Assembly (NCBI GenBank): GCA_039934135.1
Contig: JBDTMT010000002.1
Coordinates: 1-36,264 of the forward strand
Source of the DNA: a bacterium
GTDB lineage: Bacteria; Desulfobacterota; Binatia; HRBIN30; CADEER01
Direction of reading: 5' to 3'
DNA length: 36,264 nucleotides
Shown: positions 1-36,264 of the stretch, one piece after another
How the letters are laid out: every line of letters starts with the position of its first letter
Numbering within the stretch: position 1 is the first letter of the stretch
Position numbers and translations under genes: made by a program
The notes under the pieces: model-generated
What the model was told of the DNA's origin: nothing
The model's database searches: none
The model's input: only the letters and a program-made list of their open reading frames with translations

Positions 1-48
1 CAAGCCGTTGGCCTGCACGGTGCGGTGCGTGATCGGCGCGTCGGACAT
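1..48 (-). CDS. 5' fragment of a probable alpha/beta hydrolase (epoxide-hydrolase-like N-terminus); runs off the window edge
   Basis: Minus-strand ATG at 48 with GGAG upstream; reads MSDAPITHRTVQANGL, typical of alpha/beta hydrolase N-termini. Only 16 codons are visible. Confidence 0.5.
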   Translation of the reverse strand, partial: MSDAPITHRTVQANGL

Positions 49-151
49 GGCGCAGCTCCATAGCGAACGACGCGGCGCGATTGTAGGGGCTGGCGCCGCC
101 GGCTCGCTGCAGCCGGCTGGCGGGTCGATCACGCGCTCGACGGCGATCGCT

Positions 152-421
152 TCACGAACCGAATCGGCGCTGCGCGCGGGCCTTGGCGCGGGCCGCCTCT
201 TCCTCGCGGTTCTTCGGCGCGGCGTTCGATTCCAGTTGCGTCAGCAGTTGCCCGGAAATGGCGGCGATCGCCTCGACGGCGGCGCGAAACGCCGCGTCAT
301 TTGCCTGCGACGGTTTGGTGAAGCCGCTGATCTTGCGCACGAACTGCAGCGACGCGTCGCGGATCTCCTGCTCGGTGACCGGCGGCTCGAAGTTGAACAG
401 CGTCCGGATATTGCGGCACAT
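152..421 (-). CDS. DUF2277 family small protein
   Basis: MCRNIRTLFNFEPPVT...ASLQFVRKISGF...NREEEAARAKAR is the characteristic family sequence; AG-rich RBS (GAGGAGAGGAAAG) before the ATG at 421. Confidence 0.85.
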   Translation of the reverse strand: MCRNIRTLFNFEPPVTEQEIRDASLQFVRKISGFTKPSQANDAAFRAAVEAIAAISGQLLTQLESNAAPKNREEEAARAKARAQRRFGS

Positions 422-441
422 CTTTCCTCTCCTCTGAAAAC

Positions 442-586
442 GGATCTTCACCGCGGAGTCGCGAAGACGCGGAGTCATCTGCAGCGTTGGTGTCCCCGGT
501 GCCGATTTGACCCGCGATCAACCTGGAAATTTCGCGCCCACCGCGCAAGATCAGTCGCCACCCTCCGCGACTCCGCGGTGAGATCC
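442..586. repeat. Intergenic inverted repeat with ~9-nt-periodic arms (CACCGCGGAG type)
   Basis: Left arm GGATCTTCACCGCGGAGTCGCGAAG (442-466) pairs with right arm CTCCGCGACTCCGCGGTGAGATCC (563-586), with 1 indel and 1 mismatch. Confidence 0.85.
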
Positions 587-615
587 CAGGCTGAACTCGA
601 GGCTGCCCGCGACCG

Positions 616-1494
616 TCATTGCGCGTCCTTCCTGCCGCCGCGCGCCAGGACATCGCGCCGCAGCTGCGCCAGCATCTGTCCGCTCAGCCGGTCGACCAGT
701 CCGGGCGACAGGCGGCCGATGTACCACACGAGGCGCGCCCAGCGCGGCTCGACGATGATGGCGCGGTTGCGCGCCACGGCGCGGAGCACGCGCAGTGCCA
801 GGCGCGCCGGATCGAACGGCCGCAAGCGCTCGACCAACGGCGCCAGCATCGCGGCATCGAGGCTCGGCGTGTAGCGACCGTAGCGGCCGCCGTTCAGGAT
901 CGGCGTGCGCACCGCGGCGGGGCACAGCACCGACACCCTGACGCCGTGTGCGCGCGCTTCTATGCGCAGGACGCGCGACAAGGCCACGACGGCTGACTTG
1001 GTGGCGCTGTAGCTGGCCTGCATCGGCACCGGCACCAGTCCCGCCATCGAGGCGGTGTTGATGATGTGACCGAAGCCCTGGCGGATCATCGTCGGATAGG
1101 CGGCCTGGATGCCGTTGGTGACGCCGCGCAGATTGATGTCGATCACATCGTCCCAGTCGGCGGCGACGTATTCGCGCGCCTCGCCGGTGACGGCGATGCC
1201 GGCGTTGTTGAACAGGTAATCGAGCCGCCCGGCCTGCGCGATGACGCGTTCCACCACGCCGTGGAACGCCGGCGCGTCGCGGACGTCCAGTTCCACCGCC
1301 GTGGCAGCGCCGCCGACGGCGCGGATCCGCATCGCCACCTGCTCGGCCAGGGCCAACTGCCGATCGGCCAGCCACACCGCCACGCCGTTGCGCGCCAACG
1401 CCTCGGCGATCGCTTCGCCGATGCCCGACGCGCCGCCGGTGACGATCGCCGTGCGCCGCGCCGCGCCGGCGCCGCTCGCGTCGTCAGCCGGCAC
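616..1494 (-). CDS. Short-chain dehydrogenase/reductase (SDR)
   Basis: TGGASGIG Rossmann motif, NNAGI, catalytic S...YSATK. Confidence 0.93.
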   Translation of the reverse strand: MPADDASGAGAARRTAIVTGGASGIGEAIAEALARNGVAVWLADRQLALAEQVAMRIRAVGGAATAVELDVRDAPAFHGVVERVIAQAGRLDYLFNNAGIAVTGEAREYVAADWDDVIDINLRGVTNGIQAAYPTMIRQGFGHIINTASMAGLVPVPMQASYSATKSAVVALSRVLRIEARAHGVRVSVLCPAAVRTPILNGGRYGRYTPSLDAAMLAPLVERLRPFDPARLALRVLRAVARNRAIIVEPRWARLVWYIGRLSPGLVDRLSGQMLAQLRRDVLARGGRKDAQ

Positions 1495-1945
1495 GGGTCA
1501 GCTCGAAGGCCGGATAGCGCGACACCAACGGTGCGAACGCCTCGATCGGCGCGCCGGCCTTGACCGGAAAGAAGCGCTGCACTTCGCGGTGGAAGCTGTC
1601 GAGATACGCCTTCAACACCGGCGGCTTCTCCGCGTCGGCGAGGTGGCGCAGGCGATACTCGCCGGATGTGCCGCCGCGCCGCAGCACCACGCTGCCGGCC
1701 GCCTCGGCGTTGCGCACCCATGCGGCCCGGCCGCGCGGCGCCACCAGGTAGAGCTTGCCGTCGTGCGACAGCAGATCGACCGGCAGCGTGTACCGCTTGC
1801 CACTCTTGCGCCCGCGCACCTCGAGCAGCCGCATGTTCGGCAGGCCGATGCCGAGCCGCACCAGGGCGCCGACGGCGACGTTGAAGAAGCGTTCGACGGC
1901 GGTGGGTCGTTCGAAATGTGGAGGCGGGTTGTCCATGGCGGTCAC
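1484..1945 (-). CDS. Deazaflavin (F420)-dependent nitroreductase-family oxidoreductase (DUF385-like)
   Basis: LEVRGRKSGKRYTLPV, AAWVRNAEAAG and C-terminal YPAFEL motifs; overlaps the SDR start. Start may be 1936. Confidence 0.8.
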   Translation of the reverse strand: MTAMDNPPPHFERPTAVERFFNVAVGALVRLGIGLPNMRLLEVRGRKSGKRYTLPVDLLSHDGKLYLVAPRGRAAWVRNAEAAGSVVLRRGGTSGEYRLRHLADAEKPPVLKAYLDSFHREVQRFFPVKAGAPIEAFAPLVSRYPAFELTRAG

Positions 1946-2027
1946 TCCTCGGGGGTCGTTTCAGGCGGGGTCAGTTCTAGCAGGGGGTGGCGCGGGATGT
2001 GTGTGACGGATTCCAGTCTTGTCTGCT

Positions 2028-2140
2028 GGAAGCGTTGCCCTGGGTGAGCCGCCGGTATTCTACGACAATTCTTTCTTGGCAGCCGCGCGGCGCGCGGCTT
2101 GCGGGCGAGGACGCCCGCCGCCACGGGGATGAGGAAGTGG
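2028..2140. repeat. REP-containing ~113-bp repeat, copy 1
   Basis: 2075-2140 matches 3082-3147 at 61/66 nt, and 2028-2046 matches 3034-3052 at 18/19 nt. Two hairpins; minus strand reads GTGG-CGGCGGGCGTCCTCGCCCGC. Confidence 0.85.
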
Positions 2141-2141
2141 C

Positions 2142-2939
2142 TCACGCGCCTTTCGCGTCGTTGCGGAGCTGGTTGCGGAAAAGCGTGAGGACGCGGTCGA
2201 GGGCGGCGCGGGTGGGGTGGCCGGTTTCGTCGACCAGGTCGGTGGTGAGCACGGAGTGCGACCTGGCGGTGAAGCCGTAGGCATTGCCGGGGCTGGAGTC
2301 GATCTCGATGCCGTCGAAGGCGGGGCCGAGTTCGCGGCGTAGGGTGGCGAAGCGCTCGCCGGGGCACAGCGGGTCGTGCGTGAAGCGCAGGCCGAGCACC
2401 GGGCAGCCGCCGGCGGCGCGCTGTTTGATGGTCGCCAGGGCGCTGTCGGAGAGGTGCAGCGCGGCGCGGTGATCCTTGGTCAGGGCGAAGGGCAGCGAGG
2501 GCTGGCTGAGGACCGGCGCCATGACCGTCTGGTCGACCATCAGCGCCAGCGCGAAGTTACCGGTGATGCACATGCCAACGGCGCCGACGCCGGGTCCGCC
2601 GCGCGCCTCGTGCGCGCGGCGGCACAGGGCGCGCAGCCACTCGGTGATCGGGCTCGCCTGGCGCCGCGCCAGGACGCTGAATTCGCGCCGGATGCAGGCG
2701 CGCGCCACCTCGGCGAGGATATAGCCGTTGCTGATCGGGCGGCCCGGCTCGCCGAACAGGTGCGGCAGGTAGACGCGGAAGCCGTCGGCGGCGACGCGGC
2801 GGGCGAAGCGTTCGACCTGCGGGGTGATGCCGGGGATCTCGTGCATCACCACCACCGCCGGGCCGGCTCCGAGCGTGTAGACGGTGCGCGTCGCGCCGGC
2901 GTGCGTGAAGGCGAAAGTATCGAAACCGTCGAGTGCCAT
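2142..2939 (-). CDS. Dienelactone hydrolase family protein
   Basis: VVVMHEIPGITP, nucleophile motif GMCITG, D and H catalytic residues (DPLCP, HSVLT). Start at MALDGF is assumed. Confidence 0.9.
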   Translation of the reverse strand: MALDGFDTFAFTHAGATRTVYTLGAGPAVVVMHEIPGITPQVERFARRVAADGFRVYLPHLFGEPGRPISNGYILAEVARACIRREFSVLARRQASPITEWLRALCRRAHEARGGPGVGAVGMCITGNFALALMVDQTVMAPVLSQPSLPFALTKDHRAALHLSDSALATIKQRAAGGCPVLGLRFTHDPLCPGERFATLRRELGPAFDGIEIDSSPGNAYGFTARSHSVLTTDLVDETGHPTRAALDRVLTLFRNQLRNDAKGA

Positions 2940-3033
2940 GGGCGGAGGACTCAGCACGGATGGTGGGGAGGATCAAATGCGCGGGGCGCGGCTGGTCTTG
3001 GAGGACACTATGATGTCCCCCTGCTTGCCAGCG

Positions 3034-3147
3034 GGAAGCGTCGCCCTGGGTGTACCGCCTTGGGCACTACAGTGACTCACGCTTGGCAGCCGCGCGTTGC
3101 GCGGCTTGCGGGCGAGGACGCCCGCCGCCACTTGGATGAGGAGGTGG
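3034..3147. repeat. REP-containing ~113-bp repeat, copy 2
   Basis: Direct repeat of 2028-2140. Confidence 0.85.
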
Positions 3148-3176
3148 GGCGTGGCTCCCGGGCGGCGGCGCGAGTG

Positions 3177-4085
3177 TTACGCCGCGACGGCGGAACCCAG
3201 CTCGTCGACGGCGCGTTGGACGGCGGCGTCTATGGCGCGCTCCCAGGTGTGCAGGTCGTCGGTGTTGGCGTCGGGTGGGAAGAGGAGCGCGCGGGAGGAG
3301 CTGACGATGCCGCCTTCGCGGCCGCGCGGCCCGGCGACGAAGGCGCGCACGGCGTCGGCGGCGCAGGCGCCTTGCGCGCCGTAGCCGGGAACGAGGAAGA
3401 GCGCGTCCGGCAACGCGGCGCGCAGGCGCTCGTGCTCAGCGGGATGCGTGGCGCCGGCGACGATGCCGAGCGACGACCAGCCGGTGACGGGGCCGCGCAG
3501 CTGTGTGGCAGCGTCGGCCAGGCCGGCGGCGACGTGCGCATAGAGCGGCACGCCGTCGATGAGGCGGTCCTGCAGGTCGGCCGAGCCGGGGTTGCTGGTC
3601 TTGGCCAGCACGAAAACACCGCGGCCGTGCGCACCAACGGCGGCGAAGAACGGCGCCAGCGTATCGCGGCCGAGGTAGGGGCTGATGGTCAGCGCGTCGA
3701 CCTGCATCGGCGCGCTGTCGTCGAGGCAGCCGGCGTACGCCGCGGCGGTTGTGCCTATGTCGCCGCGCTTGGCGTCGAGGATCACCTGGCAGCCGGCCAG
3801 GCGCGCCTGCTCGACGACTTGCTCCAGCGCCTGCACGCCGCGCCAGCCGAGCAGCTCGAAGAAGGCGCTCTGCGGCTTCACCACGGCGACATACGGCGCG
3901 ATGCGCTCGAGCCCGGCGAGCACGAAGGCCTCGACCGCATCGGCAGTCGCCGGATCGGCCGCCGCCATGCTGGCGCGCCGGAACAACGGCGGAATCATCG
4001 GCAGATGCGGATCGATCCCGGCGCACAGCGGATGGCCGAGTTCGCGGACGCGCGCGATCAGAGTGTCGGCGAAGTGCTCCGGCAT
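3177..4085 (-). CDS. pyrF: Orotidine-5'-phosphate decarboxylase
   Basis: LCAGIDPH, VKPQSAFFE, DAKRGDIGTT (DxKxxDIxxT), TSNPGS, LVPGYGAQG, SSSRA motifs. Confidence 0.95.
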   Translation of the reverse strand: MPEHFADTLIARVRELGHPLCAGIDPHLPMIPPLFRRASMAAADPATADAVEAFVLAGLERIAPYVAVVKPQSAFFELLGWRGVQALEQVVEQARLAGCQVILDAKRGDIGTTAAAYAGCLDDSAPMQVDALTISPYLGRDTLAPFFAAVGAHGRGVFVLAKTSNPGSADLQDRLIDGVPLYAHVAAGLADAATQLRGPVTGWSSLGIVAGATHPAEHERLRAALPDALFLVPGYGAQGACAADAVRAFVAGPRGREGGIVSSSRALLFPPDANTDDLHTWERAIDAAVQRAVDELGSAVAA

Positions 4086-4249
4086 CGTGCACTGCACCAA
4101 TCACAGAAGAATTGGGATGAACACCGCCCCACCGCATTTCGGCGCGTTGTTCGCCGCGCGACCGCGGGACACGTGCCCGTGGCGGACTCGAAGCAGCGTG
4201 TTCCCGTATCGTGCACGCCTCAGCAACGCGCTTGTTCCGGTTCACTATT

Positions 4250-4267
4250 TAGTCTAGTTATGGACCA
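4250..4267. promoter_or_regulatory. Possible antitoxin autoregulatory operator
   Basis: Imperfect palindrome TAGTCTAgttaTGGACCA in an AT-rich patch abutting the antitoxin ATG. Confidence 0.35.
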
Positions 4268-4509
4268 TGATCCGGATCAATATCCACGAGGCCAAGACTC
4301 ACTTATCGCGCTACCTGGCGAAACTGGCCAAGGGCGAGACGATCATCATCTGCAACCGGAACGTGCCGATCGCCGAACTGCGGCCCTTGCCGCGGCCACG
4401 CCGCGCGGCGCGACCGATCGGCCTGGCGAAGGGAACGTTCGAGGTTCCGCAAAGCTTCTTCGACGCCCTGCCTGACGACGAGATCGCTGCCTTCGAGGGA
4501 CGCGGTTAG
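4267..4509 (+). CDS. Type II TA antitoxin, Phd/YefM family
   Basis: INIHEAKTHLSRYL...GETIIICNRNVPIAEL Phd fold; stop codon overlaps the toxin start. Confidence 0.92.
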   Translation: MIRINIHEAKTHLSRYLAKLAKGETIIICNRNVPIAELRPLPRPRRAARPIGLAKGTFEVPQSFFDALPDDEIAAFEGRG

Positions 4510-4895
4510 TGCGGCTGTTGCTCGACACCTGCACGTTTCTCTGGCTCACCGTCGACGCGCCGGAATTGCCTGATCGCGCCCGCGGTCTCATCGCGGACCC
4601 CGCCAACGAACTGTTTCTCAGCGCCGCTTCGAGCTGGGAGATTGCGGTCAAACACGCGCTGCAGCGGTTGCCGCTGCCGTCGCCGCCGGAGCGCTTCGTA
4701 CCGCAGCAACGCGAGGCGCACGGCATCGAGGACCTCGCCATCAACGAGGAGTCGACGCTGCACGTCGGCCGCTTGCCGGCGCTGCATCGCGACCCGTTCG
4801 ATCGCATCCTGATCTGCCAGGCGATCGTGCACGGACTGATGATCCTCGGCCCCGATCCGCTTATCGCGCAATATCCAGTCCGCACGACGTGGTGA
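4509..4895 (+). CDS. vapC: Type II TA toxin, VapC family PIN-domain ribonuclease
   Basis: LLLDTCTFLW, SAASSWEIAVK, HRDPFDRILICQA PIN motifs. Confidence 0.93.
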   Translation: MRLLLDTCTFLWLTVDAPELPDRARGLIADPANELFLSAASSWEIAVKHALQRLPLPSPPERFVPQQREAHGIEDLAINEESTLHVGRLPALHRDPFDRILICQAIVHGLMILGPDPLIAQYPVRTTW

Positions 4896-4959
4896 TCGAG
4901 TGCGTCCGATGTGGCGCTGCTCGCAAAACCATTCGATCGCTGCGGCATCTCAGGTAGCG

Positions 4960-5499
4960 ATGGTGCGCACAGCGTCTTTGGTCGTCGTCTTTGTCGGTGC
5001 CCTGGCCCTTGCCTGGCCCTGGAGTGGGAATGGCGCGGTTGGTCAGATTCGGCCGGCGCCAGAGATCAGCGGCGACAGCTGGTTGAATTCGCCGCCGCTG
5101 AGGCTCGCCGGGCTGCGCGGCAAGGTGGTGTTGGTCGAGTTCTGGACCTTCGCGTGCTGGAACTGCCGCAACGTCGAGCCGGTGATGAAGCGCTGGCACG
5201 CGCAGTTCAAGGATCGCGGCCTGGTGGTGATCGGCGTGCACACGCCGGAGCTGGAAGTGGAGCGCGATCCGAACAACGTCGCGCAGTACGTGCGCGAGCA
5301 TGGCATCGCCTATCCGGTGGCGCTCGACGGCGGCTTCAAGACCTGGAAGCGCTACGACAACAATGCCTGGCCGGCGCTGTACCTGATCGATGCCAACGGC
5401 AACATCGTCTACACGCACGTCGGCGAAGGCGATTACGACAAGACCGAGCAACAGATCGAATCGGCGCTGGGCGACCTGACAAAGACGAAGGCCCCGTGA
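4960..5499 (+). CDS. Exported redoxin/thioredoxin-like protein (DipZ/TlpA-like redox domain)
   Basis: N-terminal hydrophobic signal; WLNSPPL, VVLVEFWTFACWNC (CxxC), VIGVHTPE, NNAWPALYLID, GEGDY. Start is uncertain (4900-4960). Confidence 0.88.
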   Translation: MVRTASLVVVFVGALALAWPWSGNGAVGQIRPAPEISGDSWLNSPPLRLAGLRGKVVLVEFWTFACWNCRNVEPVMKRWHAQFKDRGLVVIGVHTPELEVERDPNNVAQYVREHGIAYPVALDGGFKTWKRYDNNAWPALYLIDANGNIVYTHVGEGDYDKTEQQIESALGDLTKTKAP

Positions 5500-5523
5500 A
5501 AGGCCCTATGATGCAAGGACGGA

Positions 5524-5667
5524 TTCACCACAGAGACCCAGAGAAAGAGAAAAGACGCACGTCGCGGAACTTCTGCGCGACGCCGCTGAGCGATGTGCAC
5601 GGGCACCGCCGCCTGCGCATCTCCTCAAGCCGTGTTTCCTCTGTGCGCGCTGTGCCCCTGTGGTGAA
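5524..5667. repeat. Intergenic inverted repeat (TTCACCACAGAG type) between convergent genes
   Basis: TTCACCACAGAGACCCAGAGA (5524-5544) versus CTCTGTGCGCGCTGTGCCCCTGTGGTGAA (ends 5667); ~9-nt periodicity. Confidence 0.75.
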
Positions 5668-5691
5668 AACTTTTTCCGGCTTCGCCTTCCC

Positions 5692-6621
5692 CTACCCTTC
5701 CGCCTCCGCCGCCAGCGCCAGCTGTTCATCCGCCAGCGTGGAAGGCTCCGTCGGGCGGCGGGTGGTGATCCAGACGCCGGCGAGAACGAGTGTTCCGCCG
5801 AAGACCTGTGAGGCGAGCAGCGGCTCGCCGAGGAAGGCGGCCGAGAGCAGCGCGGTGATGACGGGGACGAGATAGACGAACACCACGGTGCGGCCGACGC
5901 CGACGGTGTGCACACCGTAGAGGAAGAACTGGCCGGCGAGCACCGACGACAGCACGACCATCGACAGCAGCGCCGCCAGCGCCGCCGGCGAGGCGTGCGC
6001 GATCTGCGCGAACGGCGCCTCGGGCAGCGCCAGCGTCAGCATCACGACGCTGCCGATGCCGTAGCAGAGGGCGTTGGTCATGGAATGCGGCAGGTGGCCG
6101 ACGACACTGCGCGCGCAGATGTTGAAGGTCGCCCACAGCGCCGCGGCGAGGATGGCGAGCAGATCGCCGCCGCGCGCGAGCAGCAGGCCGGCGAGCACGG
6201 CGAGATCGCCGTGCGTGATGACCACCGCGGCACCGGCCAACGCCATCAGCACGCCGGCGAAGCCACGGCGCGACAGCGGCTCGCCGACCAGCGGCGCCAG
6301 CAGCACCGTGAAGGCCGGGTTGAGCGCCACCAGCAGCGACGCGTTGGTGGCGCTGGTGCGCTGCAGCGCCGCCATGAACGTCCATTGGTAGAACACGCCC
6401 CCACAGATGATCATCACCGCCAGTGGCAGCAGCACCGGCCGCAGGTCGGCGCTGCGTCGCGCCCGCCAGGCAAACGGCAGCAGCAGCAGCGCCGCCGCCA
6501 GATGCCGCGTGCCCGCCGCCGTCAGCGGCGTCAGCTCGGCCAGCACCACCTTGCCGGCGATGAACGCCGTCGCCCAGAACAGACTCGCGGCGCAGAGGCC
6601 GAGATAGGCGCGACGGGGCAT
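5692..6621 (-). CDS. DMT/EamA family transporter
   Basis: About 10 hydrophobic segments; FWATAFIAGK, TSATNASLL, YLVPV, FLGEPL EamA repeats. Confidence 0.9.
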   Translation of the reverse strand: MPRRAYLGLCAASLFWATAFIAGKVVLAELTPLTAAGTRHLAAALLLLPFAWRARRSADLRPVLLPLAVMIICGGVFYQWTFMAALQRTSATNASLLVALNPAFTVLLAPLVGEPLSRRGFAGVLMALAGAAVVITHGDLAVLAGLLLARGGDLLAILAAALWATFNICARSVVGHLPHSMTNALCYGIGSVVMLTLALPEAPFAQIAHASPAALAALLSMVVLSSVLAGQFFLYGVHTVGVGRTVVFVYLVPVITALLSAAFLGEPLLASQVFGGTLVLAGVWITTRRPTEPSTLADEQLALAAEAEG

Positions 6622-6782
6622 GGTGCGGGGAAGACTAAAGACTACGGAGCAAAGTCTAAAGACCGGGCGGGCGATGGCGTTTCGCCGTTCGTCCGCTCGG
6701 CAGCCGCGGACTCCACTCCACCCGCCGGTCCTGCATCATTCGTCATTCGTCCTGCGGCGCTGCCACCGAACAGTGCCACAGC

Positions 6783-6937
6783 GGCTTTGCACGCAAATTC
6801 CCGTTTCAGCGGGATGAGTGCGGTAACGCTGTTACGGCTGCTCGCTGTTACGGGTTCGGATTCTCAACCCTAACAGCGTAGCAGCCTGACAACCCCGGCG
6901 GCGGACTCAGGCAAGTCGCGAATTGGCGGGCAAAGCC
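6783..6937. mobile_element. MITE-like element, copy 1 (18-bp TIRs, internal hairpin)
   Basis: GGCTTTGCACGCAAATTC (6783-6800) and GAATTGGCGGGCAAAGCC (6920-6937) are 16/18 complementary. Flanks TGCCACAGC/TGTCGCAGC match 7/9. The same right end recurs at 19183-19200. Confidence 0.7.
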
Positions 6938-7051
6938 TGTCGCAGCGGCGCGCACCGGAGTCGCCGGGCTTGGCAGTTGGACGGGGCCGTCCTACAGAGA
7001 GGGCCCACTGCCGTGGGGGACCGGCGTTTCGACGCCGCGGAGGATGCAGGC

Positions 7052-8566
7052 ATGCCGCGCTACGCTTACGATCATCTGACCTTTCTCGACAACTCCTTCC
7101 TGATCATGGAGGGGCCGAATCAACCGATGCACATCGCCGGCACGGCCATGTTCACCGGCGGCAACCTGATCCAGCCCGACGGCGCGCTCGACATCGACCG
7201 CATCCGGGCTTACGTCGCCTCGCGCCTGCACCTCATCCCACGCTACCGCCAGCGCCTCGCCAGCCTGCCGCTGCAGGGGCGGCCGATCTGGGTCGACGAC
7301 ACCCACTTCAACATCCACTACCACGTGCGCCACACCGCCCTGCCGCGCCCCGGCGACGAGCGCCAGTTGAAGCGCCTGGCGGCGCGCATCATGGCGCAGC
7401 ACCTCGATCGCTCGAAGCCGCTGTGGGAGATCTGGTTCGTCGAGGGCCTCGCCGGCGACCGCTTCGCCATGATCAGCAAGATCCATCATTGCATGGTCGA
7501 CGGTGTGTCGAGCGTCGACCTGCTCAACGTGCTGCTGCAGCTGGAGCCCAGCGACGAAGTGCACGAGTCGCCCGACTGGCTGCCGCGCCCGGCGCCGAGC
7601 AGCTTCGATCTCGCCGGCGAAGCGGTCGAGCGCGTCACGCACTGGCCGCGCGCCCTCGGCAGCACCGTGCAACAGGCGGTGCGCGACGCGCAGGATCCGC
7701 GCTCTGACTTGCGCGCCCGCTGGCGCGCCTTTCGCGACATGTTCGGCACCACCATCCGCGCCGTCTCGTCGACGCCGCTCAACCGGCCGATCGGCCCGCA
7801 CCGCCGCTTCGACTGGCACCGCATGCCGCTCAGCGAGATCAAAGCGGTGAAAAATGCCCTCGGCGGCACGCTCAACGACGTCGTGTTGGCGACGGTCAGC
7901 GGCGCCGTGCGCAGCTTCCTCGAACGGCATCGCGTCAACGTCGACACGCTCGACTTCCGCGTCCTGGCGCCGGTCAGCGTGCGCAGCACCGATCAGCGCG
8001 GCACGCTCGGCAACCACGTCTCCGCCTGGATGGTGCCGATGCCGCTCGACGAGCGCGAGCCGCGCGAGGCGCTGGCGCGCATCAGCCAGACCACCGGGCA
8101 TCTGAAGGAATCGAAGGAGGCGATGGGCGCCGAGATGCTGTCGGAAGTCGGCGAGTGGACGCCGTCGACCCTGCTCTCGCTCGCCTCGCGCATGGTGATG
8201 CGCGCCCTGCCCTTCAACCTGGTGGTGACCAACGTGCCGGGCCCGCAGCTGCCGCTCTACCTGATGAGCGCGCGCATGCTGGACAACTACGGGCTGATCC
8301 CGCTCACCGACTACCTGTGCCTCGGCATCGTGTTGTTCAGCTACGACGGCCAGCTGTGCTGGGGCTTCACCTGCGAGTGGGATCTGCTGCCCGACCTGCA
8401 CGACTTCGTCTGCGATATCGAAGCCGCCTTCGACGCGCTCAAGGTCGCCGCCGGCCTGATCGAGGCCCCCGCCGCCCCCGCCAAACGCGCCCGCACCCGT
8501 AAGCCCAGCACGCCGCGCGCCGCAGCACCGCGGCGACGCGCCAAGAAGCGGGAAGTCCACAGATGA
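7052..8566 (+). CDS. Wax ester synthase/diacylglycerol acyltransferase (WS/DGAT)
   Basis: PMHIAG, LDRSKPLWE, catalytic KIHHCMVDG (HHxxxDG), TLNDVVL, NLVVTNVPGPQ; GGAGG RBS upstream of ATG 7052. Confidence 0.95.
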   Translation: MPRYAYDHLTFLDNSFLIMEGPNQPMHIAGTAMFTGGNLIQPDGALDIDRIRAYVASRLHLIPRYRQRLASLPLQGRPIWVDDTHFNIHYHVRHTALPRPGDERQLKRLAARIMAQHLDRSKPLWEIWFVEGLAGDRFAMISKIHHCMVDGVSSVDLLNVLLQLEPSDEVHESPDWLPRPAPSSFDLAGEAVERVTHWPRALGSTVQQAVRDAQDPRSDLRARWRAFRDMFGTTIRAVSSTPLNRPIGPHRRFDWHRMPLSEIKAVKNALGGTLNDVVLATVSGAVRSFLERHRVNVDTLDFRVLAPVSVRSTDQRGTLGNHVSAWMVPMPLDEREPREALARISQTTGHLKESKEAMGAEMLSEVGEWTPSTLLSLASRMVMRALPFNLVVTNVPGPQLPLYLMSARMLDNYGLIPLTDYLCLGIVLFSYDGQLCWGFTCEWDLLPDLHDFVCDIEAAFDALKVAAGLIEAPAAPAKRARTRKPSTPRAAAPRRRAKKREVHR

Positions 8567-8671
8567 ATCCGGATGAAAACAGATGAAGCCGGATACGATC
8601 GCGCGCAGGCGACGCGCTGCCTCCACGCAGTCTTCTCCAGATCCATCTTCCGGTATCCGGTTTCATCTGTG
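8558..8671. repeat. Inverted repeat with 10-nt-periodic arms (CACAGATGAA type)
   Basis: CACAGATGAATCCGGATGAAAACAGATGAAGCCGGATAC pairs with GTATCCGGTTTCATCTGTG (8653-8671); contains the WS/DGAT stop codon. Confidence 0.8.
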
Positions 8672-8693
8672 TTGAGTATTTTCCGAGGTTCCC

Positions 8694-9764
8694 ATGCAGC
8701 CTGCCACGAATGTCTTGAGCGCTGATTATCGGACGACGGTTCTGTCGAAGGAGAACCTGCCGCTGTGCATCGAACCGGTCGGGGATGCCGACGTCGGGCG
8801 GTTGTGTGACTGGCTGCGCGGCAACGCGGCGTGGGTGCAGGAGCGGCTGACGGAACATGGCGCGCTGTTGCTGCGCGGTTTTCCGATCTTCGATGCGCCG
8901 ACGTTCGAACAGGTGGCGCGCGCCATCGACGACGAGCTGCAGAACGAATACCTCGGCACCTCGCCGCGCAACGGGCTGACCGACTACGTCTTCACCGCCA
9001 GCGAGCTGCCGCCGTTCTTCCCCATTCCGCAGCACTGCGAGATGAGCTTCGTCGCGCAGCCGCCGCGGCGCGTGTTCTTCTGCTGTCTGGTGGCGCCGGG
9101 ACCGAACATGGGCGAGACGCCGCTGGTCGACTTCCGCGCCGTCTGGCGCGACCTCGACCCCGCCGTGCGCCAGCGCTTCGTGCGCGGCGGCATCCGCATC
9201 GTGCGCAACTACAGCGGGCCGCAGGGCGGCGGGAAGTTGGATCTCTGGCAGCTGAAGCGCTGGGACGAGATGTTCCTCACCACCGACAAGGCGGCGGTCG
9301 AGGCGAAGTGCCGCGAGGAAGGCTTCGAGGTGCACTGGACCGCCAACGAGGGTCTGCGCCTGATCAGCAGCCAGGCGGTTAGCCGCGATCACCCGCGCAG
9401 CGGCGAGCCGGTGTGGCACAACCACACGCAGGTCTTTCATCTCTCCGCCGCGCCGGGCGAGTACCGCCGCATCGCCGCGCTGCGGCCGACGCTGAAGAAC
9501 CGCGCCCTCGCCCTGTTCGCGCGCGCCATGGTCGGCGTGCAACGCACGCTGCGCGGCAGCGACGAACAGGCCATGCACTGCACCTACACCGACGGCAGCG
9601 AGATCGCCGACGCCGACATGGAACATGTGCGCGACCTCATCTGGCGCCACCTCGTCATCACCCCGTGGCAACGCGGCGACGTCGTCGCCATCGACAACCA
9701 CTCGGTCGCGCATGGCCGCTTGCCGTACAGCGGGCCGCGGCAGGTGGCGGTGGCGTGGGCGTGA
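8694..9764 (+). CDS. TauD/TfdA family Fe(II)/2-oxoglutarate dioxygenase (SyrP-like)
   Basis: HGALLLRGF, SPRN, IPQHCEMSF (HxE), GETPLVD, WQRGDVVAIDNHSVAHGRLPYSGPR. Confidence 0.9.
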   Translation: MQPATNVLSADYRTTVLSKENLPLCIEPVGDADVGRLCDWLRGNAAWVQERLTEHGALLLRGFPIFDAPTFEQVARAIDDELQNEYLGTSPRNGLTDYVFTASELPPFFPIPQHCEMSFVAQPPRRVFFCCLVAPGPNMGETPLVDFRAVWRDLDPAVRQRFVRGGIRIVRNYSGPQGGGKLDLWQLKRWDEMFLTTDKAAVEAKCREEGFEVHWTANEGLRLISSQAVSRDHPRSGEPVWHNHTQVFHLSAAPGEYRRIAALRPTLKNRALALFARAMVGVQRTLRGSDEQAMHCTYTDGSEIADADMEHVRDLIWRHLVITPWQRGDVVAIDNHSVAHGRLPYSGPRQVAVAWA

Positions 9765-9770
9765 TCGAGG

Positions 9771-9875
9771 CAGGTTGTTGGTTGTTAGGTTGTTGGTTGT
9801 TAGGTCAGGGAGACGTAAATCGACGTTCCGTTCTGACCTAACAACGTAACAACCAACAACCTAACTAACAACCTG
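9771..9875. repeat. Inverted array of GGTTGTT(A) 7/8-mers between convergent genes; may act as a bidirectional terminator
   Basis: CAGGTTGTTGGTTGTTAGGTTGTTGGTTGTTAGGTCAG (9771-9808) versus CTGACCTAACAAC...CAACAACCTAACTAACAACCTG (9833-9875). Confidence 0.9.
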
Positions 9876-9885
9876 GCAACTCGCC

Positions 9886-11034
9886 TCATCGCAGCGTGCG
9901 AAAGAACTTCCGCACGTCGTGCACCAACAGCCCCGGCTCTTCCATCGCGGCGAAGTGGCCGCCGGCGGGCATCGGGGTCCACTGCTGGACGTTGTAGAGC
10001 TTTTCCACCCAGGCGCGCGGCGGACGCAGGATCTCGCGCGGGAAGATGGCGCAGGCGGTGGGCACTTCGACGCGGAAGTCGGTGGGCGGGAATTTATCGG
10101 CGCGCATGGTCTCACAGTAGAGACGACACGACGAGTTGGCGGTCTCCGGCGCCCAGTAGAGCATGATGTTGGTGAGCAGCTCGTCCTTGGTGAAGCGGCG
10201 CTCGACGTCGCCGCCGCAGTCGCTCCAGGTGCGGAACTTCTCGACGATCCACGCCGCCAGGCCGGCGGGCGAGTCGTTGAGGCCGAACGACAGCGTCTGC
10301 GGCTTGGTGCCCTGGATGCGCTGATAGCCGGTCTCGTCTTTCAGGAACTGCTGCGCTTCGAGCAACGGCATCAGCTCGTCCTGCGTCAGGCCGTCGACCG
10401 GATTGGCCGGATCGGGCGGAAAGGCGACCACCATGTTGAGATGGATGCCGGCCACCGGTCCGGCGTGGCGCGCGCCGAGGTAGGTGGTCACCATCGCACC
10501 CCAGTCCCCGCCCTGGGCGCCGAAGCGCTGGTAGCCAAGGCCGTCCATGAGCTGCACCCACAGCGCCGCGATGGTTTCCGGATCGACGCCGGGCTGGGTC
10601 GGATGATCGGAGAAACCGTAGCCGGGCATCGACGGGCAGACCACGTCGAAGGCGTCGGCGGCGTCGCCGCCGTGCGCGGCGGGATCGGTCAGCGGACCGA
10701 TGATCTTGCTGAACTCCGCCACCGAGCCCGGCCAGCCGTGCGTGATGACGAGCGGAAACGGCTTCGGCCCGCGGCCGCGCACGTGGATAAAGTGGACGCC
10801 GAGCCCGTCGACCTCGGCGCGGAACTGCGGCAACTCGTTCAGCCGCGCCTCTTCGACGCGCCAGTCGTAGTGATCGCGCCAGTACGCCACCAACTCGCGC
10901 ATGTACGCGAGATCGGTCCCGTAGCCCCACCCGGAGCCGGGGATCTCGTCCGGAAAACGCGTCCGCGCCAAGCGCTCGCGCAAATCGATCAGCACGGAAT
11001 CGGCGACGGCGATGCGGAAGGGCGTGGTGTGCAT
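9886..11034 (-). CDS. Epoxide hydrolase (EHN domain plus alpha/beta hydrolase)
   Basis: PFRIAV..DLRERLARTRFP, HGWPGS, PSMPGYGFS, QGGDWG, LNDSPAGLAAWIVEKF, GGHFAAMEEP. The N-terminal extension in the ORF track is repeat-derived. Confidence 0.95.
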   Translation of the reverse strand: MHTTPFRIAVADSVLIDLRERLARTRFPDEIPGSGWGYGTDLAYMRELVAYWRDHYDWRVEEARLNELPQFRAEVDGLGVHFIHVRGRGPKPFPLVITHGWPGSVAEFSKIIGPLTDPAAHGGDAADAFDVVCPSMPGYGFSDHPTQPGVDPETIAALWVQLMDGLGYQRFGAQGGDWGAMVTTYLGARHAGPVAGIHLNMVVAFPPDPANPVDGLTQDELMPLLEAQQFLKDETGYQRIQGTKPQTLSFGLNDSPAGLAAWIVEKFRTWSDCGGDVERRFTKDELLTNIMLYWAPETANSSCRLYCETMRADKFPPTDFRVEVPTACAIFPREILRPPRAWVEKLYNVQQWTPMPAGGHFAAMEEPGLLVHDVRKFFRTLR

Positions 11035-11100
11035 GGGCCTGGTTGTAGGATGAAGCGCGGCGTCGAGAAAGCTGGGCGCGGGCCGCTGTGGTCGTGCGCC

Positions 11101-11459
11101 GGTGTGGGCGTGCCCGTGTGCCGGTGCGCCCGTGACCCGTGCGCCCGTATGCCCGTATGCCCGTATGCCCGTGACCCGTGCGCCCGTGGATTCATACTGT
11201 CCCCTAGATTTGGCGTGCGTAAGTCGGAACCGATCCACTCCGAATCCGGCACGGGCACACAGGCTCACGGGCACACGGGCGCACGGCGCACGGGCACACG
11301 GGCACACAGGCGCACGGGCACACAGACGCACGGGCACACAGGCGCACGGGCACACGGGCAAACAGGCACACGGGCACACGGGCACACAGGCGCACGGGCA
11401 CACGGGCAAACAGGCGCACGGGCGCACGGGCAAACAGGCGCACGGGCGCACGGGCACAC
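11101..11459. repeat. Inverted array of 8-mer tandem repeats (TGCCCGTG / CACGGGCA)
   Basis: About 11 units of (T/C)GCCCGT(G/A) at 11101-11188, a ~60-nt unique spacer, then about 26 units of CAC(G/A)GGC(A/G) at 11248-11459. Confidence 0.92.
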
Positions 11460-11461
11460 CT

Positions 11462-12358
11462 TCAGCGCGCCTGCGCCTGCGGCCCGGTCACGAACGCCAG
11501 AATGCCGACCGCCGTCAGCGCCAGGCCGAGCCATTGCTGGAGCGTCGCGACTTCGCCGATCAGCAGGAAGGTGGCGACGAAAGACAGCACGGGGATGAGT
11601 GGAACGACGATGGCGGTGGCGCGCGTCAGGTCGAGGCGCGCGATGGCCTGGTACCACAGCAGCGTGCCGGCGAAGCCGAGGCCAGCGCCCTGCGTGATCA
11701 ACAGCGGCGTCAGGTGCAGCAGCTCATCGCGCGCCGGAAGTGTGCTGGCGCCGCCGACCAGCGCCCACAGCACCACCAGCAGCACGCCGCCGTAGAGGTA
11801 GCGCGCGCCGCCCAACACCACCGCCGGCACACCGGCCAGGCCGCGCAGCACGATCAGGTGCGAGACCTGCCAGCACAACGGCGTCGCCAGCAGCAGCCAG
11901 ACGCCCGCGCCGGCCTCGAAGTCGCCACCGCAGAGCGCCAGCCCGATGCCGGCGAGCAGCAGCGCCGTGGCGCCGAGGCGGCGGCGCGTCGGCCGGTGCC
12001 CGAGCACCAGCCAGGTGAGCAACAGCGCGTAAGCCGGCTCGATCTGCAGGCACAGCGTCGTGGCGATGGCGCTGCTGCGGCTGGCGCCGAAGTAGAAGCA
12101 CAGCTGCGCGGCCGCCGTGCCGAGCGCGCCGATGAGCATCAGCCGCGGCGCCAGCTCGCGCCGCACCAGCATCGGCAGCGCGCCGCGCACGCCCAGCAGC
12201 ACGACGGCGGCGAGCGCCGCGCTGGCGGTGCTGGCCGCGGCGACGAACAGCGCGTCGGCGCCACCGGTGGTGAGCTTGGCCAGCGCCGGCGCGAAGGCGC
12301 CGAGCAGCGCGCACAGCGCGGCGAAGATCAACCCGGCGCGTTCGTCCGGCGCGCGCAT
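11462..12358 (-). CDS. DMT/EamA family transporter
   Basis: About 10 hydrophobic segments, QIEPAYALLL..LVLGHR, LWYQAIARLDLTRATAI, LIGE. Confidence 0.85.
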   Translation of the reverse strand: MRAPDERAGLIFAALCALLGAFAPALAKLTTGGADALFVAAASTASAALAAVVLLGVRGALPMLVRRELAPRLMLIGALGTAAAQLCFYFGASRSSAIATTLCLQIEPAYALLLTWLVLGHRPTRRRLGATALLLAGIGLALCGGDFEAGAGVWLLLATPLCWQVSHLIVLRGLAGVPAVVLGGARYLYGGVLLVVLWALVGGASTLPARDELLHLTPLLITQGAGLGFAGTLLWYQAIARLDLTRATAIVVPLIPVLSFVATFLLIGEVATLQQWLGLALTAVGILAFVTGPQAQAR

Positions 12359-12400
12359 CAGGCGCGTCCGCCTCTACCGCCAAGGCGACATGCTCCGGCG

Positions 12401-12445
12401 CCGCTGCGCGGCGCCGGCCACGGGTCTCGAGACCCGCGCCACCAG
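12401..12445 (-). repeat. REP element (GTGG-CGCGGGTCTnnAGACCCG family), single copy
   Basis: Near-identical to 24426-24470. Confidence 0.8.
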
Positions 12446-12919
12446 GACTGGGCCGCCGTAGGCGCGGGCTCGGCGGGCGGCGCCGCGGCGTCGCCCGCCA
12501 ACCGCCGACGTGCTGGTCGAGAGGCTGGCCGAGCCCGGTCGCTCTGGCCGTGGCCGTTCCGGTGCGCGTGGCCTTGGCACCGGTGGCGCGGCGAGAGGCG
12601 GTGCGCGCGAGCGCGGACGGTGATGCGAACGGACACGACGAGGCCGCCTTCGGCCACGCCACATGCCGCATCGGCGGCGCCGACGCCACCGGCGAGGATA
12701 CGTTGACCGGCGCGCCCAGCGAGTAGGACTGCGCATGGATAGCGCCGTGCGGGTTGCAGTGGCAGGCGCGCAGCGCGCGGACATCCTCCGCATCGACCGG
12801 CGGCGGCGCCGATGACCGCGCCGCCGCGTGGTCACGGCCTGGCAGCCTGCTGCGTGGGCAATTCGCCACTGGCGCCGGCGCCCTCACGGTGTACATCGTC
12901 ACGTTGAGGACGCTGTGAG

Positions 12920-15427
12920 ATGACTGCTGCCGCCGTACGCGACGCTCGGGCGGCCGAGGTCCGCGCCGAGCAGGACGCGCGCTTCCGCGCCCTGGTGCAA
13001 TACTCATCGGACATCATCACCGTCCTCGCCGCCGACGGCACCGTGCGTTATAACACGCCGGCGATCGAGACGGTTCTCGGCTGGCAAGCGGAAGAGATGG
13101 TCGGGCGCAGCGCCTTCGATTTCGTGCATCCCGATGACCTGGACATGGTCGTCCGCGCCTTCGGTGAGACGTTGGCGGCGCCGGGCGTCGCCGTCCCGGT
13201 GACCTTCCGTTTTCTGCATCGCGACGGGCACTGGGTGTACCTCGAAGCGATCGGCAGCAACCACCTCGACGATCCGCAGGTGCAGGGCATGGTGGTGAAC
13301 AGCCGCGACCTCACCGAGCGGCGCCGCGTCGAAGCGTCGCTTCACGAGACGCGCCAACGCTACCAGATGTTGATCGAGCAGGTGCCGGTGGGGATTCTGT
13401 TCACCGACGCCGCCGGCCAGGTCACCAACGCCAATCCCGCCGCGTTGGCGATCTTCGGTTCACCGAACGAGGCGGCGACGACGGCCTTCAACGTCCGCAC
13501 GATGGAACAACTGGTCGGTCCCGGGGTGCGCGCCGCGTATGGGCGCGTGCTCGATCAGCACAGCATCGAGCGTCTGGAGGTCTCCTACTTGTCGTACTGG
13601 GGCAAGCGCGCCGAGCTGCGCCTGGTCGTGACCCCGTTGATCGAGCCCCCGGGCCGCCTCGTCGGAACCGTCTCGATCATCGAGGACGTCACCGATCGCG
13701 CCCGTGCCACGCGCGAGAAAGCGGCGCTGTTGGAGATCGCGCGCGACATCAGCGGCACGCTCGACCAGGCGGCCATCCTGGAGCGCGTCCATCGGCGCGC
13801 CGCCGAACTGCTGCCCTGCGACCTCGCCGCCACCTGGATCGTCGACTCCGGACACGGCGGCCTGCACGGCCTCATTGCGCACGGCCTGCCGCCCGCCCTG
13901 GTGCAGGCCGCCGACGCGATCTCGTTGCAAGCCGACCACCCGCTGATCGCCGCCATCAGCGCCGGACGGACGATCGTGCTGAACGCCGCCGATCTACAGC
14001 AGCCTGCCGCCCGCGAGCACTTGCTCGCCCTCGGCATCGGCGCCGCCGCCATCACGCCGCTGGTGGTGCGCGGCGAGGTCACCGGCGCGCTCGCCGCGTT
14101 GCGCGGGCCCGACGGCGCCCCGTTCACCCCGGACGAGGTCCAGCTGTTCGAAGGCATCGGTCGTCAGGTGGCGCTGATGCTCGGCGCCGCGGCGCTGCAC
14201 CGCGCCGAGCAGGAAGAGGCAGCGATCTCGAACGCGCTGGCGCGCGTCGGGCGAGAGCTGATCTCGTCGCTGTCGAGTCCGGATGTGCTCGACCGTCTGT
14301 GCGAGGTCACCGCTCGCGTACTCGGCTGCGACCGCACCCACACTTTGCTGTTCGACGCCGCCGATCGCGTCTACCGTATCGCCGCCGCGTACGGCGATGG
14401 GCCGGAAGAAGTCGCGGCGGCGCGCACCCTCCGCCTGCCGGAGAGTTTCTCGCCGTCGCTGACGGCGCGCCTGCGCGACGACGACGTCACCCAGGCGCAG
14501 CGCGGCCTGGATCCGAAGGTAGTGGCGATCAACGAGCATCTCGGCATCAGCGCCGTGATGTACCTGGCCCTGCGCCGCGGCGACGAGCTCATCGGGATGC
14601 TCAGCGCCGAGTATCACGGCGGACCGCGCAGCTTCAGCCCGCAGCAGGAGCGCATCGGGCGCGGCATCGCGCAGCTGGCCTCGCTGACGCTGGAGGATGT
14701 GCGCCTGGTCGACGAGCTGGAGCGCGCCAATCAGCTCAAGTCGGAGTTCGTCGCCACCATGTCGCACGAGCTGCGCACGCCGCTGAACATCATCCTCGGC
14801 TATCATGGCCTGCTGCTCGACGGCACCTTCGGCGACCTCACCGCCGAACAGCGCGACGCCTTGGAGCGCAGCGACCGCAACGCCCGCGCCCTGTTGGAAA
14901 TGATCAGCACGACGCTCGACCTGAGCCGCCTGGAAGCCGGCCAGCTGCGGCTCGACGTGCGCGAGTTCGGCCTGGCCGAGCTGTTGCACGAGCTGGATCT
15001 CGAGACCCGCGAGCTCGCCCGGCCGCCCGGCGTCCACCTCGAATGGCATGCCGCACCGCCGCTGCTGCGCCTGCGCACGGACGCGGCGAAGCTCAAGGTG
15101 GTGGTCAAGAATCTGGTCGGCAACGCGCTGAAGTTCACCGACGCGGGCCGCATCGCCGTGCATGCCACGGCGCGCGACAGCGGCATCGAGATCGTCGTCA
15201 GCGACACCGGCGTCGGCATCGCCGCCGAACTCCAGCCGGCCATCTTCGAAGCCTTTCGCCAGGTCGGCGTCAGTGCGACGCGCCAGGGCGGCGTCGGCCT
15301 GGGGCTGTACATCGTGCGCCGTTTGCTCGATGAGCTCGGCGGCATGGTCGAGGTGGAGAGTACGCCCGGCGAGGGTTCGACCTTCCGCGTCACCCTTCCC
15401 GCCACGCCGCTCGGCGGGCCAGGCTGA
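12920..15427 (+). CDS. Cytoplasmic sensor histidine kinase, PAS-PAS-GAF-GAF-HisKA-HATPase
   Basis: PAS ([24 protein letters not shown]; EDVTDR), two GAF-like regions ([17 protein letters not shown]; [16 protein letters not shown]), H-box [11 protein letters not shown]-box [22 protein letters not shown]. No obvious TM segment. Confidence 0.93.
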
Positions 15428-15436
15428 GGGGGCGCG

Positions 15437-15856
15437 ATGCCCGACTGCATCTTCTGCCGCATCGTCGCCGGCGAAGCGCCGTGCCACCGCGTCAGCGAAG
15501 ACGAGCGGACGGTGGCGTTCATGGACGTGTTTCCGGTCACCGACGGCCACACGCTGGTGATCACCAAGGAACACGCGCCGACCATCTACGACGCCAGCGA
15601 GGCGGCGCTGGCGGCGGTCACCGCCACCGCCCGCCGCGTCGCCCACGCCATCCGCGCCACGCTGGCGCCCGACGGCCTGATGGTCTTCCAGCTCAACGGC
15701 GCCGCGGCGATGCAGACCGTCTTTCACTACCACATGCATCTGCTGCCGCGCCGCGAGGGCGAGCCGCTGGCCCTGCACACGCGCGTCCCTGGCGATCCGG
15801 CGCGCCTGGCGGAGATCGCCGCGCGGTTGGCAGGCGCGCTGGCAGAGTCAGCATGA
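15437..15856 (+). CDS. HIT family nucleotide hydrolase
   Basis: DCIFCRIVAGE, GHTLVI, QTVFHYHMHLLPR histidine triad. Confidence 0.95.
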   Translation: MPDCIFCRIVAGEAPCHRVSEDERTVAFMDVFPVTDGHTLVITKEHAPTIYDASEAALAAVTATARRVAHAIRATLAPDGLMVFQLNGAAAMQTVFHYHMHLLPRREGEPLALHTRVPGDPARLAEIAARLAGALAESA

Positions 15857-15857
15857 C

Positions 15858-16040
15858 CTGTGCGCTCGTGAGCCCGTGCGCCTGTGCGCCTGTGAGCCCG
15901 TGAGCCTGTGAGCCCGTGAGCCTGTACGCCGGTGTGCCGGTATGGGATCGAGCCAACAGAATTTGATCGGCGTCACACGGGCGGACGGGCTCACAGGCGC
16001 ACGGGCGCACGGGCGCCTGAACACAGGCGCACAGGCGCAC
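15858..16040. repeat. Inverted array of 8-mer tandem repeats (GCCTGTGA / CACAGGCG), same family as 11101-11459
   Basis: About 10 units of GCC(T/C)GTG(A/C) at 15858-15943, a ~30-nt spacer, then CAC(A/G)GGCG units at 15975-16040. Confidence 0.88.
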
Positions 16041-16142
16041 GCTCCTACCAAGCGCGAGCCCAACCGCCAGAAGCGGTGCGCGCGCGAACTCCACACCACG
16101 CGCGCTTGCCTTTTCGCGCTTCGCCCCGGCTAATCGCGCCTC

Positions 16143-17855
16143 GTGTCGAATCCCGCCAACCCCCATGCGCTGCTGCTGTACGACCATCCCAGCTCGCCGT
16201 GCGCACGGCGCGTGCGCATCACGCTGCTGGAGAAGGGCCTGGCGTGGGAGACGCAGCTCATCGACCTGTCGCGTCTGGAGCAGCGCAGCGCTGAGTATCT
16301 GCGGCTGAATCCGAACGGCTTCGTGCCGACGCTGGCGCACGGCGAGCGCGTCATCTACGAATCCAACGTCATCACCGAGTATCTCGACGCCGCCTTCCCC
16401 GCCGTGCGCCTCTACCCGCACGATCCCTGGGAGCTGGCGCAGGTGAAGATGTGGCAAGCGGCCGAGCTGGCGATGGCCAAGGACTATCGGCCGCTGATGT
16501 ACCAGCGGCTGATGGGGCCGATGGTGCGCCTGACGCGCACGCTGGAGGAAGCCCTGGCAGCGGCCAGGCGCTCGACCAGTGCCGCGGCGGACCTTGCCTG
16601 GGAAGAGAAGGTCTGGAAGCTGGAGGTGCTGACGCCTGAACAGGAGGAGCAGACCGAGGCGCGCCTGTGGTCGTGGCTCGACAGGCTCGAGCGCCATCTC
16701 GACGGACGCCAGTTCCTCGTCGGCGACCGCTTCACCCAGGCCGAAGTGTCGGTGTTTCCGCGGCTCATGATGTACGCCTTCGTGCGCCTGCCGATCGACG
16801 CGGCGCGCCATCCCCGCGTCACCGCGTGGATGGAGCGGCAGCGCGAACGGCCGTCGTTCGTCGCGACCCAGACCGCCGCCGACACGCAGCTCGCCGGCAT
16901 CACGCGCGGGCCGCTGCTGCCGTGGCTCAGCCGCACGCTGCAGAAACCCGAGCGCCAGCGCAGTCTCGGCGAACGTGCGCGGCTGTGGACGACGCGCCGC
17001 GCCGCCCTACGACAGATGGGCGAGAGCGCGCGCGGCGGCGCCGAGCGGCCGGCGCTGCGCCCGCCCGCCGCGGGCGCGGTGCCGCCAACCGATCAGCCAA
17101 CGCCGCGCCCGACGATAGACCCGGCGCTGCGCACCGCGCCCATCACCCTCTACGATCATCCGCTGTCGCCGCACGGCCGCCGCATCCGCATCCTGCTGCG
17201 CGAAAAGGGCCTCGAGTGGACGACGGTCGAGGTCGACCTGCCGCGCCTGGCGCACAAGGCGCCCGCCTATCTGGCGCTCAACCCCAACGGCGAACTGCCG
17301 ACGCTGCGTCACGGCGAGCGCATCGTCATCGACTCCGGCCTCATCGCCGAGTATCTCGACCGCGTCTACGCCGGCGTACCGCTGTTCCCCGATCATCCCT
17401 TCCTCGCCGCGCAGACACGCATGTGGCTGGCGCTGGAGGCCGGCGCGCACAAGGAGTTCCGGCCGCTGTTCTGGCTCTACGCCGTGCGGCCGTTGCTCAC
17501 CTCGCGCAACGTGCGCGCCGACGAGCTGCCGACCCTGGTGCCCGACGGCGTCGATGCGTCGCACGTCGCCTGGCTGCGCGACACCCTGGCCGGCACGCCG
17601 CGCTTCGACACCAGCGAGCTGCTGGCGCGCGAGCTCATCCACAAGAAGCTCGACGTGCTCGAATACGCCCTGCGCAGCCGTGACTACCTGGTTGGCGACG
17701 CGCTCAGCATGGCGGACGTCGCCTGGTTCACCCGCCTCGATCTGCTGCCGCAGCTCGGCGTCGACACCGACCGCGCCCGCCACCCGAACCTGCGCCGTTG
17801 GTTCGAACGCCTCTCCGCGCGGCCGTCGTTTCAAGAAACCGCAACCCACAGATGA
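16143..17855 (+). CDS. Tandem (two-module) glutathione S-transferase family protein
   Basis: Two complete GST_N plus GST_C modules: LYDHPSSPCARRVR..LNPNGFVPTL..ESNVITEYLD..FLVGDRFTQAE and LYDHPLSPHGRRIR..LNPNGELPTL..DSGLIAEYLD..YLVGDALSMAD; both end in RPSF. Confidence 0.92.
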   Translation: MSNPANPHALLLYDHPSSPCARRVRITLLEKGLAWETQLIDLSRLEQRSAEYLRLNPNGFVPTLAHGERVIYESNVITEYLDAAFPAVRLYPHDPWELAQVKMWQAAELAMAKDYRPLMYQRLMGPMVRLTRTLEEALAAARRSTSAAADLAWEEKVWKLEVLTPEQEEQTEARLWSWLDRLERHLDGRQFLVGDRFTQAEVSVFPRLMMYAFVRLPIDAARHPRVTAWMERQRERPSFVATQTAADTQLAGITRGPLLPWLSRTLQKPERQRSLGERARLWTTRRAALRQMGESARGGAERPALRPPAAGAVPPTDQPTPRPTIDPALRTAPITLYDHPLSPHGRRIRILLREKGLEWTTVEVDLPRLAHKAPAYLALNPNGELPTLRHGERIVIDSGLIAEYLDRVYAGVPLFPDHPFLAAQTRMWLALEAGAHKEFRPLFWLYAVRPLLTSRNVRADELPTLVPDGVDASHVAWLRDTLAGTPRFDTSELLARELIHKKLDVLEYALRSRDYLVGDALSMADVAWFTRLDLLPQLGVDTDRARHPNLRRWFERLSARPSFQETATHR

Positions 17856-17940
17856 ACACCGAGAACTACAGATAAGTCCGGCGGCCGCCGTCTAGACGGT
17901 CGTCTCCGCGTTCATCTGTCGTTTTCTGTGTTCTCTGTGG
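17846..17940. repeat. Inverted repeat with 10-nt-periodic arms (CACAGATGAA type) between convergent genes
   Basis: CCACAGATGAACACCGAGAACTACAGATAA versus TTCATCTGTCGTTTTCTGTGTTCTCTGTGG; contains the GST stop codon. Confidence 0.75.
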
Positions 17941-17952
17941 AAGGATTTTTCC

Positions 17953-18954
17953 TCAGCCCGGATCGAGCTCGGAACCGGCGGCGACGCGCAGCAGCCCGCG
18001 GTAGGCCTGTGACGGCGTCGCGCCTTCATGCACGACGCGGTACACCTCGCGCGCGATCGGCATCTCGACCTCGTACTTCGCCGCCAGCTCCATGACCACG
18101 CGCGAGGTCTTCACGCCCTCGGCGACCATGTGCATCTCGTCGCAGATGTCGGCGATGGTGCGGCCCTTGCCGAGCTGTTCGCCGACGTAGCGGTTGCGGC
18201 TCTGCTTGCTGGCGCAGGTGGCGACCAGATCGCCCATGCCGGCCAGGCCGGCGAAGGTGTGTGGCTTGCCGCCCATGGCGACGCCGAGGCGGGTCAGCTC
18301 GGCGAGGCCGCGCGTGACCACCGCCGCCTTGGTGTTGTCGCCGACGCCGAGGCCGGCGCCCATGCCGGCGGCGATGGCGATGACGTTCTTCAGCGCCCCG
18401 CCGACCTCGCAGCCGATGACGTCCTGATTGGTGTAGACGCGGAAGATGCGCGAGCGGAATAGCGCCCGCAACGCCAGCAGGATGGTCTCGTCATCCATCG
18501 CCATGACGCTCGCGGCGGCAAAGCCAGCCATGATCTCGCGCGCCAGGTTGGGGCCGGTGAGCAGGCCGGCCGGATGGCCGGGCAGCACCTCGTTGATCAC
18601 CTGCGTCATGCGCAGCAACGAGCCCTGCTCCAGACCCTTGGCGAGGCTGATGATCGGCACCCAGGCGCGGATGTGGTCGCGCACCAGTTCGAGGGTCGAA
18701 CGGAAGCCGTGCGACGGCACGCCCATGATGACCACGTCGGCGCTGCACACCGCCTCGGCGATGTCGGCGGTGGCGCGCAGCTCGCGACCGACGCGACTGG
18801 TGCCGAGATAGCGCGTGTTGGTGCGCCGCGTGTTGATCTCGTCAGCCGTGTCCGCGTTGCGCGCCCACAGCACCGTCGGCCCGTTGTGCGCCGCGATCGA
18901 CGCCACGGTGGTCCCCCACGACCCCGCCCCGATCACCGCGACCTTCAACCGCAT
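17953..18954 (-). CDS. gpsA: NAD(P)H-dependent glycerol-3-phosphate dehydrogenase
   Basis: [56 protein letters not shown]. Confidence 0.95.
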
Positions 18955-19041
18955 GTGCCACCCAAGCACGCAGTCCCGGTCCACGGCACGATCCCCACAG
19001 ATCTCTCCAGGCCCGTCCTCCGCGATCCTTCTCCGTAACTC

Positions 19042-19200
19042 GGCTGTGCTCGCCAATTCCGAAGCTCAAGGGCCAGGTTGTTGGTTGTTAGGTTGTCAGG
19101 TTGTTGGCCTGAAGGATCGCAGGTTTCTCCGCACCAACAATTAACAACCAACAACCTGACAACCGGCTCCAGGGCATTCGGCGAATTGGCGGGCAAAGCC
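19042..19200. mobile_element. MITE-like element, copy 2 (18-bp TIRs enclosing a GGTTGTT inverted array)
   Basis: GGCTGTGCTCGCCAATTC (19042-19059) and GAATTGGCGGGCAAAGCC (19183-19200) are 16/18 complementary; internal GGTTGTT/AACAACC arms at 19075-19164. Confidence 0.7.
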
Positions 19201-19237
19201 ACGTGCCTCTGTGCCTCTGTGGTGAATCCCATGCAAC

Positions 19238-20854
19238 TCATTCCAACCCCAGCGCCTGCATCGCCTCGGCCCTGGTGCGCTTGAAGTCGGCCTTGCCGGC
19301 CGGGCTGCGGTAGACGTCGTCGACCTGCACGACGTGCTTCGGGGCTTTGTAGGCGGCGAGTCGCTCCTTGACGAAGATCTTCAGCGCCTCGCCGTCGAGC
19401 CGTGCGCCGAGCGGCGAGACCACCGCGGTGATGGCTTCGCCGAAGCGCTCGTCCGGCACGCCGACGACGACGCAGTCGCGCACGCCAGGGAAGCGTTTGA
19501 CCACTTCCTCGACTTCCTCGGGGAAGACCTTCTCGCCGCCGGTGTTGATGCACACCGAGCCGCGCCCGAGCAGCGTCAGCGTGCGGCCGTCGTCGTTGAC
19601 CGTGGCCCAGTCGCCCGGCACCGAGAAGCGGCCGTCCGGCGTCTGGACGAAGGTGCGGGCGCTCTTCTCCGGATCCTTGTAGTAGCCGACCGGCTGCGGT
19701 CCGCCGACGCCGACCAATCCCTTGGCGCCCGGCTGCGCCTCGATCAGATGCAGCTGCTCGTCGAACAGCCGCGTCGTATCCGAGAGTTGAAACTTGCCGG
19801 TCTCCACCACACCGGCGGAGGTGGTCATCGACATGCCCATGCCGACGGCCTCGGAGGAACTGAACGAATCGATCAGCATGAGCTGCGGCAAGTGCTCCAA
19901 CAGTCCCTGCTTGGTTTCCTGGCTCCACATCACTCCCGAGGAGGTGATGATGTTGAGCGACGACAGATCGTAACGCCGCTCGCCGGCCAGGGCGCGCAGC
20001 AGCGGCTTGGCGAACGAGTCGCCGACGATGGTCACCGTCGTGGCGTGCTCGCGCTCGACAAGCGCCCACACTTCGTCGGCGTCGAAGCGCTTGGGGTTGT
20101 CGAGCAGCAGCACCGCGCCGCCGCCGAGCCAGGCGATGACAGCGGTGAACCAGCCGGTGCCGTGCATCAGCGGTGGGCCGATCACCGAGCGCAGCGGAAT
20201 CGGTGGGTTCTTGGCGCGCTCGCCCAACTCCTCGAAGCTCGCCGGCGGCGGCATGAGGCCGCCGCCGGCCAGGCGCAGATACAGATCGCCCTGACGCCAC
20301 ATGACGCCCTTCGGCATCCCGGTGGTGCCGCCGGTGTAGAGGAAGAGGTGATCGTCTGGTGAACGCGTTACCGTCGGCGCCGGGCGGTCGTGCTCCGCCA
20401 CGGTCTCGTACGCCTCGGCGTCGCGCAGCCCGCCGAGCGACGGTGCCGCGGCGCCGTCGCCGACGACCAGCACGCCGCGCAGTTTCGGCAGCGCGGCGCT
20501 CACCGTCGCCAGCAGCGGCACGAACTCCTCGTGCACGACGACGATCTCGGCATCGGCGTTGTCGAGCAGGTAGCGCAGCTCCTCCTCGCGATAGCGGTAG
20601 TTGACGTTGACCGGCACCAGCGCCGCTTTCATCGCGGCGTAGACGCCCTCGACGTAGGCGGGATGATTGTAGGTGTAGAGGGCGACCTTGGCCTGATGTG
20701 AGGCGCTGCGCGCCTTCATCCAGGCGGCGACATTGCGGGCTCGGCGCTCGATCGCCTGCCAGGTGAAGTGGCGCTCGCCCTGCACCAGCGCTTCGCGCTC
20801 GGGACACGCCGCCGCGACGACATCGAAGCTGTCCGCGAGATTGAACCCGCTCAT
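19238..20854 (-). CDS. Acyl-CoA synthetase (FadD19-like AMP-binding enzyme)
   Basis: NVNYRY, LYTGGTTGMPKGVMW, PLMHGTG, GYYKDPEKSA, PGDWA, GRGSVCINTGGEKVFPEEVE, RSPAGKAD; ATGA overlap with the upstream gene. Confidence 0.93.
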   Translation of the reverse strand: MSGFNLADSFDVVAAACPEREALVQGERHFTWQAIERRARNVAAWMKARSASHQAKVALYTYNHPAYVEGVYAAMKAALVPVNVNYRYREEELRYLLDNADAEIVVVHEEFVPLLATVSAALPKLRGVLVVGDGAAAPSLGGLRDAEAYETVAEHDRPAPTVTRSPDDHLFLYTGGTTGMPKGVMWRQGDLYLRLAGGGLMPPPASFEELGERAKNPPIPLRSVIGPPLMHGTGWFTAVIAWLGGGAVLLLDNPKRFDADEVWALVEREHATTVTIVGDSFAKPLLRALAGERRYDLSSLNIITSSGVMWSQETKQGLLEHLPQLMLIDSFSSSEAVGMGMSMTTSAGVVETGKFQLSDTTRLFDEQLHLIEAQPGAKGLVGVGGPQPVGYYKDPEKSARTFVQTPDGRFSVPGDWATVNDDGRTLTLLGRGSVCINTGGEKVFPEEVEEVVKRFPGVRDCVVVGVPDERFGEAITAVVSPLGARLDGEALKIFVKERLAAYKAPKHVVQVDDVYRSPAGKADFKRTRAEAMQALGLE

Positions 20855-21294
20855 GCGCGCTCCATCGCCGGCGTCGCATTGCCGCCGGCGGCGCGGAAGG
20901 CGGCGCGCGCCGCCAGGCTGGCGCGCACATCGTAGATATCTTCCTCGCGACTCCACAGGCCGTCGCGATACTGCAGATAGGTCACGGTCGGGAACGCGAT
21001 CGGCGCGCCGCCCTTGGGATTCGGATAGGCGTTGTCGATGCAGAAGCAGACCTGGGCGTTGTCGATCAGCTGCCAGGTGACGGGCGGGAAATACATATCG
21101 GGCACGCCGGCCATCACCGTCGTGATCCACGTGCGGATCGCCGCGCGGCCGTTGAAGGTGCCGTACTGCGCCTCGACGTAGACCGCGTCCTCGGTGAAGA
21201 GATCGGCCCAGGCGTTCCAGTCGCGCCCGTAGGCGCCGACTTCCAGGTAATGTTGAAAGGCGCGCTCGACCTCAGCGCGAGTGGGTGTGGCCAT
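20851..21294 (-). CDS. SnoaL-like / NTF2 family protein
   Basis: DWNAWADLFTEDAVYVE..YGTFNGRAAIRTWI, LQYRDGLWSREEDIYD; GGGGAGGGAG RBS. Confidence 0.85.
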   Translation of the reverse strand: MATPTRAEVERAFQHYLEVGAYGRDWNAWADLFTEDAVYVEAQYGTFNGRAAIRTWITTVMAGVPDMYFPPVTWQLIDNAQVCFCIDNAYPNPKGGAPIAFPTVTYLQYRDGLWSREEDIYDVRASLAARAAFRAAGGNATPAMERA

Positions 21295-21398
21295 GCGATC
21301 TCCCTCCCCCAGGGCCTCGCTACCTAAGCCGGACGGGAGCGAGCGTCAACGCTGTCTCGTCAGCTCGTGGAAAGCGTCTCGTCGACCCGCGCGCTCAC

Positions 21399-21917
21399 TC
21401 AATGGTTCAGGCGTTGCCACGCACGGACGGCGGTCGCCGGCACGTCGCGCAGACGGGCATTGACCTCGTTACGCAGCGTGGCGGGATCGGTCTGCAGCAA
21501 GAGGCGCACGTCGAGCAGATCCTGCGGGCTGCCGGCATAGAGTTTGAGCAGTATGAGATCGGCGCGATCGACTATCGGCAGCTTGGGGCTTCCCGTGCCG
21601 ACCCACAGGCGGCGCTCCAGCATGACGCGCATCCATGCCCCCCGGCCGACGATGAGGTCGATACGCTCATCCTCGCTGGCAAAGGAGACCACACCCGCCA
21701 GCGGATCATCAGCATCGCCACGGCGTATGTCCGGTGACGGAATACCGCGCCGACGCGGCCAGTACGTTGTCGCCAACACCCGCCGGTCGGCGACCAAGAT
21801 GTCCGTGTCGAGTGTGGCTCGCGCGATGCCGTGCGCGCCGAGGGCCACGCCGCCGATGATCGCAGCGGTCACACCGTCGCGCTCGAGCAGCGCGACGAGC
21901 CGTGCTGCCAACATCAT
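21399..21917 (-). CDS. Putative nucleotidyltransferase (DUF6036/AbiEii-like superfamily)
   Basis: IIGGVALGAHGIARATLDTDILV (GG...R.T.DxD), RIDL, DLILLKLYAGSPQDLLD (K....D..D). ATG at 21917 overlaps the stop of the upstream small ORF. Confidence 0.75.
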   Translation of the reverse strand: MMLAARLVALLERDGVTAAIIGGVALGAHGIARATLDTDILVADRRVLATTYWPRRRGIPSPDIRRGDADDPLAGVVSFASEDERIDLIVGRGAWMRVMLERRLWVGTGSPKLPIVDRADLILLKLYAGSPQDLLDVRLLLQTDPATLRNEVNARLRDVPATAVRAWQRLNH

Positions 21918-22141
21918 CGGTCGAGCGCTGCGATGCACTTGGAATGCCGGCGGCCCCGGCGCGCATTGCGCTGCATGGCCTGGCGCGCCGCCGCTCGCGA
22001 AGTGCCGCGCGGCTGCGTGGACAGATAGAGGTCGAGCGCCTGCTCGCCGAGACGTCGTACCGCCTCCATGCGTTGCGCCGCCGTTCCCCAGGCGTGCGTG
22101 GCCGCTTCGACGACCAGGGTTCGGCGCGGCAACTTGGCCAT
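21914..22141 (-). CDS. Small basic hypothetical protein coupled to the nucleotidyltransferase (candidate antitoxin/partner)
   Basis: 75-aa ORF with ATGA overlap to the downstream NTase; looks helical and Arg-rich. No family recognised; start uncertain. Confidence 0.55.
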   Translation of the reverse strand: MAKLPRRTLVVEAATHAWGTAAQRMEAVRRLGEQALDLYLSTQPRGTSRAAARQAMQRNARRGRRHSKCIAALDR

Positions 22142-22208
22142 GCGTTGCGACTGGCAGAGCCGGCGCCGCGGGTCAATTCTGCGGCTCAGCGCCAGCTCGC
22201 CGCGCCGC

Positions 22209-23783
22209 TCAGTTCACGCGCCGCGCGCCGGCCCAGTAGCGCTCGCGCAGTTTGAACTTCTGCAGCTTGCCGGTGGCGGTACGCGGCAGCTCGGCGATCA
22301 GGTCGACCGAGGTCGGACATTTGAAGTGTGCCAGCCTGTCCCGGCAGAACGCCAGCAGCTCGGCCTCGGTTGCCGTCTGCTCCGGGCGCAGCACCACCAG
22401 GGCCTTCGGTGTCTCGCCCCATTTTGGATGCGGCACACCGATGACCGCGCATTCGAACACCGCCGGATGCTGGAACAGCGCATCCTCGATTTCCGGCGAG
22501 CTGATGTTCTCACCGCCGGAGATGATCACGTCCTTCTTGCGGTCGACGATGTGCACGTTGCCGACCGCATCCCACACCGCCAGATCGCCGGTGTGAAAGA
22601 AGCCGTCGCGGATCGCTTCGGCCGTCTCCTGCGGTTGCTCCCAGTAGCCCTTGAAGACGACGTTCGAGCGCGCGCAGATCTCGCCGATCGCCTCGCCGTC
22701 CTGCGCCACCGCTTGGCCGCTCTCGTCCATCACCACGATCTCGACGCCGATCCCTTCGACGCCGGCATGCGAGCGCCGCGCCCAATCGTCGGCGCGCGTG
22801 CCGAAGTCGGGCACCGACACGGTCAGCAGCGGCGCGGTCTCGGTGAGCCCGTAGATCTGCAGAAACTGCCAGCCGAGCTCTGTCTCCAGGCGTTCGATGA
22901 ACGCCGCCGGCGGCGGCGCGCCGGCGACGGTGAAGCGCGGCCGCGTGCGCACCGCGTGCTGGCTCTTGTGCGGGTAGTCGAGAATCGCGCGCAGCACCGC
23001 CGGCGCCATGCACGCGAAGGTGACGCCTTCGGCCGCGATCAAGTCGTAGACGGTCTTGGCGTCGATGCTGCGCAGGATGATGTGCGTGCCGCCCTGCCCG
23101 GTCAGCGCGTACACGCCGCCCCAGCCGTTGCAGTGGAACATCGGCAGCGTCCACAGCTCGACATCGTCGTGCCGCACGCCGAGATGGGCGATCAGATTGT
23201 AGGCGTTCAGGTAGCAGTTGCGGTGCGTCATCATGACGCCCTTGGGCCGCGCCGTGGTGCCCGAGGTGTAGTTGATAGACACCAGATCGTCTTCGTCGAT
23301 CGCCACCGGCGGCGGCGGATCGGCGCTGGCAGCGCCGATCCAATTCTCCCAGTCCGTCCAGCCCTCGCCTGCGCTGCCGCTGTCGCCGGCGCTGATCCAG
23401 TGCTCGACGCCCGGCAGCTCGGCGCGAATGCCGTCGACGACAGCGGTGTATTCGCGGTCGACCAGGATGGCGCGCACGCCGGCGTGGTTGAGGATGTAGG
23501 CGTGATCGGCGGCCATGAGACGATAGTTCAGCGGCACCAGAATCGCGCCGATCAGGCTGGTGCCGTAGAAGCTCTCGAGAAAGAAGTGCGAGTTCGGGCT
23601 GAGAATGCAGACGCGATCGCCATGGCCGATGCCGAGATCGCGCAGCGCGTTGGCGAGGCGGAAGCAGCGCGCCTGCAGCGCGCCGTAGGACAGCCGTTGC
23701 ACGCCGTCCACCACCGCCACCTTGTCGGGATAGATCTTGGCGGCGCGGCGCAGAAAGTCCGTCACCAGCAAGGGCACGCGCAC
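22209..23783 (-). CDS. Long/medium-chain fatty-acid--CoA ligase
   Basis: INYTSGTTARPKGV, LPMFHCNGWG, YGLTET, FHTGDLA, DRKKDVIISGGENISS.EIE, LPRTATGKLQK. Confidence 0.95.
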   Translation of the reverse strand: MRVPLLVTDFLRRAAKIYPDKVAVVDGVQRLSYGALQARCFRLANALRDLGIGHGDRVCILSPNSHFFLESFYGTSLIGAILVPLNYRLMAADHAYILNHAGVRAILVDREYTAVVDGIRAELPGVEHWISAGDSGSAGEGWTDWENWIGAASADPPPPVAIDEDDLVSINYTSGTTARPKGVMMTHRNCYLNAYNLIAHLGVRHDDVELWTLPMFHCNGWGGVYALTGQGGTHIILRSIDAKTVYDLIAAEGVTFACMAPAVLRAILDYPHKSQHAVRTRPRFTVAGAPPPAAFIERLETELGWQFLQIYGLTETAPLLTVSVPDFGTRADDWARRSHAGVEGIGVEIVVMDESGQAVAQDGEAIGEICARSNVVFKGYWEQPQETAEAIRDGFFHTGDLAVWDAVGNVHIVDRKKDVIISGGENISSPEIEDALFQHPAVFECAVIGVPHPKWGETPKALVVLRPEQTATEAELLAFCRDRLAHFKCPTSVDLIAELPRTATGKLQKFKLRERYWAGARRVN

Positions 23784-23788
23784 GGCAG

Positions 23789-24151
23789 TCAGTCCTGGCG
23801 ATGCACGCTGTCGGGGGAGAAGGCCGGGGCACAGATGGCGATGTACTCGGCGCCTTCGGGCAGCGGCGTGCGGTAGCGCACCAATTCGCCGGGCAGCGTC
23901 ACCACCGCCTGGCCGGCGTAGACGTCGATGACGCCGCCGTCGTGTTCGACCTGCAGCATGCCTTTCAACACCACGGTGTACTCGGTGAAGTCGGGGCGCT
24001 GGCGCGGCTCTTCCCAGCCGCCCGGCGAACGCATGTGCGCGATGCTCACGGCGTCGGTCTGCGAGTTCACCCGCCCGAAGTACTCGTCGATCAACTTCGG
24101 CTTGTTGCCGGCCGCTTCAATACGCGTCGGTGCGGCAATGTGACGTGGCAT
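23789..24151 (-). CDS. Cupin domain protein
   Basis: GNKPKLIDEYFGRVNS, SPGGWEEPRQRPDFTEYTVVLKG, VRYRTP..GAEYIAIC.PAFSP; GGGAGG RBS before ATG 24151. Confidence 0.85.
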   Translation of the reverse strand: MPRHIAAPTRIEAAGNKPKLIDEYFGRVNSQTDAVSIAHMRSPGGWEEPRQRPDFTEYTVVLKGMLQVEHDGGVIDVYAGQAVVTLPGELVRYRTPLPEGAEYIAICAPAFSPDSVHRQD

Positions 24152-24213
24152 GCTGGTTCCTCCCAGCTGCGGATATGACGCGGCGGCCGAGCGGCGGCAA
24201 GCGCCGGACTCAC

Positions 24214-24471
24214 GTAGCGCGGGTCTCCAGACCCGTGTGCGGCTCTGGTAGCGCGGGTCTCTAGACCCGTGTGCGGCGCAGCGCAGCGGAGCCGCAGTGT
24301 GAGCCTGCCTTGGTTTGGTGGACCTCAGTGCGGCCAACGCTCACGCAACGCGCCTGCTCATCGCAGCGATGACCGCCTGCTTCGCCGCTCATCGTCGTGA
24401 CGCGGTGCGACCTGATTCTGCGGCTCCGCTGCGCTGCGCCGCACACGGGTCTGGAGACCCGCGCCACCAGA
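24214..24471. repeat. REP cluster / REPIN-like unit: three GTAG/GTGG-CGCGGGTCTnnAGACCCG REPs
   Basis: REP at 24214-24243; 54-bp arms at 24244-24297 and 24418-24471 are reverse complements with 2 mismatches around a 120-nt spacer. Confidence 0.9.
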
Positions 24472-24482
24472 GAAGAAACTGC

Positions 24483-25142
24483 TTACGCGTATTCCTCGCG
24501 CAGCGCTTCGTAGCGCGCCATGACTTTGCGCACGTAGCGGTTGCGCTTGGCGCGCTGCACCGACATGCGCCGCACCGGCGCCGGGCCCATGTTGTACGCA
24601 GCGACGGCTTTGTACGGATCGTCGAGCATTTCTTCGAGCTCGCGTAGATAACGTACGCCGATCTGGAGATTCACTTCCGGATCGGTCAACGTCTGCGAAC
24701 CGTGCCAGGCGACACCCGCGCGCGCCGCGACACCGCGTGCCGTCGCCGGCAACAGCTGCGTCAATCCGATGGCGCCGCCGCCACGCGCGGTCGTCAAACA
24801 ACCACTCTCCACCTGCACCAGCGCAGTGATGAACAACGGGTCGTAACCGTGTTGGCGGCTTTCGGCGTGGATCATTCGCGCAATACTCCAGCGCTGCTGG
24901 CGATTGAGGCGATTCGAACACTCGGTCAACGCCGACGCCACGGCGCCGACAGCGTCGATCGGCGGCGCGGTGGTGAGCATGGCCAGCGGTGGCTCATCGG
25001 CCGACATGGGCGTCGGCGCCAGCGTCAAAATCGTCGCCAAGCGCAATCCGCTTACGACGAGCAATCGTCTTGACCATCGGTGCGGCCGGCGTAATGCCGG
25101 GCGCTGAGCATGGCGATAGCAGTGCGATACCTGTTTCGTCAT
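24483..25142 (-). CDS. Lytic transglycosylase (SLT domain), N-terminally anchored or exported
   Basis: DPLFITALVQVESG (catalytic Glu), GAIGLTQL, DPEVNLQIGVRYL, AVAAYNMGP, YVRKV; AAGGGAGG RBS. Confidence 0.9.
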   Translation of the reverse strand: MTKQVSHCYRHAQRPALRRPHRWSRRLLVVSGLRLATILTLAPTPMSADEPPLAMLTTAPPIDAVGAVASALTECSNRLNRQQRWSIARMIHAESRQHGYDPLFITALVQVESGCLTTARGGGAIGLTQLLPATARGVAARAGVAWHGSQTLTDPEVNLQIGVRYLRELEEMLDDPYKAVAAYNMGPAPVRRMSVQRAKRNRYVRKVMARYEALREEYA

Positions 25143-25222
25143 GGCACGCGTCCCTCCCTTGCGAGCCGGCGGCCACCAGTTGGCGGCCACGAGGAGGCAT
25201 CGTCACGGACCGAGCCGCCTAA

Positions 25223-25240
25223 AGCAACCCCCCGGCCGGC
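25223..25240 (-). promoter_or_regulatory. Possible sigma54 (-24/-12) promoter for the transglycosylase
   Basis: Minus strand CCGGCCGGGGGGTTGCT has exact GG-N10-GC spacing with TTGC at -12; the -24 half matches TGGCAC only partly. Confidence 0.35.
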
Positions 25241-25370
25241 AAAAAGAGCTTATGCCGAGTGGCGCGCAATCTGATGGGGACCGCGCGCACGCAGAAGGGG
25301 AGAACGTGTTTCGCAGTTACGTCGTAACGAGCCGCCTGCTACGACGTCTATCTAACCACGCAACAACCGT

Positions 25371-26666
25371 TCAACTAACAGCGGCCTGACCGAACAACGC
25401 TTCACTCAAATACGGCAGCGCTTCGTCGGTCAGCGAGAGATCCGGCGCCAGGCGTTTGCCGAGACCCTCGGCGGCCATCAAGGCCAGGTTCACCATCGTC
25501 ATATGGCTGCGCGCGTGGATCTTGTGGCGCCGCAAGACGTCGAAGATGCGGCCGATCTCGACCGTCACCTGCATGCTGCCGAGCCCGCGCCGATGCAGGC
25601 TGTCGACCAGCGCGACCACCTCGCGTTCGTAAGCGCCGTAGTCCTTGGTGCCGACATACGGCGCGTTGTCGTAGAACAGGCGCGCCACCGTAGGCCCGTC
25701 GCCGGAGGCGAAGGCGAAGAGCGTCTGCGCCGTGCGCACGCGGTCCTCGTCGTCGAGCCGGCCGACCAGCCCGAGATCGAGCAGCACGACGCGCCCGGGA
25801 GGAAAGAAGCGCAGGTTGCCGGCGTGCAGATCAGCGTGCACGAAGCCGTGCAGGAAGATCATGCGGCAGACGCAGCGCATGCCGGCAGTGACGACGCGCC
25901 GCACGTCGATCGGATGCGCGTCGAGCTCGGCCTCGCGCACGCCGTCGACGAAAGCCATGGTCAGCACCGCGTCGCTGCACGCCGCCGGATACAGGCGCGG
26001 AAAGTCGACGTCCGGATCGGCGGCGAAGTTGGCCGCGAAGCGGACATTGTTCGCCGCCTCCTGGATGAAGTGCAGCTGCTCCTCGACCGCATCGCAGAAG
26101 GCACGCACCGCCATCTCCAGCGACACCAGGCGCAGCGACGGCACCAGCCGCTCGCCGACGCGCGCGGTGGCAAGCAGGATGGTGCGATCGAGGCGCACCT
26201 TGTCGATGATGTCCGGCCGCCGCACCTTCACCGCCACGACATCGCCGCCGTCGCGCAACACGGCGCGATGCACCTGCGCCACCGACGCGGCGGCGACCGG
26301 CTCGGACTCGAAGTCGGCATAGATCGCCTCCAACGGCTGGCCGAGATCGCCTTCAATCGTCGCTCGTACGGCGGCGAAGGCGAAGGCCGGGACGCGATCC
26401 TGCAGCGCCGTCAGTTCCTCGACCAACGGGCGCGGCAGCAGATCGGCGCGCGTCGACGCCAGTTGGCCGACCTTGATGAACGTCGCACCGAGACGCGTGC
26501 AGAAGCCGACCAACGCCCGGCCGGCGGCGCGCGGCGTGGCGTCGTCGCGGCCGCGCAGCGCAACGCGCTGGCGCACGAAGGCGAGCACGGCGGCGGCGGT
26601 CGCCAGGGCCATTTGCGCGCCGCGTACGGCGATGTGCCAGGCGTATTGAAACGGACGGGTCGACAC
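25371..26666 (-). CDS. ABC1/UbiB (AarF) family atypical protein kinase
   Basis: FIKVGQLASTRADLL (KxGQ), LQDRVP, AAASVAQVH, VAVKV, HADLHAGN, LDLGLVG. GTG start at 26666 is assumed. Confidence 0.92.
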   Translation of the reverse strand: MSTRPFQYAWHIAVRGAQMALATAAAVLAFVRQRVALRGRDDATPRAAGRALVGFCTRLGATFIKVGQLASTRADLLPRPLVEELTALQDRVPAFAFAAVRATIEGDLGQPLEAIYADFESEPVAAASVAQVHRAVLRDGGDVVAVKVRRPDIIDKVRLDRTILLATARVGERLVPSLRLVSLEMAVRAFCDAVEEQLHFIQEAANNVRFAANFAADPDVDFPRLYPAACSDAVLTMAFVDGVREAELDAHPIDVRRVVTAGMRCVCRMIFLHGFVHADLHAGNLRFFPPGRVVLLDLGLVGRLDDEDRVRTAQTLFAFASGDGPTVARLFYDNAPYVGTKDYGAYEREVVALVDSLHRRGLGSMQVTVEIGRIFDVLRRHKIHARSHMTMVNLALMAAEGLGKRLAPDLSLTDEALPYLSEALFGQAAVS

Positions 26667-26772
26667 GCGTGCCCTATCCGCGCACAGCCGTCGAAGCGCC
26701 GCAAACCGGCCGACCGCCGCGGGCGCCGGTACCGGTATTGAGTTCGCGTTCCCCTCCCGCGAAGCTGCGCGC

Positions 26773-27666
26773 ATGTCATCGGATGCCGAGTCCGCGGCGC
26801 GCGCGTTGCTGGCGCAGGCCACGCGCCGCACCCTGTCCCTGCCGCAGCGCGGTGTCGAAACCGCGCTGCTGGATTGGGGCGGCCGCGGACCGCTGGCGCT
26901 GCTGCACCACGCCAACGGATTCTGCAAAGGCCTGTGGGCCGAGGTCGCGGATGCGCTGCGCCACGATTGGCATGTCGTGGCAATGGATGCGCGCGGCCAC
27001 GGCGATTCGTCGCATCCCGAGAGTGCGGTGGCGTATGCGTGGGACCAGTTTGCCGAGGATCTGGTCGCCGTCGGCGAAGCCCTGGTGCGCGAACAGGGCG
27101 GCGCGCCGATCGGGCTCGGCATCGGCCACTCGTTCGGCGGCACGTCGATGGTCGGCGGCGCGGCGCGGCGCCCAGCGCTCTTCGAACGCTTGCTGCTGGT
27201 CGATCCGGTGGTACCGCCGCCGCTCGCCGCCGACGTCGACATCATGCAGGTGCCGTATCTGCGCAACCTGGTCGACGGCGCACGGAAGCGCCGCGCCCAC
27301 TGGCCGTCGCGCGCCGCGGCGCGCGCCTGGTGCGGTGAGCGGCGCTTCTTCGACGCCTGGCGCGCCGAGGCGATCGAGCTCTACCTGCTCGACGGCATGC
27401 ACGAACGGGCCGACGGCAGCCTGGAGCTCAAGTGTCCAGGCGCCGTCGAAGCCACCATCTTCGGCGGCAGCCACGCGGTCGATCTGCTCGCCCTCGCCGC
27501 GCGCGTGCCGACATCGACCCGCATCCTGTGGGCCGCCGGCGGCTACTTCCCGCGCGCCATCCACGAATCCCTCGCCGCCGCGATGCACGACGCGCAGCTC
27601 GAAGACGTCGATTGTGGTCATCTGGTGCCGATGGAGCGTCCCGACCTGGTCGTCGCGGCGGTGTGA
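26773..27666 (+). CDS. Alpha/beta fold hydrolase
   Basis: HHANGF, DARGHGDS, GHSFGG nucleophile elbow, LLLVDP, GHLVPMERP. Confidence 0.92.
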   Translation: MSSDAESAARALLAQATRRTLSLPQRGVETALLDWGGRGPLALLHHANGFCKGLWAEVADALRHDWHVVAMDARGHGDSSHPESAVAYAWDQFAEDLVAVGEALVREQGGAPIGLGIGHSFGGTSMVGGAARRPALFERLLLVDPVVPPPLAADVDIMQVPYLRNLVDGARKRRAHWPSRAAARAWCGERRFFDAWRAEAIELYLLDGMHERADGSLELKCPGAVEATIFGGSHAVDLLALAARVPTSTRILWAAGGYFPRAIHESLAAAMHDAQLEDVDCGHLVPMERPDLVVAAV

Positions 27667-27675
27667 GGAGCAGAG

Positions 27676-27778
27676 CAGGTGCCGGTTCCGGATTTCACGG
27701 GTCAGCCGGAATATTTCTACTGACACCTCACACCGGGCACCTGGCACCTGGCACCTGGCACCTGGCACCTGGCACCGG
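27676..27778. repeat. Heptamer tandem array (GGCACCT x5 plus variants) with a short inverted partner
   Basis: Five perfect GGCACCT units at 27736-27770, then GGCACCGG; complementary CAGGTGCCGG at 27676-27685. Confidence 0.88.
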
Positions 27779-27806
27779 ATCCTGCCGTCCCCTATCTTCC
27801 CCGTCC

Positions 27807-29207
27807 ATGCGCAACGACGACCTATGCTGGCTCGGCATTGCCGAGGCGAGTGATCTGTTGGCGAAGGCCGAGCTGTCGCCGGTCGAACTGACCGAGGCGG
27901 TGTGCGAACGCATCGCGCGACTCAACGGTCGGCTGCACGCGTACCTGACCGTGCTGCCCGAGCGAGCCCTCGCCGCGGCGCGAACTGCCGAGCGCGAGCT
28001 CGCCGCCGGACAGCGGCGCGGGCCGCTGCATGGCGTACCGGTTGCCGTGAAAGACCTCTGCGATCTGCGCGGCACGGTGACCAGCTGCGCCTCCACCGTG
28101 CGCGGCGGCGCCGTGGCGCAGCACGACGCCGCGGTGGTGTCGCGGCTCGAAGCCGCCGGGGCGGTGATCGTCGGCAAGACACACCTGACCGAATTCGCCA
28201 TGGCCACCTATCACCCGACGCTGCCGCGACCGGTCAATCCGTGGCGCGCCGACTGCGACACCGGCGGCTCGTCGAGCGGTTCGGGCGTCGCCGTGGCGGC
28301 GGGTCTCGCCGCCGGCGCGATCGGCACCGACACCGGCGGCTCGATCCGCATTCCGTCGTCGTGGTGCGGCGTCACCGGTCTGAAGCCCACCTACGGACGC
28401 GTCAGCCGCGCCGGCGTCTTCCCGCTCGGCCACTCGCTCGATCACGTCGGCCCGATGGCGCGCAGCGCCGCCGATGCGGCGCTGATGCTCGACGCCATCG
28501 CCGGATTCGATGTCGCCGACCCGACGACGCTGCGCGACGCGCCGCGCTCGTGCGCCGCCGAGCTGACTGCTGGAGCGCGCGGCGTGCGTATCGGCTGGGA
28601 CGAACGCTTCGTCTGCGACGGCGCGCCGGCGGCGGTGGCCGATGCGGTGCGCGCCGCGGTCGAGGCGCTCGCCGCTCTCGGCGCTCAGGTGGTCGAGGTG
28701 ACCGTCCCGCCGGTCGACGAGGTGGTGCATGCCTGGCCGGTGCTGTGCGCCGCCGAGGCGTTAGCTGCGCACCGCGAGACCTATCCGAGCCGCGCCGCGG
28801 CCTACGGCCCCGGCTTCCGCTCGTTTCTCGAGTTCGGCGCGTCCGTGTCGGGAGCCGACTACGCGCGCCATCACGAACTGCGGCTCAACTGGGTCGGCCG
28901 CCTGCAGGCGGTGTTCCAGGATGCCGACGTGCTGGCCTGTCCCTCGACCTTCATGACCGCCATCCCCAGCGGCGTCATCGACGCCGACGAAACCTTCTCC
29001 CCCGCCATCGCGCCGTTTCTGCGCTTCACCGCGCCGTTCAACTTCAGCGGCAGTCCAACATTGTCGATGCCGTGCGGCTTCACGCCCGACGGTCTGCCGC
29101 ACAGCCTGCAGCTCGTCGGCCGGCACGGCGCCGAACCGCTGCTGTGCCGCGTCGGCCACGCCTACCAACAGGCGACCGACTGGCACCGGCGCCACCCGCC
29201 GCTTTGA
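27807..29207 (+). CDS. Amidase signature family enzyme
   Basis: GPLHGVPVAVKD, IVGKT, TGGSSSGS, GTDTGGSIRIPSSWCGVTGLKPTYGRVS (Ser-Ser-Lys triad). Confidence 0.95.
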   Translation: MRNDDLCWLGIAEASDLLAKAELSPVELTEAVCERIARLNGRLHAYLTVLPERALAAARTAERELAAGQRRGPLHGVPVAVKDLCDLRGTVTSCASTVRGGAVAQHDAAVVSRLEAAGAVIVGKTHLTEFAMATYHPTLPRPVNPWRADCDTGGSSSGSGVAVAAGLAAGAIGTDTGGSIRIPSSWCGVTGLKPTYGRVSRAGVFPLGHSLDHVGPMARSAADAALMLDAIAGFDVADPTTLRDAPRSCAAELTAGARGVRIGWDERFVCDGAPAAVADAVRAAVEALAALGAQVVEVTVPPVDEVVHAWPVLCAAEALAAHRETYPSRAAAYGPGFRSFLEFGASVSGADYARHHELRLNWVGRLQAVFQDADVLACPSTFMTAIPSGVIDADETFSPAIAPFLRFTAPFNFSGSPTLSMPCGFTPDGLPHSLQLVGRHGAEPLLCRVGHAYQQATDWHRRHPPL

Positions 29208-29279
29208 ATCGGCCGCCGCAGCGCACCGCGCGGCACACGTGATTGCGCCTCTCCCGGGGGCGCGATAGCTACGCGGCAT

Positions 29280-30119
29280 ATGCGCGCGTGGGCGGCGCTG
29301 CTGGTGGCGGCGGTGGCAGTGAGTTCGGCGGCCGGCGCCACCGACACGCGTGAGCTGCGCTTCGTCCGGCAGGGCAAACAAATCGCGGCGTTGTCAGTCG
29401 ACGCGTTGGCCAAAGCGTGCGGCGCGCAGACGGTCGCCATCGACGATCCGTACTACGGCCGGCGCGTGCAATTCCGCGCCTGCCCGCTGGCCGCCGTCAT
29501 TCAACTCGGCTTCGGCCAGCCGGCGACGGCGTTTGCCGGCGACTCGGTGATCTTTCGCGCCCAGGACGGCTACGCCAAGCCGGCCAGCGGCGCGCGCCTC
29601 GCGGAGCCCGGCGGCTGGATCGCCTTCGCCGATGCCGAGCACATGCGCGGCGACGATCCCGGCTGGCAGCCGATCGATCGCAAGCAGGTCGACCCGGGTC
29701 CGTTCTACCTGGTGTGGAGCGGCGCCGAGCAGCACGACGCGACGCTCTATCCGTGGCCGTATCAGTTGGTGACCATCGAGCTGGCGTCGCTCGATACGCT
29801 CTACCCGCACATCGCGCCGAGCGGCACGACGCCCGACTCGCCGGCGCAGGCGGGCTACGCGATCTTCCGCGGCGAGTGCATCGCCTGCCACGCCATCAAC
29901 GGCGAGGGCGGCACCATCGCGCCCGATCTCAACGTACCGCAGAGCATCGTCGAATACCGGCCGGCGGCGCAGATCAAAGCCTACATCCGCAACCCGCTCG
30001 CCTTTCGTTATACAAGCATGCCGGCGCATCCGAACCTCACCGACCGCCAGCTCGACGACTTGATCGCCTACTTCTCGGCCATGAAGGATCGCAAACGCGA
30101 TCCGGGTCGTACGCCGTGA
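29280..30119 (+). CDS. Exported monoheme c-type cytochrome with an N-terminal domain resembling the sulfite-oxidase molybdopterin-binding fold
   Basis: Sec-type signal (MRAWAALLVAAVAVSSAAGA); FRAQDGY and GPFYLVW motifs; C-terminal CIACH with distal Met (SMPAH) and LDDLIAYF. Confidence 0.82.
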   Translation: MRAWAALLVAAVAVSSAAGATDTRELRFVRQGKQIAALSVDALAKACGAQTVAIDDPYYGRRVQFRACPLAAVIQLGFGQPATAFAGDSVIFRAQDGYAKPASGARLAEPGGWIAFADAEHMRGDDPGWQPIDRKQVDPGPFYLVWSGAEQHDATLYPWPYQLVTIELASLDTLYPHIAPSGTTPDSPAQAGYAIFRGECIACHAINGEGGTIAPDLNVPQSIVEYRPAAQIKAYIRNPLAFRYTSMPAHPNLTDRQLDDLIAYFSAMKDRKRDPGRTP

Positions 30120-31267
30120 GCCCGATCAACGGCGCGCCACCGCTGTGCGGCACCCTGCTGCGCGGCGGCCGGCATGAGCTGGAGACGGCGCACGGCGCAT
30201 TTACCGCGCACCGATTCCTCGACCTCACGGCGCGCCAACCGGTGCTGGTGCTGACACGCGGCGAGACGCGCGGCGATGCGCCGCTGCTGGCGCGCGTGCA
30301 CTCCTCGTGTGTGACCAGCGAGAGCTTCGGCGGCGCCGATTGCGACTGTGCCGGACAACTCGACGCGGCGCTGGAGCAGATCGCGCGCGCCGGGCGCGGC
30401 GCCCTCTTCTACCTGCTGCAGGAAGGGCGCGGCGCCGGCTTGGTCGCCAAAGCCCGCGATCGCATGCTGGTGCAAGCCAGCCGCGACCGCGTCACGACCT
30501 TCGACGCCTACGCGCGCATGGGCCTCGACCGCGACTACCGGCGCTACGACGCCGTCGCCTTCGCCTGCGCGGCGCTCGGCATCGCGGCGCCGCTGGCGGT
30601 GCTGAGCAACAATCCGGAAAAGGTCGCCGCCCTGGCCGAGGCGGGCGTCGCCATCGCCGGCGTCGAATGCCTGGAGCGCGCCCCGTCGCCATTCAACCTG
30701 CACTACCTGAGCGCCAAGTCGCGCTCCGGGCATGCGCTGAGCCAGCCCGCCCCGCCAGCCGGGGCCGCGACGTTGCCCGAAATAGTGACGGCGTTCGAGC
30801 CGGCGCCGCTGGAGGGCCTGCCGCGCTTCATCCGCGTCGCCCGCTATCTGCTGCCGGTGCGCGCGCAGCCGCCCGCCGAGGGCGCCTACTGGATGCGGCT
30901 GCACGTCTACGTCGACGGCCTGAGCGGCCGCGAGCACGTCGTCTTCACGGTCGCCGGCAACAGCACCGCGACACCGCTGGTGCACGTCACCGCCGAAACG
31001 CTGCTGCGCCGTTTCCCGTTGCGCGACCGTGCCGCGGCGTGGCCGGAGGCGGTCGAGCAGCTGGCAGCTCGCGGCGCCGGCTGCGCGCTGTTCTTCCTGC
31101 ACGACGATCCGGCCCTGGCGCGCCATGCCAGCCCGGCGGCGGCGCTGGCCGGCGATCCCGATCTGGCGCGCCTGATCGCGCACCACCTGCCGGGCCGCGC
31201 CGAGTTGCTCGCCGCCGACGCGTCGCTGGCCGCAGCGCTGTCCGCCGCCGGCGTGGTCGTGTCGTGA
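30116..31267 (+). CDS. Atypical GTP cyclohydrolase II (RibA-like) with a degenerate second GCH II-like domain
   Basis: RVHSSCVTSESFGGADCDC (Zn ligands Cx10CxC), QEGRGAGL..K, DYRRY, SNNPEK, NLHYLSAKSRSGHAL. GTGA overlaps at both ends (30116-30119, 31264-31267). Confidence 0.88.
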   Translation: MSPINGAPPLCGTLLRGGRHELETAHGAFTAHRFLDLTARQPVLVLTRGETRGDAPLLARVHSSCVTSESFGGADCDCAGQLDAALEQIARAGRGALFYLLQEGRGAGLVAKARDRMLVQASRDRVTTFDAYARMGLDRDYRRYDAVAFACAALGIAAPLAVLSNNPEKVAALAEAGVAIAGVECLERAPSPFNLHYLSAKSRSGHALSQPAPPAGAATLPEIVTAFEPAPLEGLPRFIRVARYLLPVRAQPPAEGAYWMRLHVYVDGLSGREHVVFTVAGNSTATPLVHVTAETLLRRFPLRDRAAAWPEAVEQLAARGAGCALFFLHDDPALARHASPAAALAGDPDLARLIAHHLPGRAELLAADASLAAALSAAGVVVS

Positions 31268-33216
31268 CGCCGCCTCTCCCCTCAGCACCACAGGGGAGAC
31301 GTCACGACGCGAACGACGGAACCGCCAGCCCGGCGCGGCGCAGGCGCGCCGCGGCCGCGCGCCAGCTGCTGCGCCGGCGCATGGAATCGGCACCGCAGCT
31401 GATCGCGCGCGTCGCGCGCCTGATCCTGCCGACCCTGCCGCTGCTGCCGGGCGCGGCGCGCAGCGTCGTCACCACCGGCGTCGGCAGCTCGGCGGCGCAC
31501 GCCGCGCTGCTGGCGCATCTGCTCGCCGACCAGCTGGGTATCGCGGCGCGCGCCGTGCCGGCCGGGGCGTTCATCGCGCCGCTGGCCGACAGCGCGCGCG
31601 ACGTGCTGGTGGTCTTCTCGCAGGGGCTGTCGCCGAACGCGCGTCTGGCGCTGCACGACCCACAGCGCTGGTTGGCGGTTATCCTGGTTACCGCCGTAGC
31701 ACCGCGGCCGCGCGACACCGCACGGCGCGAGGCGCTGGCGGCGCTGCGCCGCGCCGGCGGCGTGGTCATGCACCTGCCCGGCGGCGCCGAGCGCGGCTTG
31801 CTGCTGCGCGTCGCCGGTCCGCTCGCCGCCAGCGCCGCGTGCTTTCGCCTCGCCGACGCCTTGGCCACCACCCTGCGCGGCGCGGCAGCGACCGACGCCG
31901 CGCTGCGGCTCGATGCGGCACGCATCGCCAGCGCCATGCGCGCCGCCGCGACGCGCGGAGCCGCCTTCGCGCGTCGTCGCGATCGCGCCGATCGTCTGCC
32001 GCAGGCGCTGTTGGCCAGCGGCGGCTACGGCGCCATCGCCGGCAACCTGGCGCTGAAGCTGAGCGAGGCGCTGCTGGTGCCGCCGCCGCCGGTCCACGAC
32101 CTGATCGACTTCGCGCACGGCCCGTTCCAGCACCTGTTCGCGGCGCCGGCGACGCTGTTCGCGCTGACGCGCCGCAACGCGCCGGGCGAGGACGCGCTGT
32201 GGGCGCGTCTGACGGCGATGCTCGATGCACCGCGCCATCGCGTCGTGCGCCTGCCGTCGACGTTGCCCGGCGCGCAAGCGCTGTTCGAACACGAGAGCTG
32301 GCTCAACGCCTTCGTGCTCGAAGTGATCGAAGCCGCCGAGCGCGATCCCGCCGACTGGCCCGGGCGCGGCAACGACGCACCGCTCTACGACGTCGCGGCG
32401 CCGTTCGCGCCGCGCCGCGTGGCGCCGCGACACACGCGCCCGACTGACAGCCTCGCCGCGCTCACCTGGCCCGAGCTGGCGCGCGCCCGCGCCGCCGGCT
32501 GCGACACCGCCGTCGTGCCGCTCGGCGCCACCGAGCAGCACGGCCCGCACCTGCCCTTCGCCACCGACACCTGGATCGCCGAGGCACTGGCGGCGCGCTT
32601 CTGCACCCGCGTGCCGCAGGCCGTAGCGGTGCCGGCGCTGCCGTTCGGCTGCTCCGCCGAGCACGGCGAGTTCGCCGGCACGCTCAGCCTCGGCTGGGAC
32701 ACGCTGCGCGCCCTGCTCGCCGATCTGTGCGCCGCGCTGGCGCGCGGCGGCTTCGCGCGCATCGTCGTGTTCTCGGCGCACGGCGGCAACGATGCGCTGC
32801 TCGCCGCGTCCGCGTCGCAGCTGTCGCGCGCGGCGCGGCCGGCGCGGCTGATCATCTGTCGCGACATCGCCGTCCTCGCCGCCGGCTGGCACCGCGCCAG
32901 CGCCGCCTTCGGTGTAACGCCCGCCGCCGCCGGCTACCATGCCGGGGAATTCGAAACCTCGCTCATCGCCGGACTGCGCCCCGAGGCGTTGCGCCGCAAC
33001 GCCTTGCGTGCCGGTCTCAGCCGCGTGCGCGGCGACGCACAGCGCCTCTTCTACCCGAGCCTGCGGCGCCGCGCGCCGAGCGGCGTGGTCGGCGATCCGC
33101 GCGGCGCCACGGCCAGCCGCGCCGCCGCCTATCTCGACGCCTGGGTCGAGGCGCTGGTGGCGCAATATCGCGGCGCGATGAAGCGCCAGACGACGAAGGG
33201 GATCCACAGGCCGTAG
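31264..33216 (+). CDS. Fusion of a double SIS (GlmS/FrlB-like sugar-phosphate isomerase) region with a creatininase-family amidohydrolase
   Basis: SIS motifs: VVTTGVGSS, VVFSQGLS, NLALKLSE, DFAHGP. Creatininase motifs from ~32461: LTWPEL, PLGATEQHGPHLPFATD, SAEH..FAGTLSL, SAHGGN, HAGEFETS, SGVVGDP..AT. Start is 31264 (GTG, coupled) or 31381 (ATG). Confidence 0.85.
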   Translation: MTPPLPSAPQGRRHDANDGTASPARRRRAAAARQLLRRRMESAPQLIARVARLILPTLPLLPGAARSVVTTGVGSSAAHAALLAHLLADQLGIAARAVPAGAFIAPLADSARDVLVVFSQGLSPNARLALHDPQRWLAVILVTAVAPRPRDTARREALAALRRAGGVVMHLPGGAERGLLLRVAGPLAASAACFRLADALATTLRGAAATDAALRLDAARIASAMRAAATRGAAFARRRDRADRLPQALLASGGYGAIAGNLALKLSEALLVPPPPVHDLIDFAHGPFQHLFAAPATLFALTRRNAPGEDALWARLTAMLDAPRHRVVRLPSTLPGAQALFEHESWLNAFVLEVIEAAERDPADWPGRGNDAPLYDVAAPFAPRRVAPRHTRPTDSLAALTWPELARARAAGCDTAVVPLGATEQHGPHLPFATDTWIAEALAARFCTRVPQAVAVPALPFGCSAEHGEFAGTLSLGWDTLRALLADLCAALARGGFARIVVFSAHGGNDALLAASASQLSRAARPARLIICRDIAVLAAGWHRASAAFGVTPAAAGYHAGEFETSLIAGLRPEALRRNALRAGLSRVRGDAQRLFYPSLRRRAPSGVVGDPRGATASRAAAYLDAWVEALVAQYRGAMKRQTTKGIHRP

Positions 33217-33875
33217 TAGAGTTGATTCGGCAGCACGCGCAGCAGCCAGCCGACGTCGAGCCCGGCGAGCTGGCTGCACACGTCGGACGTCGCCCACAGC
33301 CCGTAGTAGACCGCGACATACAGCAGCACGGCGCGTAGGTAGGCACGCAACGCCGGCGGCGCGACGTGCGTCGCGTTGCCGCGCAAAGCCAGCGCCACGG
33401 CGCAGAAGGTCACCTCGTAGATCAGCCAGATGCCGCTCGCGCTCCAGCCGGCATTGAGACGCGTCACCAGGGCGTTGGTCGGATAGGCGATCAGCGGCAC
33501 CAGCAGGGTCCAGCCGGCGGCGCGCGGCAGCGCGCTGCGCCAACTCCGCCCCGCCGCGATCGACAGCAGTCCGAACATCAGCAGATAGACGCGGAAGTCG
33601 CCGAGCAGCACGAACAGCAGCGTCACCGCCGTGCTGCCGCCGTCGCCAAAGCCGAGGACGCGCAAGAGCGGCCCGGTGGCCAGCGGATCGACCAGCGTCT
33701 CGCAGGCGAAGACCAGACCGTACGCATCGACGAACGATCGCGCCGCCGGCAGCACCCCGGCGCCGCGCGGCGCGCCGCGCACGCCGCGCCAGAGCAGATA
33801 AAGCGCCGGCATTACCAGCGGCGCCCAGGCACTCTGCGCATCCGACGCGTACAGCTCGTGCCAGGTAGCAAACAT
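33129..33875 (-). CDS. Hypothetical polytopic membrane protein
   Basis: About 7 hydrophobic segments; coding-like codon usage; 3' end overlaps the convergent fusion gene by 88 bp. Confidence 0.75.
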   Translation of the reverse strand: MFATWHELYASDAQSAWAPLVMPALYLLWRGVRGAPRGAGVLPAARSFVDAYGLVFACETLVDPLATGPLLRVLGFGDGGSTAVTLLFVLLGDFRVYLLMFGLLSIAAGRSWRSALPRAAGWTLLVPLIAYPTNALVTRLNAGWSASGIWLIYEVTFCAVALALRGNATHVAPPALRAYLRAVLLYVAVYYGLWATSDVCSQLAGLDVGWLLRVLPNQLYYGLWIPFVVWRFIAPRYCATSASTQASR

Positions 33876-33915
33876 GGATGGCCCGCCTTTCACGACGGAC
33901 GGGGCGCCGCAACCA

Positions 33916-33958
33916 GTAGCTACGGGCGTCCCGCCCGTCAGCCGCGCCGCGCGCGGCT
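33916..33958 (+). repeat. REP element, same family as the 2075-2124 and 3082-3131 copies
   Basis: GTAG-CT-ACGGGCGTCCCGCCCGT followed by the hairpin AGCCGCGCCGCGCGCGGCT. Confidence 0.75.
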
Positions 33959-33997
33959 CAATTAACGATCATTTCTCCCGCAGCCGAGGCGGCGCCC

Positions 33998-34020
33998 GAT
34001 TGTCATACCAGTTGACAATC
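33998..34020. promoter_or_regulatory. Probable FadR/GntR operator
   Basis: Perfect 8-bp inverted repeat GATTGTCA-taccagt-TGACAATC, containing TGTCATACCA (GT-N3-AC FadR-type core), 30 nt upstream of the regulator ATG. Confidence 0.65.
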
Positions 34021-34049
34021 CGGCAATCGAATGAGACTTGCCCCTTCAG

Positions 34050-34787
34050 ATGTTGAAGCCCGTACGCAAGCAATCCGTGACCGATGCCGTGTTCGAGCAG
34101 CTGCGCGATCAGATCGTCAGCGGCGAGCTGACGCCCGGGTCGCCCATGCCGGCCGAACGCGTGTTGTGCGAAGCGCTTGGCGTCAATCGCGGCGCGGTGC
34201 GCGAGGCGCTGCAGCGCCTGCAGCAGTCGCGGCTGGTATCGGTGCGCCACGGCGGCACGTCGCAAGTGCTCGACTATCGCGCCTCGGCCGGGCTCGATCT
34301 GCTGGCCGATCTGATCGTCTCGCCGAGCGGCCGATTCGACGCGCGCGTGGTCAATTCGATCATCGAGATGCGCTCGGCGCTGGCGCCCGACATCGCGCGG
34401 CGCGCCGCCGAGCGTGGCGGAACCGACGACGCCGCGGCACTCGCCGCGGTCACCGCGCGCATGGCGGCCCGCGCCGGCGATCTGCCGGCGTTGCAGGAGC
34501 TGGCGGTCGAGTTCTGGTCGCTGCTCGTCGACGCCGCCGACAACCTGGCCTATCGCCTCGCCTACAACTCGATGCGCGCCACGTACGATCAGTGTCGCGC
34601 GCTGCTGACGCAGGTGTTGGCCGACGAGATCGGCGACGTCGCGCGCTACCGCGCCATCGCCGCCGCCGTCGAGGCGCGCGACGCCGGCACGGCCGCACAG
34701 CTGGCGCGCGAGTTGGTCGAACGCGGCGAACGCGCCGTCAAGCACGCCCTGGCGCAACTCGCGCCGCATGAGGAGGTCGCCCGATGA
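34050..34787 (+). CDS. GntR family transcriptional regulator, FadR subfamily
   Basis: VFEQLRDQIVSGEL.PGS.MPAERVLCEALGVNRGAVREALQRL wHTH plus a helical FCD-like C-domain. Confidence 0.93.
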   Translation: MLKPVRKQSVTDAVFEQLRDQIVSGELTPGSPMPAERVLCEALGVNRGAVREALQRLQQSRLVSVRHGGTSQVLDYRASAGLDLLADLIVSPSGRFDARVVNSIIEMRSALAPDIARRAAERGGTDDAAALAAVTARMAARAGDLPALQELAVEFWSLLVDAADNLAYRLAYNSMRATYDQCRALLTQVLADEIGDVARYRAIAAAVEARDAGTAAQLARELVERGERAVKHALAQLAPHEEVAR

Positions 34788-35473
34788 ATGCGCCCGCTGC
34801 CCTACCCAAGGACGCGCTGTCGCTGGCCGAGTCCGACAATCCGCAGACGCTGCGCGAAGCGCTGCCGGTGTTCCTGCGCCACGGCAGCCCGCGCATCGTG
34901 CTCGCCGCGGCCGGCATCGCCGTCGTCGCCCGCCTGGCGGTGGGCGAGTGGTCGCTCGGCGATCTGGTCGCCGTCGTCGGACTGGCGCTCTACTGGCCGA
35001 TCCAGGAATGGCTGATCCACGTCTTCATCCTGCACTACCAGCCGGTGCAGGTGTTCGGCCGCAGCCTCGACTTCCGTGTGCCGCGCAAGCACCGCGAACA
35101 CCATCGGCGCCCGTGGGAGATTCCCATCCTGTTCATCCCGATGCAGTCGTTCCTCTATTCGCTGCCGCTGCTGATCGGCCTGTGGCTGATGCTGGCACCG
35201 ACGCGCGCCATCGCGCTCACCGGCATCGCCGCGCACCTGGTGCTGGCGGCGCACTACGAGTGGGTCCACTTCCTGGTCCACACGCGCGTTCAACCACGCA
35301 CCGCGCTGTACCAGCGGCTGTGGCGCAACCATCGCCTGCACCACTTCAAGAACGAGCACTACTGGTTCGGCGTCACCATGCTCTCCGGCGACCGCCTGCT
35401 GCGCACCGCCCCAGCGGTGAAAGACGTCCCGACCTCGCCGACGGCGCGGTCGCTGGTCGGCGCGGCTCGCTGA
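34784..35473 (+). CDS. Sterol desaturase / fatty acid hydroxylase family membrane di-iron enzyme
   Basis: His boxes EWLIHVFILH, HREHH, YEWVHFLVH, HRLHHF; WFGVT..GDRLL; ATGA overlap with the regulator. Confidence 0.92.
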   Translation: MNAPAALPKDALSLAESDNPQTLREALPVFLRHGSPRIVLAAAGIAVVARLAVGEWSLGDLVAVVGLALYWPIQEWLIHVFILHYQPVQVFGRSLDFRVPRKHREHHRRPWEIPILFIPMQSFLYSLPLLIGLWLMLAPTRAIALTGIAAHLVLAAHYEWVHFLVHTRVQPRTALYQRLWRNHRLHHFKNEHYWFGVTMLSGDRLLRTAPAVKDVPTSPTARSLVGAAR

Positions 35474-35559
35474 TCGCCTAACGCTTATCGCTTATCGCAG
35501 GAGACGCGCGTGCGACGTCCCGGCAACGAACGATAGGCGTTAAGCGATCAACGATAAGC
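35471..35559. repeat. Inverted heptamer array (CGCTTAT / ATAAGCG type) between convergent genes
   Basis: 35471-35490 and 35531-35550 are reverse complements at 18/20, with extra heptamer units beyond each arm. Confidence 0.82.
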
Positions 35560-35571
35560 CGCCACCCGCCT

Positions 35572-36132
35572 TCAGCCACCCGCCGGCGGAAATCCGGCAA
35601 CGCCGTCGTCCAGCGGCACGCCGAGGCTGTTGAGCGCCATCGACACCATCGTGTACTGGCCGACGGCGAACACCACGTCGATCAGCTGCTGCGTGTTGTA
35701 GCGCGCCGACAGCGCCTTCCAGGTGGCGTCGCCGATGCGCTGCTCGCGATGCAATTCGTCGGCGGCGCGCAGCAGCGCGGCGTCGAACGAATCCCAGCCC
35801 GGCGCCTCGGGGCCGACGGTGATGCGGTGGATCTCGTCGTCGCTGAGGCCGATCTGCTTGCCGATGACGACGTGCTGGCCCCACTCGTACTCGGCGCGGC
35901 AATTCCAGCCGGTGCGCAGGATCAGCAGCTCGCGCTCGCGCGCGCCGATGGTCGACTTGAACAGCACGTGGTTGCCGAACACCAGCCAGCGCTTGAGCAG
36001 CTTCGGGTGGCGCGCCAGCGTCTTGAAGATGTTGAGCACGCCGTCGCCCATGGTCGCGGCGTTCAGGACCTCCTTCACCTCATCGTCCCATTCGGCGGGA
36101 GGCAGCGGCGTGACGCGTGGCGTGTTCGGCAT
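35572..36132 (-). CDS. Carboxymuconolactone decarboxylase / AhpD-like protein
   Basis: LNIFKTLARHPKL, RERELLILRTG...AEYEWGQH, LLRAADEL, VGQYTMVSM.LNS; AGGGAGG RBS. Confidence 0.9.
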   Translation of the reverse strand: MPNTPRVTPLPPAEWDDEVKEVLNAATMGDGVLNIFKTLARHPKLLKRWLVFGNHVLFKSTIGARERELLILRTGWNCRAEYEWGQHVVIGKQIGLSDDEIHRITVGPEAPGWDSFDAALLRAADELHREQRIGDATWKALSARYNTQQLIDVVFAVGQYTMVSMALNSLGVPLDDGVAGFPPAGG

Positions 36133-36264
36133 GGATGGTCCCTCCCTGGGCTCGCGTAGGCCTCTAACAGAAGCGCCGGCGGCTGACCAAAGGCGCACGG
36201 CACTCATGCCTAGTGCACCGCCGTCGAGATAGGGTTAAGCATCTTGCCGTCCCTCGACGCCCCT

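Follow-up and report, generated by a model that had tools for sequence, protein, structure and literature searches.

Tyr105 of GTP cyclohydrolase II (GCH II) has a role in the release of formate, and its loss leads to GCH III-like chemistry that stops at the formamide. The protein SCO6655 makes the formamide, and Spoonamore and Bandarian reportedly described, in 2008, a Tyr-to-Met switch of GCH II. Our literature searches found no open text on either SCO6655 or Tyr105. In the E. coli enzyme, RibA, we take C54, C65 and C67 to be the zinc ligands and R128 to be the arginine that accepts the guanylyl group.

If ring opening stops at a formamide, what removes the formyl group? The creatininase-family protein BrbF deformylates 2-amino-5-formylamino-6-ribosylamino-pyrimidinone 5'-phosphate (AFRPP), as does the archaeal AFRPP formamidase ArfB, which is cited in the same paper (PMC9478397). 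The logic of ArfA/ArfB and of BrbF is the one that we propose below: ring opening stops at AFRPP and a separate creatininase-fold formamidase follows. However, ArfA (PF05165) and GCH II are not related, while BrbF stands alone and, in the available text of PMC9478397, its ring-opening partner ‘BrbG’ is yet to be identified.

A second precedent concerns pterins. GTP cyclohydrolase I carries out ring opening, deformylation, and Amadori rearrangement with closure in a single active site. In Chlamydia the same overall chemistry, which is also that proposed here, bypasses FolE and FolQ: RibA together with the Amadori isomerase TrpF makes dihydroneopterin monophosphate from GTP, according to the available text of PMC4161248. 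A third concerns pterin binding. PruR, of the PruA/PruR/DcpA signalling system, is built on a truncated SUOX fold, some 140 residues long, in which a PW motif replaces the Mo-ligating cysteine, and it carries a stacking tyrosine motif; domains of this kind were shown to bind neopterin and monapterin (PMC11194511, available text). We compare these systems with a gene cluster in a window (the whole stretch of DNA analysed) of 36,264 nucleotides.

A GCH II clade with a replaced Tyr105 loop

The central gene (30116..31267, + strand) starts with GTG and encodes a GCH II paralogue of 383 residues, with the catalytic GCH II domain at about residues 1–205. It matches PF00925 (GTP_cyclohydro2) at 131.2 bits, the gathering score being 23.3, over profile positions 6–162 of 165, and E. 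coli RibA (2bz0) matches it at E 1.7e-28 (phmmer). On the NCBIfam RibA models its scores lie under the cut-offs, at 135.6 versus 148 for NF001591 and 116.7 versus 205.85 for TIGR00505. With RibA (2bz0/2bz1) it shares the fold, PF00925, the zinc cysteine triad, the Arg128 equivalent, QEGRG and NNP; it differs in the change of Tyr105 to Arg or Met, in an extra degenerate C-terminal half-domain and in belonging to a separate clade.

What stands in the place of Tyr105? The K-I-R-A-Y-A loop has given way to KARDRM (30449..30466, + strand), where AAA GCC CGC GAT CGC ATG encodes K112, A113, R114, D115, R116 and M117; the phmmer alignment, the family alignment and all 80 related loci agree on this. 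In the gap-free phmmer pairing of ‘qegrgaglvakardrmlvq’ with ‘qegrniglLnkirayalqd’ of RibA, Tyr105 faces Arg116, with Met117 next to it, and relative to RibA a three-residue insertion (RVT) follows the loop. Ungapped alignments put Met117 one residue off; only a one-residue shift would place it at the Tyr105 position, and that shift would also bring the loop into match with the KLRAMALQ of Streptomyces proteins discussed below. The earlier note had read the loop in this way, with Arg, or Met after a shift of one, for the missing Tyr; it had also described the three zinc cysteines, the catalytic arginine of DYRRY and NNP as intact, and ECLTGD as changed to SCVTSE. The alignment with RibA bears it out on each point. 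C65, C76 and C78 correspond to C54, C65 and C67 of E. coli, R142 (the first arginine of DYRRY) corresponds to Arg128, and NNP (N165, N166) is retained; the triad, R142 and NNP show no variation across the 24 family members of the alignment. SCVTSE is found where canonical GCH II has ECLTGD, and TTFDAY where RibA has TVEAN.

There is no tyrosine inside the loop. The nearest family-specific invariant one is Y132, within TTF[DE]AY, and the 24-sequence family alignment gives Y132 and Y144 as invariant tyrosines. Y132 or another residue could stand in for Tyr105.

The C-terminal part (30740..31264, + strand; residues 209–383 or so) is a degenerate, shortened second GCH II-like domain that lacks the zinc cysteines. 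It has no Pfam match of its own. Residues 49–122, counted within this region, correspond to a second domain found in the Verrucomicrobiota proteins, and that domain has a PF00925 match of its own (weak in one case).

How widely is the replaced loop conserved? We examined 80 related loci, comprising group A (48 loci, Binatia/Myxococcota-type) and group B (32 loci, Verrucomicrobiota-type). Cultured carriers include the myxobacteria Archangium minus and Pyxidicoccus fallax and the Opitutaceae Ereboglobus and Thalassobacterium. All 80 carry K-[AVS]-[RL]-D-R-M-[LIMV]-V-Q-[AS]-S, and all 80 carry HS[SA]C[VILM][TS][SG]E. Because the motif is shared throughout, the loop change is not due to chance. 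Canonical GCH II, on the other hand, reads K-x-x-A-Y in E. coli RibA and in 10 of the 10 canonical sequences of our tree, including the source genome’s own RibBA, and the two types separate with 100/100 support. Over the best tblastn segment, identity to the paralogue is 45–75% among the group-A loci (Binatia, Myxococcota and relatives), as against 36–54% in Verrucomicrobiota. Of the 8000 candidates scored in a wider family search, 810 proteins reached E <= 0.001; that figure is not restricted to this clade. No member was found on plasmids, where all 221 records fell below 60% identity. The rib operon of the source genome already encodes a canonical RibBA, with KLRAY, so that the paralogue is an extra copy. 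Judged by its sequence, it belongs to a widely conserved GCH II clade in which both zinc site and guanylyl-accepting arginine persist and KARDRM takes the place of the Tyr105 loop.

The coupled genes and their products

The gene for a double-SIS/creatininase fusion follows at 31264..33216 (+ strand), starting either at GTG 31264, which overlaps the stop codon of the paralogue, or at ATG 31381. Its creatininase-fold amidohydrolase domain (32452–33213, + strand) matches PF02633 (Creatininase) at E 1.5e-61 over positions 2–236 of 238. The metal and catalytic motifs TEQHGPHLP..TD, HGGN and HAGEFETS are intact and align to 3no4 and 3lub; the top NCBIfam match is MftE, at 145.7, under its cut-off of 172.

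Unlike BrbF, this hydrolase is fused to a double-SIS domain (31381–32451, + strand), assigned as GlmS-isomerase-like from an AF2 model (pLDDT 88.8) searched with Foldseek. GlmS isomerase domains head the matches (E 6e-12 to 1e-10, TM about 0.65–0.69) and NagB-II is also listed. At the level of sequence the support is weak: PF01380 matches at E 0.016 and 3fxa at E 3.7e-4, and when the SIS family was compared with the source genome’s own GlmS by hhalign, only the first SIS subdomain aligned (E 0.056). In a comparison of motifs only, the invariant K226-x-x-E229...H246-G-P has the spacing of KLKE...KHGP in that GlmS, a motif whose Lys, Glu and His are presumably catalytic.

A SIS gene or domain adjoins the paralogue in 62 of the 80 loci, across phyla, and 19 of these are among the 32 group-B loci. 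The creatininase domain occurs in 41 of the 80, all of them in group A (41/48); each of the seven group-A loci without it is cut off downstream, at under 1400 nt, so that the creatininase is fused downstream in all group-A contigs that extend far enough.

What lies upstream? The preceding gene (29280..30119, + strand) encodes an exported two-domain protein of 279 residues, with a signal-peptide-like N-terminus, a PruR-like domain and a c-type cytochrome domain. In the latter, Pfam Cytochrom_C covers residues 190–266, with CxxCH at C200/C203/H204 and Met247; a whole-protein HMM retrieved cytochrome c chains only, among the 60 matches listed. The N-domain (29340–29786, + strand; residues 21–169 or so) is predicted from its modelled structure to be a pterin-binding, truncated SUOX-fold domain. 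In the AF2 model (pLDDT 77.9) the top Foldseek matches are the PruR structures 7kom, 7rkb (with neopterin) and 7kou. VIA-align superposed PruR at Z 14.7–15.4 and rmsd 2.5–2.6 Å, over 129–131 of 134–147 PruR residues, with the SUOX Moco domains nearly tied at Z 13–14. An HMM of the N-domain found one PDB chain only, PruR 7rkb (E 0.28). Its DPYY aligns to the TPWY motif of PruR and its DGY to the DFY of 7rkb, the pterin-stacking tyrosine motif.

The protein thus resembles PruR in its truncated SUOX fold, the lack of a Mo-ligating cysteine (PY here, PW in PruR), the stacking tyrosine motif and export. It differs in its fusion to cytochrome c, in the putative pterin-making enzymes whose genes accompany it and in an identity of only 15–20%. 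DcpA (GGDEF-EAL), the operon partner of PruR, is absent; the neighbours here are the paralogue, the SIS–creatininase fusion and a membrane protein. The last is a hydrophobic protein of 254 residues encoded by a convergent gene (33129..33893, − strand), the 3' end of which runs 88 nt into the fusion gene. The protein matches nothing in Pfam or NCBIfam, its Atlas matches are hypothetical-protein clusters only, mostly from Myxococcota, and its hydropathy profile has three segments at a strict cut and more by eye.

Might the neighbourhood be coincidental, the paralogue being a decaying or regulatory duplicate and its flanking genes unrelated to it? The C-terminal half of the paralogue is indeed degenerate and shortened, and we found no riboswitch or shared RNA element, no Rfam family reaching threshold in the window or in six related loci. 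However, the catalytic residues are invariant at the identities given above for both groups. The TGA stop codon of the cytochrome gene overlaps the GTG start of the paralogue, and GTGA start/stop overlaps of this kind join the cytochrome, paralogue and fusion genes. Gene order is kept in 41–43 of the 48 group-A loci, the PruR-like domain lying upstream in 41 and the facing membrane-protein gene being present in 37. We regard coincidence as highly improbable.

In group B the surroundings are different: the cytochrome, creatininase and membrane-protein genes are near the paralogue in none of the 32 loci. The Verrucomicrobiota upstream neighbours are a cluster of xanthine/uracil-family permeases (17 loci; representative PF00860 match, 5.5e-47) and amidase-signature enzymes. 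An amidase and an alpha/beta hydrolase are encoded upstream in the window and in its nearest relatives.

Such genes raise the question whether the module serves the synthesis or the breakdown of some derivative of GTP other than a pterin. SIS enzymes include deaminases and deglycases. FrlB is a SIS-type deglycase, and a FrlB-like activity would yield the free triaminopyrimidinone base and ribulose 5-phosphate; alternatively, the genes might belong together in purine salvage or catabolism. The permeases and amidases of Verrucomicrobiota, the hydrolases upstream in the window and the NagB-II match speak for a product of this kind. Against it stand the PTPS-like pterin enzyme in one of the Streptomyces clusters considered below, the translational coupling to a PruR-like domain of the kind reported to bind pterins (PMC11194511, available text) and a one-to-one mapping of the three catalytic domains onto the three stages of GTP cyclohydrolase I as given in the available text of PMC4161248. 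We think a non-pterin product quite unlikely.

Possible deformylation in Streptomyces and Verrucomicrobiota

Does the loss of Tyr105 go with a creatininase outside this clade? Two plasmid-borne GCH II proteins, of S. globisporus and S. fungicidicus, have Met exactly at the Tyr position (KLQAMQLQ and KLRAMALQ), and in both cases a creatininase-family gene adjoins. One cluster also contains RibD_C, the other a PTPS-like 6-carboxytetrahydropterin synthase. Like the paralogue, these proteins lack the tyrosine and have a creatininase-family gene next door; unlike it, they are otherwise canonical (ECLTGD, TVEAN, Met at K+4), have neither the SIS fusion nor the PruR–cytochrome, and fall, on a long branch, on the canonical side of the tree. 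Among 18 other GCH II loci outside the clade, none has a creatininase gene within the flanks covered (1.5–4 kb).

The Verrucomicrobiota genomes bear on the question from the other side. In three cultured isolates (Opitutaceae/Coraliomargaritaceae) no GCH II homologue but the paralogue has the zinc cysteines, the other PF00925 match being a RibB joined to a Cys-less domain. The three keep RibB, RibH and RibD_C; no GCH III was found in them, and no creatininase gene near the paralogue. There it probably feeds riboflavin synthesis. Since it is their only zinc-site GCH II and no creatininase is nearby, it might act in these three as a complete GCH II.

Could the whole clade consist of fully competent GCH II, with another residue replacing Tyr105, 2,5-diamino-6-ribosylamino-pyrimidinone 5'-phosphate as the product and the creatininase acting elsewhere? 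Besides the three isolates, the absence of any creatininase gene near the paralogue in group B points this way, as do the family’s own tyrosines, Y132 and Y144. So does the absence of a SIS homologue anywhere in three of the five Verrucomicrobiota genomes checked, one of which is a cultured zinc-site isolate. On the other hand, the loop replacement is invariant in every locus, the creatininase is fused downstream in every group-A contig of sufficient length, and the same pairing recurs independently in the Met-type Streptomyces proteins. Moreover, all five Verrucomicrobiota genomes carry two to five creatininase-family genes elsewhere and some loci have an amidase nearby, either of which could serve as deformylase. 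We judge full competence unlikely. Tandem creatininase genes at one Opitutaceae locus (L099) have no riboflavin gene beside them and gave no link to riboflavin synthesis.

Two other roles were considered and rejected. The module does not replace a missing FolE: the source genome (83.8% complete) has FolE, FolE2 not being found, and the five Verrucomicrobiota genomes all have FolE2 and no FolE. Since the hosts have one or the other, a second pterin route is not needed for folate. Nor does the SIS domain replace a missing RibD reductase, RibD_C being present in three of three genomes.

A possible modular route from GTP to a pterin

How might the parts act together? In the first step of the route we favour, the paralogue would release pyrophosphate from GTP and open the imidazole ring, leaving the N-formyl group in place; the product would be AFRPP. 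The creatininase-fold domain of the translationally coupled fusion would then carry out a deformylation like that by ArfB and BrbF. Next, the GlmS-like double-SIS domain may open the ribosyl ring and promote an Amadori rearrangement, after which closure of the 5-amino group onto the 2'-keto would give a pterin of the 7,8-dihydroneopterin-3'-phosphate type. This pterin, which the facing membrane protein may transport, would finally serve the PruR-like cytochrome c; it is probably made for that exported, pterin-binding cytochrome.

In this the module would differ from the Chlamydia bypass as described in the available text of PMC4161248, which pairs the TIM-barrel TrpF with a canonical GCH II. 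Here the candidate isomerase is a GlmS-like SIS domain, deformylation has a domain of its own, and the hosts keep FolE or FolE2.

The strength of the proposal differs among its parts. Ring opening and deformylation in two separate steps is the part towards which we lean, if only slightly. Our best explanation for the module as a whole, that chemistry like that of GTP cyclohydrolase I is divided among several domains and takes GTP to a pterin of the dihydroneopterin-phosphate type, we hold to be an even call. The full pterin route, taken through all its steps, falls somewhat short of that. The most far-reaching version is tentative, and we think it rather doubtful: that the chemistry of GTP cyclohydrolase I has been reinvented as three domains, that a new membrane protein delivers the pterin to a periplasmic pterin–haem cytochrome c, and that the same clade supplies the missing ‘BrbG’-type enzyme of a two-step riboflavin route in Verrucomicrobiota.

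The earlier note had suggested that a GCH II stopping at the formamide would explain the adjacent creatininase. The context in 41 of 48 group-A loci and the Streptomyces pairing fit that idea. The fused double-SIS domain, the upstream PruR-like cytochrome c and the facing membrane protein, none of which the note took up, point to a pterin as the product more than to a simple bypass of riboflavin type. We found no description of the module in literature searches that covered articles without their supplements: GTP cyclohydrolase II with creatininase returned PMC9478397 only, PruR with GTP cyclohydrolase II one unrelated genome paper, and creatininase with dihydroneopterin none.

What would the proposal, if true, mean? 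A single change in the GCH II loop would have called repeatedly for a deformylase of its own, in this clade and, independently, in Streptomyces. Bacteria would be able to make pterins from GTP along a modular path, so far undescribed, that uses neither FolE nor FolE2. The paralogue would be a concrete candidate type for the ring-opening partner of BrbF that is sought in the available text of PMC9478397, and some Verrucomicrobiota would be predicted to make riboflavin by way of it. Finally, a PruR-like domain fused to cytochrome c would give pterins a dedicated periplasmic partner in redox or sensing, a pterin–haem redox protein of an undescribed kind.

Replacement of the tyrosine loop in a GCH II clade

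What stands at the position of E. coli RibA Tyr105, the residue that the earlier note held to be required for formate release? In the GC-rich window, 30449–30466 encodes K112-A113-R114-D115-R116-M117, in an ORF that shares its frame with position 30050. The gene most likely starts at GTG 30116, within a GTGA overlap with the TGA that ends the upstream gene, and then runs on the + strand to 31267 (383 aa). We refer to it, and to its clade of Tyr-less GTP cyclohydrolase II (GCH II) paralogues, as GCH2*. Pfam GTP_cyclohydro2 covers residues 19–181 (131 bits), and the NCBIfam RibA models match below their cut-offs (135.6 versus 148; 116.7 versus 205.85). The top phmmer match among solved structures is E. 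coli RibA (2bz0, 1.7e-28). RibA LNKIRAYALQD lies opposite VAKARDRMLVQ without a gap, so that Tyr105 falls opposite Arg116, with Met117 next; a three-residue insertion follows the loop. C65, C76 and C78 lie opposite RibA C54, C65 and C67, R142 (the first Arg of DYRRY) lies opposite Arg128, and ECLTGD has become SCVTSE. In a 24-member alignment the three cysteines, R142, N165 and N166 (of NNP), K112, D115, R116 and M117 are invariant. What the earlier note had read here, including intact zinc ligands, catalytic Arg and NNP, is correct in every detail.

Residues ~209–383 had no Pfam match. Their counterpart in the group-B proteins (defined below), which are longer, is a second domain, itself another PF00925 stretch without zinc cysteines; GCH2* is thus a catalytic GCH II domain followed by a degenerate partial repeat.

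How widespread is this arrangement? A family search returned 810 proteins at E ≤ 0.001 among 8000 candidates scored, a count that is not clade-specific. The best 120 of the 810 are full-length (~360–490 aa, 49–87% identity) and come mostly from uncultured Binatia, Myxococcota and ‘Deltaproteobacteria’. From 276 relatives found by scanning one genome per species we retained the 80 best loci, each of which has K-[AVS]-[RL]-D-R-M-[LIMV]-V-Q-[AS]-S and HS[SA]C..[SG]E. Group A (48 loci, QEGRG[AS]G) covers Binatia, Myxococcota and the like, among them Pyxidicoccus fallax and Archangium minus, both cultured; group B (32 loci, QEGRGVG) consists of Verrucomicrobiota, with Opitutaceae in the majority. 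In a maximum-likelihood tree of 32 catalytic domains, from which E. coli RibA is absent because its motif differs from the extraction pattern used, the 21 clade members split with 100/100 support from the 10 canonical sequences and a single Streptomyces Met-type sequence, the last a long branch. We conclude that GCH2* is a so far undescribed clade of GCH II, spread across phyla, in which the Tyr loop has been lost.

The genes around GCH2*

Downstream, at 31381 (ATG) or 31264 (GTG overlapping the GCH2* stop) to 33216 (+), lies a gene whose frame is supported by the GC-phase profile and whose product fuses SIS and creatininase domains. A creatininase-fold domain (PF02633, 1.5e-61), with metal-binding motifs that align to 3no4 and 3lub, makes up the last 250 residues. 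For the N-terminal 357 residues the SIS match was weak (E 0.016), and a family profile matched 3fxa at E 3.7e-4. An AlphaFold model of this part, from 19 homologues (pLDDT 88.8), had GlmS isomerase domains as its top Foldseek matches (E 6e-12 to 1e-10); further double-SIS phosphosugar isomerases or deaminases, NagB-II among them, came next. The family-invariant K226-x-x-E229 ... H246-G-P is spaced like KLKE...KHGP, the motif of the catalytic residues of GlmS, in the GlmS that this genome encodes.

The upstream gene (29280–30119, +) encodes a signal-peptide-like start, a 150-residue domain without a Pfam match and a CxxCH cytochrome c domain. In the AF2 model (pLDDT 77.9) the best Foldseek matches of the N-domain are the PruR pterin-binding proteins 7kom, 7rkb (with neopterin) and 7kou. 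By VIA-align it superposes on PruR with Z 14.7–15.4 and rmsd 2.5–2.6 Å over 129–131 of 134–147 residues, with sulfite oxidase molybdopterin domains next (Z 13–14). The N-domain profile matched a single PDB chain, again 7rkb, at E 0.28, not significant alone; in that alignment DPYY lies opposite TPWY and DGY opposite DFY. For PruR, PMC11194511 describes PW in place of the Mo-ligating Cys and a Tyr that stacks on the pterin.

Convergent to the fusion gene, at 33129–33893, is a gene for a hydrophobic 254-aa membrane protein that matches no known family; at 33129–33216 its 3' end (–) shares 88 nt with that of the fusion gene (+). No riboswitch was found in the window or in six related loci. Just upstream of it (26773–29207) lie an alpha/beta hydrolase and an amidase-signature enzyme, as in the window's three closest relatives (L007, L009, L010). 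On its 3' side are a GntR regulator and a PF04116 fatty-acid-hydroxylase-family membrane enzyme (34038–34787 and 34784–35473, both +). To our knowledge alkylglycerol monooxygenase is the only pterin-dependent lipid enzyme; it belongs to the PF04116 superfamily, and so a pterin–lipid link may exist. An ORF cluster close to the module in 12 related loci (L039 and 11 others), in 11 of them just past the membrane-protein gene, has one tested member, L039:11946–12920 (–), which is a CarF/PEDS1-type lipid desaturase (PF10520, 2e-52). Although its record is titled Klebsiella pneumoniae, the L039 contig has the module in its Binatia/Myxococcota form (50% identity), and the MAG is probably mislabelled. 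Elsewhere in the window, 16143–17855 encodes a 570-aa protein in which two complete glutathione S-transferase units follow one another.

The creatininase link and its limits

Does loss of the Tyr explain the adjacent creatininase domain, as the earlier note proposed? We compared neighbourhoods by phmmer (E ≤ 1e-5), with every stop-to-stop ORF in the 80 loci as target. In group A the PruR-cytochrome is found upstream in 41/48, an SIS domain downstream in 43/48, a creatininase domain in 41/48 and the membrane protein in 37/48. Four of the five SIS misses have ≤60 nt of downstream sequence; P. fallax, truly without SIS, has the creatininase domain alone. All seven creatininase misses have <1400 nt downstream, and two of the membrane-protein misses occur despite full flanks. 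In group B the cytochrome, creatininase domain and membrane protein are each found in 0/32, and SIS in 19/32; among five group-B genomes in which no SIS gene adjoins GCH2*, three lack any SIS homologue. Many group-B loci have a xanthine/uracil-family permease upstream (a gene cluster in 17 loci; one representative, PF00860, 5.5e-47). An amidase lies within 7 kb (+ strand) in 3/48 group-A and 7/32 group-B loci, and one of the latter could be a candidate deformylase.

Independent support comes from outside the clade. Two Streptomyces plasmid GCH II genes have Met in precisely the place of the Tyr (KLQAMQLQ in S. globisporus, KLRAMALQ in S. fungicidicus), and both adjoin a divergent creatininase-family gene (PF02633 4.7e-59 for one, record annotation for the other). 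Of the two clusters (L125:2143–4591 and L128:1264–6401), one holds a RibD_C reductase; the other also encodes a glycosyltransferase, a methyltransferase and a PTPS-like 6-carboxytetrahydropterin synthase and resembles a secondary-metabolite cluster of the pterin type. No creatininase match was found in 18 other GCH II loci outside the clade, with flanks of only 1.5–4 kb.

Might GCH2* of group B be a GCH II with full activity? Three cultured Verrucomicrobiota isolates have no other GCH II homologue that retains zinc cysteines; no GCH III was found in them, RibH and RibD_C are present, and GCH2* probably feeds riboflavin synthesis there. The five group-B genomes checked have 2–5 creatininase-family genes elsewhere, so GCH2* may serve there in a two-step route, or it may be a complete GCH II. 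Tandem creatininase-fold matches in proteins of 550–730 aa occur in four of five Verrucomicrobiota genomes checked (L098–L101; G002–G005). In three Opitutaceae isolates (L089, L091, L092) the only other PF00925 match is RibB with a GCH II-like domain lacking the cysteines and QEGRG.

A putative route from GTP to a pterin

In the window's genome (83.8% complete) GCH2* is a paralogue, one of three PF00925 matches. The others are a canonical RibBA, which reads KLRAYALQD and is flanked by ribD- and ribH-like genes, and RibB fused to a GCH II-like domain without zinc cysteines and QEGRG (L002, contig C51). Five further group-A genomes each have a canonical copy (206–244 bits). Against a pterin route, FolE or FolE2 is present in host genomes, so the module is not needed for folate.

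What, then, might the module make? GTP cyclohydrolase I opens the ring, removes the formyl group, opens the ribosyl ring with an Amadori rearrangement and then carries out ring closure. PMC4161248 reports that Chlamydia RibA with the Amadori isomerase TrpF makes dihydroneopterin monophosphate from GTP. The three catalytic domains of the module can be mapped onto these stages: GCH2* would open the ring of GTP, the creatininase domain would deformylate the product, and the double-SIS domain would perform the Amadori step, the coupled PruR-like cytochrome being a putative destination for the pterin. There are precedents for the second step: PMC9478397 presents the creatininase-fold enzyme BrbF (S. 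meliloti, Brucella), whose ring-opening partner it leaves unnamed, as a demonstrated formamidase of AFRPP, 2-amino-5-formylamino-6-ribosylamino-pyrimidinone 5'-phosphate, and cites archaeal ArfB as another.

Targeted literature searches, supplements aside, found no publication describing the module. The interpretation in the earlier note is partly supported and can be enlarged: in the window's genome, GCH2* sits in a module of four genes whose most likely product is a pterin, for use by a pterin-binding cytochrome c in the periplasm.
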